Positions 1-64,000 of a DNA stretch of 64,000 bases are shown here, one piece after another. Source of the stretch: Candidatus Bathyarchaeota archaeon (GTDB lineage Archaea > Thermoproteota > Bathyarchaeia > Bathyarchaeales > Bathycorpusculaceae); NCBI GenBank assembly GCA_963715865.1, contig OY970280.1, positions 2,048,001-2,112,000 on the forward strand. The letters are read 5' to 3'. Numbering within the stretch: the stretch's first letter is position 1; the number at the start of each line of letters is the position of its first letter. A model generated the notes under the pieces. The model did no database searches. It had not been told where the DNA came from and saw nothing but the letters and a program-made list of their open reading frames with translations. Position numbers and translations under genes: made by a program.

Positions 1-302
1 TTGCGCTGCACAATTGTTCTTATTTTAAGACTACCGCCATAGTCGTTTACCAAATCTTCTGTTCCGTCGTTGGAAGGTTTCACAACAACAACTACTTCAA
101 AGTTTGAGTAGGATTGATTACTCAATCCGTCAAGAACTAAGCTCAACAAGTCACGTCTCTTGTAGGTTGGCAAAACCACAGAAAAGAACGGCTCTTTTGA
201 CACTGGTGTAATCTGATTTTGTAAAGCGGAATCCTCTCTAGACACATTCGATGTGAATTGGGAGGAACTGCCAAGCAAAGTTGGTTCCGTTTCGATTTGC
301 AT
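1..302 (-). CDS. GT2 glycosyltransferase, N-terminal part (runs off window start)
   Basis: Manual translation: MQIETEPT...FFSVVLPTYKRRDLLSLVLDGLSNQSYSNFEVVVVVKPSNDGT, a GT2 N-terminal motif. Confidence 0.8.
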   Translation of the reverse strand, partial: MQIETEPTLLGSSSQFTSNVSREDSALQNQITPVSKEPFFSVVLPTYKRRDLLSLVLDGLSNQSYSNFEVVVVVKPSNDGTEDLVNDYGGSLKIRTIVQR

Positions 303-342
303 TGCATCGGTTGCCGTGCTCAAATCAGTAGTTACCTGAACA

Positions 343-702
343 TTGAATTGCTCATCTAAGAAGCGACTCTCTTTTTCTTTTCAACATGCTCTTCAAAAAT
401 TCGAAGAGTGGAAAATACTTATACTATTTATGAAGTTACAATATGAATCTCAGATAAGTTCGATTAATTTTCTAACTATGAAATCGCCCATTCAGCAAAT
501 GATATTTAAGTCCGCAAAAAAGAAAATGAGGCAGGGCACTTTAGTTCTACTTGCGATAGATATGTTAATTTGTGCTTTCATTATCGCTTTTGGCATAAGC
601 GCTATCAGTAAGAATCCTATGAATCTTCTATTGATACTTGGCTTTCTGCTAGCTTTCTCGCTCTTTTTTTGGGGGCTCTTTTCTATGGTTACAAAAACAT
701 GA
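343..702 (+). CDS. Small membrane protein (two C-terminal TM helices); true start uncertain
   Basis: ORF track; hydrophobic C-terminal half. Confidence 0.4.
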   Translation: MNCSSKKRLSFSFQHALQKFEEWKILILFMKLQYESQISSINFLTMKSPIQQMIFKSAKKKMRQGTLVLLAIDMLICAFIIAFGISAISKNPMNLLLILGFLLAFSLFFWGLFSMVTKT

Positions 703-734
703 GGGCTGTGGTCAAATTACTGTCCAAGGCATAA

Positions 735-1055
735 TGGCTCAAGAGCGCGAGCGAACTGACTGCTTCCGCGGCGAACCAGAGCAGAGAAAGGAAGGCGCTG
801 CTGCGTGTAGATCGGCGCTTCAGGACTCATGGTTCTGCAGGCAAACGTCAGATTTGCGCTCAGAGGGGAGCCATTGAGATGGTGAATTCCCGTTTGAAGG
901 AACAGTTCTGTCTTGAAAGGCATAGGGCTAGAGGCCTCGAAGGCATAACCATACACGCTCTGCTCTGTATAATCGCCATGCTCCTAAATGCATTAACAGC
1001 GTTAAGAATGAACAGACCGGAAAAAGCCAGATCCATCACTGCGCTCGCAAGATAA
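735..1055 (+). mobile_element. IS transposase C-terminal remnant (DDE, IS4/IS5-like superfamily)
   Basis: Open frame lacking its 5' part: ...RFRTHG..KRQICAQRGAIEMVNSRLKEQFCLERHRARGLEGITIHALLCIIAMLLNALTALRMNRPEKARSI; fits the R-x-x-IE-x-x-NS-x-LK DDE C-terminal pattern. Confidence 0.6.
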
Positions 1056-1163
1056 GAGAAATTAACACAAAGAAATCGATTTAGCAACGGACTGGCGCGC
1101 TAAAGTAATTAAAGTGCTGTCTTAACCAATTTACGAAAAGCAAGATAAAAGAAAGATAAACTG

Positions 1164-1325
1164 TTACTTTACTATTTCTCGTTTCTTCCAGCGCAGGTTC
1201 TTGCCTTTGCACTTTCTGCATTTCACTGCGGTTTCAGCATTTCGTGCGCCGCAGTCTCTGCAGATTTTCATGTACAACCTGTGCTTTTGCGCTATGGCTT
1301 TTTTGACTGGATCTAATATGGGCAT
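1164..1325 (-). CDS. rpl40e: 50S ribosomal protein L40e
   Basis: Manual translation MPILDPVKKAIAQKHRLYMKICRDCGARNAETAVKCRKCKGKNLRWKKREIVK (not in ORF track). Confidence 0.95.
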   Translation of the reverse strand: MPILDPVKKAIAQKHRLYMKICRDCGARNAETAVKCRKCKGKNLRWKKREIVK

Positions 1326-1453
1326 CTTATTGTTAACCTTCCATTTTGGCTAAGTCTTTGATGGTTAAGTATCAAATATACCTTTTGTCTAAACTTTACA
1401 ATTAATAAGAAAAAGCTATCTCAAGGCAAAAGCAATAAATTCAAAAACAGCCC

Positions 1454-1921
1454 CTATTTAATTTCCTCAATCGTAACATAAGAGCGCGTATCTTCTATTC
1501 CATCTATTGTGTAGAGTTTCTTTAGGATTTCGTCGAGGTTATCGCGCTCAACAATAATTAATGCATCTACTTCGCCAGCTATGCGGAAAGCTCTTGAAAC
1601 GGCAAGATCACGAATTTGCTCGTAAACATGTATTCGCTTAATCGGTGAAACTTTGAGGAGTATGAAGGCTGGAGTGGTGGATACGCCGAGAGCGTTCAAG
1701 CCTTTGTCAGTGACATCTATGAAGCCTCTGCCAGTGCGGATGTAACCGCGATTTTTGAGTTTACGCAAGTGCACGTTTAAAGCTTGCCTACTCACGCCTA
1801 ATTGGCTTGATAACTCGTCTTGCTTAACCCTCAGCGTATAGGTGTTTGTTGATTTTCCTTTCTCGTAGAGTGTTTTTAAGAGTTGAATTGAACGTTTAGT
1901 TAATGGTTCCAAATTGGTCAC
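1454..1921 (-). CDS. Lrp/AsnC-family transcriptional regulator
   Basis: N-terminal wHTH (ELSSQLGVSRQALNVHLRKL) plus C-terminal RAM-like domain (IAGEVDALIIV). Confidence 0.8.
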   Translation of the reverse strand: MTNLEPLTKRSIQLLKTLYEKGKSTNTYTLRVKQDELSSQLGVSRQALNVHLRKLKNRGYIRTGRGFIDVTDKGLNALGVSTTPAFILLKVSPIKRIHVYEQIRDLAVSRAFRIAGEVDALIIVERDNLDEILKKLYTIDGIEDTRSYVTIEEIK

Positions 1922-2268
1922 TTATGTCGTAGTTTGTTAAGTTAAAAGTTTACAATAGTGAGGTTGCTTAAGAATTTGATGCCTCAAACCAGCCAAAACA
2001 ATACAAAGACCAACCGAAAAAGGGCTTCCTTCTTTCCAAAATCCTTACATTTGGCTCTTTAAATAAGGGTTATAAACTTTTCACAAATATTTAGATAATC
2101 TGGCAATAAACTGCAACACATTACGCAAGCAAAAGCAGCAGTAAACAACCTGCAGCAACCAATTTGCAAACACCAGCCAGAACATTAAGCCAACACCACA
2201 ATGTATTTATTTTTAAAAAAAGCTTAAGTGAAGCCACCTAAAAAGTAAACTAGGAGTGAAGCGAGGAC

Positions 2269-2547
2269 GTGACAGAAACCAACGCAGTCTTAATCGGAAA
2301 AAAACCAATAATGAACTATGTACTTGCATGCATAACTACCTTCCATGGAGGAGCAAAAGAAGTAAGCATAAAAGCACGCGGAAGAGCCATCAGCCGAGCA
2401 ATAGACGTAGCCGAAGTTGTTAGGCACAGATTTCTCCCAGACGTAAAAATCAAAAGCATCGGTATAGGCACAGATCAGTTTCTACCTCAAGATGAAGGCG
2501 ACTCAGCAACAAATGTGAGCACAATAGAAATAAAATTAATAAGATAG
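2269..2547 (+). CDS. albA: Chromatin protein Alba
   Basis: [33 protein letters not shown] motifs. Confidence 0.95.
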
Positions 2548-2598
2548 ATAAATCACGCAATAGCCAAACTCCTTATTTGCAGGAAAAACGACACACAA

Positions 2599-3108
2599 AT
2601 GAAAACGGAACTATGCAGTTTCTGCTTAAAAAGCGGCATACTATGCCAAAAATGCTCAGCTAAAGTTAAAGCTGGCGAAATCAGCCAGTTAGACCTGAAA
2701 ATAGCCCGTTTACTGCTCTCCCTAGAAGAGAAATATCCTTCCCTGCAAAATGTCTGCTTCTACAAAGCAGTTGAAGTTGAAAAAACATTAGCCATCCTCG
2801 TTGGACACGGAGATGTGCCAAGACTTTTAGGATATGGTGGCAAAATTATCAAAGCCCTAGGCGACGAAACCGGCAAAAACGTCCGCGTATTAGAGCAGGG
2901 TGTTGACGACCGCAAATTCCTAGAAGACCTATTCATACCCTTCAGCATACTAACAATCAACACGATTTGGCTTCCAGATGGAACCACCGAAACCAGAGTT
3001 ATCCTGAAGCGGAAACGTGGTGCACAGTTGCCTTTTGACGTTAAGGCTTTAAAGGAAATCGCCAGTAAAATACGTAAAATGTCCTTACGCGTAGAAATCG
3101 CAGATTAA
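2599..3108 (+). CDS. Archaeal NusA-like KH-domain protein with N-terminal Cys4 motif
   Basis: CxxC...CxxC then KH-like LLGYGGKIIKAL. Confidence 0.7.
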   Translation: MKTELCSFCLKSGILCQKCSAKVKAGEISQLDLKIARLLLSLEEKYPSLQNVCFYKAVEVEKTLAILVGHGDVPRLLGYGGKIIKALGDETGKNVRVLEQGVDDRKFLEDLFIPFSILTINTIWLPDGTTETRVILKRKRGAQLPFDVKALKEIASKIRKMSLRVEIAD

Positions 3109-3124
3109 GGATTGGCGATTAAAC

Positions 3125-4444
3125 ATGAACTTGGACTCTATTGGTGAATGGATTAGAACGCACTATACCAGTAACGTAACACCAGAAATTGATGGTCAAG
3201 AAGTAACACTTTTCGGTTGGGTTCAAGAAATCCGCGACTTGGGTGGAATCCGCTTCATTATACTGCAAGACCGAGAAGGAACAATCCAAATAACCATTCC
3301 AAAAAAAAGAATCCCACCTGAAGTTTTAGGCAAGTCGGATCTTCTGCAGAAAAGATTCAGCATAGCAGTTAAGGGAACAGTAAAAAAGACAAACATGACA
3401 CCAAGAGGCATAGAAGTAATACCTAACGAAATCAAAATATTCAGCACAGCCATAGAGCAATTGCCCCTCGACATCACAGGCAAAACTCCAGCCAACATAG
3501 AAGCACGTTTAGATGCAAGACCGCTTGACCTCTGCCGAGACCAAAACTTGGCTACATTCAAAATCCAGCACACTACCCTTGAGGCAATACGAAGTTTCCT
3601 ATTTCAGAAAGGATTTTTGGAAGTTCATACGCCACGAATCATTGCTTCTGCAACTGAAGGTGGAGCAGAATTATTCACTGTTGATTATTTCGGGCAAAAA
3701 GCATACCTCGCTCAAAGCCCACAACTCTACAAAGAAGAATTAACGCTAAGCTTCGAGAAGGTTTTCGAGGTTGGACCTTTCTTCAGGGCAGAAGAATCGC
3801 ACACGCGTCGGCACTTAAGCGAGTTCGTTTCCGTTGACATAGAAGAGGCTTTTGCAAACGCTCAAGATGTCATGCAACTTCTCGAACAAGTCATACATCA
3901 CGCTTGCACCACAGTAAAAGAGAAGTGTGTAAATGAGCTCTCGGTGCTCAAATACAAGTTTGAAGTGCCACAGATTCCATTCAAGCGTTTTACCTATGAC
4001 CAAGTTCTTGATGACTTGAAAAAGCAGGATGTAAAGGTTCCATGGGGTGAAGACATTCCCACGGAGGCTTTCAGAGTTTTAGGCAAGCTTTACCCGTTCT
4101 TTTACTTTATAACCGACTGGCCGACACATGCAAAGGCTTTCTACATTAAACCGCGCGAGGACAAACCTGAACTTTGTGAAGGATTCGATTTAATGTGGCG
4201 CTACATAGAGCTCGTTTCAGGTGGAACAAGAATTTGCCAAAAAGACCAGTTAATCCAAAGGCTAAAAGAGAAAGGATTGAACCCTGAATCCTTCAAATTC
4301 CACCTTCAAGCCTTTGATTATGGCATGCCACCTCACGCTGGATGGGCAATAGGACTCGAGCGGTTAACAATGATATTAACTGGGAAAAAGAACATTCGAG
4401 AAGTGACGCTGTATCCACGTGACAGAGTCAGGTTAACTCCCTAA
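3125..4444 (+). CDS. aspS: Aspartate--tRNA ligase, probably non-discriminating
   Basis: OB-fold, YLAQSPQLYK, FRAEESHT, GLERL; Pro in anticodon-domain loop (TPRG) and Q rather than W in GWVQE. Confidence 0.97.
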   Translation: MNLDSIGEWIRTHYTSNVTPEIDGQEVTLFGWVQEIRDLGGIRFIILQDREGTIQITIPKKRIPPEVLGKSDLLQKRFSIAVKGTVKKTNMTPRGIEVIPNEIKIFSTAIEQLPLDITGKTPANIEARLDARPLDLCRDQNLATFKIQHTTLEAIRSFLFQKGFLEVHTPRIIASATEGGAELFTVDYFGQKAYLAQSPQLYKEELTLSFEKVFEVGPFFRAEESHTRRHLSEFVSVDIEEAFANAQDVMQLLEQVIHHACTTVKEKCVNELSVLKYKFEVPQIPFKRFTYDQVLDDLKKQDVKVPWGEDIPTEAFRVLGKLYPFFYFITDWPTHAKAFYIKPREDKPELCEGFDLMWRYIELVSGGTRICQKDQLIQRLKEKGLNPESFKFHLQAFDYGMPPHAGWAIGLERLTMILTGKKNIREVTLYPRDRVRLTP

Positions 4445-4597
4445 TTAGTGTGCTCCACCCTACCTAACCTACTTTTTTGACCTATTTTCACTAGCTAAAA
4501 AGTAGCTACCCTACCTGCCTAGCTTTTTGCTAAGTGATTTCAGAAGCAAAAAGCATACCCCCTAAGCTGAAGTATGATTAAGGTACGCGTGGGAGGT

Positions 4598-6043
4598 TTA
4601 GCGTTTTGATTCTTGCAGCAGCTCTTGTATGTATTCGTTAACTGTTTTCTGGTGTTTTTTCGCTATCCTTTTTATGGCATTGTTTATGCCTGTAGAGTAC
4701 TGCACCGCTTTCTTAGGTTTATCCACCACCGAGCCAGGCATACCAGCATTCAAAGCAACTTTTCTTAGTACAAGCTTTCTTAGGGTATCCGTTTTCTTTT
4801 CAATTTTGCACTCAATCGGCAAGCTTAAAGCAAATTCAGCAAGCTCAAACGACGCGAAAGGCAAACGCAACTCCACATCATGGTAAGTGCAGATTTTCAG
4901 GTCACGCTCAAGATTGCTCTCATGAATCCCAACCACATCGTTGAACATTGTTTTTCGGACTTTTTCGCTTCCCTCGTTGCAGTATTCGTTGACATAGCGT
5001 TGGTAGCCTCCGAAAAGTTCATCTGCGCCCTGCCCAGCCAACAGCACCTTGAAACCTGCTTCAGCCGCTTTTTCTGCAGTCCAATAAAACGGCAAGCCGA
5101 CGCTGGCTTTAACTGGGTCAGGCTCTTCAATTAGCGCTATCACTTTTGGTAAGGTTTTTTCGACGTCAGAGTCTTTGAATAAATGGACCTGTAGGGGCAG
5201 ATTTAATTCGTCTGCAGCTTTCATAGCCTCTTCCGTTTCAACCTGATTCTCCAGACTCACATGAAACAGATTAACTTTTACTCCACACTTGCTCGCCAAA
5301 TAAGCCACTAAGCTGCTGTCTAATCCTCCTGAAAACGCGACTGCAACCTCCTTTAAGCCGTGCACTCGTCTCTGGATTGATTGCTCAAGAAGAGCTTGAA
5401 GCTTTTTCGCTGCTTCATCCATCGTTATCGGTTTAGGTTCTGTGTAAGTTAGTGTTTTGATTGGTTTGAACTGGAAACCTTCGCGATTGAAAAAAGCTAT
5501 GTTGCCCGGCGGAAAAGACAGCGGATTTTCTATTCCCAGCTTCCACAGGGCTTTTCGGTTTGTGGCAACGGCAGCGACATTTTTGTTTTCTCCGTAATAA
5601 AGCGGTTGAACTCCTACTGGGTCTCTTCCCGCCGCAATCCAACCATCCTTGAGCATTAAAAACGAATAGTCTCCATCCGTTTTCTCAATTAGCGTTTGCA
5701 GGATGGTTTCGCAATGATTCGGTTCCTTGGCAACCTGTTCCATAACAGCAGTTTTTGGCATAGGCGAATAGACTCTGCCTTCAAAGACAAGCGCTGCATC
5801 ATCCAACTTCAAAAACTCATAACCACTCTCCGATTTAGGTTTCGAGGAAAGATAGCCAACCATGGTTGATGAAACTAAGCCTTGTCTACTCATGATGTCA
5901 AGGTTTTTGTCTAAAAGACTCTTCGTTGGGGAAACTAACCCAAAATGTGAAGTCCGCACATCACCGAGTACTTTAAGTAATTCAAGAACCCGCTCAACTA
6001 CGTTATTGCGCTGCTTATCTAATACTGCAACAGTTACCTTCAT
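4598..6043 (-). CDS. Asparagine synthetase B-like protein (no N-terminal catalytic Cys)
   Basis: GRDPVGVQPLYY, PP-loop AFSGGLDSS, GQGADELFGGY; start taken at ATG 6043 (GAGGG SD). Confidence 0.85.
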   Translation of the reverse strand: MKVTVAVLDKQRNNVVERVLELLKVLGDVRTSHFGLVSPTKSLLDKNLDIMSRQGLVSSTMVGYLSSKPKSESGYEFLKLDDAALVFEGRVYSPMPKTAVMEQVAKEPNHCETILQTLIEKTDGDYSFLMLKDGWIAAGRDPVGVQPLYYGENKNVAAVATNRKALWKLGIENPLSFPPGNIAFFNREGFQFKPIKTLTYTEPKPITMDEAAKKLQALLEQSIQRRVHGLKEVAVAFSGGLDSSLVAYLASKCGVKVNLFHVSLENQVETEEAMKAADELNLPLQVHLFKDSDVEKTLPKVIALIEEPDPVKASVGLPFYWTAEKAAEAGFKVLLAGQGADELFGGYQRYVNEYCNEGSEKVRKTMFNDVVGIHESNLERDLKICTYHDVELRLPFASFELAEFALSLPIECKIEKKTDTLRKLVLRKVALNAGMPGSVVDKPKKAVQYSTGINNAIKRIAKKHQKTVNEYIQELLQESKR

Positions 6044-6088
6044 ACCCTCACACACCAACCACAACGTACAATCTGAAATATCATTGGT

Positions 6089-6105
6089 AAAACATTAATC
6101 TTTAA
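6089..6105. repeat. 17-bp direct repeat, left copy (AAAACATTAATCTTTAA)
   Basis: Exact match to 8013-8029. Confidence 0.9.
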
Positions 6106-6329
6106 CGATTTTCACGTATTTTTAATCAAGACTTTAAATGAGAAACGATTGGAAACTTAGGTGACCCCTCAATGATGGCATGTTGTTCTATGGCTGCCCA
6201 GCGGAAAGATAGTTGTTTCAAACGATTAAGCGGACAAAAAAATGGGTCAAAAAGCGTTTAGTGGAAGGAAAAAAGTTCGCATATTTTATTAACTAATCAA
6301 ATAGATAGAGAATAAAAGAGTGAAACGTC

Positions 6330-6926
6330 ATGGGTTCCTATCTTTTAATAATGCGTGAAATAGACGAGTTAGCGAGGGATGTATTGTCGCATTCAGAGTT
6401 CAGAGAAGCAGATGACATTTCTCGTTCACTCGCTATTGGCAACAAAAGTATGAGAAGAGAAGCAAGGTACCGCCTTATTGAAATCGTAAAGCCACCTCCG
6501 AAAAGACCACTTTCTTACGCTCAACAAGAAATCACGCATCTTCCTCAGGCGACAAGAAACAGCATTCGGTATCTCGGCGATTATATAGACCTTTTAGTAA
6601 AAGGCATGGCGTTCGAGCTTACAAAAGACCCTCGTTGCAAAAAGAGCTCTTTAGGCGCGAACGTTCGAAAACTAAATCCTGAGAGACATGCAGTTTCCTT
6701 AGAATTGATAAATAATCTGCGAAGATATGACTCTTTGTTCTATAATCCAGGCAAGCATGATTTTAGCATGCCGCCTCCTGGTCGAGAGCATCATTTCACT
6801 TCTATGGAAACAGTATTTGATGTTTTTGTCACTTTCAAACTTGCAGATGAAATTAAGAAAGCCTCTCAATTTGCCAACCTGATTAGCCTTGACAAAGAAA
6901 CCATTGAGGATTTTGAGGATTATTAA
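6330..6926 (+). CDS. Hypothetical all-helical protein, possibly HEPN-like
   Basis: ORF track; LRRYDSLFYNPGKHD resembles a HEPN N-x-x-x-H end motif. Confidence 0.6.
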   Translation: MGSYLLIMREIDELARDVLSHSEFREADDISRSLAIGNKSMRREARYRLIEIVKPPPKRPLSYAQQEITHLPQATRNSIRYLGDYIDLLVKGMAFELTKDPRCKKSSLGANVRKLNPERHAVSLELINNLRRYDSLFYNPGKHDFSMPPPGREHHFTSMETVFDVFVTFKLADEIKKASQFANLISLDKETIEDFEDY

Positions 6927-6930
6927 GAGG

Positions 6931-7090
6931 CATTTCAAGGTTGTAACCGAACAGGAACTTAGAAACTTTGCTAACGCAAGGATGGCATGGAGTTACTTGT
7001 CTACCTAGAGGAAAGATTGTAGTCAGCAAGAATAAGAGAAGAGTAAAACAATTATTGCCAACCAATTATAACAAACTTTATAATCAATAG
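6931..7090 (+). pseudogene. Frameshifted remnant resembling the C-terminal tail of archaeal tyrosine integrases
   Basis: FKVVTEQEL(+1 shift)ETLLTQGWHGVTCLPRGKIVVSK; family assignment is from recollection only. Confidence 0.35.
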
Positions 7091-7103
7091 AAAGGAATTA
7101 AGG

Positions 7104-7226
7104 GATAGACGTTTCCTATCGATAGCTCGTGAATAATAATTCGACTACTTGCACGGCGAACTGTTCCAAGTAATCCAATGTAACAGTTCCCGTGAGGTTT
7201 TTGGATTATTACTCACGTAACCTATC
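7104..7226. other. Nested inverted-repeat (hairpin/cruciform) element
   Basis: Arms 7128-7140/7205-7217, 7152-7165/7182-7194 and 7121-7125/7222-7226; small hairpin 7104-7120. Confidence 0.55.
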
Positions 7227-7254
7227 AGTTTTAGTCGCCTATTCGCCTTTCCAC

Positions 7255-7542
7255 TTATTTTTTCTTGTCGCTTGGATTCAGTACATACAGCTTCTTAACA
7301 CCGTTTGGCTCTACTGCTGTCCTTAAAACAATGTGTTTGAATTCTCCTCTTCTTTGCAATCGTCTTATTCCACCTCTGGCGGAGTCCAAATTGACATCTT
7401 CAGATGAGAAAACTACGGCAGTGCCCTTTTTTATGCTATTTAGAATGTCTCTATAAGGCGTATGTCTTGTTATTGCTTCTGGGACAACCTCCTCTGATAC
7501 TACAGTTAGGTTGGTTATGTCAAGTGCTGATTTCTTTGTCAT
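7255..7542 (-). CDS. Small basic protein, putative DNA-binding
   Basis: ORF track; own TATA (TATAAATA) and SD-like upstream; RGGIRRLQRRG basic helix. Confidence 0.65.
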   Translation of the reverse strand: MTKKSALDITNLTVVSEEVVPEAITRHTPYRDILNSIKKGTAVVFSSEDVNLDSARGGIRRLQRRGEFKHIVLRTAVEPNGVKKLYVLNPSDKKK

Positions 7543-7654
7543 TTATAATCGCCTTCGTATATGGTCTGCACTGTTATTTATAGTTAGTGCCTGTTGTGGT
7601 GTCTGGTTAGCAAATGCATTACTGCATTATTACAGTACAATTACCGCAATTTTA

Positions 7655-7921
7655 ACGCATTTTTAACGCAAAAGTGACGCAAAATTACGTTAACGCACAA
7701 CAACGCACGGATACGCATGTTATACGTATAATATACGCATAATATACGTACGAATTACGCATGGATTACTAAATGCACACATGCACGCGCGCACACACAG
7801 ACAACGCACAGATAATACACAACGCACGCTTAAACGCACGCTACAACGCACGGTCAAACGCACGTTACAGCATAACGGTCAAGCATAATGGTTGACCGAA
7901 CGCCAAAACTCACAAAACGCA
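7655..7921 (+). repeat. Phased ACGCA motif array
   Basis: 14 exact ACGCA copies on one strand, mostly 10-12 bp apart. Confidence 0.9.
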
Positions 7922-8012
7922 ACTAACGCGTCTTCAACGCTTCCAAAAGGCGAGTTCAATCGGCAAGACAGGAAAATTAAAACAAAATATCGAATCGCAA
8001 ATTTTTATCGAC

Positions 8013-8029
8013 AAAACATTAATCTTTAA
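8013..8029. repeat. 17-bp direct repeat, right copy; overlaps probable purB promoter
   Basis: Exact match to 6089-6105; ATTAAT lies about 25 nt upstream of the purB TTG. Confidence 0.9.
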
Positions 8030-8046
8030 TCTGTATATCCCTATCT

Positions 8047-9396
8047 TTGAGGAAACACCACTTGCCAATCTTACCCATCGATACTGGTCGTTATGGAACG
8101 CCAGAAATGCTCAAAATATTCGAAGAAGAAAACCGTGTTCAAAAACTGCTTGATGTTGAAGCTGCCTTAGCTTTGGCACACGCTGAAGTAGGCAATATTC
8201 CAAAGAAAGATGCTGAAAAAATCGCTGCGATGGCTTCCACCAAGTACGTTAGAGTTGAACGCGTGAAAGCGATTGAAAAAGAAATCAAGCATGATATTGC
8301 CTCGCTTGTTCGTGCGCTCTCTGAGGTTTGTGGTCCAAGCGGCGCCTATGTGCATTTGGGCGCAACAAGCTATGACATCGTAGACACTGCCAACGCGTTA
8401 CAGCTAAAGGATGCTTTAGGGCTTATCGAGGAAAAGCTAGCCGATTTGAAGGGAATATTGAAAAAGCAAGCGGCTCAGCATAAAGGAACGATAATGATTG
8501 GCAGAACCCACGGGCAACACGCCTTGCCGATTACTTTGGGCTTTAAGTTTGCGGTTTGGGGCTATGAAGTTAACAGGCACCTTGAACGGTTAAACGAATG
8601 CAAAAAACGCGTTTTAGTCGGAAAAGTAAGCGGCGCAGTGGGGACGCAAGCAGGCTTAGGCGAACATGCCGAAACGATTCAGGAGCTTGTAATGAAAAGG
8701 CTTGGTCTTCGTACGGCTGAGATTTCGACGCAGATTGTTCAGAGAGACCGTTACGCCGAGCTTGTATGTATTTACGCTATGGTTGCTTCCTCGCTGGAGA
8801 ATTTCGCAACCGAAATACGGGAACTGCAAAGGCCTGAAATTGGCGAACTTTTTGAAGCGTTTGAGGCTAAGAAGCAGGTCGGCAGTTCCACGATGCCTCA
8901 CAAGCAGAATCCTGAAACATGCGAGAGAGTCTGCGGTTTAGCCCGAATCGTCCGAAGCCTCAGCACTCCGGCATTGGAAGACATGATTACGTGGCACGAA
9001 AGAGATTTAACTCAATCCTCGGCGGAACGGTTTATTCTGCCAGAATCTTGCATTCTGCTTGATTACATGCTTAATTTGATATGTAATATTGTGGCTAATT
9101 TGCGAGTTGATGGCCAGCGGATGCTACAGAACGTGTCGTTGACGCAGGGACGCGCCATGTCTGAAGCCGTAATGATGGCGTTGACAAAGAAAGGCGTGAA
9201 CAGGCAAGAAGCACACGAGTTACTAAGGAAACTAACAATCCAAAGTGCACAGGAAAAACGGGACTTCAAGCAAGTTCTCCTCCAAGACAAATTCGTAAGC
9301 AGCAAACTAACAGAGAAAGAAATAGACCAAGCACTAAACCCGAAAAATTATTTGGGCACAGCAATTAAACAAGCGGAAAAATTTGCCAAAAGCTAA
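8047..9396 (+). CDS. purB: Adenylosuccinate lyase
   Basis: GRTHGQHA, GSSTMPHKQNP signature. Confidence 0.97.
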   Translation: MRKHHLPILPIDTGRYGTPEMLKIFEEENRVQKLLDVEAALALAHAEVGNIPKKDAEKIAAMASTKYVRVERVKAIEKEIKHDIASLVRALSEVCGPSGAYVHLGATSYDIVDTANALQLKDALGLIEEKLADLKGILKKQAAQHKGTIMIGRTHGQHALPITLGFKFAVWGYEVNRHLERLNECKKRVLVGKVSGAVGTQAGLGEHAETIQELVMKRLGLRTAEISTQIVQRDRYAELVCIYAMVASSLENFATEIRELQRPEIGELFEAFEAKKQVGSSTMPHKQNPETCERVCGLARIVRSLSTPALEDMITWHERDLTQSSAERFILPESCILLDYMLNLICNIVANLRVDGQRMLQNVSLTQGRAMSEAVMMALTKKGVNRQEAHELLRKLTIQSAQEKRDFKQVLLQDKFVSSKLTEKEIDQALNPKNYLGTAIKQAEKFAKS

Positions 9397-9398
9397 AA

Positions 9399-11663
9399 CT
9401 AAAAATCTGAAAGCGCCTTTTGGCTAAATTCTTGCTCTCTATCAAGTTTTTCCCAAGTGTCCTTTTTAACGAAACCGCCGACTTGCTCCTTAATTTTCTT
9501 AGCCAACCGTGGCCCCACAAGCGGCAAATTCGTTAAATCCTCAACCGCCGCATGCTTTATGTCCTCAATTGTCTTGTATCCTGCATTGTACATTATGCGT
9601 CCGCGGACTCTGCCTACGCCTTCCAGCTTAACAATAGGCAATAGCTCCTTCTTTATGCCTTTAGAAACCCTCTCCACCAACTCGTTAGTTAGCGGTAAAA
9701 CTTCTTTTTCTCCGAAAAGTGCAGCTAACTCGTCGGTAGCGTGAAGCAGCCACTTCGCATTCTCAATGGTTCTGTATAAGTCGCCAGGTTGCACTCCGAA
9801 CTGTTCAATCAGTTTTTCTTCGCTGATTTCCTCAATCCAATTCTTCATTACCACAGCAGTTTTGATTTCACCAAGGAACTCTTCATACGAGAAATGGTCA
9901 GCCCACTCGTTTGGAACATCAGTGAACAATTCATCTTTGTGCTCTTCAAGTTGAACCGCCAGAGCATCAAACTCTCTTGCGTACGGCCTCATTACTGGAC
10001 CCATGTCAGGCGTGTGAGAAATCAAATGAAGCAAACCAAAATCTGTTAGGTAAGCGGGCTTGTTTCTTAAGGCGTCGCGGATTACAACTGCTGAGAGCGG
10101 GTCAATGTAGAGTTCACTTACACGCTTCCCAAACCGAGTGGCGAAAATATTTTCTCCGCTTAAATCAATCATTTGCTCTTCATAGAGGTACTTTAGGATT
10201 TTAGCGATAATGCCCTTTATCGCTTTCACATCGTATTGGTAAGCGTAGAAGGTTTTGCCGAAGAACTCGTAAATCCCATTTTCCGTGTGAGCGAAATCTG
10301 AGGCAACTGTTGCCAAAACGTGGCCTCGAATTATTTTTTCAACCGCCAGCCTAGACCAAATCCGTTCAGGTTTAGATAGAACGTAGCTTTCCATTAAGTA
10401 ATCTGCTTCATCCGAGGTCTTAGCAATAAGGATTGATTCGCCTACCTTGTCATATTTCGGTCTGCCAGCCCTGCCCGCCATCTGCTTATACTCTAACACG
10501 CTGATTGGATAGTTTCCGTAGCCTGGCTCAAAACGCCTGTAATCCTGAATGATAACCGTTCGCGCTGGAAGGTTAACGCCGAACGCTAACGTGGGCGTGG
10601 CGGTTAACACTTTGATTTTTCCCTCCTTAAACGAATCCTCAATCAGCTTACGATGCGCGCCAGCTAATCCTGCATGGTGAAAAGCGGTGCCGCACCGCAC
10701 AAGCCCGGCAAGGATTTCGCTAATTTGGGTTCGTTCGCCCGCTGACAGGATTTTTTCGGCTTCATGCTCCAGCGTTCGCTTCATAGGCTTAGATAAAACT
10801 TCGCCTGTGTGTTGGGCAATGGTTTTTGCGGCTGAAACCGAGTTTTTTCTTGTTGAAGCGAAAACTAAAGCTTGACCGCCATTCTTCAGCGTGTTCAAGA
10901 CAAGGTTTATGGTTGGGTACCGTGTTTTCTTTTCAATTTTTCTTGCGTCTCCATCCTTGTACTGGATTTCCTCGTTTAAAATCACGCCTTCTTTAAGCGG
11001 GACTGGGCGCCACTCAGTAACAATGTAGCTTGCTTTTAGCCATGAGGCGATTTCGTCAACGTTGCTTATGGTGGCGCTTAACGCTAAAACTTGAATGTCA
11101 GGATTAACCTGCAGAAGCCTAGCCAAAACCACTTCGAGTGTTGGTCCGCGTTCCGCCTCGTTTAAAAGATGAATCTCATCCGCCACAACAAGCGAGATAT
11201 CGTCCATCCATTTGGCTCTGTGCCGCAGAAGCGAATCTGCCTTCTCATTCGTGGTAACTATAATGTCATAGCGTTCAAGCCAAGTGTCAGCAGTGTCAAA
11301 ATCGCCAGTGCTAATGCCAACACTGACTTTTCTGCCGTCAGGCTTCCTGATGGACGAGTATTTTCTGAATTCTTCAAACTTTTCGCTTGCCAACGCTCGA
11401 AGCGGTGAGAGGTAAATTACTTTGCCATTCTTCTCCAGCACATGCTTGAGACCGCAGAGTTCAGCAATCAACGTTTTCCCTGACGCCGTGGGGCTGGCTA
11501 GAACGATGTTTTTGCCTTCAAGCACTCCTGCCCGTATGGCTTCTTCTTGAGGCGGAAACAACTCCGTCATCCCCAAGTTAAGCAGTATCTCCTTGACTTG
11601 TTCTGGAACGGGCAACTCTGCAATTTTCAACTTAAACTCGCCATCAACTGTTATTTTTATCAC
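9399..11663 (-). CDS. hel308: Ski2-like ATP-dependent DNA helicase Hel308/Hjm
   Basis: PTASGKT, DEIH, QMAGRAGRP, C-terminal HhH. Confidence 0.95.
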   Translation of the reverse strand: MIKITVDGEFKLKIAELPVPEQVKEILLNLGMTELFPPQEEAIRAGVLEGKNIVLASPTASGKTLIAELCGLKHVLEKNGKVIYLSPLRALASEKFEEFRKYSSIRKPDGRKVSVGISTGDFDTADTWLERYDIIVTTNEKADSLLRHRAKWMDDISLVVADEIHLLNEAERGPTLEVVLARLLQVNPDIQVLALSATISNVDEIASWLKASYIVTEWRPVPLKEGVILNEEIQYKDGDARKIEKKTRYPTINLVLNTLKNGGQALVFASTRKNSVSAAKTIAQHTGEVLSKPMKRTLEHEAEKILSAGERTQISEILAGLVRCGTAFHHAGLAGAHRKLIEDSFKEGKIKVLTATPTLAFGVNLPARTVIIQDYRRFEPGYGNYPISVLEYKQMAGRAGRPKYDKVGESILIAKTSDEADYLMESYVLSKPERIWSRLAVEKIIRGHVLATVASDFAHTENGIYEFFGKTFYAYQYDVKAIKGIIAKILKYLYEEQMIDLSGENIFATRFGKRVSELYIDPLSAVVIRDALRNKPAYLTDFGLLHLISHTPDMGPVMRPYAREFDALAVQLEEHKDELFTDVPNEWADHFSYEEFLGEIKTAVVMKNWIEEISEEKLIEQFGVQPGDLYRTIENAKWLLHATDELAALFGEKEVLPLTNELVERVSKGIKKELLPIVKLEGVGRVRGRIMYNAGYKTIEDIKHAAVEDLTNLPLVGPRLAKKIKEQVGGFVKKDTWEKLDREQEFSQKALSDF

Positions 11664-11790
11664 ATATAAAACGAGCTAATTAATAGTGTTAGCCATAGCG
11701 AAAGCGATTTTTTCAGCTACATTTTTCTATTTGAACTAGTTATTACAAGGTAACGAGTTATCTATCCCAAAATAACAGGTAGGATACTGT

Positions 11791-13014
11791 ATGGTTGAAA
11801 ACGTGAAAGAACTACTCAAACTGCACGAAGGCATAAAACACGAAGTTTACTTAGACAACGAGAACTCAAGCATAGTCCCCAAGGAAGTAGTGGACGCTAT
11901 GCTGCCCTACTTTGACCAGAAAGCCTACGGCAACCCGACGCTTACGCATAAGCCCGGGTGGGAAGCCTTCGAAGTAATAATGAACAGTTTCCAGAAAATC
12001 AGCAAGTTCATGGGCGCAAAAATCCTGGAAGAAATCACCTTCACCCCAAGCGAAACAGAAGCAAACAACCTAGCCATCATGGGCTCAGCGTTCGCCATGA
12101 AAAACAAAGGCAAAAAAATCATCATCTCCGAAATTGAACCAATCAACGTGCTGCAGGTTGCTGAGATGATGCAAAAGTTCGGTTTCACAACCACAAAAAT
12201 CCCAGTTGACCACGAAGGTTTCATCAACCTTGAAAAACTCAAAGAGGCAGTTGACAATGAAACAATACTTGTCAGCGTTTCAGCTGTGAACAACGAGATT
12301 GGTACAGTGCAGCCGATTAAGGAAGCGGTTGATATTGTTAAAGCCAAAAACCCGCAAGCGCTCTTCCACACAGACGCTTCAGATGCTTACGGCAGAATTC
12401 CCTTTAACGTGCAAAACCTAAACGTAGATTTAGCCACAATAAGCAGCTACAAGATTCAGGGTCCACGCGGAATGGGCGCAATGTACCTGCGCGAAGGCAT
12501 AAACTTTGAACGCATCCTTGAGGGGCAAATTGGGACACAGAAGCTTTGGCCAGGAGTCGAAAACACACCCTTAATCGTTGGTTTCACCAAGGCTTCCGAG
12601 CTTGCGTTCCAAAATTTCGACGCAAACACCGCTAAGATGCGAACGTTGCGCGATAAGCTTGTTGACGGCATATTCGCTGAACTCACCGACCTGCGCTTTA
12701 ACGGTCCAAAGGGTGATAAGCGGTCACCAGACAACGCCAACGTCAGCATTTTACGAGCTGAAGGTGAAGCGTTAACCATTGAGTTAAGCCTCAAAGGCGT
12801 TTACGTTTCCAGCGGCAGCGCATGCAGCCGAAGACTGCTTCAGCCTAGCCACGTTCTTGTTGCCATTGGTCGCAGGTTCAGTGAAGCACATGGCAGTATA
12901 CTCATGAAAACCACTCGGTACCTTACAGAAGAGGATATAGCTTACGTTTTGGAAGTGTTACCAACGGCTGTGAACCGTATAAGAGGGATAGTTGGCTCTA
13001 CAGGAGTTGATTAA
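11791..13014 (+). CDS. iscS: Cysteine desulfurase, group I (IscS/NifS-like)
   Basis: SSYKIQGPRG (PLP Lys), SSGSACS (catalytic Cys). Confidence 0.88.
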   Translation: MVENVKELLKLHEGIKHEVYLDNENSSIVPKEVVDAMLPYFDQKAYGNPTLTHKPGWEAFEVIMNSFQKISKFMGAKILEEITFTPSETEANNLAIMGSAFAMKNKGKKIIISEIEPINVLQVAEMMQKFGFTTTKIPVDHEGFINLEKLKEAVDNETILVSVSAVNNEIGTVQPIKEAVDIVKAKNPQALFHTDASDAYGRIPFNVQNLNVDLATISSYKIQGPRGMGAMYLREGINFERILEGQIGTQKLWPGVENTPLIVGFTKASELAFQNFDANTAKMRTLRDKLVDGIFAELTDLRFNGPKGDKRSPDNANVSILRAEGEALTIELSLKGVYVSSGSACSRRLLQPSHVLVAIGRRFSEAHGSILMKTTRYLTEEDIAYVLEVLPTAVNRIRGIVGSTGVD

Positions 13015-13017
13015 AAA

Positions 13018-13524
13018 GTGTCGCGTATACCGTTACCTTACAACCCAAAAGTTATGGATTTATTCAGGAACCCTAAGAATCTTGGAAAAATGGAAGATGC
13101 AACAGTAGTAGCTGTGGCGGGAAACCCTGCTTGCGGAGATATGATTACTTTCTATTTGAAAATTAATGATAAGGAAGTTATTGAGAGGGCAAGTTTCGAA
13201 AGCTATGGCTGCGCCGCAAACATTGCCACTTCAAGTATAGTTACTGAAATGGTTAAAGGTCTAAGCCTTGAAGCTTCATGGAAAGAAATTACTTGGAAGA
13301 GAGTAACTGAGGAAATCGGCGGATTACCAAGCGTCAAATTCCACTGCGGAGTACTCGCTGTAGGCGCCTTAAAACGTGCAATCAGAAAGTATTATCAAGA
13401 AAAAGGCGGCGCCGTTCCCAGTTGGTTGCCAAACGAACATACTTTCGAAGAGAAACAGGCGTTGGAAGAAGAAGAGTTGGCAAAGATGCTGTCCAAGAGG
13501 CTAAAGATAGAGGAAGAAAAATAA
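13018..13524 (+). CDS. iscU: Fe-S cluster scaffold IscU/NifU
   Basis: NPACGD, GCAA, KFHC. Confidence 0.92.
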   Translation: MSRIPLPYNPKVMDLFRNPKNLGKMEDATVVAVAGNPACGDMITFYLKINDKEVIERASFESYGCAANIATSSIVTEMVKGLSLEASWKEITWKRVTEEIGGLPSVKFHCGVLAVGALKRAIRKYYQEKGGAVPSWLPNEHTFEEKQALEEEELAKMLSKRLKIEEEK

Positions 13525-13526
13525 TC

Positions 13527-14759
13527 GTGGATATTGAAGCGATTCGCCAAGATTTTCCAATACTAAAACGAAAAATAAACAACAGCCCCCTAATTTATTT
13601 TGATAATGCTGCAACTACCCAGAAGCCCCGCCAAGTAATAAACGCCATAAGCGACTTTTATGAAAACCACAATGCCAACGTGCACAGAGCAGTCCATACC
13701 CTGTCTTTAGAAGCAACAGATTTTTATGAGAAGTCGCGGGAAAAAATCGCAAAATTCATCAACGCAAAAGACTGGCCGGAAATTGTTTTTGTTAGGGGTA
13801 CAACGGAAGCCATCAATTTAGTTGCGTATTCTTGGGGGCTAAGCAACCTAGGGAAGGGTGACGAGGTTTTAGTTTCCTTAATGGAGCACCATAGTAATAT
13901 TGTTCCATGGGAAATCACATCTAAACTAAAGGGTTTCACAATAAAATACGCTAAAGTAAATGCTGATGCCACGTTAGATTATGACGATTTTGAAAGCAAA
14001 TTTTCCAGTAAGACAAAGATTGCCTGTTTAAGCCATGTTTCAAACGTTACAGGCGTAATTAACGATGTCAAACGAATTGCTAAGGTTGCACATGATAATG
14101 GCGCTTTAATGCTGGTTGATGGCGCGCAGTCTGTGCCGCATTTGGCTGTTGATGTTCAGGATTTAGATATGGATTTTCTGGCTTTTTCAGGACACAAAAT
14201 GTTAGGACCAACAGGCATCGGAGTGCTTTACGGCAAAAAAGAACTGCTTGAAAAGATGCAACCATTCCAAGGTGGGGGAGAAATGATAAAGGAAGTAGCT
14301 TTTAGCCAAGGCAAAGGCTGTAGCATAATATGGAATGACCCGCCATGGAAATTTGAAGCAGGCACACCTAACATTTGCGGCGCGGTTGGTTTAGCAGAAG
14401 CCGTGAAGTATCTTGAAGCTGTAGGTATGGATGAGGTGCTAAACCACGAGAAAGCGTTAACTAAGTATGCAGTTGAACGCATGAAAGAATGCAGCAAAGT
14501 TACAATTTATGGTTCCAACGACCTTTCTAAGAAATGCGGCATAATACCCTTCACCGTTAAGGGATTATCATCGCATGATGTTGCTCTCATCTGTGACAAT
14601 TACGGCATAATGATACGAAGCGGTTTCCATTGTGCACAACCGTTACATCAACAAGTTCTCAAGCTTCCATCCTCTGACCGGGCAAGCTTTTACATTTACA
14701 ACACAAAAGAGGAAATTGACCGTTTCATTGAAGTTTTAAAGGAGATTGAACAGCTCTAA
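13527..14759 (+). CDS. sufS: Cysteine desulfurase, group II (SufS-like)
   Basis: YFDNAATTQKP, FSGHKMLGPTG, RSGFHCAQP; GTG start at 13527 chosen just after the iscU stop. Confidence 0.93.
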   Translation: MDIEAIRQDFPILKRKINNSPLIYFDNAATTQKPRQVINAISDFYENHNANVHRAVHTLSLEATDFYEKSREKIAKFINAKDWPEIVFVRGTTEAINLVAYSWGLSNLGKGDEVLVSLMEHHSNIVPWEITSKLKGFTIKYAKVNADATLDYDDFESKFSSKTKIACLSHVSNVTGVINDVKRIAKVAHDNGALMLVDGAQSVPHLAVDVQDLDMDFLAFSGHKMLGPTGIGVLYGKKELLEKMQPFQGGGEMIKEVAFSQGKGCSIIWNDPPWKFEAGTPNICGAVGLAEAVKYLEAVGMDEVLNHEKALTKYAVERMKECSKVTIYGSNDLSKKCGIIPFTVKGLSSHDVALICDNYGIMIRSGFHCAQPLHQQVLKLPSSDRASFYIYNTKEEIDRFIEVLKEIEQL

Positions 14760-15028
14760 TGGTTTCTGTTGAAGATTACGTGGCGCGAATTGAAGGAACA
14801 TGCGGTGAAGAAAAAGACGTTATAGTAGTTTTCAAATACGACAAGAAGGATGAAGCCATCGCCAACATTTTAAAGAAAGCCAAATTGAAAAACACCATAG
14901 CTGGGATAATTTTTGAATTAACGTTCCAAGACATATCTTTTCGTCTTTACACGAGTGGAAAAGCTATCTTTCGAAGCATAAAAAACAAGGAAGAACTGAA
15001 CAAACTTTTAGCTAGCCTTCTGCTTTAA
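14759..15028 (+). CDS. Small hypothetical protein coupled to sufS
   Basis: ORF track; 1-nt overlap with sufS stop; single Cys (EGTCG); C-terminus FRLYTSGKAIF resembles a TBP-like fold. Confidence 0.65.
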   Translation: MVSVEDYVARIEGTCGEEKDVIVVFKYDKKDEAIANILKKAKLKNTIAGIIFELTFQDISFRLYTSGKAIFRSIKNKEELNKLLASLLL

Positions 15029-15061
15029 TGCGTTCAAAAAAAGTCTTTGTTTTTTTAGCTG

Positions 15062-16564
15062 TCACTTGGATAAACGAAGTTTCAATCGCATCTTATTTCT
15101 ACTCGCCCAATTCAAAATAGGAATAAGCGGATACTTCACAGACTGCGGCAACGCATCTTTAAATTCCCTGTGCAATCCCAATCTTATGGCTAGCCTTCCT
15201 TTCCGCGTTATAGGTACGTAGTAACGTGTTATCGGGAATCTAACAAAGCCATTGCTTCCTTTGAACCTATCAAGTGATGGGTGGTTTCCTATTCTTCCGT
15301 ACATAAGCCAACGCGTGCCGTTGGATGCGCAGACTTCAACAGCTTTGGCAAGAAGCGCGTTGCTAACAGCTTTATCCCAGTGCTTCTGCATCGAAAGTAT
15401 CTGGGAAATGACAGCTATGTTGTCGCCGTAAATTATTTGGATGAATCCTACAAGCTCGTCTTGCAAAAAAGCGCCGATGAACGTGGAGTTTTGGGCTGCA
15501 AACATGTTACCAGTCACTGTTTCAAGCGACTCACCATAGTGTGGAAAAGCTCGCTCCTGCCGTATTGGGGTTTCATTGTAAATCTTCCAAATACCTTCAG
15601 CAAATTTCTCGCTTGGCTGGACGACAGTTACTTTTATGCCGCTTTTCTCCGCCCGCCGAACCATGTTGCGTGTCTTCTTTCCAGCGGCGTTCCACCAACT
15701 GGCATAGTCTTTTATTTCAAGCAACCCAATATTATCGTCCGCTTTTATCCAAGTGCTTGGCGGATTAGGGATTGAGCAACACCATTTTCTATCAAGAAAA
15801 GTGAAAATATCTATGCCTCTTTCGCCTAGTTTCTCAATGAACGCATCTGTGGGAATAATATTTCCTTCGTACTCTTTGATGTCATGGGCTATTTTGACGA
15901 AAGCTTTCTTTCTTATCCTTAAAGTTTCAAGCTCCTTGTCCACTTCTAAAATACCTTTTAACACATCGTAAAATGGTCCTCTACGGTTTTTTTCTCCCTT
16001 CTTAAAGAGCCAATCAGGATGAATAGATAACACATGATTTAGATTAATCCATTCTTCAGCTTCTTTTTTAGCGCCATCTAAACCAAGCTCATAACATACA
16101 GTGTCTAAACTATTGGTAGTAAAATCATGGAAGGATTTTAATGGGAAATCGCTTGGAACCTTAGCTTGCCTCTCCCCAAGTTTTCGTCTCCACAATAACT
16201 GGGCAAACAATCGTGAGGTTCCATGAATGGTATAGTAATTTACTTTCCGTTTGGTTTCATTCTCCAAGATTTTCCATTCGCGATAGGGGTTGTTTGCAAC
16301 GTGCAGAGCTACCTCATGCCGCTGGGGGTTTAGCAAATCGAGCAGTTTTTTGTCTGGAATTGTGTATGGTGTAAAGAACCAGTGAGCCATAACTTGTTTT
16401 GGCGATTCGTTAATCATCTTAGCAATGACTCGAGCATTTTTCAGGTAATCCTTGCTTTTTCTCTTGTTGATTCCCAAAGCTATGTACAGAAAGCTTTTAG
16501 CCCTCGATGGGTAAGGGTAATCCACATCCAATCTTAGCTTTATCATTACTTCTTCATTTGCCAA
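15062..16564 (-). CDS. Polysaccharide deacetylase-like domain fused to FemAB/GNAT-like acyltransferase domain
   Basis: LRLDVD...HEVALH...TIHG N-terminus; KKTRNMVRRAEKSG...GAFLQDELVG...SLDRFKGSNG C-terminus. Confidence 0.7.
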   Translation of the reverse strand: MANEEVMIKLRLDVDYPYPSRAKSFLYIALGINKRKSKDYLKNARVIAKMINESPKQVMAHWFFTPYTIPDKKLLDLLNPQRHEVALHVANNPYREWKILENETKRKVNYYTIHGTSRLFAQLLWRRKLGERQAKVPSDFPLKSFHDFTTNSLDTVCYELGLDGAKKEAEEWINLNHVLSIHPDWLFKKGEKNRRGPFYDVLKGILEVDKELETLRIRKKAFVKIAHDIKEYEGNIIPTDAFIEKLGERGIDIFTFLDRKWCCSIPNPPSTWIKADDNIGLLEIKDYASWWNAAGKKTRNMVRRAEKSGIKVTVVQPSEKFAEGIWKIYNETPIRQERAFPHYGESLETVTGNMFAAQNSTFIGAFLQDELVGFIQIIYGDNIAVISQILSMQKHWDKAVSNALLAKAVEVCASNGTRWLMYGRIGNHPSLDRFKGSNGFVRFPITRYYVPITRKGRLAIRLGLHREFKDALPQSVKYPLIPILNWASRNKMRLKLRLSK

Positions 16565-17037
16565 TTAAGTTGAATCTCCAGTTCAGTTACATTAGCACCA
16601 TTCAAACGTTTTTTGCAATGATTTAATCTTTACTTACTTCTTTTATGAAAATTTATCTATTCCCCTTTAAGCCACCTTTTTTCTATGCATCTGCTTCTGG
16701 AAACGGTTAACAACTTTCTGGAAGTCATACTCTTTAGCAGTAAGCGACTGTTTCAAACCAGCCGATAATGAAGTCTATCATCAGTAATTAACTTATGATT
16801 TTAATATACCAGCCTCTTGGCAAGTTCAAAGATGAAGCGTGCGCCACCGGCTAAACCTAAACTTAAACTGTTAAAGTTTATATGCATATCTTTTCCCGAT
16901 TCTGTTAACTCTTAGGGGCTTGCGAGTTTTACTGAGAGGTTGTTAACCGGCGGGGCTTCTCATGCTTTTATAGACTGAATTTTGTCTATGAAAGGATTTT
17001 TATTTAAACGTATTACCTATTCGTTAGCAGAACTATC

Positions 17038-17340
17038 ATGAGCAAAGAGTTGCGGGCGCGTTCTGCACGTTACATGCAGTTTTCAATCTACTTAGTTACA
17101 TCTCGTAGTCCTATCCCGTTGTGGAATAACTTCCAGCCTAAAATACGCCAAATACTCAATCCAAGAGAGAAAAGAAAAATGAGCCAACTTCTGATGCCCT
17201 ACTTTAAGAACAAAACAGGAATTTGCATTGGCGGTGCAATATTTTGGGAATTTAATGAATACTTAAAACATGCCAAACAAGTTATAAACGTAGATATAAC
17301 GCCAATCCCCGCTGGACCGCCCGTCACTCCAGAGCTATGA
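17038..17340 (+). pseudogene. Possible truncated SAM-methyltransferase N-terminal fragment
   Basis: GICIGG...VINVDITP then premature stop. Confidence 0.3.
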
Positions 17341-17480
17341 ACAATTATAGAGTTAGATTATTAAACTTTGATTGCATGTCTAAATGCCTCGTGCTTATAA
17401 AAGAGATGGATAATTTTTAAAAAAAATTGCCAGAATTAAAAAGTGGTCAACTGGTTGCTTAGATTCTAGGTATCTATGTG

Positions 17481-19058
17481 CTATGGATTATTCTGTATAG
17501 CGTATAGTGCGGCGTCTAAGATTAAACCATTCGTATTACTGCCGACCTGTGAAACCGGATTCCCACTGTTATCAGCACCGTCAGAGTAACCGTTTGTAGG
17601 GGTTGGAAGGCTTTTCTCAAGATAAACAACCATATTTCGCGCAAACGTCGTGTTGTAAAGAGACAAGAAACTAAACGCCACTTTATTATAAATAACAGGA
17701 TTTATGTTCAAGTATGCGCCCGTCATAGCCGCTGTTATATTCCATGTATCACCATTAGGCGTAACCACCCATTCATATATGTAACCATTTGAAACGCTAT
17801 TTCCTTCACTAAAAGCCACATATTCGCCTGTCGCATTGTAAAATGCTTCGTGAGCCAAGTAAACTTGCCTTGCTAAAGCCATTAATCTAGTACTATTAAG
17901 TTCAAAAGCTGAACAAAGCAAAGGATCACCTGAAATTGCAGCTTTAGGCAATTGAACGCCATTAGTTGTGATATTTCCAGCATTAAACATATTATTCAAT
18001 ATCGTATCTGGAGCATTAGCGAGTTGATTAGGGAAAAAGCTTGCAAAACCGCTCCAACAATAGTAAGCATAAATACTAGTCGAGGTAAGGCTATCATTTC
18101 CGATGCTAGACACTAAAGCAGCATAGTTCGATCCCCCATTAGGATTTTCAGTTCCATTAAGAACTATGTTATCTATGCGCTGCGCCAAACTAGAGTTATA
18201 AGCTTTAAGATTGTTGAGGGCAACAAACAATCTCCCAGTATCAACAATATCAACAGCTCCACCAGCCAAATCTGAATGTCCATGATCGTCTAATCCAGTC
18301 GTCGCATCGTAGAACCAGAATGGATAATGAGTAGTATCATTAAGCGGCCGAGTTTCCAGAAAACTAACAACCTTCTCCAAACGTGCACTAGAACCCCAAG
18401 CGCCATCAGTGCCTATCAAACCTATTTTCTGTGCATCAATGACAGCTTGAATATAAACCCCTAAATCCCAATCAGTAAAAACTGAAAAACCGGTACCTTG
18501 GGCGTAAGGAAGCCCAGTATTAGAACCCACGCCTACACCAGGTTGAAAATATTGCCAAGCATTCGCCGCCACCGCCCGCCAAACAGTACTATTAATAGTT
18601 TGAGCAGACTCTATTACGCCAGGACCCTTAGGCAGAGAAAAAGCTTGCGCTGCACTCCCAGCCAAGTTACTGAAAAATTGGGCAAATTGGGAAAGCGCGT
18701 TGGATCCAGTTTGATTATTGGTCCCTTGAGTGGCTGACGGGGAGGCTGTTGAGTTATCACTGCTTTGCGGCGTATTAGGCGTGCTATTGTTCAGTTTTGG
18801 CAAAATTGCAAAAATAGAAACTAACATAACAGTTATAATCGCGAACACTATCAGACACTTCGCCTTTTTGCTAAATCGCCACCGATTCTGCCTAAAAAAG
18901 CCTTTTTTACGCTCAGCCTCAAGAGAAGCCTCTAAAGCAACAAGCCTAAGGCATAGAAGAGAGCGAACTTTTTTGTAATTAACCAACCTCTGCGTCATCT
19001 TTACAGGATTATATCGTTTTAAGTAAGTGGTAATTCCTCTCTTCGTAGAGCCAACCAC
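17481..19058 (-). CDS. Membrane-anchored DUF3131-like (alpha/alpha barrel glycosidase-like) protein
   Basis: TM helix, S/T/N-rich linker, AWQYF...TGLPY...TDWDLGVYI...DIVDTGRL. Confidence 0.75.
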   Translation of the reverse strand: MVGSTKRGITTYLKRYNPVKMTQRLVNYKKVRSLLCLRLVALEASLEAERKKGFFRQNRWRFSKKAKCLIVFAIITVMLVSIFAILPKLNNSTPNTPQSSDNSTASPSATQGTNNQTGSNALSQFAQFFSNLAGSAAQAFSLPKGPGVIESAQTINSTVWRAVAANAWQYFQPGVGVGSNTGLPYAQGTGFSVFTDWDLGVYIQAVIDAQKIGLIGTDGAWGSSARLEKVVSFLETRPLNDTTHYPFWFYDATTGLDDHGHSDLAGGAVDIVDTGRLFVALNNLKAYNSSLAQRIDNIVLNGTENPNGGSNYAALVSSIGNDSLTSTSIYAYYCWSGFASFFPNQLANAPDTILNNMFNAGNITTNGVQLPKAAISGDPLLCSAFELNSTRLMALARQVYLAHEAFYNATGEYVAFSEGNSVSNGYIYEWVVTPNGDTWNITAAMTGAYLNINPVIYNKVAFSFLSLYNTTFARNMVVYLEKSLPTPTNGYSDGADNSGNPVSQVGSNTNGLILDAALYAIQNNP

Positions 19059-19059
19059 C

Positions 19060-20025
19060 CTATTTTGGCTTCTCCCGGAAGTAGGTTATGACCTTATCGA
19101 GTCCTTCGCTTAGGTTAACATGAGGAGACCAGTTGAGCGCCCTCTTGATTTTTGCTGCATCAAGAACTATGTATGGCTGATCTGAAATTACTGGGCGGAA
19201 TGGATAGCCCGGAGGGTATGAGCCGAGTTTTATTTTCTTTCTGTCATACCCTATTTTGTCAGCAATCATTTGGGCTAGTTCTCTGTTGGTTACGCCGATT
19301 CCTGTTCCAGCGTTAAAAACTTGACCATCTGCTTTAGTGCTTTTGATGGCGAGAAAATAAGCATTGATGTGATCATCTACGTACATATAGTCTCTGATTG
19401 AGGCGGGAGCGCCTATGTACACGTTTTCGCCTTTAAGCATCTGCGTGACGAGGTACTCGATGAGGAAGCTGTTGTCGAACTTTCTGCCGTATGAATTTGC
19501 AGGTCTCATTACTGTCCCATGCAGTTCATAGGTGTAAAACATCATCTGCAGGTACAGGTCACCAGCTGCCTTGCTTACAGCATAGGGGCTTGAGGGCTTA
19601 AGTGGCAGGGACTCTTTCAGAGGCTGGTTTTCCTGTAGACCATAAACTTCCGCGGTTGAAGCCGCAAGCATTCGTCTGGTTTGCGCATCAGGGAGTTCAA
19701 GCATGGCGTGCGCAACATTCATCGTACCTATGAGGTTAGCTTGTTGGTACTCGAAAGGACGCTCAAAGGAGTCACGTACTGGACTAAGAGCAGCGAGATG
19801 TATTACAACATCAGGATTCGCAGTTTTTATTGCGTTGCGAGTAGAAGCGTAATCTGTGATGTCGCCTGTAATTAAAGTAATATCTTTCAGGATTTTTCCA
19901 ACAGCGTCAAGGTTTCTGTTCGCTACGCGACGAACGAGACCATAAACTTCGTCTCCGTTGTTAACTAGTTTTTCTGCAAGGTGGCTTCCTATGAAGCCGA
20001 GCATTCCCGTTATTAATACTTTCAT
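19060..20025 (-). CDS. NDP-sugar 4,6-dehydratase / NAD-dependent epimerase
   Basis: ITGMLGFIGSH, TAEVYG, YAVSK. Confidence 0.9.
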   Translation of the reverse strand: MKVLITGMLGFIGSHLAEKLVNNGDEVYGLVRRVANRNLDAVGKILKDITLITGDITDYASTRNAIKTANPDVVIHLAALSPVRDSFERPFEYQQANLIGTMNVAHAMLELPDAQTRRMLAASTAEVYGLQENQPLKESLPLKPSSPYAVSKAAGDLYLQMMFYTYELHGTVMRPANSYGRKFDNSFLIEYLVTQMLKGENVYIGAPASIRDYMYVDDHINAYFLAIKSTKADGQVFNAGTGIGVTNRELAQMIADKIGYDRKKIKLGSYPPGYPFRPVISDQPYIVLDAAKIKRALNWSPHVNLSEGLDKVITYFREKPK

Positions 20026-20028
20026 AGT

Positions 20029-20739
20029 TTATTGTCCTCTTAGCGAAGTAAACTCTTGTTCTGCAACAGATAAATCCTTAATACTATTAATAGTTAACCA
20101 CTTCTCATTTTCGCTCAGCCTATACGCTTTAAGCAGTCTTTTCTTGGCAAGCACCGAAAAAGTTAGCCTTTCCATGGATCCCGTTATCGGCAGGTAGTCA
20201 GAAATGGCGTGGTTGAAAACGTATATTCCTGCGCTTACACACGTATCTTTGAGAAGAGGTTTTTCTTTGAATTCCACTATATCGTTTTCTTCGATTTCAA
20301 GCACTGCAAAAGGTGACCTCATTGGCGAAACAGCTATGGTCGCCACCGGCTTATGGCGCAGATGAAAATCAACAAACTTTTCAATATTCAAATTGGTTAA
20401 CTCGTCTCCGTTCATGGCTAAAAAATTCTCGTCATTTACGTGTCTTTTGATGGCGAGGCGGAAGCCTTCACCAGTTTCCCCTTCTTGTGTGTGTTCACTG
20501 AAGTCTACACTAATGCCTAACGGGTTTTCCTTGACGTATTTTATTACGACTTCCTTTTGATATGAAACGCCTAAGACGGCATGATCAAAGCCGTTGTCTC
20601 TTAACCAAGTTAGAGTCCAGTAGATAAGGGGTTTTCCATTTAGGGGAATCATGCATTTGGGCAGGTCTTCTGTTAGAGGGCGCATTCTAAGACCAGCGCC
20701 ACCTATTAACACGACTGCAGTTCGAACTTTATTCTGCAT
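20029..20739 (-). CDS. Sugar-1-phosphate nucleotidyltransferase
   Basis: LIGGAGLRMRPLT, LPKCMIP, NGD. Confidence 0.9.
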   Translation of the reverse strand: MQNKVRTAVVLIGGAGLRMRPLTEDLPKCMIPLNGKPLIYWTLTWLRDNGFDHAVLGVSYQKEVVIKYVKENPLGISVDFSEHTQEGETGEGFRLAIKRHVNDENFLAMNGDELTNLNIEKFVDFHLRHKPVATIAVSPMRSPFAVLEIEENDIVEFKEKPLLKDTCVSAGIYVFNHAISDYLPITGSMERLTFSVLAKKRLLKAYRLSENEKWLTINSIKDLSVAEQEFTSLRGQ

Positions 20740-20885
20740 GGTAGCCTCACCAACGCAATGTCATGGATGGGTAAGTTAAATATATAAACTTTGAACCCAA
20801 AACCTAAAATCAAGACAACTCAATTCTATATAAGGAAGAAGAAAAATGGTTGAATTTGTGAGTTAATCGTTGTCCAGTTATTTCA

Positions 20886-22148
20886 CTAATCAGCGCTGTT
20901 CGATATCACTTTGAAATGAGGTATAGCCACAATCATTTTTCCGCCGTTCTTGAGGAAGTCTTTTTCTTGTTCCTTGATCTCTTCGAGGAAGTGATATGGC
21001 AAGACAAGCAAATAATCGGGTTTTTGTTTCCTGTATTCTTCAACAGACATAATTGGGATGCCTGTGCTCACTATGTATTTTCCCCACTTGTCAGAGTTCA
21101 TGTCTGCTGAGCCCGCAATCAACTTGTTGTCTATGCCGAAATATTGCAGGACAACTAAGCCGCGAGTGGAGGCGCCGTATATGAAAACTTTCTTTCCAGC
21201 TTTCACTTCTCTAGACAGAAACGTCATCAACTCTTTCTTGGATTTTTCTATTTGTTTCGCGAATTCATCGTAGACTTTGAGGTTATCAAAGCCCATTTTT
21301 TCTTCATAGTTCTTTTGCTTTATGAGTCTTTCTTCGCTGCCCAAAAAGCCCTTAACTTGTGCACCTTTGTGCTTCACATATATTCTGAAGCTGCCGCCGT
21401 TTACGTCATTGAGTTCCACGTCAAACGCTTCCAAATAATGCCTATCGAGAAGGTTTGAAAGTGAAAGCACAGAGTAGTATTCAAGATGCTCGTGACTGAT
21501 GTTGTCAAAGGTGTTATTCTCCAACATCAAGCCCAAGTAGTTCATCTGGATTATCCATACACCGTTCTCGTCGAGGCATTTCCTTATGTCTTCCACGAAC
21601 GAGTTGGGATCTTCCAGATCGTAGAACATAGCGATGCTGGTTATCACCTTTGCTTTTTTCTCTCCGAATTCTTTTCGAAACGAGTTATGATTGAAATAGT
21701 TATTGATTATCTTTGTGTTTCCCTTAGTTGCCAGTTTCCACAGATTTGAAGGCTCAAAACCGACAGTTATCAAACCGGGGACTTTGTATTGTCTAAGTAA
21801 GGTTCCATCATTTGCGCCTATATCCACTACAACGTCGTCTGCAGACAACTTGATTATCCGCTTAGCAGCGGTTGTGATATCAGCTAGGGCTTTAACCATT
21901 GTGGAGCTTATGCCCGACTGATACCAGTATTTTTTATAGAGAACATCACGTTGCACGGTATGTTTCAGTTGTAGAAGCCCACAGCCGCCGTCTTTTGCAT
22001 TACAGAGAACCAATTCCAGAGGTCCCCTGGGATAATCACCTTTTGGGTCATCGACAAAATTGGTTACAAACTGATTCCCCAATGACAATATTGGAACGAG
22101 CTTGCTTGATCCACATACTCGACAAGTTTTTCGTGTTTTAATCGGCAT
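20886..22148 (-). CDS. NDP-hexose C-methyltransferase (Zn-binding, SAM-dependent)
   Basis: CRVCG...C...CGLLQL, VDIGANDGTLL, HEHLEYY, YGASTRG. Confidence 0.88.
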   Translation of the reverse strand: MPIKTRKTCRVCGSSKLVPILSLGNQFVTNFVDDPKGDYPRGPLELVLCNAKDGGCGLLQLKHTVQRDVLYKKYWYQSGISSTMVKALADITTAAKRIIKLSADDVVVDIGANDGTLLRQYKVPGLITVGFEPSNLWKLATKGNTKIINNYFNHNSFRKEFGEKKAKVITSIAMFYDLEDPNSFVEDIRKCLDENGVWIIQMNYLGLMLENNTFDNISHEHLEYYSVLSLSNLLDRHYLEAFDVELNDVNGGSFRIYVKHKGAQVKGFLGSEERLIKQKNYEEKMGFDNLKVYDEFAKQIEKSKKELMTFLSREVKAGKKVFIYGASTRGLVVLQYFGIDNKLIAGSADMNSDKWGKYIVSTGIPIMSVEEYRKQKPDYLLVLPYHFLEEIKEQEKDFLKNGGKMIVAIPHFKVISNSAD

Positions 22149-22508
22149 TGTTTCGCCCAGACTTTGGTTCATTTTTCGTGCGCAAGTATATAATCTTTTA
22201 ACTTTCCAATTGTTTTACGGAACCTCGCTCCAAAGAGAGGTCGTGACATTAGAATTACACCTCGGAAGGAGTAAGGGCATGTTGCGCCTAAGTCAATCCG
22301 ACAATTTACTTCCAAGGAATAGAATTTTATCTGAAGGCTTAGTTGTCGCATTCCTCAGAGGACTGTTCCCATGATGTACGTTTTAGCGGAGCAGATTAAT
22401 GTTAAGTAATTTCTGTTCTAGAACAACAGAGTATTACTTTCCAACTACTTTTTGGGGTTTGTGAAAAGCTTTAAAATAAAGCATGTGCTTTATTATGGTG
22501 CCGACAGT

Positions 22509-22658
22509 TTGGCTAAAATTCACACAAGCATAATTATTGACGTGGACTTGTAGCGTGCTTGGATAAAGTACTGTGCCAACAAGACAGGTTCGGCTAAATG
22601 TTCTAGTGCAATGAGCGAGAAAGCGTTGAAAGAATACATGGAAACGCATCCATTTTAG
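22509..22658 (+). pseudogene. Ribbon-helix-helix-like small protein interrupted by in-frame TAG
   Basis: MAKIHTSIIIDVDL*RAWIKYC...SEKALKEYMETHPF; TAG at 22551 where Trp (TGG) would be expected. Confidence 0.45.
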
Positions 22659-22667
22659 CTTTCTTGG

Positions 22668-23597
22668 TTGGAAGGTGTTTTATTGAAGAGGTTTGTTAAG
22701 TCTCATAAGCACTTGCTTGGTTTAGCAAGGAAACTGCTTCGCAAAAAGAAAAGGAGTATTCGTGAGTTCACCTCATTCAAGCAGGCTGAAAAGGATATTT
22801 CAGAGTGGATTAAAACTTTTCCTGAGCGATATGATTTGGTTTTGGGGATTCCTAGAAGCGGGTTGTATGTGGCTTCTTTGGTGGCTTTGAAGTTGGGGCT
22901 TCCGATTTCTACTCCGAGTGCTTTTTTGCGCGGTGAGGTTTGGTTTAGTAAAGGTGCGGCTACTTCAGTTTTGCGTACTGTGTTACTGGTTGATGATGGT
23001 GTTGGCGATGGGTTTGATGGCCAGATGGTTCAAAACTTTAACGTGTTAACTCAAGCTTTTCCGAATTTAAGGTTTGTTCGCGCTGCCCTCTACATCTATT
23101 CGAACTGCGCCAATGCTGTAGATTTGTATTATCGGTTTTACGATGTTCAATATTTGAATCGTGAAGAATGGAATTTGCTGCATCGTAAGTTTGGGGTGGT
23201 AGGGTTTGATATGGACGGTACACTTTGCCATGATTGGGATGAAAAAAGATATAGTTCATATAACGAGTTTATTGTTTGCGCTGAACCTTATTTGATTCCC
23301 AACTTTAAGATTGACTATATTATCACAAGCCGTGAAGAGCGGTATCGAGATGAAACATTAGCATGGCTTAATAAGTATGGTGTAAAGTTTGGACAGCTAA
23401 TTATGAGGAAGAACCGAGACAAAAGCGCCGTATTCAAGGCAACTCAGATTAAAGCTTTAAAGCTTGATTGGTATTTTGAAAATAATCTTGCAGAAGCTAA
23501 ATTTATTCATAAGAAAACTGGTGTGCCTGTGCTGAATGTTTCGTCTATGTCATTGATTGGTAGCAAGCATAAGTTTGCACTTTGGAGGAATTCTTAA
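22668..23597 (+). CDS. Type I phosphoribosyltransferase-like + HAD phosphatase fusion
   Basis: VLGIPRSG and VLLVDDGVGDG (PRPP loop); FDMDGTL, IITSRE, K, YFEN (HAD motifs I-IV). Confidence 0.8.
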   Translation: MEGVLLKRFVKSHKHLLGLARKLLRKKKRSIREFTSFKQAEKDISEWIKTFPERYDLVLGIPRSGLYVASLVALKLGLPISTPSAFLRGEVWFSKGAATSVLRTVLLVDDGVGDGFDGQMVQNFNVLTQAFPNLRFVRAALYIYSNCANAVDLYYRFYDVQYLNREEWNLLHRKFGVVGFDMDGTLCHDWDEKRYSSYNEFIVCAEPYLIPNFKIDYIITSREERYRDETLAWLNKYGVKFGQLIMRKNRDKSAVFKATQIKALKLDWYFENNLAEAKFIHKKTGVPVLNVSSMSLIGSKHKFALWRNS

Positions 23598-23710
23598 CGG
23601 CAAATAGAACTAACGGCGTAAACCAATGAATGTGGCTCCACTGTTTAAGGTGAAATTTAGCATAAACATTTATCTTCAATTAAGTAGCATTTTAAAGAGT
23701 TGACATTGGT

Positions 23711-24873
23711 ATGGAAGCCCTTGAAGAAAAAGCTCCCGGATTTCAACATGATACAAAAAAGCAGGATTCTATCCAGTTAAATAGAGGCGAGAACGTCTCG
23801 GAGTCTGCTGATCTGGTTGTGAGAGAATAGCATCCGAGAAAAATAATTTACTTTCGCTTTGCATACCAACATACAATCATGCGGAGCCATTAAGGAAAAC
23901 CTTGGAATCCATGATTCCTCAAGCCCGACAATATAACATTCCGATATACGTTTCCGACAATGCATCAACCGATCACACAATAAAGGTTTTGGAATCCTTT
24001 CAAAAATATTATCCTCTGCTGTTCTTTAAGTCAAACAAGGAAAATGTGGGCGTCGATCAAAATATGGTTAACGCCGCACTTATGGCTTCTTCAAAATACA
24101 TTTGGACAATCGGTGCCAGACGCATTATCCTGCTTGGAATGCTGAAAAAGATTTACAAGATTCTTGAAGAATCTGACTGGGATTTGGTAGTTCTAAATGA
24201 TTTAACATCGGTTTTCAGGGTCCCTAAAACCCAAAGATACACTTCCGCTCAAAGAGTTTTCATGGAACTGAACCGCAACTTGACGGGATTGGGATTTCAA
24301 ATTCTTCCGGCAGAAGCATGGAAATCAGAATCCTTGCCAAAATACGTAGGTACAGAATGGACGATTATTGGGTTGTGCCTCGAGTACATCGCTTATAAAA
24401 AGAACCTGAATGTTTATTTCTTGGCTGAGCCTTGCGCAACCGATTCAGGAAAGAGCCACTGGAAACCCAATTGCTTCCAGATTTGGACGAATTTGAAAAA
24501 AGTCATTCGTTCTCTACCGGAAGTTTACTCTGCCGAGGATAAAGAGCGTGTTATTAGAAATCTCGCAAATGCTCTTTTTGTACCTAAATTTAGCATAATG
24601 GGTATGGGATGGTCATTTTCGTTGGTAGCCCTGAGAAGCGAGAGAATTTATAACTCTGACGTATTCGATAATTACAGAGAAGACTTAGCCCAATATGCGA
24701 GCTACTCTCCAGCCTTGGCATATGTCATCGCCAAGTTCCCTATTCCGCCAATAAGATTATATCTTATCCTTTACGATATAGTAAGGGCAAGCGCACGGCT
24801 ATTTATCCATACTCGAGTGCCCATTAACCCTCGCACAAGGCGAAATATCTCTTACTCATGCGAAGAATCATGA
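23711..24873 (+). pseudogene. GT2 glycosyltransferase with a frameshift near the 5' end
   Basis: LLSLCIPTYNHAEPL lies upstream of the ORF-track start (23902) with no start codon in frame; ATG 23711 frame stops at 23830. Confidence 0.65.
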
Positions 24874-24889
24874 CAACATAATTAAGATT

Positions 24890-26023
24890 TTAACTGATTA
24901 AGGTTTGCACATGAAACCAGATGCTATTTTGAAACGCTTCAATATTTAATGCTGAAATTTTACTCCACAGTTCTTTGCGCTTCTTCTCCCAATTTGCACT
25001 TTCCTGTGTAGGTTCTATGTATTTGACGATTTTTTCTTTCAAGTCAGCGTAGTTTTCCCATCTGAATTCTTCGGGGATAAACTCTTTCATTCCTCCGCTG
25101 TTGTGAACCAGAGTGATACATCCGCTTGCTAAACCTTCAACCGGAGCTATGCCGAAGTGTTCTCCTTCCATTAAGTGCACGTAAACCCTTGAATCATGCA
25201 TAATTTCAAGCAAGTCTGCCCCTGGCAAGTTGGTTTTCAAAGTATAATTTTGAGGAAGGTTTTCAGAGAATTTGTTGAACCAGTTTTTTTCTGCTTCTAT
25301 TAATCCGCCGATGCTTACAAACTCGTAGGCTGGTAAGTCAGTGGCTAACTTTTTCATTATTTCATGCCTTTTATGGGGAATAAAACGGGCTACGTAAATT
25401 ACTCTTTTTCGCCTCTCTGACAGCGGCTTGTCGCACCAGAAATTATCGAGGTTTACTGGTGGGTAAACAACAATTGGGTCTTTTACGCCGTGTGTTTTCC
25501 AGTAGCGTTCTATCATTTCTTTGGTATAGTTGCTGTTGCAGAAAACCATGTCCAGTTTATTTATTCCTTGTTCAACCCATTTCTTGAACAGCCACAAGTA
25601 AACTTTCCTTTTCAGCTTAGATCGGTCATAGTCGAAGTGTATTTCTGGGAAGTGTACGTAAGCAATGTTCTTCTTGGCTTTGTTTAAGAAAACTGGTTCA
25701 AACGGGGAGGATGATTGTGTGGAAAACAAGTAATCGTATTCCAAGCGGTTTCTATATTTTTTTAGTAACTTTACAAAGTTATGATGTCTTTTGTAAATGA
25801 TGAAGGGCGGTTCAACCTCTATTCTTTTTCCTAACGAATGAACAGTGACCTCTTTGGGAAAATTTTGTCCTACTATATCTCTATACCTGTCAGCGTCAAA
25901 ATCGAAAGTTAACAATTCCACTTTTTGTCCATGCGCAACTAGAGTTTTGATTACGTTGTGGCATACTCTTTCGCTTCCGCCGTAAATGTCTAGGTATGGG
26001 TGAACCACAAGAAATTTTGCCAA
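24890..26023 (-). CDS. GT4 glycosyltransferase
   Basis: GGSERV, VVYPPV, EHFGIAPVEGLASG. Confidence 0.92.
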   Translation of the reverse strand: MAKFLVVHPYLDIYGGSERVCHNVIKTLVAHGQKVELLTFDFDADRYRDIVGQNFPKEVTVHSLGKRIEVEPPFIIYKRHHNFVKLLKKYRNRLEYDYLFSTQSSSPFEPVFLNKAKKNIAYVHFPEIHFDYDRSKLKRKVYLWLFKKWVEQGINKLDMVFCNSNYTKEMIERYWKTHGVKDPIVVYPPVNLDNFWCDKPLSERRKRVIYVARFIPHKRHEIMKKLATDLPAYEFVSIGGLIEAEKNWFNKFSENLPQNYTLKTNLPGADLLEIMHDSRVYVHLMEGEHFGIAPVEGLASGCITLVHNSGGMKEFIPEEFRWENYADLKEKIVKYIEPTQESANWEKKRKELWSKISALNIEAFQNSIWFHVQTLIS

Positions 26024-26648
26024 GTTATTTCAGCCTGATACCTTACTCGTTTGGTTATTTAATAGGCGTTATTTAGTGGTACCTAATGAAGTTTTATTTA
26101 ACAAGCTACCTGCATGTGGATAAGCCCTCTGGAGTACCTCAAGCTACAATATGGAAAGGCATACATACAGTACGCTTGGCAATATCTCTATATCTAATCT
26201 GTCATGCTAAGAACTGGCAGAGAACTAATAGTTAGGTTAAAAGTAAATTTTTATGGATGGTTGCATAAACTTGTAAGCTTGCGTGAGATTATAGCTAAAT
26301 ATCGAAACAGAACGGCGAAACCTTTAGCAGTAGAATAAACATTTACAATTATCACAGCCCATGTCAGATTATGCAGGCGCGCGCTCATATGGGTTCAGGC
26401 TGGGACCCCTTAAGATACCCACTTTATGCAAGGTTAATCACTACTCGAATGTTGATCGCCATTTGAAAAGCAATAATGTTATCCGAACATAATAATTTAT
26501 CATAAAAAGATAAAGAAAATTTACGGCGCTGATATTAATTCATGGCATTATGCTTGAACATATGAAATTCAGTCCAAATTCCCTAAATTCCGAAAACGGA
26601 ACTATACGTTTTGAAAAAACAGGGATCAATTTTAAACGATTACGGTTT

Positions 26649-26834
26649 TTAATAATGAAGTGCAATTTCAACAGTTTTATCCGTTGAGAATCCGTCTGCG
26701 ATGATTATCTCGATATTTTGATAAGTTTGATTTTTTATGGACTCTAAACATATGGGTAATTGTTTTTCTGAATTGAACGTAGGAATTATTACTGAAACCA
26801 GAGGATGATGTTCTAAATCGGCTTTAAGGCTCAT
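26649..26834 (-). pseudogene. Truncated GT2 glycosyltransferase (first about 61 aa)
   Basis: VSVIIPTFNSE...IIIADGFSTDKT then stop; ATGA-coupled to the upstream epimerase. Confidence 0.75.
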
Positions 26835-27796
26835 CTTATGCTTCTGTACCATTCTATTGTTTTTTCTAAACCTTCGTTAAGTGATACCTTTGGTTCCCAA
26901 TTTAAGATGTCATGTGCCAATGAATTATCGCAGTACATGTCCCATATTTCGTTTTCCCTGTATTGTAATGCCCCTATTCTTAGGTTGTCAACTTTTCCTA
27001 TTTTTTTTGCAATCAACATGGCTATTTCTTTTATGCTTATGGATAGCCCAGATCCAATATTTAGTATTTTGCCTTGACTATCCTTAGAAAATAGTGACCG
27101 AATTATAGCATCCAACAAGTCTTCAATGTAGTTAAATTCCCTTTTTTGTTCCCCTTTGGTTAATGGTACTTCTTCGTCATTTAATAATTTCTTAATGATA
27201 AAGGGAATGATTCTTTCGGGTGTTTGGTATTTACCATAAAGATTAAAGCTTCTCAAAATTGTTACTGGAATTTCAAAAACGTTGTGAAACATAATTAAAA
27301 ACATTTCGGCAGCTGCTTTGCTTGCAGAATAAGGGGAAACAGGCCGTGCCAGTTGATTTTCTCTAAAAGGCGGATTAATTCCTCCATATATATCGCTCGT
27401 ACTTAAGAACACAAAATTGTTAAGATTTGCTTTTTTGGAACCTTTTAGAATGGCTAATGTACCTTTAAGATTTATATCAATTGCGAGCTCTGCTTTTTCA
27501 AAAGTCCGCTCTAAATTTGTCATTCCTGCTAAGTGTATCACAAAATCTGGCGATATGTTTTGGACTAATGCAACAGCCTTATCGCTTTGTCTTAAGTCAA
27601 CGTTGTAAAAGGGCAAAGAATCAAGGTCAAAGGGTATATAGTTTTTATCTAAGCCGCTCATGTCAGGTCTAAAATCCATTATTGTTGGCTCAACGTCCAT
27701 CTCTAATAGTTTTTTTACCAGATTTACTCCTACAAAACCTAATCCACCAGTTATCAATATTTTTTTATCTTTTAAATAACTGTAATCTTGCTCCAT
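26831..27796 (-). CDS. NAD-dependent NDP-sugar epimerase/4-reductase
   Basis: ITGGLGFVG, TSDIYG, YSASK; start set at MEQDY. Confidence 0.88.
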   Translation of the reverse strand: MEQDYSYLKDKKILITGGLGFVGVNLVKKLLEMDVEPTIMDFRPDMSGLDKNYIPFDLDSLPFYNVDLRQSDKAVALVQNISPDFVIHLAGMTNLERTFEKAELAIDINLKGTLAILKGSKKANLNNFVFLSTSDIYGGINPPFRENQLARPVSPYSASKAAAEMFLIMFHNVFEIPVTILRSFNLYGKYQTPERIIPFIIKKLLNDEEVPLTKGEQKREFNYIEDLLDAIIRSLFSKDSQGKILNIGSGLSISIKEIAMLIAKKIGKVDNLRIGALQYRENEIWDMYCDNSLAHDILNWEPKVSLNEGLEKTIEWYRSIR

Positions 27797-27798
27797 GA

Positions 27799-28803
27799 TT
27801 ACACGTCTTTTAGATTTTCTCGTTCCGCAAACCATTTTGTGTACCATTTATGAGTTTTTTCAAGTCCTTCGTCTAGTGTGTGTTTAGGTTTCCATTGAAG
27901 AATGTCGCGGGCTTTTTTACATGACAAATACTGGTCTTTTATTTCCCCTTTTGCAGAGTTTTTGATTATTGGCTTCAATTTTTCTTTGCCTGCAATTTTG
28001 ATTATTTTATTAACCAACTCTATTACGCTGACTGGTTTCTCTGTTCCAAAGTTGAAAGCTTCTCCTTCAAGCTTTTTCTCTAAAAGGTTCTCAGCAAAGA
28101 CGATGTATGCATCAACCGCATCTTCGATATAGAAATAATCTCGTAGAAATGTTCCATCGCTTCGAATAATTGGATTTTCGTTAAAATAAAGATGTCTTAT
28201 CGTTTGTGGGACAACTCTGTTAAAGTTAAGATCCCCTCCACCGTAAAGATTTCCGCATCGTGTTATGCCAACGGGCAATTTGTAAGTTGCGGCATATCCC
28301 TGGCATAGCATATCCGCCGCCGCTTTGGAAAGGTCATAAGGATGAGTGGCCTTTAACATATCGGTTTCAAAATAGGGGAGTTGCTTTTTTTCCCCGTAGG
28401 CTTTATCAGTGGACGCTACCATTATTCTCTTAACTGTTTCCGAGTTCCTTGTGGCTTCCAACAGATTCCATGTTCCTTTTATGTTGGTTTCGAATGTCGA
28501 GATTGGCGATCTATTGGCTACTTGAACTATTGTTTGGGCAGCAAGATGAAAAACAATTTCTATTTCATACTCATTTAATACTCGTTCAACAAGGAAATAG
28601 TCTCTAACATCTCCCCTTACTGCCGTTATGTTGTTGAAGATATTTTCTTCATACAGTTTTGATTTTGGAACATTGTCTCTGATGATTGCGACTACGTTTG
28701 AACCCGATTTAACTAATTTCTCAGCTAGATAACTGCCAAGAAACCCCGAAGCTCCTGTCACTAAAACATTACGTTCAGTCCAAAAATTGTTTTTTGTGCT
28801 CAT
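27799..28803 (-). CDS. rfbG: CDP-glucose 4,6-dehydratase-like
   Basis: FWTERNVLVTGASGFLG, ASTDKAYG, YDLSK, RCGNLYGGGD; follows rfbF. Confidence 0.82.
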   Translation of the reverse strand: MSTKNNFWTERNVLVTGASGFLGSYLAEKLVKSGSNVVAIIRDNVPKSKLYEENIFNNITAVRGDVRDYFLVERVLNEYEIEIVFHLAAQTIVQVANRSPISTFETNIKGTWNLLEATRNSETVKRIMVASTDKAYGEKKQLPYFETDMLKATHPYDLSKAAADMLCQGYAATYKLPVGITRCGNLYGGGDLNFNRVVPQTIRHLYFNENPIIRSDGTFLRDYFYIEDAVDAYIVFAENLLEKKLEGEAFNFGTEKPVSVIELVNKIIKIAGKEKLKPIIKNSAKGEIKDQYLSCKKARDILQWKPKHTLDEGLEKTHKWYTKWFAERENLKDV

Positions 28804-28810
28804 GTATTCG

Positions 28811-29602
28811 TTACCACATTTTCCATTTTTTTTCTTTTTGCCAAACCTCGTTAAGGTGTTCTATATCCTTGTAAGTGTCCATGGACCCCCAAAATCCTTC
28901 ATGTTTGTAAACATTTAGTTCTTTATCTTTTACTAGTTGTTCAAATGGTTCTCGTTCTAAGATGCAGTTTTCACTGAGATAATCGAATATTTTCTTATTG
29001 AATACGAAAAATCCGCCAGAAACCCATTCTTTCAATGTGGGTTTTTCCTTAAAATAAGTGACCGTTCCCTTGCTGTCGATTTCTAAAATACCATATTTGG
29101 ATGTGGGGTGCAATCCTGTTAAGGTGGCAATTTTATGATTTTCCAGATGGTAGTTAATTAGTTTAGATATGTTTAAGTCAGCAACGCCGTCACCATATGT
29201 AGCTAGGAAGTAGTCTGTATCAATGTATTTTTCTATTTTTTTTATTCTGCCTCCTGTATTTGTTTCTTCACCTGTTTCTGCAAGTGTAACATTCCAATCT
29301 TCTGATGTGTGATTTTCGAATTGTACTTCGCGTTTCGCCACTTTGATTGTGGTGTCGTTGTTATAGAGGCAATAACTTTGGAAATAGTCTCTTATCATAT
29401 CTCCTTTGTAGCCCAAACAGATAACGAAGTCGTTAAAACCATAATGTGAATAAATTTTCATTATATGCCATAAAATTGGTTTTCCTCCAATTTCTACCAA
29501 AGATTTTGGCCTAATTGCTGTCTCTTCTCTTATACGTGTTCCTTTTCCACCGCATAATAAAACTACTTTCACATTATTGTTTTTCATATCGTTCCATTCC
29601 AT
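28811..29602 (-). CDS. rfbF: Glucose-1-phosphate cytidylyltransferase
   Basis: LCGGKGTRI, GYKGDMI, TGGRIK, TYGDG, HEGFWGSMDTYKD. Confidence 0.93.
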   Translation of the reverse strand: MEWNDMKNNNVKVVLLCGGKGTRIREETAIRPKSLVEIGGKPILWHIMKIYSHYGFNDFVICLGYKGDMIRDYFQSYCLYNNDTTIKVAKREVQFENHTSEDWNVTLAETGEETNTGGRIKKIEKYIDTDYFLATYGDGVADLNISKLINYHLENHKIATLTGLHPTSKYGILEIDSKGTVTYFKEKPTLKEWVSGGFFVFNKKIFDYLSENCILEREPFEQLVKDKELNVYKHEGFWGSMDTYKDIEHLNEVWQKEKKWKMW

Positions 29603-29729
29603 TCAAGGAAGTACTTATTTTTATGAGATTATTTAAACCTGTCAATTTATTGTAACATATGGAACAAAAGTGTTGTGGTTCTCAAGGGCAAATGAGAAAA
29701 CTACATGGTTAAATGAAGACAATAGTTTG

Positions 29730-29969
29730 TTATTGTGTATTTCTATTTTTCGTTAGACATGTAAAGAAGTTTAGTAGATGTGACCAAATACTGTTTGGGA
29801 AGGCTTCTGCATTTAACCCTGAGATTCTCGCCCATAGTTCTTTACGCTTTTGCTCCCAACTTTCGTCTGATAATTCCATGTAACGTACAATTTTTTCTTT
29901 CAAATCATCATAGCTTGTCCATCTAAGTTCTTCAGGAATGAACTCTCTCATTCCTCCACTATCGTGAAC
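29730..29969 (-). pseudogene. C-terminal fragment of a GT4 paralogous to 24890-26023
   Basis: VHDSGGMREFIPEELRW..YDDLKEKIV..WEQKRKELW matches the C-terminus of the intact GT4. Confidence 0.8.
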
Positions 29970-30213
29970 GCGCGCGCTTTAGTTATCCAGTTATCCGTTT
30001 ATGTTGGCTCTTAGGGTATATACGTGGTACAAGTTTGAAGAGCATTTGACAACTGGCCAAAAAACTTCCATTACTTGCTTGGAGGTTATAGGTTATATGT
30101 GGAATCAGAAACTAAGTTTAGCTTATAACAAACGCTAAGTATTTTGTGCAAAATATTTCTTAGATTATCAAAGGCGATAAACTATTTATCGACCGAAAAA
30201 ACAGTAGTGTACT

Positions 30214-30942
30214 ATGCCAACATGCGCGGAGGAGAACATAAAGGTTGATTTTGTCATACCTACAAGAGAGAAACCAAACGATACCTTGCTCCATATCATA
30301 GAGCACATGCCATGCGCTGGACAAATAATAATCGCAACAGAACAACCACTTAGTACTAAACGAAAAAATGCTGTGTTGAGAGCTAAAACGGAATGGGTCG
30401 CCATGATTGATGATGATATGCTTTTGCCAGACAATTGGCTACAAAAAGTTACCGCAAATATTGCTCCAAGCGTTGGTGCTATTGGAACAGTCGCAGTTCA
30501 TAAGAACAAGCATGTTGCCGCTTATAACCGAGTAGTTGGAACTGTGGTTAAACTAAACAAGATAGACACCTCGCCCCATATCAATAACATGATAATTCGG
30601 CGAAAAATTATGGAGAATTATAATCCACCGTCTTTGTTTTTCGGCGAAGATCAACAGCTCAAAAGGTATGTTGAAAAAGTAGGGTACGTGTGGAGAGTGC
30701 TGCCGTTTCTTGGTGCGACGCACCTTGGTTCATCTAAGAACTATGTTACGAGTGGTATAGCGTATAGGCGGTATGGTCACTTTACTGTTTTTCAGTTGGT
30801 GAGAAGAATGGTTGCTAGATTTATTTTTACGCCGTTTGCAGCCTTAAGCAACCTAAGCCTTGCAACATTTAGCTACTTGTCTAAAATTAATATAGAGTTT
30901 ATTGCGGGCTGGGCAAAAGAGTTAGTGGCAGAAAAACTGTAA
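30214..30942 (+). CDS. GT2 glycosyltransferase
   Basis: FVIPT, WVAMIDDD, GED. Confidence 0.85.
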   Translation: MPTCAEENIKVDFVIPTREKPNDTLLHIIEHMPCAGQIIIATEQPLSTKRKNAVLRAKTEWVAMIDDDMLLPDNWLQKVTANIAPSVGAIGTVAVHKNKHVAAYNRVVGTVVKLNKIDTSPHINNMIIRRKIMENYNPPSLFFGEDQQLKRYVEKVGYVWRVLPFLGATHLGSSKNYVTSGIAYRRYGHFTVFQLVRRMVARFIFTPFAALSNLSLATFSYLSKINIEFIAGWAKELVAEKL

Positions 30943-30951
30943 AGCGGAGTG

Positions 30952-31827
30952 TTATTGGCACTCCTCAGATTTGCCTTTTTCCGCCGTGATTTCCTTTTGT
31001 AATGCTTCGGCTCTGGCTGTAACCTTTTGGACCTCCGCTGCAACAGCTTTGTCTTTAACCTCTTCCTTGCGCTTCTTATTGGACTCCAAAATCAACCGCA
31101 GAAAATCCGAGTCATAAGCCTTCAGCAGCAGTTCAGTGTTCGGTATCAAGCAGTGCCCACCTATCACGCCTGGAAACATAACAGGTCTGTCAAACCTTAA
31201 ACGGTGGGTATCCTCAAGGAAATCAACCGTTTCATTAAAATCCGCGCCAAAAGCTCTAGAGATTCGATGCATCTCTTGGAAACACGCAATCATCCACGCG
31301 CGATAAGTCGTCTCAAAAAGCTTAGCCAACTCCGTCTCCGTACAACTCTTCAAAACCTTTACTTTTAGGTTCAATTTCTCAAAATGGCCACGAGCGGCCT
31401 GTGCCGCAACTGGACTTGCGCCGCCAACATACTTAGTCCAACGCCTCATTTCCCACTTCATGTGCTCAGCACTTTTGTGCACGCCACGCGCTGGCGAATG
31501 TGCAACGAGACACTTGCATCTTTGAGCTACTTTCATTGTGGTTCCTGGAGGAACAGTGCTGTTAATAATTACGAGTTTGGGCTTAAACTCTTCAACGTAG
31601 CCAACGACTACGTCTGCAAAGTTTTGTTGATTACTGCATGGTAGACAAACATGCATGGTGCCTATTTGGCTTGGAAACTTTTTTCTGCTTTGGTTAAGCT
31701 GGCGCATTTTTGTTTCATCTAAATCCAAGCCGTAAACAGCGAAACTTTTTTTCTCCTCATTCAACAACGCAAAAAGAGTATATCCAATTTCGCCTAAACC
31801 TATAACAAGAACTGTCTCTTTGGTCAA
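30952..31827 (-). CDS. UDP-glucose/GDP-mannose dehydrogenase-family protein, lacking C-terminal domain
   Basis: IGLGEIG, STVPPGTT, ELAKLFE, GGHCL. Confidence 0.8.
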   Translation of the reverse strand: MTKETVLVIGLGEIGYTLFALLNEEKKSFAVYGLDLDETKMRQLNQSRKKFPSQIGTMHVCLPCSNQQNFADVVVGYVEEFKPKLVIINSTVPPGTTMKVAQRCKCLVAHSPARGVHKSAEHMKWEMRRWTKYVGGASPVAAQAARGHFEKLNLKVKVLKSCTETELAKLFETTYRAWMIACFQEMHRISRAFGADFNETVDFLEDTHRLRFDRPVMFPGVIGGHCLIPNTELLLKAYDSDFLRLILESNKKRKEEVKDKAVAAEVQKVTARAEALQKEITAEKGKSEECQ

Positions 31828-31899
31828 ATGCTTGCCTCCGTCATTGGAAAGTCAAGTTAAGGTTAAACTATTTAAATCTGGAGCTCACAAGGACAGTTT

Positions 31900-32412
31900 A
31901 TGCTGAATTCAAAGAGAGGCACGGGCATAATTAGAGGAGCCAACGTGGAAATAGGTGTAAACGTTGCCATTTGGAATTACGTGGTTATAGGAGACAACAC
32001 AAAAATCGGCGACGGAACCACCATAGGAAGCTTCTGCGACATAGGCAAAAACGTAATTTTAGGCAAAAACTGCAACATACAAGCACACGTAACCATCTCA
32101 AACGGTTGCGTACTAGGCAATAACGTGTTTATCGCTCCAAACAGCTCACTTCTAAATGACAAGTACCCAAAAAGCACTTTCATGACGCCACCAATCATCA
32201 AAGACAACGCTGTTATCGGCGGAGGCGTCACCATACTACCCGACGTGACCATAGGAGAGAAAGCTGTGATTGGCGGGGGAAGCGTCGTCACCAAAAACGT
32301 GCCGCCAAGAACAGTGTCAACTGGCGTTCCAGCAAAGGTGGTAATGACTTTAGAAGAATATGAAGCCAAGCGCGACGCTTTCATACAGGCAAGACGCAAG
32401 GTGAACAAATGA
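31900..32412 (+). CDS. Hexapeptide-repeat N-acetyltransferase (WbpD-like)
   Basis: LbH repeats, LLNDKYP, GVPAK. Confidence 0.88.
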   Translation: MLNSKRGTGIIRGANVEIGVNVAIWNYVVIGDNTKIGDGTTIGSFCDIGKNVILGKNCNIQAHVTISNGCVLGNNVFIAPNSSLLNDKYPKSTFMTPPIIKDNAVIGGGVTILPDVTIGEKAVIGGGSVVTKNVPPRTVSTGVPAKVVMTLEEYEAKRDAFIQARRKVNK

Positions 32413-33389
32413 GAATATGGTATGACGCCTGTACTGGCAAGCACGTCAGGTATGGTGCCGCTATTGCGCAGCGTCTCAGGAAATCAGGACACGAATTTGT
32501 TTTTACTACGCGCGAGCATCCAGACACTATACCAGTGGCGCGAATCCTCGGAGAAAAACCTATCGTCATAGGCAAATACAACCCATCAACGCTTTTCTCA
32601 AGGTTGGAAGAGAGCGCCGAACGCATAATGCAGTTTTCCAAGCTCTTCAAGGATAATCTTCCAGACATTGCAATAGCTCATCAATCGGTTGAGCTCTGCC
32701 GAACCGCTTTTGGTTTAGGAATCCCAATAATTTTGACTGCTGATACGCCTTACGCTACAGCCGTCAATAGGCTAACAATACCCTTTGCGCACACAGTCGT
32801 AGTCTCAGAGGCTTTGCCTAAGCGTTTTCTGAAAGATTATTGCGCCAAAAATATTGTTCCGTTCAAAGGAGTAGACGAAGTTGCTTGGATTAAAGATTTT
32901 AAGCCTTCAAAAATTGATGGTTTAAAGAAGCCTTTGATAGTTATTAGACAGGTGGAAGCCAAAGCAGCCTATGCAGGGGGAAAGCAAGACCTTGCACAAA
33001 TCCTTGCAGAAAAACTTGCCACCTTGGGGAATGTGAATTTTATCCAAAGATATAACCAACATGGTAAAACGTTCGGAGTAAAGGAAGCCTTTGTGGATTC
33101 AGCACGTTTGGTTGCAAATGCTGATTTAGTCGTCAGCTACGGAGGAACTATTGCAAGAGAAGCAGCCCTTCAAGGTGTTCCCAGCATAGCTATTTCTGAA
33201 ATGGCTAAAACTTACGTTAACAAGTATCTGGCTAAGAAAGGCTTTCCACTATTCGCCACAACGGAGCGAGGAGTGCTGAGGTATGCGAAGAAGTATCTTG
33301 GTGAAAGATTTGATGTGCATAGCGAGCTTGCAAAATTAGAGAATCCCGTTGATGTGATAGAAAAAGTTGTAGATAGTTTGAGAAACTAG
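32409..33389 (+). CDS. DUF354-family glycosyltransferase-like protein
   Basis: MRIWYD..TGKHV, GVDEVAW, GGTIAREAALQGVPSI. Confidence 0.85.
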   Translation: MRIWYDACTGKHVRYGAAIAQRLRKSGHEFVFTTREHPDTIPVARILGEKPIVIGKYNPSTLFSRLEESAERIMQFSKLFKDNLPDIAIAHQSVELCRTAFGLGIPIILTADTPYATAVNRLTIPFAHTVVVSEALPKRFLKDYCAKNIVPFKGVDEVAWIKDFKPSKIDGLKKPLIVIRQVEAKAAYAGGKQDLAQILAEKLATLGNVNFIQRYNQHGKTFGVKEAFVDSARLVANADLVVSYGGTIAREAALQGVPSIAISEMAKTYVNKYLAKKGFPLFATTERGVLRYAKKYLGERFDVHSELAKLENPVDVIEKVVDSLRN

Positions 33390-33408
33390 CACTTTGGCGC
33401 TTTGCCTG

Positions 33409-34185
33409 TTAAGCAACTGTAACTACGATTTTATCTCCAACTTTCGCATGAAATTTTTCCGCTGCGCTGCCTTGATTTAGGGCTATTTCCATAAAACCGT
33501 GGCTTCCTATTAGGACTATGGGTTCTTTAGGTTTCGCTTGGGCGTAGGCTTTGCCGAACGTGAGTATTAGCGAAATGCTGGGCAATTCTACGTTGACTTT
33601 TTTAGCGTAGTTTTGGACCATTTTCTCGTTTATGTTTGTGATTATGTTACCAAAGCCATCTATGTGCATGACTTCGCCGATTAGAGAGTCGTGTCCTCGT
33701 TTGACTTTGGCGAATTCAGGGTTGATTGGGTCGTTTATTTCTGGTCCAAATTCGATGGGTTGTACTCCCTTCTCTAAGTGGGCTGCTGCAGGCGCAAAAA
33801 TGTCTCTACCGTGAAATGTGCTGGAAATGTTAGGCAACATAAACTTGGGATTTGTAAGTTGGTATACGTGTTCTATTCCTTGACTTTGGGCTGCTAAAAT
33901 CAAAATGCCGTTATCGGGCCCAACAAAAAAGCCCTTCTTAGTCTGTATTAATATAGCGCGTCTTTGGGTGCCGACGCCTGGGTCCACAACAGCCAAGTGA
34001 ACGGTGCCTTCTGGAAAGTATGGTGCAGCCGAAGCCAACATGAAAGCGGCCATTCGAATGTTAAATTTTTCAATATCATGTGTTATGTCGATTAATGTGG
34101 CTTTTGGGTTTATGTTCAAAATCACTCCTTTCATCTCTGCCACATAAGGGTCTTTTAGCCCAAAGTCACTAGTCAAAGTTATCAT
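33409..34185 (-). CDS. SAM hydroxide adenosyltransferase (DUF62, chlorinase/fluorinase family)
   Basis: ITLTSDFG, VVDPGVGT, TFHGRDIFAP, IDGFGN. Confidence 0.92.
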   Translation of the reverse strand: MITLTSDFGLKDPYVAEMKGVILNINPKATLIDITHDIEKFNIRMAAFMLASAAPYFPEGTVHLAVVDPGVGTQRRAILIQTKKGFFVGPDNGILILAAQSQGIEHVYQLTNPKFMLPNISSTFHGRDIFAPAAAHLEKGVQPIEFGPEINDPINPEFAKVKRGHDSLIGEVMHIDGFGNIITNINEKMVQNYAKKVNVELPSISLILTFGKAYAQAKPKEPIVLIGSHGFMEIALNQGSAAEKFHAKVGDKIVVTVA

Positions 34186-34191
34186 TTGAGG

Positions 34192-34476
34192 TTAACCGCC
34201 GTGAACAACTGGTACAAAGACGATTTCGTCTCCATCCTTCAATTTGGTTTCTAAACCGTTTAAAACGCTGATTTCTCTGCCATTTATGAGTATCAGCGCA
34301 TTTGATCGTGAATCGTTGAGTTGTTGGTCGCTGAAGGTTTTTTCTAACTTTGGCATTTGTTGGCTGATTTTTGTTACTAATTCTTTTAGTGACATTCCTT
34401 CTTGGAAGTTAATGGTCAATTGTGTTTTGCCTGATAAGTGGCGTAGTGCACCGATGAATTTTATTGTTAATGCCAT
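34192..34476 (-). CDS. MoaD/ThiS-family ubiquitin-like protein (SAMP)
   Basis: beta-grasp pattern, C-terminal VHGG. Confidence 0.9.
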   Translation of the reverse strand: MALTIKFIGALRHLSGKTQLTINFQEGMSLKELVTKISQQMPKLEKTFSDQQLNDSRSNALILINGREISVLNGLETKLKDGDEIVFVPVVHGG

Positions 34477-34551
34477 TTGTTTTCTGCGCTCATTATATTT
34501 ATAGAATTATTCTTTATGTTAAAATTGTTTTGCACTTTTTTGATTGTGAGG

Positions 34552-34929
34552 TTAAAAGTTTTGGAATCTTTCTTCTGTTAATGTTTCGACGATGTCGGTT
34601 GCAATTTCAACGATTGAATCTGCCTGTTTTATCATTGCTTCGCCGTTTACTTCTTCTAGTTGTGATATTTGTTGTATGATGCTTTCGATTTCTATTAGAA
34701 ACCGTAAAAGTGAATCATTTGTCGTTGGGTTTTTCATGACTTCTTCGCGTATGAGTATTTCTATAAAGGCAGGTTCACCTAGACTGTAGTATATTGCGTT
34801 TCTTGCTTTTCTGATTGCTTCTAAAACTAAACCAGGTGCCATATAAGGTATTTTTCGCGCTGCTTCCAATTCGGCTTTTGCCTCACGAAGGTACCTTAGT
34901 GCCCATCCTTTCCTGTACTCATCCATCAT
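34552..34929 (-). CDS. Hypothetical helical (HEPN-like) protein
   Basis: WALRYLREAKAELEAA pattern; start set at MMDEY. Confidence 0.6.
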   Translation of the reverse strand: MMDEYRKGWALRYLREAKAELEAARKIPYMAPGLVLEAIRKARNAIYYSLGEPAFIEILIREEVMKNPTTNDSLLRFLIEIESIIQQISQLEEVNGEAMIKQADSIVEIATDIVETLTEERFQNF

Positions 34930-34957
34930 GCGGGATTCTTTTCCTAAAATTACTTGT

Positions 34958-35194
34958 TTATTCTGATGCTTCTTCTTCGCTAACATCAGGTTCAGTTGAA
35001 GAGCTGGCTTGAGCTAATGATAGCTTACGCGTTATATATCCAGCAATCTGATTTCTTACTCGTGTGGTTGTTCCTTGCGTTAAAGAGTCAACTAAACGCT
35101 TGTTCTCGTCAAAGTTGCTGGTGAATTTATTTGGAAAACGCGCCATTAGTTCTTTGCCGACTCGTTTAATTTGTTCAGTCTTAACTTTTCCCAA
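34958..35194 (-). CDS. rps17e: 30S ribosomal protein S17e
   Basis: GKVKTEQIKR...FTSNFDENK...RNQIAGYITR; TTG start. Confidence 0.95.
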   Translation of the reverse strand: MGKVKTEQIKRVGKELMARFPNKFTSNFDENKRLVDSLTQGTTTRVRNQIAGYITRKLSLAQASSSTEPDVSEEEASE

Positions 35195-35355
35195 ATCAGT
35201 GATTCCTCCGATCATCAACGTTTTTAGTGTCCGACGCTTGATAGCGTAGAAGCAATTCTCAATAGATGATAGGCTTAATTTAAGTTTACGCCTTATAGCG
35301 CGAATTAACTGACCGATAAATCGTAAGGCAGATTATGAAGGGTAAAATAAAATTT

Positions 35356-36129
35356 TTAGTTTACTTTTATGTTAAAGAAAACCTCAAAGTTTTTGGCGAT
35401 TTGTTCGGCAACGTCACCAACTTGCATTTTCTTGATTTCAGCCACTGCTTCAACTACATTGCGTATGAACGATGGCTTGGTTAATTGTCCATTGTAAGGG
35501 CGTTTCCAATATGTCACTGGACCGTCGGTTTCTGTTAACAAGTTTGTTAATGGTACTTTCTCCACGACTTCGCGGATGCCGTTAGAGTAAGTTACAGGTG
35601 GTCCTTCAGTGATAAAGTAGCCGTTGTCTATTGCCTTGTATAGTGCGCTCATTGGGTGACTGAACCAGTGCAGCAGCACTCGCTTGAGAGTGTATGAGGG
35701 AAGCATGTCTACTATTTTGTCGGTTGTTCCACGTGAATGAATAATTACGGGAAGGTCAAGCGTTTCGGCAAGGTGAAGCATTTTATCGAAAACCATCGTT
35801 TGCTTTTCCCATATAGTTTCATACTTGTAGTCTAAGCCGATTTCGCCTATTGCTTTAACAATGTTTTTTTGTTTTTGAATGAAATCGATAGTTTCTTCAA
35901 GTTCGTTTTCTTTGAGAACGTTTACGTTCCATGGGTGAATCCCTAAAGCGGGATAAACTATATCAGGGTATTTTTCTGCTAATTTAATGTCGTTTTGACA
36001 AGTTTTTAGATCCATTGAATTTGTAACTAACGCTGTTATGCCTGCGTTTTTTGCGTCCGCTATTAGCTCATCGATGTGGCCGGTGTATTCTGCGTCGGAG
36101 AGGTGGATATGGGCGTCTATTAGCTTCAT
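35356..36129 (-). CDS. tatD: TatD-family DNase
   Basis: IDAHIH, GIHP, IGEIGLD, IHSR, LTETDGP. Confidence 0.93.
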   Translation of the reverse strand: MKLIDAHIHLSDAEYTGHIDELIADAKNAGITALVTNSMDLKTCQNDIKLAEKYPDIVYPALGIHPWNVNVLKENELEETIDFIQKQKNIVKAIGEIGLDYKYETIWEKQTMVFDKMLHLAETLDLPVIIHSRGTTDKIVDMLPSYTLKRVLLHWFSHPMSALYKAIDNGYFITEGPPVTYSNGIREVVEKVPLTNLLTETDGPVTYWKRPYNGQLTKPSFIRNVVEAVAEIKKMQVGDVAEQIAKNFEVFFNIKVN

Positions 36130-36214
36130 TTTTCTCAGCGCTATTATCACGGTTGAGCGTTTTATAATTTTCTTTGCTTATAATGGCAAGTTTTATGTTA
36201 ACGGTATTTTAGAA

Positions 36215-36510
36215 GAAAAAGCGATAACAAAGGTTAAATATTGCTTTAAAAAGAAAAAGAAGCTACGGAGTAGTCGTTATGACCGAATTAGAAATAGCTG
36301 TAGCTCCCATGCACAGGTTATGCAAAAAAGCTGGCGCTGACAGAGTAAGTGAGGCAGCAGCAAAGGAACTTGCAAAGGCACTTGAAGAAATTGGTGTAAA
36401 GATTGCTAAAGAAGCACTTGATTTTGCGATGCATGCTGGAAGAAAAACAATCAAAGCGGAAGATATTGAGATCGCCGCTAGAAAAGTCATGGGAAAATAG
36501 TAACCTAATA
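36215..36510 (+). repeat. About 296-bp duplicated segment (histone gene + promoter); inverted copy at 48961-49256
   Basis: GAAAAAGCGATAACAAAGGTTAAATATTGCTTTAAAAAGAAAAAGA is shared upstream of both histones. Confidence 0.9.
36279..36500 (+). CDS. Archaeal histone (HMf-type), copy 1
   Basis: [16 protein letters not shown]...[12 protein letters not shown]. Confidence 0.95.
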
Positions 36511-36651
36511 ACTCAAGTTCTCCCTTTCTTCTTTTTTGTTAAAGTTATTTGCGTTCTATGGCTCGGAAGGAACTTGCCTCTCTTATATGGAGCACTTTTT
36601 GGCATGATAAGAGTTTAGGTTCTTTTTGCGTCGAAAATGGAACGGTTTTTT

Positions 36652-37419
36652 TTAAGCGGTTGCTGATGAGTCCCATAGGAATTGGAAGTACTCTCGTGCA
36701 AAACCGACTAAGCCCACGTGGTTGCTCCATATGACTAGGCTTGGCTTGTCCTCGCCTAGAAGTAGCATGGCTTCTTTGCCGTCAGCAATTATGCCGCCGC
36801 CGAACATGTGGTCTCTAATTCGCAGCTCGTTTAAGCCAGGGTATTTTTTTATGAAGAGCCAGTCTTCCTTTTTTCCAGCCGCCATCAGTTTAACGCTAAC
36901 AGTTTTCTTCAAGCCGCTACCCAGCAAGGGCTCAGCCATGGCGATTACTGGTTTAGCGAATTCTGGTGCTGCAATCACGATTTCCATTGTGGCTTTTTTG
37001 AGGACTTCTTCAAGTTTAGTTAAGACGGCTTGTTGACCACGCAAGATCAGCATGTCTGGTCGCTCAACGAGTTCGCGTTTTTCGTACAAGGGCTGAAGCG
37101 CTTCGGCAACAGTGTTTTCCCAGTTCAAGTATTTGTCTTCCAACCGCAGCTTTGTGAATCTTGTTGCTTCGAGCGGTGGCACTGGGTAATATTTGAATGG
37201 ACGACTTTCGCTACTTTTAATCCAGCCCTTTTCTTTAAGCGAGTTGAGAACCTCATACATTTTGCTGTAGGGCACTTTAGCTTCCTGGCTTATCTCCATA
37301 GCCGTCATTTGCCCACCTTCCAGCAACACTATGTAAGCGTCAATTTCGTAGGCGTTCAAGCCCATTTCTCGCAAAGCATTCCGAGTGTTCTCGTTAATTG
37401 ACACGTCTTTTCCCCTCAA
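36652..37419 (-). CDS. TrmB-family transcriptional regulator
   Basis: GLNAYEIDAYIVLL...VPYSKMYEVLNSL..KGWI..RPFKYYPVPP. Confidence 0.9.
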   Translation of the reverse strand: MRGKDVSINENTRNALREMGLNAYEIDAYIVLLEGGQMTAMEISQEAKVPYSKMYEVLNSLKEKGWIKSSESRPFKYYPVPPLEATRFTKLRLEDKYLNWENTVAEALQPLYEKRELVERPDMLILRGQQAVLTKLEEVLKKATMEIVIAAPEFAKPVIAMAEPLLGSGLKKTVSVKLMAAGKKEDWLFIKKYPGLNELRIRDHMFGGGIIADGKEAMLLLGEDKPSLVIWSNHVGLVGFAREYFQFLWDSSATA

Positions 37420-37505
37420 TCACCATAGGAAACGTTTGGAAACCTTATTATCATCAATGGCTCTTAAGCACTTCGAAAGCGCTCAGATGTAAGAAGGACA
37501 AAAGT

Positions 37506-38996
37506 ATGAAAGATATCAAAACCACAAGAAGCATTTGCCCTGAATGTCTAAAGGCTATAGACGCAACCATTTTTGAAGATGAAGGCAAAGTCTTCATTAA
37601 AAAAGAGTGCCCTGAACATGGGGCTTTCCAGGAAATTTACTGGTCAGATTACGATCAATACATGCGGGCAGAAAAATTCCGCTATGATGGCGAGGGAATA
37701 AGTAACCCTCGAACCGAGAAAAAGAACGGTTGCCCGTACGACTGCGGCATTTGCCCAGAACACAAATCTCACACTGCCCTTGCAATAATCGACGTCACAA
37801 ACAGGTGCAACCTTACTTGCCCGGTTTGCTTTGCTAATGCTGCGGCTGCAGGATACGTTTACGAACCCACTAAAGAGCAAATTACTGGAATGCTAGAGAA
37901 CCTTCGAGCCAACAAGCCAGTGCCAGCCACAGCTCTACAGTTCTCTGGCGGAGAACCAACAATCCGCAAGGACCTCTTCGACTTTGTTCGAAAGGCAAAA
38001 GAGCTTGGCTTCAGTCACGTGGAGATTAATACGAATGGTCTTCGACTCTCGCAAAGCGTAGATTACTGCCGAGACCTCAAAGCGGCAGGCGTAAGCACCA
38101 TTTACCTGCAGTTCGACGGGTTAACCCCTGACGTTTACAAGTTCATTCGCGGAGTAGACCTTCTTGACATAAAAATGAAGGCAATCGAAAACCTTCGCCA
38201 AGCAGGAATAGACAGCATCGTCCTAGTAGTCACACTGGTGAAAGGCGTTAATGATCACCAACTTGGCGACATAATCAATTTTGCTGCCAAAAACTTCGAC
38301 GTGATAAGATGCGTAAACGTTCAACCAGTCAGCCTCTGTGGAAGACTGCCACAAAAACAACGCGAAAACATGCGCATCACAATCCCAGACTTCATGAAAA
38401 AAGTTGAAGAACAAACAAACGGAACAATAAAAGTATCAGACTTCTACCCCGTACCTACGGTTGTGCCAATTTCAAAAGCCGTCGGCGCACTAAAAGACAG
38501 ACGATATTTAGAGTTCACCGCGCATCCGCACTGTGGTATGGCAACTTACCTTTTAATTGAAAACGGAAAAATCGTTCCAATCACACGCTACGGAAACATC
38601 GACAAATTCATCGCCGTAATGAACAAAGTTTATGAGACTGCGGCAAAGGGAAGCAAGACCAAAGCTAAATTACGCTTAGTCAGTTCAATGCGTTACATAA
38701 AATTCGGTTTCCTAAGAAAATACGTTCTAGGCGTAATAACAAGCGGCGACTACAAAGCCCTCGGCGATTTGCAAAGGCAGGCGATTCTGCTTTCGGCCAT
38801 GCATTTCATGGACCCATACAACTTTGACCTTGAAAGAGTACAACGCTGCCTAATTCACTATGCCGTGCCAGATGGACGCATAATTCCATTCTGCACCATG
38901 AACTCCATCCATAGGACTGAAGTTGAAAAGAAACTTGGCGTCCCAATCAAAGAGTGGAAGGACAAACATAAAGTTGAAATAAGCCAGCCATTCTAG
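37506..38996 (+). CDS. tes: Radical SAM tetraether lipid (GDGT) synthase-like
   Basis: N-terminal CxxC...CPEHG, CPYDCGICPEH, CNLTCPVC, HPHCG, GRIIPFC. Confidence 0.85.
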   Translation: MKDIKTTRSICPECLKAIDATIFEDEGKVFIKKECPEHGAFQEIYWSDYDQYMRAEKFRYDGEGISNPRTEKKNGCPYDCGICPEHKSHTALAIIDVTNRCNLTCPVCFANAAAAGYVYEPTKEQITGMLENLRANKPVPATALQFSGGEPTIRKDLFDFVRKAKELGFSHVEINTNGLRLSQSVDYCRDLKAAGVSTIYLQFDGLTPDVYKFIRGVDLLDIKMKAIENLRQAGIDSIVLVVTLVKGVNDHQLGDIINFAAKNFDVIRCVNVQPVSLCGRLPQKQRENMRITIPDFMKKVEEQTNGTIKVSDFYPVPTVVPISKAVGALKDRRYLEFTAHPHCGMATYLLIENGKIVPITRYGNIDKFIAVMNKVYETAAKGSKTKAKLRLVSSMRYIKFGFLRKYVLGVITSGDYKALGDLQRQAILLSAMHFMDPYNFDLERVQRCLIHYAVPDGRIIPFCTMNSIHRTEVEKKLGVPIKEWKDKHKVEISQPF

Positions 38997-39033
38997 GTGT
39001 TGAGAACAAAAAAATAGCAAGGTGAAAAAAATT

Positions 39034-39363
39034 ATGGGCGGGAAAAAGAAGCTCGGCATAAAGCAGATGGAAAAGCAGCAGGTTAAGGAAGACGAAGACA
39101 AATCGAAAGAGAAGAAGAAAGATAAAGCTGGAATGTCAAAAGAAAGAAAAACTATCGGAATAATGCCTCCAGACGCCAAGAACGAAAAAATCGTCAGCGA
39201 AGTAAAGAAAATGAACGTTCTAACACCGTACGCTGTAGCAACAAGGTTTAACATTCGAATTAGCACAGCAAAAGACTTCTTAGAACAACTGGAAGCGAAT
39301 GGTGCAGTGCAGCTTGTATCCGGCAGCCACAACATCAAAATCTACAAGCCCGTAGCAAGTTAA
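39034..39363 (+). CDS. rps25e: 30S ribosomal protein S25e
   Basis: MGGKKK...LTPYAVATRFNIRISTAKDFLEQL. Confidence 0.9.
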   Translation: MGGKKKLGIKQMEKQQVKEDEDKSKEKKKDKAGMSKERKTIGIMPPDAKNEKIVSEVKKMNVLTPYAVATRFNIRISTAKDFLEQLEANGAVQLVSGSHNIKIYKPVAS

Positions 39364-39396
39364 CTTGCTCCAAGATTAATCCTTTATCTTAAATTT

Positions 39397-39900
39397 TTGC
39401 AATTGGGGTTTTGTTTTCGTTTGAATTTTCCTGAAAGAGTTTACACGGCTAAAGAAGTAAAAACCGCTAAAGCACTAATCGATGAAGGCTACAAACACAA
39501 CCTAACAATTGAGGGCGCACCAGATTTTAAAGAAAAAGTTATCAGTGCCCTTGAACTAATCAAAACAGCAGGTTACTTTGAGTTTTTAAGAACATACATA
39601 AGGAAAATAATGGAAATCGACGGCATAACTCAATTGCGCGAAACAGAAGTAGCCATCTGGGCAAACAAGTTCGCTGTAGAAAACCCAGTTGACGCCGCCA
39701 GCCTACTCATCCAAAAAGCCTACCACATGAAAGAGTACCTAGAGGGCGAACTCTACTATGGCGGCAACGCAGAAAAACGCTCAGTTGCAAAACGCGTCGA
39801 GTTCCTGCAGGTTCTTAGAGATAAAAGCGGCGACAAAAACGTAAAAGAAGAATGCGAACGGCTACTCCAAATGTGGAAAGAGAGTTCATTAGCCTTTTAA
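39397..39900 (+). CDS. Hypothetical protein
   Basis: ORF track, typical codon usage. Confidence 0.7.
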   Translation: MQLGFCFRLNFPERVYTAKEVKTAKALIDEGYKHNLTIEGAPDFKEKVISALELIKTAGYFEFLRTYIRKIMEIDGITQLRETEVAIWANKFAVENPVDAASLLIQKAYHMKEYLEGELYYGGNAEKRSVAKRVEFLQVLRDKSGDKNVKEECERLLQMWKESSLAF

Positions 39901-40283
39901 GCTGTTAACAATTCAACCTTAATTGTTGCTCCACTTTTAACTTGCTTAAAAATCTCCAAATTACTTGTTATTTTTCCAAGTATACTCACGGGACTATAGG
40001 GCTGTGACTTGCCGTAGAATACGCATAAGGCGCTGCCCATAGGCCAAAAAGCGATAGTGCCAGTTTCCACGGTTGGCTTTGCTTTTTCTTCGCCCATTTT
40101 AATTGGAATTTCAAAGTAAACCTCTTCTTTCCACAACGCAGCTCTGCCTTCAACTGGAAGCTTCCGAACGATAGCGTCAATGGTTCTTGGCGCTAAAAAT
40201 CTAACTAATTCACCTTCAGCTTCGCCTAAGCCTTCGATGAGAAACTTGACTTTTACACGGGAGATGTCTGCTTCATTACTCAA
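39897..40283 (-). CDS. Cyclophilin-like fold protein (DUF369 type)
   Basis: WKEEVYFEIP, GTIAFWPMGSALCVFYG. Confidence 0.85.
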   Translation of the reverse strand: MSNEADISRVKVKFLIEGLGEAEGELVRFLAPRTIDAIVRKLPVEGRAALWKEEVYFEIPIKMGEEKAKPTVETGTIAFWPMGSALCVFYGKSQPYSPVSILGKITSNLEIFKQVKSGATIKVELLTA

Positions 40284-40409
40284 CTGTTTTCATGCTCCTT
40301 TAAAGAAAATCCAGTAAATCTCTAAGGATAGCTATTCTTAACGCGAAGTTCAATTTAACTCTTACAGTCGGTTATTGGTGAAAATCGTTTAAATCAGTCG
40401 CTAATCTGG

Positions 40410-41513
40410 CTATAGGAGGCTTAGAAGAGTTTTTCCTATAAAATCAACCTGTTCAACGGTGACCCCTGGATGAATTGGCAGTGAGAAAACCTGTTTTGAC
40501 GCTTTATCCGTTTCAGGCAATTTAGCACTTCCAAAGTTCTCTCGGTAAAACGGCATCTGATGCACAGGATTAACGTAATACACTTCAGCACCAATCCCTT
40601 TTTTCTTCAACGCTTCCACAATCTTGTTGCGTTCAGTTTCCGTGCCATCCTTCAGCCTTGCGGTGTACAGGTACCAGCTGTGCTGTCGATCTTTTAATTC
40701 CCACGGCAAAATCAGTCTGCTACTTTTTTCTAGGATTTTTGTTAGTTGTTGCGCGTTTTGGCGGCGTTTAGCCAAAAAAGAGGGCAACTTTTCCAGTTGC
40801 ACGTTACCTATTGCCGCTTGCACCTCGGACATGCGATAGTTAGTTCCAAGCATGAGTGATGCGTACTTAGCTTTTTCACCATGAGTCCTAATCATCCTCA
40901 GGGTTTCAGCTATTTGATCATTGTTTGTTGTGATTACTCCACCTTCACCTGTTGTAATATTTTTGCTTGCGTATAAGCTCCAGCAGGCGACATCAGCGAA
41001 CGCTCCCGCAGGTTTCCCAGCGTATGTTGCTCCATGCGCTTGAGCAGCATCCTCAACCAACGCTAAACCATGTTTCATGGCGATTTCCCGCATGGGTTTT
41101 ATATCGGCTGAAAAACCGTACAGGTCCACGGGCAGTATAGCCTTGGTATTTTTTGTTATAGATTTTTCAACCGCACTAGCCGATAAATCGTAAGTTTCAG
41201 CATCAATGTCAGCGAAAACTGGTTTCCCGCCAGCTAACACGACTGCCTCAGCTGTGGCTACGAAAGTGAAGCTGGGCAAAATAACTTCATCACCTTGCTT
41301 TACACCGGAAGCCACAACAGCAGAGTGCAAGGCGGCAGTGCCAGTGTTAACGGCTACAGCATTTTTTACGCCAGCGAATTTGGCAAAGTTTTTCTCGAAT
41401 TCTGTTACCATCGGGCCAGCTCCAAGCCCGCTTGTTAACATTCCGCTTCGAAGAACTTTAACTACTGCCTGCACTTCCTCTTCGCCGATTTTTGGCAGGT
41501 TAATCGGTATCAT
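40410..41513 (-). CDS. DegT/DnrJ/EryC1 sugar aminotransferase
   Basis: EDAAQAHGA, SLYASKNITTGEGG. Confidence 0.93.
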   Translation of the reverse strand: MIPINLPKIGEEEVQAVVKVLRSGMLTSGLGAGPMVTEFEKNFAKFAGVKNAVAVNTGTAALHSAVVASGVKQGDEVILPSFTFVATAEAVVLAGGKPVFADIDAETYDLSASAVEKSITKNTKAILPVDLYGFSADIKPMREIAMKHGLALVEDAAQAHGATYAGKPAGAFADVACWSLYASKNITTGEGGVITTNNDQIAETLRMIRTHGEKAKYASLMLGTNYRMSEVQAAIGNVQLEKLPSFLAKRRQNAQQLTKILEKSSRLILPWELKDRQHSWYLYTARLKDGTETERNKIVEALKKKGIGAEVYYVNPVHQMPFYRENFGSAKLPETDKASKQVFSLPIHPGVTVEQVDFIGKTLLSLL

Positions 41514-41587
41514 TTTTTAGCCTCGCTTTGTTAGGATACTGGTCACGTGCTACTATTTCATTTTTCCGACTATTAATAGTAATTCCA

Positions 41588-42736
41588 TTATTCAACAGCC
41601 ACTTTTTGTATGCTTTTGTAGTCGGTTACAACGTTAATTTCATGTGCTTTAAGCTCATTTTCCAGTTCTGTGTCTCCAGTGTCAACCCTTAAACTTTTCA
41701 ACCTGTCCAATTTGCTTTTAGTCGCAATCACAACAATGTTGTCTAAACCTACTTGGCTGATTACTTTGGGGCTTATCTGCTGGTTTCCTCTGCCAAAAAT
41801 GAATCCTTGCCCCCCAATCGGCGTTACAATTATCCATGCGGCTTTTCCACTTATGAAATCTAGTATTTGTTTTTCGTTTACGTCGCTTGCGATTATTTTC
41901 TTGTTCTGGAAAAGATCCACGCCTAAAAGGGTTTTTTTAGCGTCCAAGAGATCACCGATAGTACGGGTGGTTGTTCCTGGACCAATTATGTAAATGATGT
42001 CTGGTTTCATTTCTTCAATAATGTAAATTGCTATTGCTGCTTGGTTGCGAACTTCGCTCTCAGTCATTGGACTTTCAAGCTTATTCCCCTGAATCAAATG
42101 AGGCTCATAAGGGCTCAACATGTACCCGTAGAGTTCAGCGGAAAGGCGACCTTCTCTGAAGGCTTGCTCATCTACATCCATCACCTCCGCTTCTCGCAGG
42201 GGCAATCCGCCCCAAAGATAGCTGATGGCAACTCTTGCGGCAGCTTGAGGGCTCACGGCGAATATGGCGCTGTGCATTTTGACGCCTGTTGGAACACCAA
42301 GCACAGGAACCTTCATGCCAACGGCTTTTAGTATGTCGCGGGTTGTTCCGTCGCCGCCGCAGAAAACAAGCAAATCAACACCAGCCTTCACCACTTCTTT
42401 AGCGATATTTTGCGTGTCTTCGGATGTGGTTTCTTTTTTTCTTTCGCCGATAACTTGGCAGGTGAAGCCGCATTTCTTTGCTTGGTTCTCACCCATGCAG
42501 CCAGCGCCAACAATCAGTTTTAAGCTTTGTTTGGCTGGATAAAGTTCTGAGAGGAAGGTTTCTGCTCTTTGCGATGCTATGGGTTTAGCTCCTAGGGATA
42601 TGGCTTTGTTTAGGATAGTTTTGCCGTCTGTTCCTTTTAATCCGACGGCTCCACCCATTCCAGCAATAGGGTTTACGATGAATCCGATTGTTTTTGTTGG
42701 CAGAGTTTTTTCAGGAACATTCATGCGAAGAACCAA
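41588..42736 (-). CDS. ATP-NAD kinase-family protein
   Basis: NPIAGMGG, GGDGT, GVKMHS, GRGNQQIS. Confidence 0.88.
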   Translation of the reverse strand: MVLRMNVPEKTLPTKTIGFIVNPIAGMGGAVGLKGTDGKTILNKAISLGAKPIASQRAETFLSELYPAKQSLKLIVGAGCMGENQAKKCGFTCQVIGERKKETTSEDTQNIAKEVVKAGVDLLVFCGGDGTTRDILKAVGMKVPVLGVPTGVKMHSAIFAVSPQAAARVAISYLWGGLPLREAEVMDVDEQAFREGRLSAELYGYMLSPYEPHLIQGNKLESPMTESEVRNQAAIAIYIIEEMKPDIIYIIGPGTTTRTIGDLLDAKKTLLGVDLFQNKKIIASDVNEKQILDFISGKAAWIIVTPIGGQGFIFGRGNQQISPKVISQVGLDNIVVIATKSKLDRLKSLRVDTGDTELENELKAHEINVVTDYKSIQKVAVE

Positions 42737-42791
42737 ATTTAATATTAGATTAGCTGAGATAAAAAGAAGAATAAAAGAAGGGTATTGGGGT

Positions 42792-44204
42792 TTAGAGTGG
42801 TTCGCAGCTTATGTATTTCTTGTTAACCTCGTCTAGCCACGGATACAGCGTATGAAGTTTCTTCATTGATTCCTCGACTTTCTTAGTTGGGTACTCATAT
42901 GGTTGCAGGTTGCCGCTGAAGTATTCATCGTATGCCGCCATGTCAAAGAAGCCGTGACCACAAAGCAAGAACAGAATGGTTTTTGCTTCGCCAGTTTTTT
43001 TGCATCGGAGGGCTTCGTCGATAGCGCCTTTGATGGCGTGGGCAGGCTCAGGTGCAGGGATGATTCCTTCAGCTTGAATGAATTGTTTGGCTGCGTCGAA
43101 GACTTCGACCTGATTGTAGGCTTCGGTGGTCATCTGTTTCTCCTGTGTTAGGAGGCTTATGGTGGGCGCAATTCCATGGTAGCGGAGTCCTCCAGCGTGG
43201 ATGGGTGCCGGGATGAAGTCATGCCCCAGGGTGTGCATGGGAACCAAGGGTGTTATTCTGGCGGTGTCTCCATGGTCGTATTGGTATTGCCCTTTGGTAA
43301 CTTTGGGACAGGCTGAGGCTTCGGTGGCTACGAACTTTGTTTCTTTTGGTGCCTTTTTGGAGACTTTATCGTAGTAAAATGGCCACATGAGACCACTGTA
43401 GCTGCTTCCTCCGCCTATGCAACCGTACACAACGTCTGGATAGTCATCAACCATTTCTAGTTGTCTCTTTGTTTCTAAGCCTATGACTGTTTGATGTAGC
43501 AGGACGTGGTTGAAGACGCTACCTATGGTATAGTTAGTTTCTTCTTCGTTGACGAGGGCATCTTCGACAGCTTCACTGATAGCTATGCCGAGGCTGCCCT
43601 TGCTATCTGGATCTTCAGCAAGGATTTTTCTTCCCGCTTCTGTTCGGTTACTTGGGCTAGCAAAACATTCTGCGCCGAAAGCGTTCATCATCATTTTGCG
43701 GTAGGGTTTCTGGTCATAGCTTGCACGCACCATGTAAACTGTGGCTTTGAGCCCGAACATCATGGCTGCAAATGCCAAGGCGGAACCCCATTGGCCTGCG
43801 CCTGTTTCTGTTGATAGGCGTTTTGTGCCTTCTTTCATGTTGTAATATGCTTGGGGTACGGCAGTGTTTGGTTTGTGGCTTCCAGCAGGACTTACGCCTT
43901 CGTATTTGTAGTAGATTTTTGCTGGCGTTTTTAGCGCTTTTTCTAGACCGATGGCTCTGAAGAGTGGTGTTGGTCTCCAGATTCGGTATACTTCTCGGAC
44001 TTCTTCAGGTATGTCTATCCATCGTTCTTGGCTTATTTCTTGACCGATAATTGCTTTTGGGAATATTCGTGGGACGATTCCGACCCCTGGCTGTTTTGTT
44101 GCTGCATCTATGAATGGTGGAAGCGGCCTAGGTAAGTCGGGAACTATGTTGTACCATTGTTTTGGTATTTCGTCTTCGTTTAATAGGATTTTTCTAGTTG
44201 GCAT
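42792..44204 (-). CDS. trpB2: Tryptophan synthase beta chain 2
   Basis: [29 protein letters not shown]. Confidence 0.93.
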
Positions 44205-44354
44205 TTTGTTCGCCTTTATGTATTTAGGGTTATGAATCGTACGTTTAAGTTTTATTTAAGGCTTTTGTGTACAGTTTTGTTCATTGAAAAATGCTCAACC
44301 GTTAAACAACACATTTATACCCAAACGAACAAAAACATACACAAGCGAAACAAA

Positions 44355-44858
44355 ATGTGGAACAAAATAAAAACCCAACTGCAAGAATACCCCGAACGAC
44401 TCAAAGTAGCACGCATCCTCATAGAAAACGGACTTAGCGTCCAAGACAACAAAATATACCTAAACCAAATTGAAATCCTGCCAGTACGCATAGCAAGAGT
44501 CGCCGGAGTAGACCGACGAACAGTAAACGAAACATTAAACATCATCAAAGCGAGCCCTGAACTCAAATTAATTTTTGAAGAAATACGTCCAGCAGGACAT
44601 TCACTAAAAGAAATCGCTAAACACATCAATCTGGGAGTCCTAGAAATAACCCCTGTAAACGCAAAATCGCCCGGAATCTTATCCAACGCAGCTATGATTC
44701 TCAACAGGGCAGGATTAAGCATCAGGCAAGCAATCGTAGATGACCCGGAACTCTCACCAGAACCAAAACTTACTTTGATAGTTGAGAAAAAAATCCCAGG
44801 AGAACTAATCCCTGAACTACTGAAAATACCAGGAATAGCCAAAGTTTCAGTCTACTAA
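44355..44858 (+). CDS. ACT-domain amino-acid metabolism regulator
   Basis: IARVAGVDRRTV HTH plus ACT (PGILS...SIRQAIVDDPEL); divergent from trpB2. Confidence 0.85.
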   Translation: MWNKIKTQLQEYPERLKVARILIENGLSVQDNKIYLNQIEILPVRIARVAGVDRRTVNETLNIIKASPELKLIFEEIRPAGHSLKEIAKHINLGVLEITPVNAKSPGILSNAAMILNRAGLSIRQAIVDDPELSPEPKLTLIVEKKIPGELIPELLKIPGIAKVSVY

Positions 44859-45009
44859 GCCATGGCAAATATGAAACGAAGGAAACCGTAAAAGCAAGTT
44901 AATGATGCAAAAATCGCTTGCCTAAGCTTTATTCATTATGCCTTGCCTAGAAAAACTTATATGGCTAGTAATATTCTGTTGTTGTTCGCATTAAAGGAGA
45001 TTACTTGAT

Positions 45010-46686
45010 TTGTCATCATTTCCAACACAAGCTGGCGGAGTGCCTGTTCTCATATTAAGAGAAGGCTCAAACAGGTCCCGTGGAAGAGAAGCACAACACG
45101 GAAACATAACTGCCGCCAAAGTGGTAGCCGAAAGCGTCCGAAGCGCTTTAGGCCCAAAAGGCATGGATAAAATGTTAGTGGACAACTTCGGAGACGTTAC
45201 AATAACAAGTGACGGGCGCACTATCTTGGATGAGATGGATATTCAGCATCCAGCGGCCAAAATGCTGGTGGAAGTTGCCAAGACACAAGACAATGAAGTT
45301 GGGGACGGAACAACATCTGCGGTTATAATTGCAGGTGAACTTTTGAGCAGAGCAGAAGAGCTGATAGACAAAAACATTCATCCCACAATAATAATTGATG
45401 GCTACAAGATGGCAGCTGAAAAAGCTTTAGAAACCCTTGACAAAATAGCCATGCCAGTAGACTTAAAATCACAGGATTACCTAAAGAAAGCCGCAATAAC
45501 TGCTATGGCAAGCAAATTAGTAGCTGAATATAAAGAATACTTAGCAGACATTGTTGTCAAAGCAATGATGACCGTGGCAGAAAAACAAGATAACACCTAC
45601 AAAGTAGATGTAGAGGACGTAAAAGTTGAAAAGAAAACAGGCGAATCCCTCAGAAATACAAGCCTAATCAACGGCGTAGTTTTAGACAAAGAAATCGTTC
45701 ACTCTGGAATGCCCAAACGAGTAGAAAAAGCAAAAATCGCTTTACTTGACGCTTCACTAGAAAACGAAAAACCAGAGTTAGACGCTAAAATTAACATTGA
45801 AAACCCCGCTCAGATTGAAGCCTTCCTAAAGCAAGAAGAAGCAATGCTAAAGGACATGGCGGATAAAATTGTAGCTTCAGGCGCCAACGTTGTAATATGC
45901 CAAAAAGGCATCGATGACATGGTTCAGCATTTTCTTGCAAGAAGAGGAATAATCGCCATTAGAAGAGCCAAAAAATCAGACATGGAGAAACTCGCAAAAG
46001 CCACGGGCGGAAAAATAGTATCAAGACTAGACGACATTTCGCCTGCTGACATTGGATACGCGGCTTTAGTTGAAGAACGCAGAATCGGCGATGATAAAAT
46101 GACCTTTATCGAAGGTTGCAAAAACCCCAAGGCAGTGACCATCCTAATTAGAGGCGGAACAGAACGCCTGAACGCGGAAGCAGAACGCTCAATCCACGAT
46201 GCACTATGCGTTATTCGAGACTTAATCCTAGAACCTAGAATTGTTGCTGGGGGAAGCGCTCCAGAACTTGAAATGGCAAACGCACTTAAAAAATATGCTG
46301 AAACCTTACCCGGCAGAGAACAGCTTGCAGTAAGAATATTCGCTGAAGCACTAGAATCAATAACAATAACATTATCTGAAAACGCAGGCTTAGACCCCAT
46401 CGACATACTGTCCGATTTAAGGTCTAGACATGAAAAAGGAGAAACATGGGCTGGCATAGAAGTAATAGAAGGCAAAGTGCAAGATATGTCTAAAGTAGGC
46501 GTTTTCGAACCAGTCGCAGTTAAAAAACAGATAATCAAATCAGCAAACGAAGCAGCATCCATGATTCTCAAAATTGACGACATTATTTCCTCTAGCAAAA
46601 TGAAGGCACCTCCAATGCCACCGGGAGGAGGGATGCCAGGCGGAATGGGCGGTATGGGTGGATATCCAGGCGCTGGAGAGTATTAA
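45010..46686 (+). CDS. ths: Thermosome subunit (group II chaperonin)
   Basis: [19 protein letters not shown]-rich tail. Confidence 0.97.
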
Positions 46687-46689
46687 AAT

Positions 46690-46935
46690 ACGTCAGAACA
46701 AAAAATAACTGTAGGACCACCAAAAATTACTCGCTTCGAGAAAGCAAGAATAGTTGGAGCTAGAGCTCTTCAAATCTCGATGGGAGCACCGATTTTGGTG
46801 GATGCTTGTGAAAATACAAACCCGATTGACATAGCTCTAAAAGAACTTGAGGCTGGAATACTACCGATAACTATCAGAAGAACCCTGCCAGATGGAACCT
46901 TCCAAGATATTCCATTAAAATGGCTACTAGCTTAA
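46690..46935 (+). CDS. rpoK: RNA polymerase subunit K (Rpo6); apparent ACG start
   Basis: Manual translation (T/M)[33 protein letters not shown]...[16 protein letters not shown]. Confidence 0.92.
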
Positions 46936-47420
46936 CCACGCATATCTTTTTTTTCCAATTTTGCCTTTGCTTCATTTAGAATGTCGCAGATTTTTTTCCA
47001 GTGCGCTCCTTGCCAATAGACTTGCCCGCAATTAGGACACTTCCAAAACTTATCATAATAAATGAATGTGTTTTTCTCTAATTCGCCTGAAAGCAGCTCT
47101 TTTGGCGTTGCCTTAAGTTTAGTGTTGCATATTGGGCAACGGGACTTTTCCATATCTATCGCTAACGTTAAGCCATATCGCTTGCCAAGTTCCGCCAGCC
47201 GTTCAGATTCCTTCTTGCCTTCAAGGTAGAAAGCGTCTACGCCCTTGGCGATGGCGCGTTGGTAGAGCTCCAAATCTTTAGTTAACAAAACGCGGTTTTC
47301 CTTTTTTGCCACTTCAAGAAGTTCAGAATCACTTAGCTGGACGGAGTATATGACGTCTTGTCCTAACATGCGCAGCCAACGTGCAAGTTTTCCCAGCATA
47401 CCATCCGCTAGGAACTTCAC
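46932..47420 (-). CDS. Mut7-C RNase (PIN) domain protein
   Basis: [28 protein letters not shown]...[13 protein letters not shown]. Confidence 0.92.
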
Positions 47421-48763
47421 ACATTGCCTCTCCGAACAATTGAGCCACTACCTGCTTTAGCAACTATTTCCCCCTCATCAAAAACTAACAATCCGTTAAC
47501 GAAGGTTTTTACTGGTTTACCCTGAACGTCCCACCCATCGTAGGGCGAATATTTTGCTTTAGACTTGAATTTTGAGGCATCAATTTTGAATTTACGGTTA
47601 AAATCTACCACCGTTAAATCTGCATTTTTCCCTTGTTCCAAACGACCGCGATCATTCAAACCGTAAATTTCTGATGGTTTCTTTGCGAGAAGTTGAACCG
47701 CTTGGGCTAAGGATAACCGATTCTTCTTTACAAGTGTCAAAATAAGTGGCAAAGTAGTTTCTAAACCTGGCACGCCGACTTTAACATCCCAAACGCTGCT
47801 TGCAGACTTCTCACTCAAAGCATGCGGTGCATGGTCTGAGCCTAAAGCATCAACCCAACCCGCTTCCAAGCCTTTCCATAATGCTTCAATGTGATTTTTG
47901 TTGCGAAGCGGGGGCGTCATAATCAGCATTTGCCCATAACGGTTTAAATCATCACTTGCCAGCAGTAGATGGTTAGGGGTAACTTCGCATGTTACTTTTC
48001 CGCCTGATTTTTTAGCGTCCACAATGGCGTTTAAGCCCTCTTCAGTTGAGACATGGCAAAAATGCAATCGCACACCAGTCGGCGCACTTATTTTTAGTAG
48101 GCGTTCGATGGCTTTTAGTTCAACTGTCTCCGAATGCACCTTTAGAAAAGCGGCAGTGTTACTTTTTTTGGCTTGTTTTAGTTTTTCCTCGTTGGTTGTA
48201 AGCAAAGCCTTGTCTTCGGCGTGCACCGCCACTGGCACATTCAACTCGGCGACTTCTTTGAACGCATCCTGCAAGGCTTGGTCATCATCAACGTTTAATC
48301 CGCCGATTTGGCAACCCATGAAAAGCTTGAACCCTACTGCCCCTTCCGAAACGATGTCTTTTGCTTCAGCCAGTTTTTTGGGAAATTCAGAGTAGAACCC
48401 AACGTTAACAAGGACTTTTCTTTCGGCGATTCTCATGCGGTTCCTTAAAGTTTCCATGCTCATTGTGACTGGCTCGTTGTTAGGCATGTCTAAGACGGTG
48501 GTGAAGCCCCCGGCGGCTGCAGCAGCGGTTCCTGTTTGGAAGTCTTCTTTGTACGCTTTTCCCTCATCCCGCAAGTGAACATGCTCATCTATCAAGCCTG
48601 GTAGCACTAGAAGGTTTTTTAGGTTAGTTTTTTGGTCAGCGTTAGGCATTTGGGTTTCTTTGCCGATTTTGAAGATTTTGCCTTCTTCGATGGCGAGGCT
48701 ACAATCGATGATTTGCCCGTTGAGGTAGGCTTTGGCGTTTGTGAGGACAGAATCAACAATCAA
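47417..48763 (-). CDS. pyrC: Dihydroorotase-family amidohydrolase
   Basis: DEHVHLR, DMPNN, HAED, CHVST, GSDHAPH. Confidence 0.88.
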   Translation of the reverse strand: MIVDSVLTNAKAYLNGQIIDCSLAIEEGKIFKIGKETQMPNADQKTNLKNLLVLPGLIDEHVHLRDEGKAYKEDFQTGTAAAAAGGFTTVLDMPNNEPVTMSMETLRNRMRIAERKVLVNVGFYSEFPKKLAEAKDIVSEGAVGFKLFMGCQIGGLNVDDDQALQDAFKEVAELNVPVAVHAEDKALLTTNEEKLKQAKKSNTAAFLKVHSETVELKAIERLLKISAPTGVRLHFCHVSTEEGLNAIVDAKKSGGKVTCEVTPNHLLLASDDLNRYGQMLIMTPPLRNKNHIEALWKGLEAGWVDALGSDHAPHALSEKSASSVWDVKVGVPGLETTLPLILTLVKKNRLSLAQAVQLLAKKPSEIYGLNDRGRLEQGKNADLTVVDFNRKFKIDASKFKSKAKYSPYDGWDVQGKPVKTFVNGLLVFDEGEIVAKAGSGSIVRRGNV

Positions 48764-48871
48764 AGTCAGTTCACGGTCTATAGTGAATAGCGAGTGGTTT
48801 GATTAATTAAAGTTTATCAAGCTATTCGTTTTGATTTCAGTTTAAATTTTTTAATCCAATGAAAAATAAAT

Positions 48872-48899
48872 TGGAAAGCCGGGGTTGATTTGAACCCCT
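48872..48899 (-). pseudogene. Decayed tRNA 3'-end-like sequence
   Basis: Minus strand AGGGG-TTCAAAT-CAACC-CCGGCTT-T-CCA has tRNA T-loop/acceptor/CCA spacing but a mispaired T-stem. Confidence 0.35.
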
Positions 48900-48970
48900 G
48901 CCAGAGTGAGGTATCACCTGAACAACCTTTATTTTTTCCAGTGTGCTCTCCCTGCGCTGATATTAGATTA

Positions 48971-49192
48971 CTATTTTCCCATGACTTTTCTAGTAGCGAT
49001 CTCAATGTCTTTCGCTTTAATGGTTTTTCTTCGGGCATGCATAGCATAATCAAGTGCTTCTTTAGCAATCTTAACGCCAATCTCCTCGAGAACGTTTGCA
49101 AGCTCCTTCGCTGCTGCTTCACTCACCCTGTCTGCTCCAGCTTTCTTACATAATCTATGCATTGGAGCCACAGCTATTACTAATTCGTTCAT
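48971..49192 (-). CDS. Archaeal histone, copy 2 (variant)
   Basis: 65/73 aa identical to copy 1. Confidence 0.93.
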   Translation of the reverse strand: MNELVIAVAPMHRLCKKAGADRVSEAAAKELANVLEEIGVKIAKEALDYAMHARRKTIKAKDIEIATRKVMGK

Positions 49193-49610
49193 ATCGACTT
49201 CTCCGCAGCCTCTTTTTCTTTTTAAAGCAATATTTAACCTTTGTTATCGCTTTTTCCTCTAAATTAGAAAGCAACATCTTCTTTTTTTGTTTCTAAATTG
49301 ACTCATGTAAGGCTTTTTAGCTCCAAATTACAAGCTATTCGAAATGGAACCATTTAACTGAATAAGAAAGATGCCCTGATTCCCATATTATTTACATTCC
49401 GCTTACGCAATTAATAATTTCTACCTCTGCATCAATTATCATTCACTTCTGAATGGTTTGTCCAAGGCAAGCAATCGAAACCCAGACTCTATTAGAGATT
49501 TCATGGCTTAATTCTTGCGATTTCAATTAAAGAGCCTCAAATACAGCCATTGGCTTTAACAAATTATAAATACAAATTACTGACATATACAAAATCCCGA
49601 GGTTATATCA

Positions 49611-49667
49611 GTGGCGAAGAAACCAGTTAAGAAAGCAGCGAAGAAAGCTCCGGCAAAGAAAAAGTAA
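49611..49667 (+). CDS. 18-aa Lys/Ala/Pro-rich micropeptide MAKKPVKKAAKKAPAKKK
   Basis: GTG start, GAGGT SD at 49599-49603, TTATAAAT at 49564-49571, T-rich tract downstream. Confidence 0.7.
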   Translation: MAKKPVKKAAKKAPAKKK

Positions 49668-49838
49668 AACCTCGGCGTAGGCACATTTACTTCTCTTTTT
49701 TTTCTTTTCTAACGAGATCACTAATCAAAATTTTTAAGCTACAAAGCTAACTATTGTGCAGGTTAGCTATAGCTCTCCCCTGCACTGAAAGGCTTTTGCC
49801 ATTTGCCTTCTATTGGCATCTTCAGCCTATGGCTAATT

Positions 49839-50015
49839 ATGCTTGATTTAACTAGACCTTGTGATGCTTGCGGAAAGATGATTGGTGGCGGCTTCAGGTG
49901 TTGTCCTAAATGCCAAATTTACTTCTGCTTTCTATGCTCATATGAACTAATGTGTAGCCAAAAGAAGTCCCCACTGAAGTGCCCTATGTGCGGTGGAAAG
50001 CTTCTATATCCTTAA
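49839..50015 (+). CDS. Small Cys-rich zinc-finger protein
   Basis: CDAC...CCPKC...CFLC...CPMCGG. Confidence 0.7.
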   Translation: MLDLTRPCDACGKMIGGGFRCCPKCQIYFCFLCSYELMCSQKKSPLKCPMCGGKLLYP

Positions 50016-50117
50016 AGCAGTATTTTAGCCTAGTTTTCATTGGTGGGTCGACAAGATTCAAAATGTCAGTAGCAAAAGTGAGATAACCTTAAGAGCTAAA
50101 AATATCGAGTTATTGAT

Positions 50118-51158
50118 ATGCAAGAAAAAGAAGGCTCACGCGAACTTTTTATCTCTTATTCAACTGAAGATAAAGAATCAATTGCTAGACCCGTTGCTAA
50201 CGCATTAGTTAGGCAAGATTTTTCTGTTTGGTTTGATGAGTTTGAACTAAAAATTGGAGATAGCATTCGTGAATCAATCGATAAGGGGCTATCCCAATCT
50301 TCTTATGGCGTTGTGATTTTAAGCCCAAGTTATTTCGAAAGATATTGGACAATGGCTGAATTGAATGCCTTGGCAGCTCGTGAGAGCAATGGTAAGAAAG
50401 TAATCCTTCCTGTTTGGCATAACGTGGATAAAGATTACGTTCTGAAAAAGTCTCCTCTATTAGCAGATAGGTTTGCTGCTCGTTCCTCAGATGGAGTTGA
50501 AAACATAGTGCGAATGATTTCTGCTAAAATTAGGAAGGATGCCCCCGGTACAGTTATGGCTGAAATGGAAGGCATTCTTAGTGCTTTAGAAAATAAAAAA
50601 ATAGAAGAAATGAAGCAAGTAATTTCACAGGAGGATTTCGCCAAATTAAGAAAAGAATATAGAAATGTGCTTTGTGGCATAGGCTTTTTTGATATTAGTC
50701 CTACACCATCCAACATTAACATTTTTAGGTATTTGAGAGAGGCTATCGTTAATCGACCTGAAAACGAAGCTAAGGCGCTTTTTGAAGTTCTCTTAGAGTG
50801 GTATGTTGAAACGACAACCCCTTTTTCGAATGAGATGCTGTTGGAAATCTTTTCGGGTTTGGTTAAATTGCCTTTTGCCAAGGATGCTGTTAGGGAGAAG
50901 AAATTCTCAAAGTTGTTTGTTACCGAATTTGGGAAGAGTCATAATTGGGATAGGGCACTCATAACAACTCAAATTCTAGTTAATATTCAATCATTACTGT
51001 CTAAAAGCGAAAAAGCGAGAATCGTCGAATATATAATCTCTAATGATCAAATATACAGTTCATATGCAGCAAAAGGTTACTTGCAAAAGCTTCTGGATTA
51101 TTTTGAGGGCGATGTTGATCCGGGAAGACTTGATTCAGCAAGGAAATCGCTTGGATAG
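50118..51158 (+). CDS. TIR-domain protein with helical (ARM/HEAT-like) C-terminus
   Basis: LFISYS..D, VWFDEFEL, WTMAEL (catalytic Glu), ILPVWH. Confidence 0.9.
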   Translation: MQEKEGSRELFISYSTEDKESIARPVANALVRQDFSVWFDEFELKIGDSIRESIDKGLSQSSYGVVILSPSYFERYWTMAELNALAARESNGKKVILPVWHNVDKDYVLKKSPLLADRFAARSSDGVENIVRMISAKIRKDAPGTVMAEMEGILSALENKKIEEMKQVISQEDFAKLRKEYRNVLCGIGFFDISPTPSNINIFRYLREAIVNRPENEAKALFEVLLEWYVETTTPFSNEMLLEIFSGLVKLPFAKDAVREKKFSKLFVTEFGKSHNWDRALITTQILVNIQSLLSKSEKARIVEYIISNDQIYSSYAAKGYLQKLLDYFEGDVDPGRLDSARKSLG

Positions 51159-51271
51159 ATACTGTCGGAAAAAGTTTGTGCAATCAAATCTTGATTCAAT
51201 AGCAAAGTTTATTTTTAAAACCGCTGGGGTAGCCATTTGTTAGGAACTTATTGCATCGTTCTTGATTGTTG

Positions 51272-51955
51272 CTATTCAAAATTCTTGTATTTTCGAATGT
51301 AGTTACATAGCTCATAGATTTCACGACTATATACTAGACAGTTGTAAACGTCACATTCGTTTTTCCGAAAATATTGTAGAGCATGCTCCAAACTCTCTTC
51401 AGGTGGCAATTCACCGTTAGCTCTTAGGGTATAGAAGTATTGTCCTTTTCCATCAAACCAGAATTCCTCAACTTGAGGTTTATATATTAAACCGAATTTG
51501 CTGTATGTAGAAAGAGTTCCAAGCTCTACTACTATGTACTTTTCCGAATCCATTTTCCCAAGAACATCAACTTTATTGCCACCATAAAACCATTCTTCAA
51601 TTTGAATTTTATCAAAAGGAATTCTTTTGTATTTATTTAAGCAATGTATAGCCTGATGCAGGTTTTCATGACTACCTTGCTTTATAGACCCATCTTTGAA
51701 ACCCCTAGATTGAGGAGTCTCCCAATAACCACAATCATAAACGGTTCGTGAGCTATCATTGTCTTTTCTTTTCTTCTCGACAATCTCACTAATGAATGAA
51801 ATAGAACTTATCTTCCAATATTGTTTCCTTACAATCTTACTTAACCATTCGATGTAGCATGGTGTAAGACGACAATCCCATCCAATATCAAAAATTTGTA
51901 TTATTGCATCGTGATTATTCTTTATGTTAGCTGTTCCCATGTTGGTTATTTTCAT
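51272..51955 (-). CDS. Hypothetical protein with possible PD-(D/E)xK nuclease-like C-terminus
   Basis: HENL...IEEW...KVDVLG...YIVVELGT. Confidence 0.65.
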   Translation of the reverse strand: MKITNMGTANIKNNHDAIIQIFDIGWDCRLTPCYIEWLSKIVRKQYWKISSISFISEIVEKKRKDNDSSRTVYDCGYWETPQSRGFKDGSIKQGSHENLHQAIHCLNKYKRIPFDKIQIEEWFYGGNKVDVLGKMDSEKYIVVELGTLSTYSKFGLIYKPQVEEFWFDGKGQYFYTLRANGELPPEESLEHALQYFRKNECDVYNCLVYSREIYELCNYIRKYKNFE

Positions 51956-51959
51956 ACTA

Positions 51960-51975
51960 TGCAGATTTAAGACTT
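51960..51975 (-). promoter_or_regulatory. 16-bp repeated promoter-like module AAGTCTTAAATCTGCA, copy 1
   Basis: Identical at 52354-52369; one mismatch at 53228-53243. Confidence 0.6.
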
Positions 51976-52321
51976 ATTGCCACCAATGCTTTTTCGGTTC
52001 AATAAAGAGAACTCTGTCATTTTGCGTTAATTCGCAAACCTTATTCAAACCGTATTTTTCGACTTTCACTTCATAAGAGCCCTCTGCAAGTTCAGCAGTT
52101 ACGTTACCATTATTGTCGGTATTCATCGAGAGTATCAACTTTTTAAATGGAGTTCCATTTTTGAGATTTTCAGCCCATTGTTTGAGCGTTATTGGTGTCT
52201 TTTCCAATCTGAAAACTTTAACGTTAACATCCTTGATTGGTTTATTTCCTTGAAAATTCACCACTCTTACAACAATCACATAAGTCTTTTCTAAAGCGAC
52301 AGCAACTTCTTGTGTGTCCAA
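51974..52321 (-). CDS. Small beta-sandwich (carboxypeptidase-regulatory/transthyretin-like) protein
   Basis: VVRVVN..GNKPIKDVNVKV...TDNNGNVTAELAEGSYEVKVEK. Confidence 0.7.
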   Translation of the reverse strand: MDTQEVAVALEKTYVIVVRVVNFQGNKPIKDVNVKVFRLEKTPITLKQWAENLKNGTPFKKLILSMNTDNNGNVTAELAEGSYEVKVEKYGLNKVCELTQNDRVLFIEPKKHWWQ

Positions 52322-52353
52322 TGTAAAACCCTGAATAATTTTATTCTGTAACT

Positions 52354-52369
52354 TGCAGATTTAAGACTT
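52354..52369 (-). promoter_or_regulatory. 16-bp repeated promoter-like module, copy 2
   Basis: Identical to 51960-51975. Confidence 0.6.
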
Positions 52370-52691
52370 TTGAACAGAGGATCGGTTAACTCATAGCTGG
52401 CTGAATGCGTCCCTCTTAACGGTTGGATTGCGTGCGACAACAATAAACTTTTCCCAATGTTTAAGCCATTGGTCGCTGATGCTAAAAGTTTATCGTTGGC
52501 GCTTAATTTTCAACGCATCAACAAAAAAAATTACATAGCGGTTCTTGACTGCGTTGCCCTCACTCAAACGGGCAATAAACAAGAACTAAATGAGCGGACT
52601 CGCAAGACCGCGCATTTGAGCTGTCTTGACAGCTCCTCGTAAAATTATTAAGCAAAAGTTCTTTCTGGCATCTCTTTTTTGCAAGAAAGAG

Positions 52692-52750
52692 TGCTTAGGT
52701 TGGCGTTCGTGCGAAGCGGGCGAAGCCCGCTGAGCCTTTCCTTGTTAGCA
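52692..52750 (+). other. 59-bp attC-like imperfect palindrome
   Basis: TGCTTAG...GTTCGTGC...GCGGGCGAAGCCCGC...GCTGAGC...GTTAGCA. Confidence 0.3.
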
Positions 52751-52849
52751 TAAATACAAAACTTCACGTTTTGCTTAGAACTGAGATAATAAACTTGTTA
52801 ATTTTCAGAGCCAACGCTACTTAATCGATAGTATTAGATTTGAAGCTCA

Positions 52850-53056
52850 TCATCTGCAGAAGTATTCTAGTGGAGCATACCAGTAGACCGTGAATGTTTT
52901 TTTGCAATCTTGGTTTTTGCACCTTACTTTCTTTTGAATGATTTTGCCATGGGAACCTTTTTGTGTTGGCTTTGCTGATGAGAATGCTGAGTGGAGTTTA
53001 TCAGGCGCTTCGACTTCAAGGATTTCATTGCAGGATGGGCATTCAAGAACAGCCAT
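52850..53056 (-). CDS. Small zinc-ribbon protein
   Basis: CPSC...CKNQDC; own AT-rich promoter. Confidence 0.75.
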   Translation of the reverse strand: MAVLECPSCNEILEVEAPDKLHSAFSSAKPTQKGSHGKIIQKKVRCKNQDCKKTFTVYWYAPLEYFCR

Positions 53057-53227
53057 AATGCACCATCTGTATTATTAATACGCTGAACTTTATTATAAAT
53101 CCTGATGTTCTCGGAGGAATGTATTTTCGTTTGTTTTGGTTCTTGTTTCTGAGCCAGAAAGCGCCTGTTCCAACGTGCTTATGCGTCTTTCTAAGGATTT
53201 GAGTGCTTTTTGGCTATTTCTATGCTG

Positions 53228-53243
53228 TGCAGATTAAAGACTT
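53228..53243 (-). promoter_or_regulatory. 16-bp repeated promoter-like module, copy 3 (one mismatch)
   Basis: TGCAGATTAAAGACTT on the plus strand. Confidence 0.5.
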
Positions 53244-53330
53244 TTTAATTAGGCAAAAAACCAAAAACGCCCAAGAGGCAGGAGCTATATTGGCTTAAAA
53301 AAGAAACAATTTTGATGCAAAGTTCTTACA

Positions 53331-53537
53331 TCATCTTGCGAGAACTCTCTTTACTACTGGCGGTTTCGTCTTCTTTAAAACTCTGTATCCGCATACGATA
53401 CATTTGATTTCGCCGCCTCTCTCATCAATGTTTTCGCCCATCGTGGTTGCTCCGCACCGAAGGCACTCGTAAGATTGATTTCCTCCCAAATTTCTACGTG
53501 GGCTTCTACCATATTCGAACATGTTCAAATTTTCCAT
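53331..53537 (-). CDS. rpoP: RNA polymerase subunit P (Rpo12) homologue
   Basis: YECLRCG...GGEIKCIVCGYRVLKKTKPPVVKRVLAR; start set at MENLN. Confidence 0.82.
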   Translation of the reverse strand: MENLNMFEYGRSPRRNLGGNQSYECLRCGATTMGENIDERGGEIKCIVCGYRVLKKTKPPVVKRVLAR

Positions 53538-53574
53538 TTTTTTCATATCATTACTTAAGCAATTATTTACCATC

Positions 53575-53697
53575 CTACTTATGCCTACCTTTCTTATACT
53601 TCCCCATGCCACAATCAAGACACTTAACGACATCTTCATCTTCTTCAAGGCGAGTGCTACCACAATAAGAACACCTTGGACATAAAACGTTATTCAA
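53575..53697 (-). CDS. 40-aa TFIIB/TFB-type zinc-ribbon micropeptide
   Basis: Manual translation MNNVLCPRCSYCGSTRLEEDEDVVKCLDCGMGKYKKGRHK (TTG start). Confidence 0.65.
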   Translation of the reverse strand: MNNVLCPRCSYCGSTRLEEDEDVVKCLDCGMGKYKKGRHK

Positions 53698-53737
53698 TTT
53701 TTTCTCTGTTGTTATTTGGCTTCACTCTTTGTAGTTG

Positions 53738-53878
53738 TTATTTAGTTTCACCCTTCTTCTTGGTGTCCGTATAGGTTTTCTTTTTCACTTTCTTTCTAAT
53801 CGGGCAATTAAGTCGAATACTCGATTTGCACCTGCGACAGTTCTTAACTAAACCTGCTCTATATTGACACATTTTCAT
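53738..53878 (-). CDS. 46-aa basic Cys4 micropeptide
   Basis: MKMCQYRAGLVKNCRRCKSSIRLNCPIRKKVKKKTYTDTKKKGETK; GAGGT SD; ATGA overlap with upstream ORF. Confidence 0.6.
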   Translation of the reverse strand: MKMCQYRAGLVKNCRRCKSSIRLNCPIRKKVKKKTYTDTKKKGETK

Positions 53879-54039
53879 TTACCTCTTTTCTCATGTTTAC
53901 ACTCATTGCTCTTATGTTTATACTCATTGCTTTTTTTAGCTATGAAGCATTCGTATTCTGGATAGTGACCGTTCCGCATCTTCGGGTTAACTGAACAAGT
54001 CTTAAAAGTGTGGCAGTTAGGACATATTCGTTTTATCAT
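53875..54039 (-). CDS. 54-aa Cys-rich micropeptide
   Basis: MIKRICPNCHTFKTCSVNPKMRNGHYPEYECFIAKKSNEYKHKSNECKHEKRGK; AGGTGA SD. Confidence 0.65.
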   Translation of the reverse strand: MIKRICPNCHTFKTCSVNPKMRNGHYPEYECFIAKKSNEYKHKSNECKHEKRGK

Positions 54040-54060
54040 TTTTTTCACCTGCCTACCTTT

Positions 54061-54240
54061 TCACCTAAAATTTAATGAGTTGCTTAAATTTTCTCGGAAA
54101 ATGAAGGCTTCACCTTGACCTTTTAACCAGCGTTGAAAATATTTATTTTTGCCTTCAAGCCATCGTTCAACTTCAGATTGTTGCTCCAGAATGGCTCTAT
54201 CTGGGATTTGCGCCTCAATTAAGTCACTATTTTGTTCCAT
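54061..54240 (-). CDS. 59-aa micropeptide, first gene of the micro-ORF operon
   Basis: MEQNSDLIEAQIPDRAILEQQSEVERWLEGKNKYFQRWLKGQGEAFIFRENLSNSLNFR; TATA about 20 nt upstream. Confidence 0.55.
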   Translation of the reverse strand: MEQNSDLIEAQIPDRAILEQQSEVERWLEGKNKYFQRWLKGQGEAFIFRENLSNSLNFR

Positions 54241-54259
54241 GACTTACGTACAAGGAGGA

Positions 54260-54276
54260 TATTTAAATAGTTTTTG
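54260..54276 (-). promoter_or_regulatory. BRE/TATA promoter for the micro-ORF operon (leaderless)
   Basis: CAAAAAC-TATTTAAATA on the minus strand. Confidence 0.55.
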
Positions 54277-54508
54277 AAACGCTCACTTTGATAAATTAAA
54301 GTTTATTTATGGTACAATACAATGACTATATTAGGCTTAAACGTTTTAGAAGTGGTTTTTGTTGCCTAGCCAGAAGAACTCCCAATTCAACATAACCAGC
54401 GGCATGGTGCGGGGGGACCAGCGGAAAAGCCACTTAAAACTTATCTGGTTGAGGAAAGAGAAAATTTCGTGTTTATCGATTTATAGAAGATAAGCAAAAA
54501 AGAAAATA

Positions 54509-55087
54509 TTATTTTTCTTGTTCCAGTTCTATTCGGCATTCGTCACAGATGTTTTGTCCGTTTCGTTCCATCAAGTTTTCAGAGTACATGTTGCAGCGGT
54601 CGCAGTATCCAGAGAGAGGAACCTCTTCAGTTTCTTCAGTTCGGGCAGCGCCTTCGATACGTGACTTTTCCTGGATCATCTCTATTAGTTCAGGCATTAC
54701 GCCTAGGATGTCTTTGCTTGAGATTATTCCGACAAGGTTGCCTTTGTAAATCACGCCGAGCCGTCTAATGTCCAGCCTGTTCATTCTTCGAGCTGCTTCA
54801 CTTATTGTTGCATCAGGTTCAATTGTTACCAATGGGGTTGTCATGATTTCTTTGGTATTAACTGTATCAGGCTTGAGGTTTTTAGCTAAAACCCTAATCA
54901 CCAAGTCTCGCTCGGTAATAATGCCTATTGATTTTCCAGCTTTATTCGTGACTATTACGCAGCCTAAATCGTTTTTATCCATAACAACGGCTGCTTTGTT
55001 TGAAGTTTCATCTTCATTCATGGTTACAACTGGGCTGCTCATCACGTCTTTTACCAGCATTCTTGTTCTCAATCCAATTTCAGACAT
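54509..55087 (-). CDS. CBS-pair protein with C-terminal zinc ribbon
   Basis: VKDVMSSP, IGIITERD, CDRC...CDEC. Confidence 0.9.
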   Translation of the reverse strand: MSEIGLRTRMLVKDVMSSPVVTMNEDETSNKAAVVMDKNDLGCVIVTNKAGKSIGIITERDLVIRVLAKNLKPDTVNTKEIMTTPLVTIEPDATISEAARRMNRLDIRRLGVIYKGNLVGIISSKDILGVMPELIEMIQEKSRIEGAARTEETEEVPLSGYCDRCNMYSENLMERNGQNICDECRIELEQEK

Positions 55088-55218
55088 CCTAAATTTCACT
55101 TCCAACAATTTGGATAGGCTTAGCTTCACTGCAACAATAAAGAAACGCATAATTTAAGATTTGCTTAAATGAAAGGCATTCTATGAAGTTTTATTAGACT
55201 CCTTGCGGATAGGACACA

Positions 55219-56127
55219 ATGCCCAAAGAGGAATACCTTATGCTTCGAACAAACACTGAAAAACTCATAAAAATATCAGTCATGGGTGAAATAGCCAGCC
55301 CAACAATCAGGTCAGTCTACAACGTTTCGGCAACAGGAAAACCGCTAGTGTTACCCGGAGTAGGCGGCATAACCTATAATCTAAGAGTAGGCGATCCAGC
55401 ATGCGGGTGGGAAGCTGACCATGTGGAGCCAGGCGTTAGCGTGGAAAACAAGGAAAACGATGCCCGCTCAGGGCAGGCTGCTAACACGGCATTCAACGTT
55501 CTATCATGCGTTGGAAACGAAGCAACAGTAGTAAATGGCGACGCGAAAGACGCTAAGGGAACTGTCACAGGCAAGCACGGTGGAATCGAGCATGTGTTGG
55601 TTGATTTTCCCGCGGAAGCTTTGGAGAAGCTTGTGCTTGGAGATAGGATTCTTGTGAAAGCTTTCGGAGTAGGCTTAAAACTGGTTGATTTCCCAGAAAT
55701 TAAAGTCTTGAATATGGATCCCATGTTGCTTGAGGCGTGGAACCCCAAACCGAAAGGTGATAAATTGGAGGTGCCTGTTACGCATATTGTTCCAGCGGCT
55801 ATCATGGGTTCAGGTTTAGGTTCTAATCAGGTTAATTCGGGGGATTACGATATTCAATTGTTCGATGAAGCAGTCGTTGAGCAGTATGGGCTGGAAAACT
55901 TGAGGCTTGGCGATTTAGTGGCTATCATTGACGCGGACCACTCGTTTGGCAGAATTTACCGTCAAGGCGCTGTTTCAGTCGGCGTAGTAGTCCATACGAA
56001 TTGTGTTACGGCAGGACATGGTCCTGGAGTTACAACTTTGATGACGTCGCCTGATGGAAAAATTATCCCTCAAATAAATCTGAAAGCAAACATTGCCTCT
56101 CTCTTAAAGTTACGGGCAGATATATAA
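55219..56127 (+). CDS. DUF4438-family protein
   Basis: PGVGGITYN, DHVEPGVS, GKHGGIEHV, SGDYDI, AGHGPGVT. Confidence 0.85.
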   Translation: MPKEEYLMLRTNTEKLIKISVMGEIASPTIRSVYNVSATGKPLVLPGVGGITYNLRVGDPACGWEADHVEPGVSVENKENDARSGQAANTAFNVLSCVGNEATVVNGDAKDAKGTVTGKHGGIEHVLVDFPAEALEKLVLGDRILVKAFGVGLKLVDFPEIKVLNMDPMLLEAWNPKPKGDKLEVPVTHIVPAAIMGSGLGSNQVNSGDYDIQLFDEAVVEQYGLENLRLGDLVAIIDADHSFGRIYRQGAVSVGVVVHTNCVTAGHGPGVTTLMTSPDGKIIPQINLKANIASLLKLRADI

Positions 56128-56177
56128 GAAAGTTTATTCCATATTTGGGAGATAAGGAAAAAAAGAGGTTAAAATAG

Positions 56178-56471
56178 TTGCCATCTAAGCGAAAAAGCCG
56201 AGGAAGATCGAAAGGAAGCAAAGGCAGTAGCAGCCTCGTTCAATGCGCCAATTGTGGGGCAATGGTGCCGCGGGATAAAGCAAAGAGAAACACTCGCCGC
56301 GTTTCATTTGTTGAGCCTCAGTTAGCTAAGGAGCTTAGGCAAAAAGGCACATTCTTAGCTTCTTGGGTGGACACTAAATATTACTGTATTTCATGCGCTG
56401 TGCATCGTGGTATCGTTAAGGTTAGAGCCGAAAACGAAAGGCATTCAAGAGGTTATAAAAGAAGATACTAA
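56178..56471 (+). CDS. rps26e: 30S ribosomal protein S26e
   Basis: KRKSRGRSKG..VQCANCG..VPRDKAK..YCISCAVH.GIVKVR. Confidence 0.95.
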   Translation: MPSKRKSRGRSKGSKGSSSLVQCANCGAMVPRDKAKRNTRRVSFVEPQLAKELRQKGTFLASWVDTKYYCISCAVHRGIVKVRAENERHSRGYKRRY

Positions 56472-56475
56472 GCGG

Positions 56476-57117
56476 CTACACTATTTTTTTCTTTAGTTCC
56501 TTGTAAACGTGAAGTGCTCTTTGTATAACGGTTAGGTTTGCAAGCACCGCCAACAAGAATATACCATAACCTAAGGCTGGTAACCAGAAAAACGCCACTA
56601 TGCTCACGGCGGCTAAAATAAGCATGCGTTCTGCTCTTTCGGCCAAACCCACTGACTCCATTTTTATTCCAACTGCTTCAGCCCTTGCCCGACTATAACT
56701 AACCAGCAAGGAACCTGCTAAAGCTGCTAAGCCCCAAATTGGGCCCCAAGTTGGACCCCAAGCCGGGTTGCACAATCCAGCGATTATTATTCCTGCGTAT
56801 ACGGATGCGTCCGCGTACCTGTCAAGCAGAGAATCCAGGAAGCCGCCAAGTACGGTTGCTTGCTGATAGTTTCTAGCTATAATTCCGTCCAATGTGTCGC
56901 AGAATCCTGAGGCTAAAAGGAAAAACGTTGCTAGGAGAAGAAGCCATGAGGGTTGATTGGGAGTAAACGCGTATACTGCAGCTGACGATAATGCAAGAAT
57001 GAATCCTATGATGCTTACTTTGTTGGGAGTTAAGCCTATCTTATGTGCGGCTTTTGCTTGGGAAGTTAGCATTTGCTGAACTTTTTTCTTAAGTTTAGTA
57101 AGCAAGTTAACTCTCAA
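56476..57117 (-). CDS. CDP-alcohol phosphatidyltransferase (archaetidylinositol phosphate synthase-like)
   Basis: DTLDGIIAR...GGFLDSLLDRYAD; SYSRARAE. Confidence 0.9.
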   Translation of the reverse strand: MRVNLLTKLKKKVQQMLTSQAKAAHKIGLTPNKVSIIGFILALSSAAVYAFTPNQPSWLLLLATFFLLASGFCDTLDGIIARNYQQATVLGGFLDSLLDRYADASVYAGIIIAGLCNPAWGPTWGPIWGLAALAGSLLVSYSRARAEAVGIKMESVGLAERAERMLILAAVSIVAFFWLPALGYGIFLLAVLANLTVIQRALHVYKELKKKIV

Positions 57118-57333
57118 CCTGATATGTGTTAAAGTTCTTTATTGGCTGGCTGTAGAAAAGCCTTTCCCGTTAACTTGCTTATGGAAATTGTTGAATGGTT
57201 CTTGTTTATGGGTGTTTTTCAATGGACTTATAAGGAAGTCCCGTATTAAGTTGGGCAGTAACGTTCCGTTACAAGGCAAATGCTAGTAACAGCAACGTTA
57301 CACAAAGCAACAACAAAAAAGGAGCAAAAGAAA

Positions 57334-57621
57334 ATGACTCAAAACGCAGATGTTATCTTCGTCGGAAACAAACCTCCAATGAGCTATGTTCTGGCAATCA
57401 TAACAAGCCTCTCCTCAGGAACCCTCAAAGAAATCACTTTGAAAGCTCGAGGCCAAGCCATAACCACCGCTGTTGACGCCGCTGAGATAGCAAGAAACCG
57501 GTTCATAAAAGACCTTAAAGTTAGCAAGATCGCTATCGGAACAGCAGAGATGCCACCACGTGAGGGAGAGAGCAAGTCCAGAATGGTTTCAACGATGGAG
57601 ATAACGCTAAGCAAAAAGTAA
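57334..57621 (+). CDS. Alba paralogue
   Basis: IFVGNKPPMSYV, KARGQAITTAVDAAE, VSTMEI. Confidence 0.92.
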   Translation: MTQNADVIFVGNKPPMSYVLAIITSLSSGTLKEITLKARGQAITTAVDAAEIARNRFIKDLKVSKIAIGTAEMPPREGESKSRMVSTMEITLSKK

Positions 57622-57956
57622 AACTGGAACAGAGCAAACATAAGCAAGAAACCACTTCAAAACTTTCTTTTATTTTTTGATACTAATTGCTTTTTTACAT
57701 TGGCATTTCAAATTTGACCCTAACCTTTGAATCTGCATCCTGCTCATTCAACAGCGCCATCACAACCAAAAGCGACATTCTGGATCCAAATATCTTGTAC
57801 CCCCAATTCATTATTTTGTAAATTCAAAATATTAAAGAGGAGGAGATAGGTCACGCCTGAGTACTAGAGAACGTAAACTTGCAACTTAAGTGTTGTTTGC
57901 ATCGTAAGGTTAAATAGCTGATTTTGTTAGTTAGAGAATTATTTCGTGTGAGAGCA

Positions 57957-59247
57957 ATGTTAGATATCAAGCTTATTCGTGAGAACCCGGAATTTGTAAA
58001 AAACAATTTGGCGAAGCGTGGCAACCCTGAAGCCATCCAAATGCTGGAGGATTTAATCGCTGTTGACAAGGAATGGCGATTGAATCTCACTAAACTAAAC
58101 GAGCTGCGCCACCAGCGAAAGCAGGTAACTATAGAAATCGCTAAACTAAAAAAAGCTGGCAAGGAAGCCACAAGCGAAGTTGAAAGAGCACAAGACATCG
58201 ACGAAAAAATTACTTTGTTAGAAAAACAGGTAACCGAGCAAGAACAGAAAACACACGGCTACCTCATGCAACTCCCAAACCTGCTAGATGAAAGTGTTCC
58301 GCTTGGAAAAGACGCTAACGACAACGTTCAAATAAAAACCTGGGGAACAATCCCAAAATTCAATTTCCCAATAAAAAATCACATCGACTTAGCCTTAGAT
58401 TTAGACCAAATCGATATGGAAAGAGCAGGAAAAATATCTGGCGCAAGATTCTTCTACCTCAAAAACCAAGTCGCACTATTAGACATGGCGCTGATGAGCT
58501 TCGCCATCGAGGAACTAACAAAAAAAGGCTATACGCCAATTATACCGCCATATTTGATGAAGCGTGAAGCATACGAAGGCGTAACAGCACTAGGCGACTT
58601 CGCCGATGTCCTCTACAAAGTGGAAAACGAAGACCTATACCTAATCGCCACTTCAGAACACCCCATGGCTGCAATGTTCATGAACGAAGTCTTAAAAGAA
58701 CAAGACATGCCGCTAAAACTCGCTGGAATAAGCACTTGCTTCAGAAAGGAAGCTGGAGCACACGGCAAAGACACAAGGGGAATATTTCGCACCCACCAAT
58801 TCAACAAGATAGAACAATTCATCTTCTGCAAGCCAGAAGACTCAGCTAAGCTAGCATGAGGAACTACTGCAGAACGCTGAGGATTTACTTCAAAAACTTG
58901 AATTGCCGTATCGTGTTGTCAACGTTTGCACAGGCGACATTGGAACCGTAGCAGCCAAAAAATACGACATCGAAGCTTGGATGCCAGCGCAAAACGGTTA
59001 CCGCGAAGTTGTTTCATGCAGCAACTGCACCGATTACCAAGCAAGGCGCTTAGGCATTCGTTACCGGGAAAAAGAGGGTGCGCCACCAAAAGGGTTTGTT
59101 CATACATTAAACTCGACAGCCATAGCTACAGGCAGAACCATAGTTGCCATACTAGAAAACAATCAACAACAAGACGGCACAATAAACATACCGAAAGCCT
59201 TAAGAAAATACATGGGTAACCTCGAGAAAATAGACAGAAAACGCTAA
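57957..59247 (+). CDS. serS: Serine--tRNA ligase with a +1 frameshift at about 58854
   Basis: [31 protein letters not shown] / [25 protein letters not shown]. Confidence 0.92.
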
Positions 59248-59297
59248 ACCTTTTAATATTTCCTTGAGAATGTTGAGGCACGTTCGGAGAAATAAAT

Positions 59298-59912
59298 TTG
59301 TCTTCAAAAACAAAACATGTACGAGATAAATGGCGTGGAAAAGGATGGTACATGGTGATTGCGCCATCCTTCTTTGGCAACGTTGAGTTAGGTTCCATAC
59401 CAGCGCAAGAGCCAGAACAACTCATCGGCAGAGTTGTTGAAGCAACTTTATATGATATAACAAGCGACTTTTCTCATCATTATTTGAAAATGTTTTTCCA
59501 AGTTAACGAGATTGACGGAAAAACCGCCAAAACGCTCTTTAAGGGTCATGAATACTCACGAGATTACCTCCGAAGCCTGGTTAGAAGAAGAACAACAAAA
59601 GTTGATGCATTAATCAACCTCACTACAAAAGACGGATTCAAACTTAGAATTGCAGTTTCAGCGCTGACACTTTCCAGAATAAAGACATCACAAGAAAAGA
59701 TAATCCGCAAAATAATGGAAAAAATAATACATGAAAAAGCCGACGCATTATCACTCGACCAGTTCGTTCAAGAAATGGTTCTTGGAAAAATCGCTTCAGA
59801 CATCTACAACCAAGCTAAAGAAGTTGCACCACTAAGGCATGTCGGTATAAGAAAATCCAAATTAATAGCGCAACCGCAAGCGCCACTGCAAGAAGCCCAA
59901 GCTGAAGCATAA
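59298..59912 (+). CDS. rps3ae: 30S ribosomal protein S3Ae
   Basis: RDKWRGKGWY..APSFF..., DYLRSLVRRRTTKVD, IRKSKL. Confidence 0.95.
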   Translation: MSSKTKHVRDKWRGKGWYMVIAPSFFGNVELGSIPAQEPEQLIGRVVEATLYDITSDFSHHYLKMFFQVNEIDGKTAKTLFKGHEYSRDYLRSLVRRRTTKVDALINLTTKDGFKLRIAVSALTLSRIKTSQEKIIRKIMEKIIHEKADALSLDQFVQEMVLGKIASDIYNQAKEVAPLRHVGIRKSKLIAQPQAPLQEAQAEA

Positions 59913-60008
59913 CCTAACTTATTATCATTCCTTTTCTTAAGGGCAAAATACTTTAGAAGCGATAATCTAAAATAAAATTCTTCAGGTGAACACTAAGGGG
60001 TATTATAT

Positions 60009-60467
60009 TTGTCGGCAAAAGCAGGAGTACATGAAAAAGGAACCTTCACAGTTCAAGACACCATAAACAACATTAAAAAAGACACCAACTACCACAAAGC
60101 CGGAGCAATAGCACTTTTTATCGGCGTAGTAAGAGGAGAAACCTTAGAGGGAGAAAAAGTCGAAAAGCTCAAACTGGAAGCATACGAAGAAAAAGCCAAC
60201 CAAGTCCTCACCAAAATATGCGATGACTTATCCAAAAAACCTGGAATAGTTAACGTTCAAATCCACCATTTACTCGGCGAATTCAACGTTGGAGACGATT
60301 TAGTTTATGTTGCAGTTGCTGGTTCTCACCGAACAGATGTTTTTCCAGTCCTGCGGGAAGCTGTAGAGAGATACAAAAGCGAAGCACCTGTTTTCAAAAA
60401 AGAACACGTAGTTGATTCAAAGGGTTCTGCAGCTGAATATTGGGTTTCAGAAAAACACAACCATTAA
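60009..60467 (+). CDS. moaE: Molybdopterin synthase catalytic subunit
   Basis: GAIALFIGVVR, EAYEE, VAGSHR, PVFKKE. Confidence 0.92.
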   Translation: MSAKAGVHEKGTFTVQDTINNIKKDTNYHKAGAIALFIGVVRGETLEGEKVEKLKLEAYEEKANQVLTKICDDLSKKPGIVNVQIHHLLGEFNVGDDLVYVAVAGSHRTDVFPVLREAVERYKSEAPVFKKEHVVDSKGSAAEYWVSEKHNH

Positions 60468-60501
60468 CATCTTCCTAAATCATCAATTGGCATGAAAGGG
60501 T

Positions 60502-61419
60502 ATGATTACGGCTTTAGCGGGTGGTGTTGGCGCAGCCAGGTTTCTCACTGGCTTATTGAGGCTTGTTAAAGAGGAAGATGTGTCGGTAATAGTGAATACT
60601 GGCGACGACATTGAAATGTTCGGTTTGCACATTTCGCCAGACATCGACATTGTAGCATACACTTTAGCAGGCATTGTTGATGAGGAGAAAGGTTGGGGAA
60701 TAAAAGGCGACACTTTTCAATGCCTCGAGATGCTCAAAAAATTCGGCTTAGAAACATGGTTTGCCTTGGGCGACAAGGATTTTGCAACTCATATTTTTCG
60801 AACTGACTTGATGAAAAAAGGGTTTACGCTTTCGCAGGTAACCGATGAAATTTGCCGTGCTTTAGGGATTAAAGTTAACATTTTGCCAATGACGAATGAT
60901 AAGTTTGAGACCAGGATAAAAATTGAGGAAGGGTCAGTTCATTTCGAAGAGTATTTTGTTAAAAGACAAGCGAAAGACAAGGTTTTAGGCGTTGAGTTTG
61001 TCGGTGCCGTTAACGCGAAACCTTCACCTAAAGTTATAGATTCAATCATGGATGCGGAAGTGGTTGTTATTTGTCCCAGCAATCCGATAGTTAGCATTGG
61101 CACCATTCTGGCGGTTGATGGAATAAGAGATGCATTGAGGAAGACAAGCGCCAGAGTTGTTGGGGTTAGTCCTATAGTTGCTGGTGCTCCGATTAAGGGT
61201 CCTGCAGATAAACTATTACGTGGTTTAGGTTTTGAAGTTTCAGCTTTTTCTGTTGCTAAGCTTTACGCTGATTTTCTAGACACTTTTGTCATTGATAATA
61301 TGGATGTTGCTGAAAAAAGTCGCATAGAGAATCTTGGAATCACCGTGAAAATTACGAATACCGTAATGAAGAGTTTAGAAGATAAAGTTCAGTTGGCAAA
61401 GGCTGTTCTGGAAGACTAG
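60502..61419 (+). CDS. cofD: 2-phospho-L-lactate transferase (F420 synthesis)
   Basis: LAGGVGAARFL, NTGDD, ISPDID, PSNPIVSI. Confidence 0.93.
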   Translation: MITALAGGVGAARFLTGLLRLVKEEDVSVIVNTGDDIEMFGLHISPDIDIVAYTLAGIVDEEKGWGIKGDTFQCLEMLKKFGLETWFALGDKDFATHIFRTDLMKKGFTLSQVTDEICRALGIKVNILPMTNDKFETRIKIEEGSVHFEEYFVKRQAKDKVLGVEFVGAVNAKPSPKVIDSIMDAEVVVICPSNPIVSIGTILAVDGIRDALRKTSARVVGVSPIVAGAPIKGPADKLLRGLGFEVSAFSVAKLYADFLDTFVIDNMDVAEKSRIENLGITVKITNTVMKSLEDKVQLAKAVLED

Positions 61420-61835
61420 CTTAAAAATCAGGAAATATATAGACTACTTAACTGTCTATATACTATTTGGATAGTCTAAATAAGCCAGAAAAAGAAAGTT
61501 TCTTCCACACAGGAGTGCCATGCAAATGAAGAAAGCAAAAAAGCGGCATGCAAAACTCGAAGTGTCATGGTACTTCATCCATGTGTAATGCAGGGTTAAG
61601 CATGTTAAGGGTTTAGTGAGGGGGGTAAATTGTGAAGGGAAAGATGAGTGATAAAAGGCAGGCACAGGCTAAAAAGACTAATCTTGTGGATTGGCTTTTG
61701 GCGATTGATGCATGCTTGATGTGACATATCCAAAAAGGAAGCATTTGGAAGAAAACCTATGCGATTGAAGTTATGCCATATTAAGAGAAGGGTTATATCT
61801 GAAACCAATTCAATAATGTAAGCAGTGATGAGGCA

Positions 61836-62504
61836 ATGGAAAGAAAAAGTTACGATTGGTTTGAGCAGCGCCGAAAAACAAGAGGTTTAGAGCTTGCGCA
61901 TGAACAAATAACCAAAGCTTTTGACACAGTAACGTGGCTGTATAAAGCTACCAAAAGCTTTTCAGAAAAAAATTTCAAAGAATCGAAAAAGTACATTGAA
62001 AACTTGTATAAGACCGAAGAAGGAGTTGACCAGCTTCGAACAGATGTCTTCATGGAGTTATCCAAGGGTGCAGCTCTTGTAGCAGATTATCGTGAAGACC
62101 TGTTACACCTTGTTAAACGATTAGATACGTTGGCAGATCACACTAAAGATGCCGCAAGATGCCTTGAAATGCTTGCTGAAGCAGAAATTCCACAGGAGCT
62201 ATGCGAAAAAACTGTTCTCATGACTGCAAAACTTGTTGAAACAGCTCAGACATTAAGAAGCAGTATAGAAAAAATCTCATCGAACCCAACAGAAGCCATT
62301 AAAGAAGCGAAACAAGTCGGGGAAATAGAACACGCAATAGACATTGAATACCTTAAAACCAAAAGCTTATTCGTGAAATACGGCGTAAACATAAACTGCG
62401 GAGCCATGGTAATATTCGACGACCTGATAGAATTTATCGAGCAAGCAGCAGACATGTGCGCTGACACAGCAGACTACATTCTGGTACTCTCAAGCAGAGA
62501 ATAA
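61836..62504 (+). CDS. DUF47 / PhoU-like phosphate transport regulator
   Basis: EEGVDQLR, REDLLHLVKRLD.LAD, EHAID. Confidence 0.88.
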   Translation: MERKSYDWFEQRRKTRGLELAHEQITKAFDTVTWLYKATKSFSEKNFKESKKYIENLYKTEEGVDQLRTDVFMELSKGAALVADYREDLLHLVKRLDTLADHTKDAARCLEMLAEAEIPQELCEKTVLMTAKLVETAQTLRSSIEKISSNPTEAIKEAKQVGEIEHAIDIEYLKTKSLFVKYGVNINCGAMVIFDDLIEFIEQAADMCADTADYILVLSSRE

Positions 62505-62691
62505 ACAGCCCTTAACTGTTTCTTTAATTATTTATTTTTTAGAATTCCTTTACGTTATCGTCTTAGGGCTAAATTGCTTTTTATAAGTTTTTTATAATTT
62601 GGTGGCGGGCACGGTGGACTTCGTTGATGGTTCTTGAAGTTCAACAGTTTATATATTCTATTCTTACATGTGATTTCTTGTAAGGATGGCA

Positions 62692-64000
62692 ATGAGAAAG
62701 CACAAGTGGTTGCTAATTATCCTAATTTCCCTTATTCTAATTCAGTCATACTGTATGTCGGTAGCCTCAGGTACCAGCGACAATTCCAGCACCGACGACT
62801 GGACGATGTTCCGCCATGACCCAAACCACAGCGGCTACACAACTTACAACAATCCAACGAATTCCGCCATACTCTTGTGGAATTACACAGCAGGCAGAGA
62901 TGTACAGTCTTCCCCCACAATAGCTAACGGCTGCGTTTTCGTAGGTTCCAGAGACAGCCAGGTTTACTGTCTCAACTCCTCCAACGGGGAACCAGTATGG
63001 AAGTTCCCAATTAGAAGTGAAGTATGGTCATCGCCTGCCATCTATAATGGGCGTGTCTACATAGGCGCAGATGACGGATTTATTTACTGTCTAAACAGTA
63101 CCACAGGAATACCTCTTTGGAGATCGCCAGCCGGAGGTCAAGTGAGGTCTTCGCCTGCAATTGCGGATGGTCGCATCTACGTGGGTTCAGGGGACCACAA
63201 TGTTTTCTGTATTAACGCTTCAGATGGAGCTACAATATGGAGTTACCCAACGTTATACCGTGTAGATTCATCGCCTGCAGTCTCAGACGGCATAGTGTAC
63301 GTTGCCACCGACGACTATTGTGTTTACGCTCTTAATGCGTCTACAGGCATCGAAATATGGAACCGCCACACTGGAAGTACCATCTCCTCGCCTAGCGTAT
63401 ACAATGGTTGCGTCTACATAGGCTCATACGACGGCTACGTCTGTAGTTTGAATGCTTCCACAGGCGCCCAGATTTGGAAATATCAAACAGAAGATTGCAT
63501 GAACTCTTCTCCAGCTGTCGCTTACGGATGCGTTTATATAGGCTCCGAGGACAATAACGTTTATTGCCTAAACGCTTCAAACGGCAAGAAAATATGGCAG
63601 AGCCCAACTGGCTATTGGGTCCGGTCTTCCCCTGCAGTTGCAGACGGCAACGTGTATGTCGGCTCTGAAGACTACAGCGTTTATTGTCTTGATGCTTTTA
63701 CAGGGGCAAAGAAATGGAGTTACGAAACTGGAAATATTGTAGAGTCTTCGCCAGCTATTGCGAACGGTACGCTTTACGTTGGTTCTAACGACTTTCGTGT
63801 CTACGCTTTTGCCTTATACAATTCGACCGCTGAATCCTTACCTTTACAATCTACCAACTCTTTAACATGGACTACGATTGCGTTTGATGCAATTGCATGT
63901 GGTGTAGGGACCGTGATTATTTTTGAAATCATACGCTTCGTTAACTCGACTAGGCGAGCCAAGCGAAAAACTAAAGTCACGAAAATTTCTGCACAAAAGG
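62692..64000 (+). CDS. Secreted PQQ-like 8-bladed beta-propeller with TM anchor (runs off window end)
   Basis: Manual translation: signal peptide, DWTMFRHDPNHSG, eight 40-aa SSP...VYVGS.D...YCL...G...W repeats. Confidence 0.9.
   Translation, partial: MRKHKWLLIILISLILIQSYCMSVASGTSDNSSTDDWTMFRHDPNHSGYTTYNNPTNSAILLWNYTAGRDVQSSPTIANGCVFVGSRDSQVYCLNSSNGEPVWKFPIRSEVWSSPAIYNGRVYIGADDGFIYCLNSTTGIPLWRSPAGGQVRSSPAIADGRIYVGSGDHNVFCINASDGATIWSYPTLYRVDSSPAVSDGIVYVATDDYCVYALNASTGIEIWNRHTGSTISSPSVYNGCVYIGSYDGYVCSLNASTGAQIWKYQTEDCMNSSPAVAYGCVYIGSEDNNVYCLNASNGKKIWQSPTGYWVRSSPAVADGNVYVGSEDYSVYCLDAFTGAKKWSYETGNIVESSPAIANGTLYVGSNDFRVYAFALYNSTAESLPLQSTNSLTWTTIAFDAIACGVGTVIIFEIIRFVNSTRRAKRKTKVTKISAQK

What the first reader, a model, noticed from the sequence alone, without database searches (positions are those of the whole stretch)
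6089..8029. 1.9-kb mini-element apparently inserted into, and duplicating, a bidirectional promoter
An exact 17-bp direct repeat, AAAACATTAATCTTTAA (6089-6105 and 8013-8029), bounds all non-housekeeping DNA between the head-to-head asnB-like and purB genes. The 17-mer has a central palindromic ATTAAT with purine-rich flanks on both strands. The left copy sits at promoter distance from the asnB-like gene (minus strand) and the right copy from purB (plus strand). The simplest model is that the empty site was one bidirectional BRE-TATA, and integration duplicated it so both host genes kept a promoter. This would be a promoter-targeting rather than tRNA-targeting element with a 1,924-bp excisable unit and no intact integrase (a satellite or relic).
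Basis: partly seen in the sequence, partly recalled or inferred. Interest (0 to 1): 0.8.

Follow-up and report, generated by a model that had tools for sequence, protein, structure and literature searches.

The report
Integrase-less island in a divergent promoter
A 1.9-kb piece of foreign DNA sits exactly inside the shared promoter of two housekeeping genes of a Bathyarchaeia archaeon and duplicates 17 bp of it; it is the decayed remnant of an integrase-carrying mobile element, one of a family of such remnants with changing cargo at the same spot in related genomes.

Summary
The 17-mer at 6089-6105 and 8013-8029 is exact and occurs nowhere else in the 2.35-Mb genome. About 60 genomes of the same genus have the asparagine-synthase-like gene and purB head to head, 53-63 bp apart, with one copy of the 17-mer. 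That is the predicted empty site.

At least seven other genomes or metagenome contigs carry inserts of 0.28-2.5 kb at the same point. They share end sequences but carry different cargo.

New here: the conserved left-end sequence is the pseudogenised last ~30 codons of a tyrosine-integrase gene, present twice in the window (6128-6229 and 6926-7033). The same genome holds an intact member of that integrase family in a 6.9-kb element at tRNA-Lys. Its layout matches: 17-bp repeat, short spacer, integrase reading inward, cargo, repeat.

So this is an integrase-deleted relic, like a bacterial cis-mobilizable element, and probably a composite of two relics. Its attachment site is a promoter core rather than a tRNA gene.

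Cargo: a HEPN-fold protein (198 aa), and a small protein (95 aa) beside a unique ACGCA repeat array.

Not shown: promoter function, present-day mobility, and the cognate integrase. This is a new variant of a known kind, of moderate interest.

The parts
4598..6043 (-). Asparagine-synthase-like gene (left host flank). The conserved ATG is at 6043. The N-terminus lacks the Cys2 of class-II amidotransferases.
   Evidence: Pfam PF00733 1.5e-44. Start conserved in relatives. Orthologue in 116 of 120 genus genomes.
6089..6105 (.). Left copy of the 17-bp core (attL). With the host GGT to its left, it is the inferred promoter of the asparagine-synthase-like gene.
   Evidence: Junction with empty sites.
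6106..6127 (+). Short spacer between the core and the integrase remnant. It is conserved among family members (it starts CGATTTT).
6128..6229 (+). First remnant of an integrase gene: the last ~33 codons plus the stop, with two in-frame stop codons (a pseudogene).
   Evidence: tblastn of intact tails, E 1.5e-7 against the whole genome. nhmmer and Infernal hits. The frame read from 6089 is printed.
6330..6926 (+). ORF198, cargo: an all-helical protein with a HEPN-like fold. It belongs to a widespread unnamed family.
   Evidence: 95 clusters, none with Pfam. Model pLDDT 93. VIA-align Z 8.9 to 2hsb and 8.5 to 3o10, with many further HEPN chains.
6926..7033 (+). Second remnant of an integrase 3' end (~36 codons, one in-frame stop). 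It abuts the stop codon of ORF198.
   Evidence: tblastn E 1.6e-8 against the whole genome. Repeat D2..
7128..7217 (.). Hairpin (13-nt arms, 92% complementary) in the convergent gap between ORF198 and ORF95. Function unknown; possibly a terminator.
   Evidence: I16. Not followed up.
7255..7542 (-). ORF95, cargo: a small basic alpha/beta protein, inferred to bind nucleic acid.
   Evidence: Homologues at 72-82% identity only in close relatives. Model pLDDT 83. Weak winged-helix, Alba and R3H matches, Z about 5.
7600..7930 (+). Array of ACGCA-containing repeats with 11-12 bp periods, upstream of ORF95.
   Evidence: 14 ACGCA in 300 nt against at most 4 anywhere else in the genome. A similar array lies upstream of the ORF95 homologue in G108.
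7950..8012 (+). Right arm of the element. It is conserved among family members and ends in a T-tract just before the core.
   Evidence: blastn among inserts. Alignment.
8013..8029 (.). Right copy of the 17-bp core (attR). With the host sequence to its right (8030-8040), it is the inferred purB promoter.
8062..9396 (+). purB (adenylosuccinate lyase), the right host flank.
   Evidence: PF00206 2e-57 and PF10397 1.5e-23. Orthologues.

Best explanation
The 1,924-bp unit is the decayed, integrase-deleted remnant of a site-specific integrative element of a Bathyarchaeia tyrosine-integrase family.

Inferred origin: the ancestral element recombined its attachment site with a 17-bp core in the middle of the ~33-bp conserved block between the divergent asparagine-synthase-like and purB genes. 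Recombination between two sites sharing this core leaves one copy at each end.

The core is a near-palindrome: a central ATTAAT with A-rich runs on either strand. It reads as a single TATA box flanked by a BRE on each side. Each hybrid junction therefore keeps a complete unit, and each host gene keeps a promoter.

The integrase gene lay next to the left junction and read inward, as in the intact relative at tRNA-Lys in this genome. It was later deleted except for its last ~30 codons.

The window's copy holds two such remnants. It is therefore a composite: a G078-like relic (integrase tail, ORF95, ACGCA array) plus an ~0.8-kb module (integrase tail, ORF198).

The same site in relatives holds sister relics with other cargo, including a TIR-domain defence-type protein. 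Occupied and empty states are interleaved among close relatives, so the unit has been gained or lost precisely several times.

Shown: the repeats, the empty sites, the family of inserts, the integrase remnants and the intact family member. Inferred: the recombination event, promoter function, and any mobility today.
For: Repeats and empty sites:
- Exact repeats, unique in the genome.
- Single-copy empty sites whose sequence equals left flank + 17-mer + right flank, in about 60 genus genomes. One is G045, the sister of this genome in a two-gene tree.

Inserts at the same point:
- G078, 1112 bp, exact repeats, ORF95 at 80% identity, no ORF198.
- G048, 282 bp, exact repeats.
- G076, 1284 bp.
- G003, 2.1 kb, with a CAP12/Pycsar-type TIR protein (PF10137, 2.8e-15) and a decayed left copy.
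- G097, 2.5 kb.
- Metagenome contig L080, 2.4 kb, exact repeats.
- Shared left and right ends.

Integrase remnants:
- The left-end motif is the C-terminal tail of a 420-aa protein in G121.
- That protein hits the PHROG integrase families phrog_216 (3.2e-09) and phrog_1 (5.8e-09).
- Its nearest Atlas clusters carry PF00589 in 83-89% of members.
- tblastn of intact tails hits window 6128-6226 and 6926-7033 at E 1e-7 to 1e-8 against the whole genome.

Intact family member in this genome:
- C1:1525635-1526984 has the same tail and hits phrog_1 at 2.2e-08.
- It starts 66 nt after tRNA-Lys(UUU).
- It lies inside a 6.88-kb unit bounded by a 34-nt repeat at 91% identity with 17 exact bases.

Promoter reading:
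- Single-TATA BRE-TATA-BRE promoters firing both ways, with start sites 49-50 bp apart, are documented in Pyrococcus furiosus (PMC6640164).
Against: - No insert at this site, in 120 genus genomes and the metagenome hits, carries an intact integrase. The cognate enzyme is unknown.
- The resident family member uses a tRNA core, not this one.
- The exactness of the two copies does not show a recent event. The 17-mer is under strong selection genus-wide, and both copies presumably serve as promoters.
- The tree rests on two flanking genes, and no branch supports were inspected.
- Promoter function is inferred from sequence alone.
Confidence: 0.75

Rival explanations
1. The unit is a relic that has not been mobile since one ancient integration. 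Under this reading the present pattern comes from vertical descent, precise loss by recombination or slippage between the two 17-bp copies, and cargo exchange by homologous recombination through the conserved ends and flanking genes. No integrase acts on it in trans.
For: - No cognate integrase was found at this site in any genome searched.
- Left copies are decayed to different degrees in G003, G019, G047, G066, G084, G060 and G097, as expected for old inserts.
- Identity of the copies can be kept by selection on promoter function.
Against: - Family members with exact repeats occur in lineages whose flanking asparagine-synthase-like proteins are only 72% identical (G048 against G000), interleaved with many empty sites.
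- Loss by 17-bp repeats would have to be frequent and always precise.
Confidence: 0.3
2. A docking platform for integrase-less cassettes. A recombinase encoded elsewhere, by the host or by another element, recognises the promoter core and repeatedly inserts and exchanges small cargo modules, in the manner of integron cassettes or Xer-dependent modules.
For: - Variable cargo between constant ends in at least 8 genomes or contigs.
- The core is an imperfect palindrome of about 8+6+8 bp, a usual shape for a tyrosine-recombinase core site (reading).
- The genome holds several tyrosine recombinases.
Against: - The repeated internal 'site' turned out to be a coding remnant, not a structured recombination site. 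No conserved fold was found (alifold about -4 kcal/mol).
- No integron-type integrase is adjacent.
- The core does not have the 11+6+11 architecture of dif sites described in PMC2958812 (arm comparison by eye).
Confidence: 0.07
3. A transposon or casposon-like insertion, with the 17-bp repeat being a target-site duplication made by staggered cuts.
For: Direct repeats of 14-15 bp flank casposons (own knowledge). There is no integrase inside the unit.
Against: - No terminal inverted repeats, in any family member (ends compared).
- No transposase or Cas1.
- The same site is used in every case.
- Integrase remnants are present.
Confidence: 0.02
4. An SSV-type element whose attachment site lies inside the integrase gene, so that integration split the gene. 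The left-end tail would then be the C-terminal half.
For: The reading frame is open from the core into the tail remnant apart from two stops. A short A-rich match links the right end and the integrase 3' region.
Against: - The intact family member at tRNA-Lys is unsplit and lies wholly inside its repeats.
- No significant similarity between right ends and integrase sequence: 9-11 nt matches only, E 0.04-0.6.
- The alignment shows homology only for the last ~30 codons.
Confidence: 0.03

Closest known systems
Cis-mobilizable elements (CIMEs) of streptococci, as defined in PMC5704250
   Same: [quoted passage not shown] It lies at the attachment site of a family of integrative elements, and tandem accretion of relics is common. 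The two integrase remnants here fit that pattern.
   Different: - Archaeal host.
- The target is a promoter core, not the end of a gene.
- No conjugative partner is known.
- Mobilisation in cis or trans is untested.
tRNA-targeted integrative elements with unsplit tyrosine integrases in archaea, here the 6.88-kb element at tRNA-Lys in the same genome
   Same: Same integrase family, shown by the shared C-terminal tail. Same layout: core, short spacer, integrase reading inward, cargo, core. Same length of exact identity (17 bp).
   Different: The core is the 3' end of a tRNA gene, the integrase is intact, and the cargo differs (ParB-like protein, an 870-aa protein, a repressor-like protein).
Bidirectional BRE-TATA-BRE promoters of Pyrococcus furiosus (PMC6640164)
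   Same: One symmetric TATA element with a BRE on each strand drives transcripts in both directions, about 50 bp apart. The geometry fits the 53-63 bp gap of the empty site.
   Different: There it was shown by start-site mapping and in vitro transcription. Here it is inferred from sequence and conservation only. In P. furiosus the second transcript is mostly antisense noise; here both directions would serve genes.
Integron gene cassettes and Xer-dependent (dif/pdif) modules
   Same: Small recombinase-less modules with variable cargo at a fixed site.
   Different: No adjacent integron integrase, no attC-like structured site, and the core lacks dif architecture. The internal repeat is a gene remnant.

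Membership tests
Site-specific integrative element (tyrosine integrase, unsplit type) | Direct repeats of the core at both ends of the insert | tested here: met
   Exact 17 bp at 6089 and 8013, unique in the genome.
Site-specific integrative element (tyrosine integrase, unsplit type) | Relatives with an uninterrupted site holding one core | tested here: met
   About 60 genus genomes have a 53-63 bp gap with one copy.
Site-specific integrative element (tyrosine integrase, unsplit type) | Integrase gene inside the element | tested here: not met
   Only two pseudogenised 3' remnants, at 6128-6229 and 6926-7033. There is no intact gene in any insert at this site.
Site-specific integrative element (tyrosine integrase, unsplit type) | Excision to a circle with a joined attachment site | not testable with these tools
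No joined junction was found in viral, genome or metagenome contig scans with the attL pattern.
Cis-mobilizable element (CIME) | Retains attL and attR but lacks integration and transfer genes | tested here: met
Cis-mobilizable element (CIME) | Derived from an integrase-encoding element of the same attachment specificity | tested here: inconclusive
   Integrase remnants lie next to attL in the layout of an intact family member. No intact element with this core was found.
Cis-mobilizable element (CIME) | Can be excised or mobilised by a related element's integrase | not testable with these tools
   Needs reads or experiments.
Archaeal bidirectional BRE-TATA-BRE promoter | AT-rich symmetric TATA element with a purine-rich BRE upstream on each strand | tested here: met
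   The core has a central ATTAAT flanked by A-runs on both strands. It is conserved at 90-100% across 24 aligned empty sites. Both hybrid junctions keep an A-rich hexamer next to the TATA. This is a match to a consensus, not a functional test.
Archaeal bidirectional BRE-TATA-BRE promoter | Two start sites about 50 bp apart centred on the TATA | not testable with these tools
   No transcript data. The distances from the TATA centre to the start codons (about 53 and 41 nt) leave room for short leaders with GAGG-type ribosome-binding sites.
HEPN domain (ORF198) | Four-helix up-down HEPN fold | tested here: inconclusive
   Z 8.9 (2hsb, rmsd 2.9, 114 aligned), Z 8.5 (3o10), and more than ten further HEPN chains among the top 25. 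The tool warns that Z under about 13 is weak for helical bundles. Foldseek found nothing.
HEPN domain (ORF198) | Rx4-6H catalytic motif | tested here: not met
   The invariant residues are K142, H143, D144, H154, F156 and E160. No canonical Rx4-6H is seen in the sequence.
Transposon / casposon | Terminal inverted repeats and a transposase or Cas1 | tested here: not met
   Ends compared in six members. No such gene is present.
Integron | Adjacent IntI-type integrase and structured attC sites bounding cassettes | tested here: not met
   No integrase is adjacent. The repeated internal motif has no conserved structure and is a coding remnant.
SSV-type (split) integrase element | Integrase gene split into N- and C-terminal parts at the two ends | tested here: not met
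   No N-terminal fragment lies at the right end. The intact family member is unsplit.

The most novel reading that the evidence does not exclude
The attachment core is not merely tolerated inside a promoter; it is a promoter in the element too. In the free form it would drive the integrase gene. After integration, the two regenerated bidirectional copies would drive the two host genes outward and the element's genes inward. The site would then work as a dedicated expression dock, where small defence-type cassettes (HEPN-like, TIR-like and others) are exchanged by an integrase supplied in trans. That would be an archaeal, promoter-based analogue of an integron platform.
Probability: 0.12. Interest if true: 0.8.

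Novelty: new variant of a known kind. Interest (0 to 1): 0.5.

Why it matters
Archaeal integrative elements are known almost only from tRNA genes, and little is known of them in Bathyarchaeia, which are uncultured.

This is a well-documented case in which an element of a tRNA-targeting integrase family instead uses the core of a divergent housekeeping promoter. The recombination geometry returns a full promoter unit to each host gene. That explains how such a risky target can be tolerated.

The site has become a small variable island with defence-type cargo in several peat-bog lineages.

The finding also does two practical things:
- It defines a Bathyarchaeia integrase family that Pfam's integrase model did not detect here.
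- It gives precise attachment-site sequences that could be tested in vitro.

Tried and rejected
- **Rfam.** The region gave only chance-level hits.
- **Left-end motif as an RNA.** No conserved structure was found. It turned out to be coding sequence.
- **Small intact gene over the motif.** Rejected, because indels and stops differ between copies.
- **Terminal inverted repeats.** None found.
- **Viral contigs.** They hold neither the attL junction pattern nor relatives of ORF198.
- **Genome and metagenome scans with the attL pattern.** They found only more occupied sites, no joined attachment site.
- **Genomes where the two host genes lie apart or on different contigs** (G073, G072, G099, G071, G120, G087, G122). 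I hoped for a large intact element; they are ordinary rearrangements. The integrase near the G073 gene belongs to a tRNA-linked element.
- **The core as the chromosome dif site.** It lacks the 11+6+11 arm structure, and GC skew is uninformative.
- **SSV-type split integrase.** Not supported.
- **Boundaries of the G121 and G084 integrase elements.** Not found within 20 kb.
- **Pfam, PHROGs and PADLOC** gave nothing for ORF198, ORF95 or most cargo of the sister inserts.
Full report
**1. The observation**

The 17-mer is exact at 6089-6105 and 8013-8029. With up to two mismatches these are the only matches in the window, where shuffles give 0.06. With up to one mismatch they are the only matches in the whole 2.35-Mb single-contig genome.

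The left flank is an asparagine-synthase-like gene on the minus strand. The right flank is purB. Record titles of close relatives place the organism in Bathyarchaeia, as MAGs from SPRUCE peat.

**2. The empty site exists**

I searched purB in 40 relatives and read its upstream flank. Fourteen same-genus genomes had the two genes head to head, 53-63 bp apart, around one copy of the 17-mer. The sequence there equals the window's left flank, one 17-mer and the right flank.

I then extended this to 120 genomes of the genus:
- 103 hold the 17-mer with at most one mismatch, and most of them hold it once.
- 116 hold the asparagine-synthase-like gene.
- Comparing the coordinates from these two searches gives about 60 genomes with the short, single-copy arrangement.

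An alignment of 24 empty sites shows a block of about 33 bp at 80-100% conservation, with the 17-mer at its centre, inside otherwise variable spacer.

**3. A family of inserts at the same point**

| Genome or contig | Insert | Repeats | Content |
|---|---|---|---|
| G078 | 1112 bp | exact | ORF95 homologue (80%), a different repeat array, no ORF198 |
| G048 | 282 bp | exact | no ORF noted |
| G076 | 1284 bp | one mismatch | 309-aa ORF; no family search was run on it |
| G003 | 2.1 kb | left copy decayed | 369-aa protein with a CAP12/Pycsar-type TIR domain, matching candidate defence family PDC-S35 |
| G097 | 2.5 kb | left copy differs at two positions | membrane-protein cargo |
| Metagenome contig L080 | 2.4 kb | exact | other cargo |

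Shorter, more decayed duplications occur in G019, G047, G066, G084 and G060. A subclade (G004, G013, G014, G057) has a ~200-aa membrane-protein gene in the gap.

The family members share about 130 nt at the left end and 60-80 nt at the right end. On a tree of the two flanking proteins, occupied and empty genomes are interleaved. The sister of this genome, G045, is empty. I did not inspect branch supports, and two linked genes are a thin basis.

**4. What the conserved left end is**

I first treated the ~85-nt left-end motif as a possible RNA or recombination site. It occurs twice in the window and nowhere else in the genome. It has no conserved structure.

A sequence-only covariance model then found the motif at other loci in other genomes. 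There it is the 3' end of open reading frames.

In G121 it ends a 420-aa protein. The evidence that this protein is an integrase:
- It matches PHROG integrase families phrog_216 (3.2e-09) and phrog_1 (5.8e-09).
- Its nearest Atlas clusters carry PF00589 in 83-89% of members.
- By eye it shows the arginine, H-x-x-R and tyrosine motifs of tyrosine recombinases.
- Pfam itself did not detect it.

tblastn with intact tails hits window 6128-6226 and 6926-7033 at E 1e-7 to 1e-8 against the whole genome. The hits contain in-frame stops. The tails also hit the left ends of G048, G078 and G003. So the 'motif' is a pseudogenised integrase 3' end.

**5. An intact relative in the same genome**

The tail search also hit C1:1526778-1526969, the end of a 449-aa frame that hits phrog_1 at 2.2e-08.
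- It begins 66 nt after a tRNA-Lys(UUU) gene.
- The tRNA 3' end is repeated 6.88 kb downstream: 34 nt at 91%, with 17 exact.
- Between the repeats lie a ParB-like gene, an 870-aa gene and a repressor-like gene.

This is a conventional tRNA-targeted integrative element. Its layout is core, short spacer, integrase reading inward, cargo, core. The window's unit has the same layout with the integrase reduced to its tail.

That makes 'integrase-deleted relic' the best reading. It is the equivalent of what is called a cis-mobilizable element in streptococci (PMC5704250).

The two remnants in the window, 807 bp apart, show that it is a composite. The right part (second remnant, hairpin, ORF95, array, right end) corresponds to the G078 element. 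The left part adds a first remnant and ORF198.

**6. The promoter reading**

The core has a central ATTAAT with A-runs on either strand. It sits about 53 nt from the ATG of the left gene and about 41 nt from the conserved TTG of purB. Both starts are preceded by GAGG-type motifs.

Single-TATA promoters with a BRE on each side, firing both ways with starts 49-50 bp apart, are documented in Pyrococcus furiosus (PMC6640164). After insertion each junction keeps the TATA and an A-rich hexamer on both sides.

In decayed left copies the half next to the left gene is the better kept. This fits relaxed selection on the half that now faces the insert.

All of this is inference, since no start-site data were available. 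Each regenerated unit would also fire into the element. However, ORF198 and ORF95 have TATA-like sequences of their own, by my reading, so they need not depend on it.

**7. Cargo**

ORF198 belongs to a family of about 95 clusters without any Pfam domain. Its model is confident (pLDDT 93). VIA-align lists HEPN domains first: Z 8.9 and 8.5, with many more below. Foldseek finds nothing, the canonical HEPN motif is absent, and such Z values are weak for helical bundles. A 40%-identical homologue lies next to a PF00589 integrase on a 10-kb contig of G077.

ORF95 has close homologues only in a few relatives. Its fold matches are weak: winged-helix, Alba and R3H, Z about 5. It always has a repeat-rich region upstream. 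The ACGCA array here is unique in the genome. Binding of ORF95 to the array is a reasonable guess, not a result.

**8. What remains open**

No intact integrase with this core specificity was found, and no joined attachment site. Whether the unit still moves is therefore unknown. I give about 0.3 to the view that it has been immobile since a single ancient integration. That view is a sub-case of the relic reading rather than a contradiction of it.

Transposon, integron-like, dif-like and split-integrase readings were tested and are disfavoured (section on rivals).

**9. Verdict**

This is a new variant of a known kind. It is an archaeal integrative-element relic whose attachment site is the core of a divergent promoter, at a site that has become a small variable island. 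Interest is moderate.

Noticed in passing
G000:C1:1525493-1532454 (outside the window; locus L133 694-7654): A 6.88-kb integrated element at tRNA-Lys(UUU). It is bounded by a 34-nt repeat (91%, with 17 exact bases). It carries an intact 449-aa integrase that PF00589 did not detect in the genome scan, a ParB-like gene, an 870-aa gene and a repressor-like gene.
   Followed up: partly
window 7600-7930: An array of ACGCA-containing repeats with 11-12 bp periods: 14 ACGCA in 300 nt, against at most 4 anywhere else in the genome. Comparable repeat-rich regions lie upstream of ORF95 homologues in G078 and G108.
   Followed up: partly
window 7128-7217: A hairpin with 13-nt arms (92% complementary) between the convergent ORF198 and ORF95. 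The equivalent region of G078 is not similar.
   Followed up: no
window 4598-6043 (minus strand): The asparagine-synthase-like protein starts MKVTV, without the Cys2 that class-II glutamine amidotransferases need, so its amidotransferase domain is probably inactive. In several relatives (G022, G108, G124, G131, G115) the gene shows many in-frame stops, from either decay or assembly errors.
   Followed up: no
window 8047-8064: purB most likely starts at the TTG at 8062, which is conserved in relatives and has GAGG 9 nt upstream. The ORF list instead gives the TTG at 8047.
   Followed up: partly
L033 11718-12827 (G003): The sister insert in G003 encodes a 369-aa protein with a C-terminal CAP12/Pycsar-type TIR domain (PF10137, 2.8e-15) that matches the candidate defence family PDC-S35.
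   Followed up: partly
L050 8941-10460 (G108:C11): An ORF95 homologue (72-74% identical) and its repeat region lie between a RimK-like gene and a deoxyhypusine synthase gene. Next to them is a 191-aa protein with a weak Pycsar-TM match. This may be another small island at a different site.
   Followed up: no
G086:C1 near 337.7 kb, 1128.1 kb and 2867.4 kb; G132:C48; G097:C14; G098:C6 (loci L126-L131): Further dispersed remnants of the same integrase tail, some intact as short ORFs and some decayed. They suggest many old relics of this element family across the genus.
   Followed up: partly
G103:C7, G125:C19, G129:C11: A one-mismatch variant of the 17-mer (C in place of A at position 9) lies about 9 kb from the purB copy, in inverted orientation, in three genomes. 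Its context was not examined.
   Followed up: no

Follow-up and report, generated by a model that had tools for sequence, protein, structure and literature searches.

Why does the chromosome of an uncultured archaeon carry a regularly spaced array of ACGCA motifs beside a gene for a small basic protein? We addressed this question in a 64,000-nucleotide stretch of DNA from Candidatus Bathyarchaeota archaeon (assembly GCA_963715865.1, contig OY970280.1), hereafter the window. The genome, which we call G000, is a single contig of 2.35 Mb with 42.8% G+C. Bathyarchaeia are abundant but uncultured, and hardly anything is known of their mobile elements. Bacterial mobile elements use small proteins that polymerise on phased direct repeats to control excision, partition and lysis-lysogeny switches; to our knowledge, no such module has been described for Bathyarchaeia. 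The original prediction saw in this locus a centromere or a set of replication iterons, coated on one face of the DNA by the 95-aa protein.

We checked the array itself. Fourteen exact ACGCA copies lie on the plus strand, at 7655, 7666, 7677, 7693, 7703, 7713, 7735, 7757, 7804, 7822, 7834, 7846, 7858 and 7917, so that every predicted coordinate matched, and the two ACGTA variants (7724 and 7746) indeed complete the register. The cores are 10-11 bp apart in the left part of the array and 12 bp apart in the right part (ACGYA spacings in order: 11, 11, 16, 10, 10, 11, 11, 11, 11, 47, 18, 12, 12, 12, 59). GGTCAA at 7877-7882 and TTGACC at 7892-7897 form the expected hairpin beside it. The array was said not to consist of plain tandem copies, and the flanks of the core, which hold 0.05-0.8 bits, bear this out. 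Three distinct repeat units, TTTTTAACGCA, ATATACGYATA and AACGCACGnnnn, share the one core. That an exact 5-bp core is kept by three units with varying spacers points to selection on the core, not to recent slippage. The units measure 10-12 bp, the G+C content of the array is 44% (hand count from base tallies), and no distinct unwinding element was seen in it.

The array is a local extreme. Window-wide, ACGCA is not enriched (110 observed versus 109 expected), and its genome density is about 0.8 per kb per strand. However, this is the sole locus in the 2.35-Mb genome with more than five copies in 300 bp, and its lag-11 self-similarity exceeds that of all 275 intergenic controls from the same genome. 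It lies 100-400 bp upstream of the small-gene start and 75-370 bp from a 17-bp direct repeat. The features of the locus are collected in Table 1.

Table 1. Features of the array, the small gene and the surrounding insert, in window coordinates.
Feature	Position	Strand	Remarks
Left 17-bp direct repeat AAAACATTAATCTTTAA	6089..6105	.	Insert border, asnB-side promoter copy; repeat search
Insert body, transposase-less	6106..8012	.	1,907 bp inside exact 17-bp direct repeats
Secondary insertion with ORF198 (6330-6926)	6170..7023	+	Imperfect 47-nt direct repeat at 6170-6216 and 6977-7023
Long stable hairpin	7095..7254	-	Directly downstream of small-gene stop
95-aa basic ORF	7255..7542	-	Unnamed family; candidate array binder
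Small-gene promoter region	7543..7622	-	TATA-like TTATTTATAG at 7584-7593; putative promoter
Array	7644..7941	+	16 ACGYA cores at 7655-7921
Sub-array 1	7644-7697	+	11-bp units
Sub-array 2	7700-7763	+	10-11-bp units
GCAC-rich alternating purine-pyrimidine tract	7766-7803	+	Part of array
Sub-array 3	7801-7866	+	12-bp units
GGTCAA/TTGACC hairpin	7877-7897	+	Part of array
AACGC variants	7899-7941	+	Right part of array
Right terminus of element	7973..8012	+	T5 run 8002-8006, ends CGAC; 82% identical to G046 element end
Right 17-bp direct repeat AAAACATTAATCTTTAA	8013..8029	.	TATA-containing purB promoter element; repeat search

The array and the 95-aa ORF sit between an asparagine-synthase-like gene (asnB-like; 4598-6064, minus strand) and purB (~8047/8061-9396, plus strand). 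Comparing this junction among congeners, we find that it is occupied by an insert in G000. The asnB-purB gap is 1,982 bp in G000 versus 60-90 bp in most of 30 congeners, and the empty site (for example in L006 and L008) holds one copy of the 17-mer that stands on both sides of the G000 insert. Of the 30 purB loci, the G000 locus counted, 20 have this 17-mer exactly, and most others have a near-identical version. The site is empty in G041, the nearest relative by purB (dS 0.31). A second genome, G046 (locus L007), bears a homologous 1.1-kb insert at the same point and with the same termini. A third close copy, a 2-kb insert in G112, occupies another chromosomal site between housekeeping genes. 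Other congeners hold unrelated cargo at the asnB-purB junction, such as a TIR-domain defence-like gene in G003, which makes the site an insertion hotspot. Three independent assemblies (L036, L049 and L053) give the same sequence for the homologous element of one congener.

The three close copies allowed us to ask which parts of the insert are kept. Outside the coding sequence, the 80 bp upstream of the small gene are the only part alignable among G000, G046 and G112 (72-77% identity), together with the element ends; the array segment, unlike these and the gene, is unalignable. We considered that the arrays evolve faster than neutral sequence and rejected this, as the host dS of 0.6-0.7 (G000 versus G046) already accounts for the lack of alignment. 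The small gene itself is under strong purifying selection. Its dN/dS is 0.08-0.11 at a dS of at least 1 among the three copies, so selection keeps the gene even in transposase-less inserts.

The product of this gene is basic, as the original prediction stated (18 Lys and Arg versus 11 Asp and Glu, by hand count from the translation), and the gene is transcribed away from the array. The protein has no family in Pfam, PHROGs or PADLOC and no PDB match by sequence profile, and the ESM Atlas placed it with unnamed viral clusters, below 0.9. Performing an exhaustive profile search, we collected a family of 41 representative clusters with proteins of 85-130 aa. Their alignment has a conserved core of an Arg-rich helix (…RRLQ-K/R-K/R-GEF…) and a beta hairpin. 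An HMM search over all six frames gave no second paralogue in G000. The AlphaFold (AF2) model, built from 44 sequences, has a pLDDT of 84.6 and a helix-strand-helix-hairpin topology. The fold matches were weak, all with Z <= 5.4, and comprised winged helix (Z 4.2-5.4), R3H and Alba; Foldseek (PDB, BFVD) gave a weak uL23 match, and a wide VIA-align search likewise gave only weak matches to mixed nucleic-acid-binding folds. The model is without the second helix of a canonical winged HTH, and a ribbon-helix-helix appeared neither in it nor among these weak matches. Judged by the model, the protein looks like a small alpha/beta domain resembling a nucleic-acid binder. The predicted fold may be called weakly winged-helix- or Alba-like, and it is equally compatible with the RNA-binding R3H, Alba and uL23 folds.

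If the array and the gene belong together, they should recur together. We surveyed homologue loci drawn from congeners, metagenomes and one IMG/VR contig (17 loci for repeat coverage and ORFs, 12 for the periodicity test). Homologues down to 43% identity bear periodic arrays at the same position upstream of the gene. Short tandem arrays, with sequences unrelated between loci, make up a patchwork in the region 60-450 bp upstream of the gene start; examples are AACTAGnn (~15 copies), GTAACCGTTACC-type units, CTATAGTAAC-type units and TTAACRAMA (6 copies). TRF repeats account for 17% of the first 500 bp upstream in the 17 loci, versus 1.3% of the remaining 92 kb. In the periodicity test, 9 of the 12 loci exceed at least 98% of the 275 intergenic controls, with best periods of 11, 11, 11, 9, 10, 12, 22, 8 and 8 bp. 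The proposed one-turn phasing is thus frequent in the family but not universal, and the 8-9-bp periods at some loci do not suit binding along one face. Two loci with complete transposons (L054 and L048) have weak arrays or none, and L058 is without an array. The lack of co-occurrence that would have counted against the prediction is not seen. Array and small gene form a linked module, as predicted, and they stay together also in the inserts of G000, G046 and G112, which either lost the transposase or never had one.

What the arrays have in common is harder to name. Among the three closest homologues, YGCAY, a core that we defined post hoc after seeing the data, is enriched on one strand (16, 7 and 12 copies; control mean 1.0 and maximum 5 in 550 controls). 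The cores are spaced at multiples of 10-11 bp, with spacings of 11, 11, 21, 22, 22, 33 and 44 bp in G112, and in the G000 array 16 of them lie on the top strand versus 3 on the opposite one. Most of the distant homologues have 0-2 YGCAY, with RTAAC or GTAC in its place. We rejected the idea that one motif serves all loci; TAAC and GTAC are enriched in many of them, but ACGCA dominates in G000 and AACTAG in L062. Z-DNA or alternating purine-pyrimidine tracts were also dropped as a common denominator, as they fail in L052 and L062. Protein similarity and array composition are weakly linked over the 12 loci (Mantel r = 0.27, p = 0.03). The Arg-rich, putatively DNA-reading helix is nearly invariant across groups with unrelated repeat units, which disfavours a strict reading of ACGCA itself. 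A relaxed, spacing-dependent binding, or a specificity borne by the wing, would fit these sequences better than a strict reading of the units.

The wider family shows where the module comes from. In five loci, a gene for a SWIM zinc finger and an IS240/rve-type DDE domain (PF13610, E = 6e-19 to 1e-15) lies ~550 bp downstream of the small gene. Two of the loci hold complete elements, L054 with 3,584 bp and L048 with 3,957 bp. An element of ~65 nt is conserved and inverted at both their ends (inverted ends ~50-65 bp), their termini read GGTTCTGTTAAC...GTTAACAGAACC, beginning with GG, and each is flanked by a perfect 8-bp target duplication (GCGTAATC and CTTTTTTC). Each has five genes besides the transposase, one of them a tRNA gene; the passenger genes include a possible toxin-antitoxin pair. 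Both ARAGORN and Rfam place a tRNA gene after the small gene in three loci; in a fourth, L046, only ARAGORN does. The arrays of the transposons lie just inside the left inverted repeat, with none at the right end, and in 4 of 7 loci TATA-like boxes stand 9-26 bp beyond the left end. The gene-array module is native to a lineage of Bathyarchaeia IS6-like cargo transposons.

Members of the IS6 family are marked by an 8-bp target-site duplication and inverted ends that start with GG, and a review of the family lists only one member with a passenger gene (PMC7986276). L054 and L048 share the IS240-type DDE domain, the 8-bp duplications and the GG termini with IS6/IS26. Unlike classical members, they are 4-5 times larger (3.6-4.0 kb versus ~0.8 kb) and have long inverted ends, a SWIM zinc finger and several passenger genes. 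The G000 insert is not an IS6 member. It has no DDE gene or recombinase gene among its ORFs, no relic of an IS6-like inverted repeat (score below the shuffle mean), and a duplication of 17 bp, not 8 bp. Elsewhere in G000, we noticed two DDE homologues and, at 16899-16950 of the window, an inverted repeat that stands alone; a 100-aa ORF beside this repeat is unrelated to the small gene.

The original prediction had suggested looking for similar arrays in archaeal viruses or plasmids. The complete elements are neither; they are chromosomal IS6-like transposons with target-site duplications. In the IMG/VR contig, terminase-bearing virus genes are set apart from the array by the left inverted repeat of the transposon, and the sequence stops within the DDE gene. 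There, the module is part of the transposon and not of the virus, and we rejected the idea of a viral lysis-lysogeny switch.

How, then, should the array be read? The analogy to a parC-like centromere or replication iterons is not supported. Searching all ORFs with Pfam, we found no partition NTPase, Rep, primase or helicase in the G000 insert or in L054 and L048, and ORF clustering over the 17 loci left the DDE transposase as the only recurrent neighbour of the small gene; no NTPase or Rep recurs. A partition centromere, which the small protein would coat for segregation, can point to the R1 plasmid, where ParR binds the iterons of parC, which are arranged as two sets of five (PMC2241845). 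As in R1 (and in omega/ParG-type systems), clusters of short direct repeats of ~11 bp lie upstream of the promoter of the small protein (PMC2241845). Unlike R1, the locus has no cytomotive partner, as a ParM-, ParA- or TubZ-type NTPase is found neither in the insert nor in the two complete elements and does not recur over the 17 loci. No ribbon-helix-helix is seen in the predicted fold, whose matches are all weak. The modules sit in chromosomal inserts, of which the G000 one has an empty site in congeners, and in transposons, and not on low-copy plasmids. We consider a centromere to be very improbable. It is also very unlikely that the array serves as the iterons of a small replicon or as a chromosomal origin, with the small protein as the origin-binding factor, even though the locus is unique in the genome, its direct repeats adjoin AT-rich DNA, and the Pi initiator is among the weak winged-helix matches. 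The 10-12-bp units with a 5-bp core differ from iterons of 17-22 bp, transposons with target duplications need no origin, and neither Rep nor a primase or helicase recurs in the 17 loci. The empty site of G041, the nearest relative, means that the locus is not an essential chromosomal origin. The Orc1/Cdc6 genes lie ~110 kb and ~570 kb away and no skew turning point falls here, and with the absence from G041 we rejected a chromosomal origin.

Two other rivals are live. The array may be bound by something else, either host chromatin proteins (histones or Alba, with ~10-11-bp positioning) or the transposase, and would then be a chromatin buffer or a subterminal element with the small gene as a mere neighbour. 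The location of the arrays just inside the left inverted repeat of complete transposons is consistent with this, as are a periodicity that is kept though units are unrelated between loci, a conserved helix that stays constant while the units change, and an enrichment of GTAC and other alternating purine-pyrimidine tetramers. We think it unlikely, since three inserts that have neither transposase nor inverted repeat have kept the array beside the small gene, arrays occur on the small-gene side only and are absent from the right transposon end, and the closest protein subclade has a core motif in common. The other live rival, which we consider rather improbable, takes the arrays as a non-functional, slippage-prone satellite that builds up between the end of the element and the first promoter, in a spacer that tolerates it. 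That the array segment cannot be aligned among the three inserts, that several short arrays with differing units and periods are pieced together at each locus, and that L054 and L058 are without arrays would all suit such DNA. However, the exact core of the 14 G000 copies persists across differing spacers and three units. At a host dS of 0.6-0.7 and a gene dS of at least 1, neutral arrays of that age would be expected to show internal decay, yet 9 of 12 loci have arrays. The strand polarity of YGCAY (16 to 3), the lack of a comparable ACGCA cluster elsewhere in the 2.35 Mb and the fact that 0 of 275 intergenic controls reach the periodicity of the array also argue against a satellite. A structured RNA has little support. 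The array would be transcribed into a repeat-rich non-coding RNA (A/C-rich from the plus strand, UGCGU-rich from the minus strand) that the small protein coats or that sponges a factor. The RNA-binding folds R3H, Alba and uL23 among the fold matches would allow for this. At the element end of G000 and G046, the array is followed by a conserved T5-6 run, T runs also come after the arrays of L052 and L062, and the fold of the minus strand is slightly more stable than that of shuffles (z = -2.43). However, the plus strand is unstructured (z = -0.69), Rfam gave no match over the whole window, nor in the insert even at E <= 1, no separate promoter was identified for the array, and the array sequence is not conserved; such an RNA is very improbable.

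The reading that we put forward, tentatively and by analogy, is that the array is a Cox/Apl-like cooperative binding platform for the small protein. P2 Cox and 186 Apl bind cooperatively, with weak specificity and with bending of the DNA, to direct repeats that are spaced by 10-11 bp and lie both at attP and at the promoter switch (PMC7498355, PMC3936717). [quoted passage not shown] Like P2 Cox, 186 Apl and lambda Xis, our locus has a basic protein of 95 aa, same-strand cores 10-12 bp apart and a gene that comes first after the control region. Unlike these, it has no sequence similarity and only weak fold similarity to them. Its array is also far larger, with at least 16 cores over 300 bp and several sub-arrays of different units. 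The enzyme of the wider family is an IS6-type DDE transposase and not a tyrosine recombinase, while the G000 insert is without a recombinase.

A small accessory DNA-binding protein that acts near one transposon end on repeated motifs or ends is also known from En/Spm (CACTA) TnpA and IS1 InsA. These systems are eukaryotic or bacterial and their proteins are unrelated; unlike in them, the arrays studied here occur at one end only and persist without a transposase. Overall, we consider the module most likely, and in preference to a plasmid centromere or replication origin, to be the protein-coated control region of a mobile element.

On the Cox/Apl-like reading, the array would be the cis half of a two-part module and would stand directly upstream of the promoter of the small protein. 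The G000 module would be a survivor within a transposase-less insert in the asnB-purB promoter. The small protein would most likely bind head-to-tail, with each helical turn taking one protomer at the YGCAY/ACGCA cores of the one strand, so as to polymerise on one face of the DNA. Such binding would be cooperative, with relaxed sequence specificity, and ~300 bp of DNA would be bent or wrapped. The complex could then control the small protein's own promoter together with the element end that abuts the host promoter.

The principle of a small protein on phased direct repeats is known; here it would come with an unnamed protein family and an unusual archaeal transposon context. Conserved position across diverged loci ties this family to an array that changes fast and yet persists. 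The pair travels in IS6-like cargo transposons far above the classical size and, under strong purifying selection, has persisted on its own in housekeeping promoters as well. The 95-aa candidate binder and a 300-bp fragment make a directly testable protein-DNA pair, and the module may show how host promoters tolerate transposons that sit on them. A bolder extension, which we regard as a long shot, sees in gene and array a portable 'promoter adaptor' that promoter-seeking archaeal IS6-like transposons carry. The nucleoprotein would act as a buffer at the transposon end beside the host TATA box and would tune or insulate both the promoter of the element and that of the host, which has been displaced. 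Purifying selection would have kept it in G000, G046 and G112, where the transposase is missing, as a domesticated regulator of the adjoining housekeeping gene (purB in G000).

Two further features of the G000 insert lie on the far side of the small gene. The hairpin directly downstream takes the place that a tRNA gene holds in complete transposons. We ruled out a tRNA relic there, as neither ARAGORN nor Rfam gave a match; the RNA fold itself is highly stable (-50.2 kcal/mol, z = -5.15), and 0 of 200 shuffles were as stable. Beyond it, the secondary insertion is not in the G046 copy, and both 47-nt repeats align to one segment of L007. The G000 insert is longer than that of G046 by 760 bp, which corresponds to ORF198 between these repeats. 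ORF198 has no match in Pfam, PHROG or PADLOC and is a member of a widespread unnamed family.

The asnB-purB promoter junction is a genus-wide insertion hotspot. Comparing the congener loci (L010/L065, L067, L019, L029 and L031-L033), we found that the purB-side 17-mer was always retained and that the cargo was unrelated between congeners. In genome G003 the cargo encodes a CAP12/Pycsar-type TIR-domain protein; in G042 and other congeners its products are secreted or membrane proteins.

Position of features in the window, in G000 (the genome holding it) and in the IS6-like transposon loci
Feature	Location	Strand	Remark
Hairpin, long, imperfect	window 7095-7254	-	directly 3' of the small gene's stop
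ORF198	window 6330-6926	+	secondary insertion within the element; 47-nt imperfect repeats either side
Solo terminal inverted repeat, IS6-like	window 16899-16950	-	alignment score 48 vs shuffle maximum 24
SWIM-DDE transposase homologue	G000 genome 1430186-1431136
SWIM-DDE transposase homologue	G000 genome 623571-624323
Two-gene cargo	L054 6033-7021	-	conserved with L048
Two-gene cargo	L048 4195-5307	-	conserved with L054
tRNA gene	L054 4411-4485		between small gene and transposase gene
tRNA gene	L048 2567-2644		between small gene and transposase gene
tRNA gene	L061 1318-1397		between small gene and transposase gene
tRNA gene	L046 8678-8753		between small gene and transposase gene

The transposons carry tRNA genes, whose anticodons are not the same from copy to copy; ARAGORN read odd anticodon loops in two of them. 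In the complete transposons L054 and L048, the tRNA lies within the element bounds set by the target duplication. The hairpin in the window occupies the position of that tRNA gene, and folding its RNA against shuffled sequences gave z = -5.15, with 0/200 shuffles as stable. A tRNA identity was rejected for it, and Rfam returned no match. In the third mini-insert (L043, G112:C11), a GC-rich segment directly 3' of the small gene, at about 9590-9625, looked by eye like the 3' half of a tRNA; ARAGORN called no tRNA in this locus. The segment hints at a tRNA-derived junction.

The cargo pair of the two complete transposons encodes products of 213-230 aa and 95-97 aa. Because the larger protein weakly matches the Panacea/SocA antitoxin domain, the pair may be a toxin-antitoxin system.

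We also located transposon ends and related enzymes elsewhere in G000. A TATA-like box lies just outside the solo inverted repeat of the window. A 100-aa ORF (17038-17340), 90 bp inside that repeat, was rejected as a member of the small-protein family and is unrelated. Position 601769 of the genome holds a second copy of the terminal repeat, and a further copy lies close to the DDE gene at 623.5 kb. The two SWIM-DDE homologues (loci L063 and L064) show 41-43% identity to the L054 enzyme and may serve related ends in trans.

Searching Pfam, PHROG and PADLOC, we obtained no match for ORF198. It belongs to a widespread family of hypothetical proteins of about 200 aa, found in 95 clusters (E <= 1e-3).

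Follow-up and report, generated by a model that had tools for sequence, protein, structure and literature searches.

The window, the whole stretch of 64,000 nucleotides that was analysed, very probably carries a genuine, translated micro-gene at 49611–49667 that has a strong promoter, a ribosome-binding site and a terminator to itself, as judged from comparison of the sequence with its relatives. The micro-gene is kept by protein-level selection in peat Bathyarchaeia, and the form found in the window (type A) is, together with a fast-evolving histone paralogue, a two-gene module in the genus. Archaea are thought to be without linker histones, and their histones are mostly tail-less; a selected gene that codes solely for an H1-tail-like oligolysine and is co-inherited with a fast-evolving histone is a testable candidate for a chromatin component, and it bears on the compaction of the fibre and its regulation in mesophilic archaea. 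The family also illustrates that genes of 16–19 codons can be widespread and strongly selected. Such genes are invisible to standard gene callers and to protein databases with a floor of 20–30 aa, and Lys-rich micropeptides are also missed by trypsin-based proteomics. We set out here the type B paralogue, a putative ferritin-like ancestral context, the strict exclusion of Arg, the grounds for excluding an antisense gene and a histone tree.

The micro-gene and its coding frame

Inspection of the sequence revealed an 18-codon frame that ran from GTG to TAA (Table 1). The encoded peptide contained 9 Lys, 5 Ala, 2 Pro, 1 Val and 1 Met residues with a KK pair in every four residues, and both the composition and the spacing agreed with those reported in the preliminary description. 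That description had further proposed a complete, unannotated expression unit consisting of a TATA box, a GAGGT SD sequence, a GTG start and a T-rich terminator. We found every one of these elements in the sequence, and the unit was conserved. The TATA box was near-invariant in sets of 11 and 29 aligned orthologues, and the GAGG(T) sequence at 49599–49603 was located 8 nt ahead of the GTG at 49611, with its GAGG invariant across all orthologues in the alignment. The T-run occupied the same position in all type A orthologues and was also present in type B; the tract at 49686–49698 is likely to act as an archaeal transcription terminator. The transcription start was placed by the usual archaeal TATA-to-start spacing and is a prediction. 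An Rfam scan of positions 48000–51000 at E ≤ 10, which included the long-spacer insert described below, gave only chance-level matches, and the region of the micro-gene is therefore not a known RNA family.

Table 1. Features of the micro-gene unit, the adjacent histone gene and the second micro-gene copy of the same genome
Feature	Position	Strand	Remarks
Archaeal TATA(-like) box, TTATAAATA	49564–49572	+	BRE-like AACAAA ahead of the box
Predicted short 5' UTR	49593–49610	+	contains the GAGG ribosome-binding site (49599–49602)
5' arm of inverted repeat, CCGAGGTT	49597–49604	+	spans the ribosome-binding site
CDS of the Lys/Ala/Pro micropeptide, type A, 18 codons	49611–49667	+	GTG start 49611–49613, 17 more sense codons, TAA 49665–49667; pN/pS 0.13
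3' arm of inverted repeat, AACCTCGG	49668–49675	+	abuts the stop codon
Oligo-T tract, T8-C-T4	49686–49698	+	T8 at 49686–49693, T4 at 49695–49698
Divergent 73-aa histone paralogue, HARRK form	48971–49192	−	Pfam PF00808, E = 1.9e-11
Type B copy in the window's own genome	G000:C1:1343944–1343994 (L076:1501–1551)	−	upstream of pyrD-pyrK; outside the window

Orthologues were searched for by BLAST with the 181-nt unit, which gave matches at 79–92% identity in 10 of 24 same-genus genomes. A covariance model built from these orthologues then yielded matches in 82 of the 120 genomes of the genus, and the matches fell into two score classes. The family was thus composed of two paralogues, type A, to which the window copy belongs, and type B, which has 16 codons. 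Selection was analyzed on 24 distinct ORF cores and 25 distinct full ORF sequences of type A and on 28 distinct ORFs of type B.

As evident from the substitution ratios, the proposed direction and phase of the frame were the most constrained of all six frames in both paralogues, with a pN/pS of 0.13 in type A and 0.19 in type B. The next-best type A frame was the antisense frame that shares the wobble positions (0.36), and the other four were close to 1, above 1 or interrupted by stops. Variable columns of type A were distributed over codon positions 1, 2 and 3 in the ratio 0:4:10. The Lys and Pro codons varied at the wobble base only, Ala2 was encoded by all four GCN codons, and the non-Lys residues Ala2, Pro5, Ala13 and Pro14 were kept through synonymous change. 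ATG and GTG starts were about equally frequent and interchangeable in type A, the stop was invariant, and the three length variants differed by whole codons. Purifying selection, retention of start and stop and in-frame indels are the marks of a genuine protein-coding small ORF, and all were found here. The preliminary description had looked to conservation of the frame in relatives, with variation at synonymous sites, as one of its checks; the low pN/pS, the four Ala2 codons and the in-frame indels bore it out.

Chance was assessed within the genome of 2.35 Mb (GC content 42.8%), in which only ten ORFs of 10–30 aa reached 45% Lys. Three of these lay behind an SD-like site and only two were at least 14 aa long, namely the window ORF and its 16-codon paralogue; the reversed genome contained no SD-preceded ORF that reached both 14 aa and 45% Lys. 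A degenerate codon pattern of the peptide architecture matched in 22 of the 251 genomes of the order and nowhere in the reversed control. The suggestion that the real gene is the antisense 35-aa Phe/Leu-rich ORF at 49577–49684 (−), or that the frame arose by chance in an A-rich spacer, can practically be set aside: although no orthologue interrupts the antisense frame and its pN/pS of 0.36–0.41 is below 1, the plus frame performs 2–3 times better, the substitutions would be radical in the antisense frame (the four Ala2 codons would read as Cys, Gly, Arg and Ser, and Pro CCA/CCG as Trp/Arg), the antisense start (CAC at 49682–49684) is not conserved, the TATA box, SD sequence and T-run all serve the plus strand, and the two reversed controls exclude a chance ORF.

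Two paralogues and the histone partner

Type A is the younger paralogue, and type B the older and more widespread one. Of the 120 genomes of the genus, 45 carried type A (51 matches of at least 141 bits to the covariance model), and type B, which formed the lower-scoring class, had a promoter, an SD sequence and a T-run as in type A. The extended promoter of type A was also found at type B. We considered a regulon sharing this promoter and rejected it, as, apart from the two paralogues, a single unrelated membrane-protein gene was the only site of the extended motif. This third site, at G000:C1:334197 (+), had 2 mismatches, and the product of its gene began with a hydrophobic, signal-like segment.

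Within the genus, type B was always located 130–205 nt upstream of pyrD, and five further genera of the family had the micro-gene 70–190 nt upstream of a gene for a 326-aa tandem ferritin-like protein, whose best NCBIfam matches were bacterioferritin and Dps models, all below the curated cut-offs. The ferritin-like gene (L083:358–1338 (−), L093:1736–2713 (+) and homologues) encoded an acidic protein without a Lys-rich tail. With regard to the other neighbor, the pyrD ORF of the window's genome, G000:C1:1342981–1343736 (−), encoded 251 aa compared with 306 aa in relatives and was followed by a 144-nt gap before pyrK; a frameshift, a truncation or an assembly error may account for its length. 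A link to pyrimidine genes, with pyrC near type A and pyrD near type B, was dismissed as a coincidence, since pyrC adjoins type A in the window's genome only.

A looser pattern revealed true micro-ORFs in seven genera of the family; a second Bathyarchaeia family contributed two more, and approximately 330 genomes from the rest of the phylum yielded one. These similar free-standing oligolysine micro-ORFs (L128 in G372, L129 in G386, and G711:C1:1204353–1204425), which may be homologous or convergent, had 14–19 codons and were all equipped with a TATA box and an SD sequence; they belonged to Bathyarchaeia family f17 and to one genome of a different class (f40). Codon patterns undercount the family, as the variant in genome G059 begins with Met-Pro-Lys, and loose-pattern matches that ended in TGG derived from an unrelated zinc-ribbon gene. 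The small zinc-ribbon protein, whose conserved N-terminus reads Met-Ala-Lys-Cys-Pro-Lys-Cys-Gly ... Lys-Lys-Lys-Trp, was present in most genera of family f1 (e.g., L117, L118, L120 and L121). Two genomes of the genus that are near-complete (a single contig in one case, 100% completeness in the other) had no copy recognizable by the loose pattern or upstream of pyrD, which indicates that the micro-gene is dispensable.

The preliminary description placed the micro-gene about 420 bp from a duplicated histone gene, and we measured 419 nt from the start of the divergently oriented histone gene at 49192 (−) to the micro-gene. In most relatives the two genes were arranged head-to-head with a gap of only approximately 125 nt. 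The window carried approximately 290 extra bases at 49260–49545, between the histone promoter and the micro-gene promoter, and a long spacer was also observed in a few relatives (gaps of 317–418 nt); the insert may be a MITE, a small RNA or a remnant.

The expected linkage to a histone across relatives was likewise recovered. Nearly all type A loci with sufficient flanking sequence had an adjoining histone gene (10 of 11 in one set); the histone gene was inverted yet still adjacent in three loci, and one type A locus with full flanks (L036) had no histone nearby. At least two histone genes were present in 43 of the 45 type A genomes compared with 8 of the 75 genomes without type A (Fisher's exact p = 7e-22, although the genomes are related and the association may reflect few events). 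In a tree of 70 histones, the canonical histone of the genus was nearly invariant, with 17 identical copies across genomes, and the other histone of the window, at 36279–36497 (+), was identical to it. The type A-adjacent histones were divergent, with branch lengths of 0.04–0.22, and fell mostly outside the canonical cluster. Adjacency to type A required 3 changes on this tree compared with a mean of 16.9 for shuffled labels. A few adjacent histones were identical or close to the canonical form, which suggests gene conversion between inverted copies. The HARRK loop of the window histone was common to many adjacent copies, and this histone is therefore an established paralogue and not a recent oddity of one genome.

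A histone carrying a fused Lys-rich tail was also sought as a direct tie between peptide and histone. The 120 closest relatives of the adjacent histone were 73 aa long and had no such tail, so no fusion among them connects the two; the few longer database entries proved to be mis-called upstream starts, and the fused form was rejected. No histone gene lay beside the type B copy or beside those of six other genera. The histone association concerns related genomes of one genus and may have originated in a single event.

Composition of the peptide and its possible role

Across 48 distinct peptides we counted 432 Lys and no Arg residues, compared with a K/(K+R) of 0.615 in the proteome of the window's genome; the remaining residues were Ala, Pro, Val, Glu, Thr, Gly, Asp, Ser and one Gln. 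A Lys-to-Arg replacement requires a single transition, and the absence of Arg therefore reflects selection for Lys itself. Pro5 and Pro14 were conserved, the center of the peptide was hypervariable and often acidic, and the length varied from 14 to 19 residues. Lys without Arg, combined with a variable center and a variable length, is the profile of fuzzy DNA-binding tails, such as the H1 C-terminal domain, HupB and Hc1.

Comparison with these proteins revealed clear similarities and equally clear differences. The micropeptide resembled the H1 C-terminal domain and the tail-only H1 of trypanosomatids in being a Lys/Ala/Pro-rich, Arg-poor polycation of low complexity with (A/S/T)PKK-like turns, as half of its 18 residues were Lys and a further seven Ala or Pro, and its gene was tied to a histone gene in the genome. 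In contrast, it was the product of a free-standing gene without detectable homology to H1, and at 18 residues the whole product was far shorter than the winged-helix domain of H1 (PF00538, approximately 75 residues), which it lacked. Chlamydia Hc1/Hc2, the C-terminal PAKKA repeats of mycobacterial HupB and the Lys-rich N-terminus of Dps share its residue alphabet and charge density, and it is their Lys-rich portion that brings about DNA condensation. However, their tails are 3–10 times longer and attached to folded domains, such as the HU fold or the N-domain of Hc1, whereas the micropeptide polycation is encoded alone and its ORF ended after 18 codons in the orthologues. In the case of Dps, one conserved neighbor of the micro-gene is itself a ferritin/Dps-like protein, without such a tail. 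Because it has no folded domain, the micropeptide is not a homologue of H1, Hc1 or HupB. The H1-like reading of the preliminary description is thus supported in part, for the tail-like composition (Lys/Ala/Pro without Arg); the likeness to H1 ends with composition, and the micropeptide belongs to none of the H1, Hc1, HU or eL41 families.

Among the roles considered, the most likely one, which we put forward tentatively, is that of a diffusible, Lys-specific polycation that works with the variant histone on DNA or chromatin. After the likely removal of Met, the mature product would be an unstructured polycation of 17–18 residues with a charge of +7 to +9, whose residues are limited to Lys, Ala, Pro, Val and Glu. 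In this genus, its gene forms a head-to-head cassette with that of a rapidly evolving extra histone, and in most relatives the two have an intergenic region of approximately 125 bp in common. The peptide could then serve as a diffusible counter-ion that neutralizes the phosphate charge of DNA that tail-less archaeal histones wrap or leave between them, by analogy with the fused tails of the H1 C-terminus, the tails of HU/HupB and the N-termini of Dps, and would tune compaction where the variant histone is in use. We infer DNA binding, an effect on compaction and a role for the stem described below.

A chromatin role is suggested by the Lys specificity, the persistent histone adjacency, the link to histone copy number, the divergence of the adjacent histones and the tail-less nature of these histones. 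The other conserved neighbor, found in at least five genera, is a tandem ferritin/Dps-like protein. Most archaeal histones are without tails, and no H1 homologues have been found in Archaea (PMC6136690). On the other side stand the type B copies and those of other genera, which are located away from histones, the sub-cut-off match of the ferritin-like protein, the absence of a fusion among the closest histones and the dispensability of the gene. Furthermore, so simple a polycation would equally bind RNA, ribosomes or polyphosphate.

Two other partners are considered at the same level, and either is improbable when taken singly. The peptide may be a ribosome- or RNA-associated micro-protein that was missed by annotation, similar to eL41, Thx, bS22 or bL37. 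These are also very short, very basic and readily missed (bS22 and bL37 were once unannotated too), and they resemble the micropeptide in size and strong basicity; the strong promoter of the micro-gene and the neighborhoods of type B and of the other genera, which show no link to chromatin, fit such a role as well. The known peptides are, however, Arg-rich, sequence-conserved helices or coils that are set in rRNA and contain no acidic residues. The micropeptide, by comparison, has no Arg in any of the 48 sequences, has conserved Pro residues and frequent Glu, Asp and Gly, and varies freely in length and central residues, which is unlike peptides embedded in rRNA. In addition, the gene is gone from some complete or near-complete genomes of the genus and is not near ribosomal genes. 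Bathyarchaeota are listed as without an annotated eL41 (PMC9932298, Table 1), and for this reason the ribosomal idea is not to be dismissed on annotation alone. When all six frames of the genome were searched with PF05162 (eL41), nothing matched at E ≤ 10, with a profile that is weak on prokaryotes and whose controls matched only below the cut-off. Taken with the lack of Arg, the conserved Pro and the common Glu/Asp at the center, which do not suit the uninterrupted Arg/Lys-rich helix of eL41, free of Pro and acidic residues, this led us to reject an identity with eL41 and weakened the ribosomal reading as a whole.

The second of these would give the polycation a different partner, such as polyphosphate, an acidic protein, a condensate or the cell envelope, and would regard the histone adjacency as inherited synteny. 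The composition is silent on which polyanion is bound, and the genomic context differs by lineage (a histone gene, pyrD or the ferritin-like gene), which speaks for such a view. The co-occurrence with the variant histone and the lasting adjacency to it would then need another explanation, and the residue alphabet provides neither a signal peptide nor a hydrophobic segment for a role at the envelope.

The inverted repeat and its possible bearing on translation

The 8-bp inverted repeat pairs the ribosome-binding site with the bases just past the stop codon, and it formed the terminal stem in both the minimum free energy fold and the centroid fold. Its cores, CCGAGG and CCTCGG, did not vary among 29 type A segments, which leaves no covariation to score in type A. 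Over 34 transcript models, the SD sequence was predicted to be paired with P = 0.88, compared with 0.67 when the 3' UTR was shuffled, which is modest support. The whole transcript folded no better than its shuffles (z = +1.28), and it is the terminal stem alone that stands out. An anti-SD element was also sought in type B; CCCTCA preceded the T-run in most copies of the genus and CTCCCA in other genera, and this candidate was rejected as inconsistent. Since a consistent anti-SD element is missing from type B and from the other genera, translational gating or stabilization of the mRNA is proposed for type A only, where the stem probably limits or conditions translation or, alternatively, stabilizes the mRNA of approximately 110 nt.

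Joined to the chromatin role, the stem would allow a more far-reaching proposal, which from the sequences at hand we regard as unlikely. The peptide would be a free-standing histone tail, or linker polycation, provided in trans by a separate gene of 18 codons that co-evolved with a specialized histone paralogue, and would represent the first functional analogue of H1 in archaea; its translation would be gated by the SD-sequestering stem, so that compaction of the hypernucleosome could be switched on demand.

The stem also bears on a reading in which translation matters and the peptide does not, the ORF being a cis-acting sensor of Lys codons or ribosome stalling, or part of a dual-function small RNA. 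We consider this less probable still than the ribosomal and other-polyanion alternatives. Lys is the sole basic residue, an oligo-T tract follows the ORF, and type B always lies 130–205 nt upstream of a co-directional pyrD or ferritin-like gene. Type A, however, has no conserved co-directional gene downstream, as the next ORF is convergent in relatives and belongs to an unrelated island in the window, and no lysine-metabolism genes are nearby. An attenuator should precede the gene that it regulates, and in type B the pyrD or ferritin-like gene begins 70–205 nt away, past the T-run. Selection at an attenuator would also fall on the regulatory codons alone, whereas Ala2, Pro5, Ala13 and Pro14 were preserved through synonymous change; to our knowledge, leader-peptide attenuation is not established in archaea. 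In favor of a cis-acting element are also the sequestration of the SD sequence by a conserved stem and the conservation of the untranslated regions relative to their surroundings: the pairwise difference was 0.22–0.24 from the promoter to the start codon and in the first 30 nt of the 3' UTR, compared with 0.37–0.49 in the surrounding DNA.

Follow-up and report, generated by a model that had tools for sequence, protein, structure and literature searches.

Genes for small predicted zinc proteins at the end of a degraded integrated element in a Bathyarchaeia genome include a putative accessory paralogue of the RNA polymerase subunit Rpo12/RpoP

The archaeal RNA polymerase (RNAP) subunit Rpo12/RpoP corresponds to eukaryotic Rpb12/RPABC4 (PF03604) and has been solved in the structures 4qiw, 2pmz, 7ok0 and 8cro. 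Transcription is diversified in archaea via extra copies of TBP, TFB and TFS, and the RNAP core is, to our knowledge, regarded as fixed in its composition. In principle, an alternative archaeal Rpo12 would parallel the subunit paralogues of plant Pol IV/V. A literature search of incomplete coverage did not turn up any description of Rpo12 paralogues in archaea. In archaeal integrated elements the tyrosine integrase gene adjoins the att site, and elements with an intact integrase are distinguished from those of the SSV type with split integrases. Genes for small zinc-finger micro-proteins are frequently missed in annotation. One-domain zinc-finger micro-proteins of the C(P)XCG type have been described for Haloferax volcanii (PMC6562870, PMC10716476, PMC11241148). 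Moreover, basal transcription factors have expanded into paralogues in archaea (PMC5715097, PMC8448823, PMC9501531), among them TFS4, a TFS paralogue turned RNAP inhibitor (PMC5715097), and a viral RNAP inhibitor, RIP, has been described as well (PMC8448823).

The window analyzed here comprises 64,000 nucleotides of the genome of a Candidatus Bathyarchaeota archaeon (G000) and contains a cluster of five minus-strand ORFs of 59, 54, 46, 40 and 68 aa (ORF1 to ORF5), for which the lengths and coordinates given in a previous sequence-only reading were confirmed. The 946 bp of the cluster hold 6 ATG-initiated ORFs of at least 40 aa compared with 1.9 in shuffled sequences (P=0.006), and an ORF listing with the default cutoff of 60 aa would include none of the five frames except that of ORF5. 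The claim that four of the proteins are of the Cys4 type was also correct in that ORF2, ORF3, ORF4 and ORF5 each contain at least four Cys residues.

The cluster is the integrase end of an insertion of 5,489 bp (48818..54306), i.e. an island plus one copy of a direct repeat, which is without counterpart at the intergenic site between pyrC and CBS in five relatives. The left copy of the 20-nt repeat (TTTGATTAATTAAAGTTTAT, 48798..48817) belongs to the native sequence immediately upstream of pyrC, and the homology to the relatives ends at position 48817. The right copy (54287..54306) is identical to the left one at 19 of 20 positions and is followed by the native sequence TTATGGTAC..., which also follows the single repeat copy in the relatives. 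The empty sites of the relatives hold one 20-nt copy with the same native sequence after it, and in G123, G012, G094, G098 and G115 only 69-500 bp separate the end of the pyrC side (window position 48817) from the start of the CBS side (about 54449-54510). The GC content of the island is 0.35-0.39 versus about 0.44 in the flanks, and it carries the micro-ORF cluster, a TIR-domain gene and further cargo. Hence both the flanking direct repeats of an integrated mobile element and the single copy at the empty site were found, and in place of a functional integrase the island holds only an integrase stump.

The micro-ORF cluster thus forms the integrase-proximal end of an integrated element of 5.5 kb that is degraded, lies in the pyrC-CBS intergenic region and is flanked by the duplicated 20-nt target. 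The suspicion of accessory DNA of mobile origin was borne out by the repeat-flanked insertion, the empty site in five relatives and the integrase stump. As in archaeal tyrosine-integrase elements, short att-like direct repeats are present at both ends, the site is empty in relatives, and the integrase gene has its start about 45 nt inward of one repeat and is directed into the element. The island differs from such elements in that only about 35-47 integrase codons are kept, in that an intergenic promoter-like sequence and not a tRNA gene is the integration target, and in that its cargo is a mosaic of cassettes which are also located at chromosomal sites in relatives. A tRNA or other known RNA was looked for as integration target or hidden RNA gene, and none was found. 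The best full-length integrase relatives in this genome are 30-34% identical and located at other places.

ORF1 (59 aa, 54061..54240, minus strand, no Cys) is preceded at a distance of about 25 nt from its ATG by a TATA-like box (ATTTAAAT, 54261..54268, minus strand), which is homologous to the promoter of intact genes for a 493-aa integrase in relatives. Residues 1-47 could be aligned Met1 to Met1 with the 493-aa protein of G081 (23 of 47 identities, E 2e-8), which contains a PF00589 (Phage_integrase) domain at residues 152-336 (E 7e-12); intact genes similar to it are also present in G071. The alignment covers the integrase N-terminus only, and ORF1 ends at 59 aa, lacks the catalytic domain with its R-H-R-Y residues and is not conserved as an ORF elsewhere. 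These comparisons identify ORF1 as the promoter and the first approximately 35-47 codons of a dead tyrosine-integrase gene, a 5′ remnant and not a family member. The ORF2-ORF5 cassettes are not carried by the intact integrase elements of G081 and G071.

ORF2 (54 aa, 53875..54039, minus strand) contains the motif CPNC and further Cys residues. Its N-terminal 37 codons are intact at about four related loci (pN/pS 0.57) and start-less or broken at others, and its C-terminal third (residues ~34-54) is a read-through of the promoter of ORF3, so that ORF2 is weakly supported as a gene. This promoter candidate is a conserved upstream element, a tandem 21-nt repeat with TATAAAC/TGTAAAC boxes (53889..53930, minus strand), which is located inside the 3′ end of ORF2 and is also present where ORF3 stands alone. 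ORF3 itself comprises 46 aa (53738..53878, minus strand), or 44 aa if counted from a second ATG at 53872.

It had been proposed that the five ORFs are functional micro-proteins expressed from a single TATA on one polycistronic mRNA as a dedicated transcription-modulating module. The ORFs are indeed co-directional and closely spaced, and SD-like motifs are located upstream of ORF2 (AGGTGA, 6 nt before the ATG) and ORF3 (GAGGT, at a distance of 3 nt from the first ATG and 9 nt from the second). Due to the fact that the 16S rRNA of this genome ends in GGATCACCTCCT, both motifs are complementary to it, in agreement with their earlier designation as SD sites; ORF4 and ORF5 have no clear SD upstream. 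The sole run of at least five T on the minus strand within the cluster occurs after ORF5 (53302-53297), where the T6 run (53297..53302, minus strand), a candidate archaeal terminator located 29 nt past the ORF5 stop, also marks the 3′ edge of the ORF4-ORF5 module. On the other hand, ORF1 is the stump of an integrase gene, at most homologous loci ORF2 is broken or has no start, its tail is the ORF3 promoter, the modules are separate and differently ordered elsewhere, and ORF4 was not TFB-like when tested (see below). The comparative data therefore largely refute the single-operon proposal already, and we regard it as very improbable. The TATA-like box itself was confirmed; the operon behind it was not supported, given the integrase remnant and the ORF2 that is mostly decayed elsewhere. 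Similarly, the ATGA overlap is present between ORF2 and ORF3, but it does not argue for translational coupling, because it is part of the start region of ORF3 itself (TAAATGAAAATG), and this region is conserved in stand-alone copies of ORF3 as well.

In tblastn maps of the related genomes, ORF3 alone, ORF4-ORF5 alone or ORF2-ORF3-ORF4-ORF5 together were found, with staggered 5′ truncations. The modules are 89-97% identical at the nucleotide level between species, compared with 78-87% for the core flanks of the same species. The cluster is accordingly described here as a mosaic that, judged by these sequence comparisons, consists of an integrase stump, the marginal ORF2, an ORF3 module with its own TATA element and an ORF4-ORF5 module ending at the T6 run. 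The same comparisons indicate that ORF3, ORF4 and ORF5 have moved in the form of cassettes between species of a single peat/soil Bathyarchaeia genus. Conservation of the frames was thus found for ORF3, ORF4 and ORF5 and not, as genes, for ORF1 and ORF2. Open frames in many genomes of the genus and pN/pS values of 0.2-0.4 mark ORF3, ORF4 and ORF5 as genuine genes for small predicted zinc proteins under purifying selection; for these three, the assumption of real conserved small Cys-rich genes held, and an explanation as chance ORFs was rejected on the basis of conservation and pN/pS. For annotation purposes, three of the five ORFs (ORF3-ORF5) deserve to be annotated and two do not.

ORF3 encodes a basic protein of an orphan family with Cys residues at positions 4, 14, 17 and 25, of which C14, C17 and C25 are invariant in the family alignment and C4 is nearly so. 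Its pN/pS is 0.29, and a core paralogue is located at genome positions 493895-493755. No match was obtained in Pfam or NCBIfam, an Atlas feature search returned unnamed clusters only (0.80-0.84), and the family amounts to 11 clusters in 5.8 billion proteins and 20 representatives in 1.84 billion. The AF2 model was unusable (pLDDT 52.6). The protein is very basic and probably binds nucleic acid or protein. Just downstream of the cluster and outside its originally reported span, a further small Cys-rich gene, ORF6 (68 aa, 52850..53056, minus strand, CxxC...Cx4C), is 94-99% identical in G115, G123 and G094 and has a core paralogue at genome positions 949529-949738.

ORF4 (40 aa, TTG start, 53575..53697, minus strand) is a zinc ribbon of the pattern CxxC-x13-CxxC, whose loop is acidic (EEDED) and whose tail is basic. 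ORF4 was detected standing alone as open frames of 45-56 aa in 49 of 120 genomes of the genus, with a pN/pS of 0.40 and with CTG in place of TTG at three loci. Together with ORF5 it forms a module (53295..53713, minus strand) that is duplicated at genome positions 1247388-1247808 with 95.5% nucleotide identity and recurs as a unit in other genomes; however, ORF4 occurs without ORF5 at 22 of 35 loci, and the pair is therefore not an obligate unit. ORF3 and ORF4 are linked to ORF5 by position only. The assignment of ORF4 as a stand-alone TFB-type zinc ribbon failed in the PF08271 (TFIIB zinc ribbon) test: it reached E 0.28 and 11.2 bits against a cutoff of 29 bits with no stretch passing, it is absent among the 28 matches to this family at E<=1 in its own genome, and within its 40 aa no B-reader/linker or cyclin-fold core follows the ribbon. 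The assignment was rejected for this reason. The best NCBIfam match, the C-terminal ribbon of TFS4, was likewise discarded as meaningless at 17.8 bits against a cutoff of 120, and the comparison with the RpoP family in hhalign yielded a probability of only 61%. By its sequence features ORF4 is classified as a generic zinc ribbon; with its acidic loop and basic tail, it is a probable binder of nucleic acid or protein.

In comparison with the C(P)XCG micro-proteins, ORF4 (CSYCG, CLDCG) and ORF5 (CLRCG, CIVCG) are similar in being shorter than 70 aa and containing two CxxCG motifs each, and ORF2, ORF3 and ORF6 are small proteins of the Cys4 type with predicted zinc binding. Unlike that group, the ORFs of the cluster have no sequence relationship to it, ORF3 has no CPXCG, ORF2 and ORF3 are without two such motifs, and the ORF3 and ORF4 families are confined to soil and peat Bathyarchaeia.

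ORF5 (53331..53537, minus strand) encodes 68 aa if started at 53537, with a zinc ribbon that uses C25, C28, C46 and C49 and, after it, a basic C-terminal tail that is conserved. Its start is more probably Met6 at 53522, and the protein would then have 63 aa: in each of the 14 copies readable at codon 6 this codon is a possible start (ATG, GTG or TTG), which codon 1 is not in the copies of G115. A long GTG frame of 110 aa over ORF5 (53663-53331) was rejected, as it is interrupted in the paralogous copy. ORF5 matched the NCBIfam RpoP model NF001608 with E 6.6e-8 and 32.3 bits, below the cutoff of 84, and PF03604 with 19.5 bits, below the cutoff of 24. The canonical rpoP of this genome (2229702-2229541, in conserved synteny) is also below these cutoffs with 30.3 and 16.3 bits, respectively, and consequently neither cutoff is discriminating in this lineage. 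A search of the PDB with the ORF5 family profile yielded 4qiw_P (E 3e-8). The AF2 model has a ribbon with pLDDT 70-83 and an N-terminus below 50, and its top Foldseek hits are the subunit P/Rpb12 chains of RNAPs, i.e. 9bct_P, 7eu1_L, 5xog_L and 8cro_P (probability 0.97-1.0), at E 0.04-0.1 and TM 0.45-0.66, the domain being too small for significance. The four Cys residues are invariant across 9 paralogues and 13 canonical sequences, the basic tail after the second knuckle (GYR-hLKK-x-[KR]PP-x-VKR) is conserved with mostly conservative changes relative to the canonical protein, and both copies share the genus-specific signatures KCIxC and KPP. The proposed homology to Rpo12/RpoP is upheld by the NF001608 and 4qiw_P matches and the shared signatures, which identify ORF5 as an Rpo12/RpoP paralogue, namely a duplicate of the genus's own rpoP that arose within the genus.

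ORF5 thus resembles Rpo12/RpoP in its CxxC-x17-CxxC ribbon, its YR(V/I)LKKxKPPVVKRV tail and its modeled position at the Rpo2-Rpo3 junction, and Rpo12/Rpb12 chains are what it matches best in sequence and, below significance, in fold. It differs at the N-terminus, which has gained about 17-22 disordered residues, and in the loop between the zinc knuckles, which has been rewritten. The canonical rpoP beside genes for Trm5-like and Trm112-like proteins is a highly conserved single-copy core gene in 119 of 120 genomes, whereas ORF5-type copies occur patchily in about 15 of 120 genomes at varying loci outside this neighborhood. In this genome, the copies in the mobile-element remnant (ORF5) and in the duplicated ORF4-ORF5 module are the second and third next to the canonical gene.

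Such a distribution would be expected of a redundant duplicate that was copied along with neighboring small genes through recombination and the traffic of mobile elements and is drifting to loss, with no role distinct from that of Rpo12 or none at all. The paralogue is broken in G046 (stop and Cys to Tyr), G099 (frameshift) and G098 (fragment), and its sporadic occurrence together with these three broken copies indicates that it is dispensable. In addition, the N-terminal extension evolves almost neutrally (pN/pS 0.56-0.77), and about a third of the positions have changed in the paralogue versus a canonical protein that is 94-100% conserved. However, the zinc ribbon and tail have a pN/pS of 0.18 across 9 distinct intact copies, the four Cys residues and the tail are retained in at least 12 species, and this genome as well as G115 have each kept two intact copies. 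We consider drift to loss unlikely on balance, though not negligible. The explanation preferred here, to which we attach moderate confidence, is that a degraded element with a mosaic of cassettes carries in ORF5 a predicted accessory, alternative Rpo12 subunit.

ORF3, ORF4 and ORF5 are probably co-transcribed from the ORF3 promoter, possibly with read-through from the integrase promoter. The C-terminal tail of the ORF5 protein would serve for docking between Rpo2 and Rpo3, at the site of Rpo12. Rpo2 and Rpo3 are each encoded by a single-copy gene in this genome, and ORF5 docking at this site would therefore take the place of the canonical subunit in part of the polymerases, thereby exposing a different loop and tail on the enzyme surface. 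A complex model of ORF5 with Rpo2 and Rpo3 scored 0.64 compared with 0.30 for the best of three controls, a mark that 58 of 80 solved complexes but also 2 of 110 mismatched pairs attained. At least 85% of contacts agreed between runs, the partner pLDDT was at least 62, and residues 52-68, the C-terminal tail, were placed against Rpo2 and Rpo3 as Rpo12 sits. As RNAP-Rpo12 complexes have already been solved, this result may reproduce those known structures and is read as likeness, not binding. Conservation specific to the interface was not seen in the comparison with the canonical protein, which is identical at 14 of 22 interface positions and 16 of 24 elsewhere.

The retained docking tail would also suit a decoy or inhibitor, by which ORF5, alone or with ORF3 and ORF4, would bind to Rpo2/Rpo3 or to intermediates and so block or poison the assembly of RNAP, as a weapon of the mobile element or a shut-down switch of the host. 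The idea is analogous in logic to TFS4 (PMC5715097) and the viral inhibitor RIP (PMC8448823), and in this genome ORF5 is located in an integrated-element remnant beside a TIR-domain gene. Yet in many relatives the ORF4-ORF5 pair is found in ordinary chromosomal context (in G097 and G123 beside Alba, CDC48 and TBP), the second copy in this genome adjoins mdh, intact elements with the same integrase do not carry ORF5, and the sequence gives no sign of a lost fold or lost contacts. A decoy function is consequently judged quite improbable. ORF5 shares with TFS4 and the basal-factor expansion that it is a diverged duplicate of a component of the basal machinery in an accessory or stress-linked context, and this genome likewise encodes 4 TBP-like and 4 Alba paralogues and 2 TFBs. 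It differs in that those precedents are initiation or cleavage factors and ORF5 is the paralogue of a structural RNAP subunit, with any inhibitory or regulatory activity being hypothetical.

As an accessory alternative Rpo12 subunit with a retained docking tail and altered exposed parts, kept by selection, ORF5 would make alternative archaeal polymerase subunits testable as an idea, in an uncultured lineage of which peat holds large numbers. A more far-reaching proposal, which we put forward as speculative and rather unlikely, is that this peat genus maintains an N-extended second Rpo12 in a subset of its polymerases as a distinct surface for assembly, regulation or defense, with the gene being spread on small cassettes and integrative elements. 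If true, alternative RNAP core-subunit composition would thereby be described for the first time in an archaeon.

In the region 53331-54276, a sequence-only reading had described five minus-strand ORFs as an operon of micro-proteins under one TATA box. All five ORFs were present as listed: ORF1 (54240-54061), ORF2 (54039-53875), ORF3 (53878-53738), ORF4 (53697-53575, TTG start) and ORF5 (53537-53331). The TATA-like ATTTAAAT was found at 54268-54261, and SD-like motifs are located ahead of ORF2 (AGGTGA) and ORF3 (GAGGT); since the 3′ end of the genome's 16S rRNA is GGATCACCTCCT, reading them as SD sites makes chemical sense. ORF2 and ORF3 do overlap at ATGA, but this is simply ORF3's own conserved TAAATGAAAATG. 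Six ATG-ORFs of at least 40 aa were counted in the region vs 1.9 in shuffles (P=0.006), and the only run of five or more T on the cluster's minus strand lies 3′ of ORF5 (53302-53297). Given the ORFs, motifs, overlap, ORF excess and T-run, the raw observation holds.

The closed 2.35-Mb genome of the window (G000) was compared with related contigs from peat and soil Bathyarchaeia MAGs (palsa, fen, SPRUCE, Danish soils). The gap between the pyrC side (to 48817) and the CBS side (from about 54449-54510) is 69-500 bp in five congeners vs 5.7 kb in G000. A 20-nt direct repeat with 19/20 identical positions is located at 48798-48817 and 54287-54306, and the empty sites of relatives carry a single repeat copy followed by sequence matching that 3′ of the right-hand copy in G000. 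Because of these close flanks and the single repeat copy in congeners, 48818-54306 is an insertion of 5,489 bp whose target sequence was duplicated; its GC content is 0.35-0.39 vs about 0.44 in the flanks. The insertion contains a TIR-domain gene on the plus strand (50118-51158; PF13676, E 8e-22), the C-terminal half of whose product is without family assignment. The neighbours of this gene at 51272-51955 and 51974-52321 had no significant family match, and of the tRNAs and Rfam RNAs looked for, none was involved in the insertion.

ORF1 begins 46 nt inward from the right repeat and is read into the element. In a protein search of the genus its first 33-42 residues matched the extreme N-terminus of long frames in two related genomes, G081 and G071. 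These encode intact tyrosine integrases of 490-493 aa (L209, G081:C14:5517-6998; L210, G071:C7 locus 8476-9948) whose N-terminus and promoter match ORF1. The G081 gene (493 aa; Phage_integrase domain, E 7e-12) aligns with ORF1 from Met1 to Met1 with 23/47 identical residues (E 2e-8), and the upstream regions have CTATTTAAATA and the same spacing to the ATG in common. By this alignment ORF1 is an integrase stump and, because its start and upstream region match the intact integrase gene, the one TATA described as driving an operon belongs to the promoter of a defunct integrase gene. Elsewhere, ORF1 survives as a start-less 3′ part only (G115, G047/palsa_989). Both intact integrases have a long C-terminal extension past the catalytic domain, and small unknown ORFs lie downstream of their genes. 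The micro-ORF cluster is a mosaic at the margin of an integrated element that has decayed, and its description as a five-gene operon is largely refuted.

The window, G115, G098 and palsa_989 keep the first 37 codons of ORF2 intact; these codons lack a start in G012, have been rewritten in G071 and are missing elsewhere. The points from which related loci are homologous are staggered (query positions 146, 176, 216, 280, 285, 308 and about 360), which is the signature of progressive 5′ decay. With a pN/pS of 0.57, ORF2 is a marginal gene. Its last ~20 codons overlie a 21-nt tandem duplication with TATAAAC boxes (53889-53930, minus strand), which is kept upstream of every ORF3 copy even where the sequence further upstream differs completely, so this stretch is putatively ORF3's upstream control element. 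In G115, the copy of type II layout (see below) lacks one of the two units.

Conservation of the frames in relatives was confirmed for ORF3, ORF4 and ORF5 (pN/pS at most 0.40 outside the N-terminal extension of ORF5) and failed for the stump ORF1 and the marginal ORF2; three of the five ORFs are therefore real small genes for putative zinc proteins. The 17 sampled ORF3 copies show no indel and no stop (pN/pS 0.29), and all 17 have the four-Cys pattern; in the family alignment C14, C17 and C25 never vary and C4 hardly does. A core paralogue is located at genome positions 493895-493755, and the family is tiny: it has 11 clusters among 5.8 billion proteins, and 20 representatives among 1.84 billion. 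ORF4 (pN/pS 0.40) occurs in 49 of 120 genus genomes as open frames of 45-56 aa with 47-100% identity, and its relatives comprise 35 GTDB loci. Its proposed identity as a TFB-type ribbon was not borne out (PF08271, E 0.28; absent among the family's 28 matches in its own genome); comparison with the RpoP family by hhalign gave a probability of only 61%. The ORF4 product is a generic zinc ribbon of the form CxxC-x13-CxxC, its loop carrying the acidic EEDED. In G098, G099 and G122 (L056, L057, L059) CTG replaces the TTG start with no in-frame start upstream, and ORF5 is damaged by truncation or frameshift in G098 and G099 and was missing behind ORF4 in G122, suggesting that the two genes decay together. 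Four contigs with ORF4 relatives (L098, L099, L104, L106), labelled Limnocylindrales, Sulfotelmatobacter, Nanoarchaeia and Cytophagales, are probably mis-binned Bathyarchaeia. Downstream, ORF5 is adjoined by the 68-aa Cys-rich ORF6 (52850-53056, minus strand), which is 94-99% identical in G115, G123 and G094, has a core paralogue at genome positions 949529-949738 (79% nt) and is found at about 70-79% nt in most genus genomes.

An ORF5-type copy follows ORF4 in 13 of the 35 GTDB loci, and a 62-aa Zn protein (Zn62) precedes ORF4 in 16. Two layouts were recognized. In type I, Alba, Zn62, ORF4, ORF5 and sometimes ORF6 are convergent with CDC48, itself preceded by ORF3, with a TBP paralogue nearby. 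Type II, with ORF2-ORF3-ORF4-ORF5 after an integrase remnant in some loci, occurs in the window, G115, G012, G098, G099, G122 and palsa_989. The type I neighbourhoods L050 (G123:C5:66000-80000) and L051 (G097:C7:306000-320000) conserve Alba, Zn62, ORF4, the Rpo12 paralogue, CDC48 (722 aa), ORF3, a 56-71-aa Zn protein and the TBP paralogue (186 aa), a grouping of chromatin and transcription genes with small-Zn genes. Nucleotide identity of the modules between species is 89-97% vs 78-87% for flanking core genes, which points to recent exchange. Outside the window, G000 has a second ORF4-ORF5 pair (genome positions 1247424-1248054), preceded by Zn62 (62 aa, CxxC...Cx4C) and followed by malate dehydrogenase.

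The assignment of ORF5 to Rpo12 (RpoP), a subunit of the archaeal RNAP, was upheld: NCBIfam RpoP models match below cut-off (E 6.6e-8), as they do for the canonical rpoP of G000, and the family profile found 4qiw_P (E 3e-8). The best Foldseek matches were Rpo12/Rpb12 chains, although the small size of the domain kept them short of significance; the AF2 model has a disordered N-terminus and a ribbon of moderate confidence. G000 carries three RpoP-like genes: ORF5, the canonical 53-aa rpoP (genome positions 2229702-2229541; synteny common with relatives) and a second ORF5 copy (1247630-1247424) inside a 421-bp duplicate of the ORF4-ORF5 module (95.5% nt). Since paralogue and canonical protein share the genus-specific KCIxC and KPP signatures (KCTxC and RPP in other families), the paralogue arose from the genus's own rpoP. 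The canonical gene is present in 119/120 genus genomes and its protein is 94-100% conserved; the paralogue differs at 8/12 loop positions (30-41), with mostly conservative changes in the tail. The extended form is found in about 15/120 genomes and is broken in G046, G099 and G098, so that it is dispensable in most species, as might be expected of a redundant duplicate that is drifting. The extension has a pN/pS of 0.56-0.77; against drift, the value over residues 23-68 is 0.18. All 14 readable copies have a start-capable codon 6 (ATG, GTG or TTG), and codon 1 is not start-capable in G115; the product therefore likely has 63 aa and starts at 53522. ORF5 is accordingly an accessory Rpo12 paralogue that arose within the genus and is under purifying selection.

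A complex of ORF5, Rpo3 and the C-terminal 620 residues of Rpo2 was modelled, with one alignment per chain; G000 has a single gene each for Rpo2 and Rpo3. Binding to the RNAP was supported by the model with a score of 0.64 vs 0.30 for the best of three controls, on a mark reached by 58/80 solved complexes and 2/110 mismatched pairs. Runs agreed in at least 85% of contacts with a partner pLDDT of at least 62, and the predicted interface places ORF5 residues 52-68 against both Rpo2 and Rpo3. Because RNAP structures with Rpo12 are already solved, this support may stem from the known structures themselves; the model shows that ORF5 still looks like Rpo12 to it, a predicted likeness and not binding.

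ORF3 to ORF5 would be transcribed from ORF3's promoter to the T6 run, and ORF5 would occupy the site of Rpo12 in the RNAP and serve as an alternative subunit. Less probably, it might instead act as a decoy or as an inhibitor like TFS4 or RIP (PMC5715097, PMC8448823). An N-extended paralogue of a core RNAP subunit, kept by selection and travelling on cassettes, is unusual, and a literature search of limited coverage found no prior report of such an Rpo12 paralogue. That G000 tends to duplicate genes for transcription and chromatin fits the alternative-subunit reading, though only as context: tblastn detected four loci of TBP type and four Alba-like ones, two of the latter within the window (about 57334-57615 and 2287-2544), along with two full TFB genes. 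G000 also holds many sub-threshold TFIIB-ribbon-like small ORFs. In archaea generally, small zinc-finger proteins are frequent (PMC6562870, PMC11241148).
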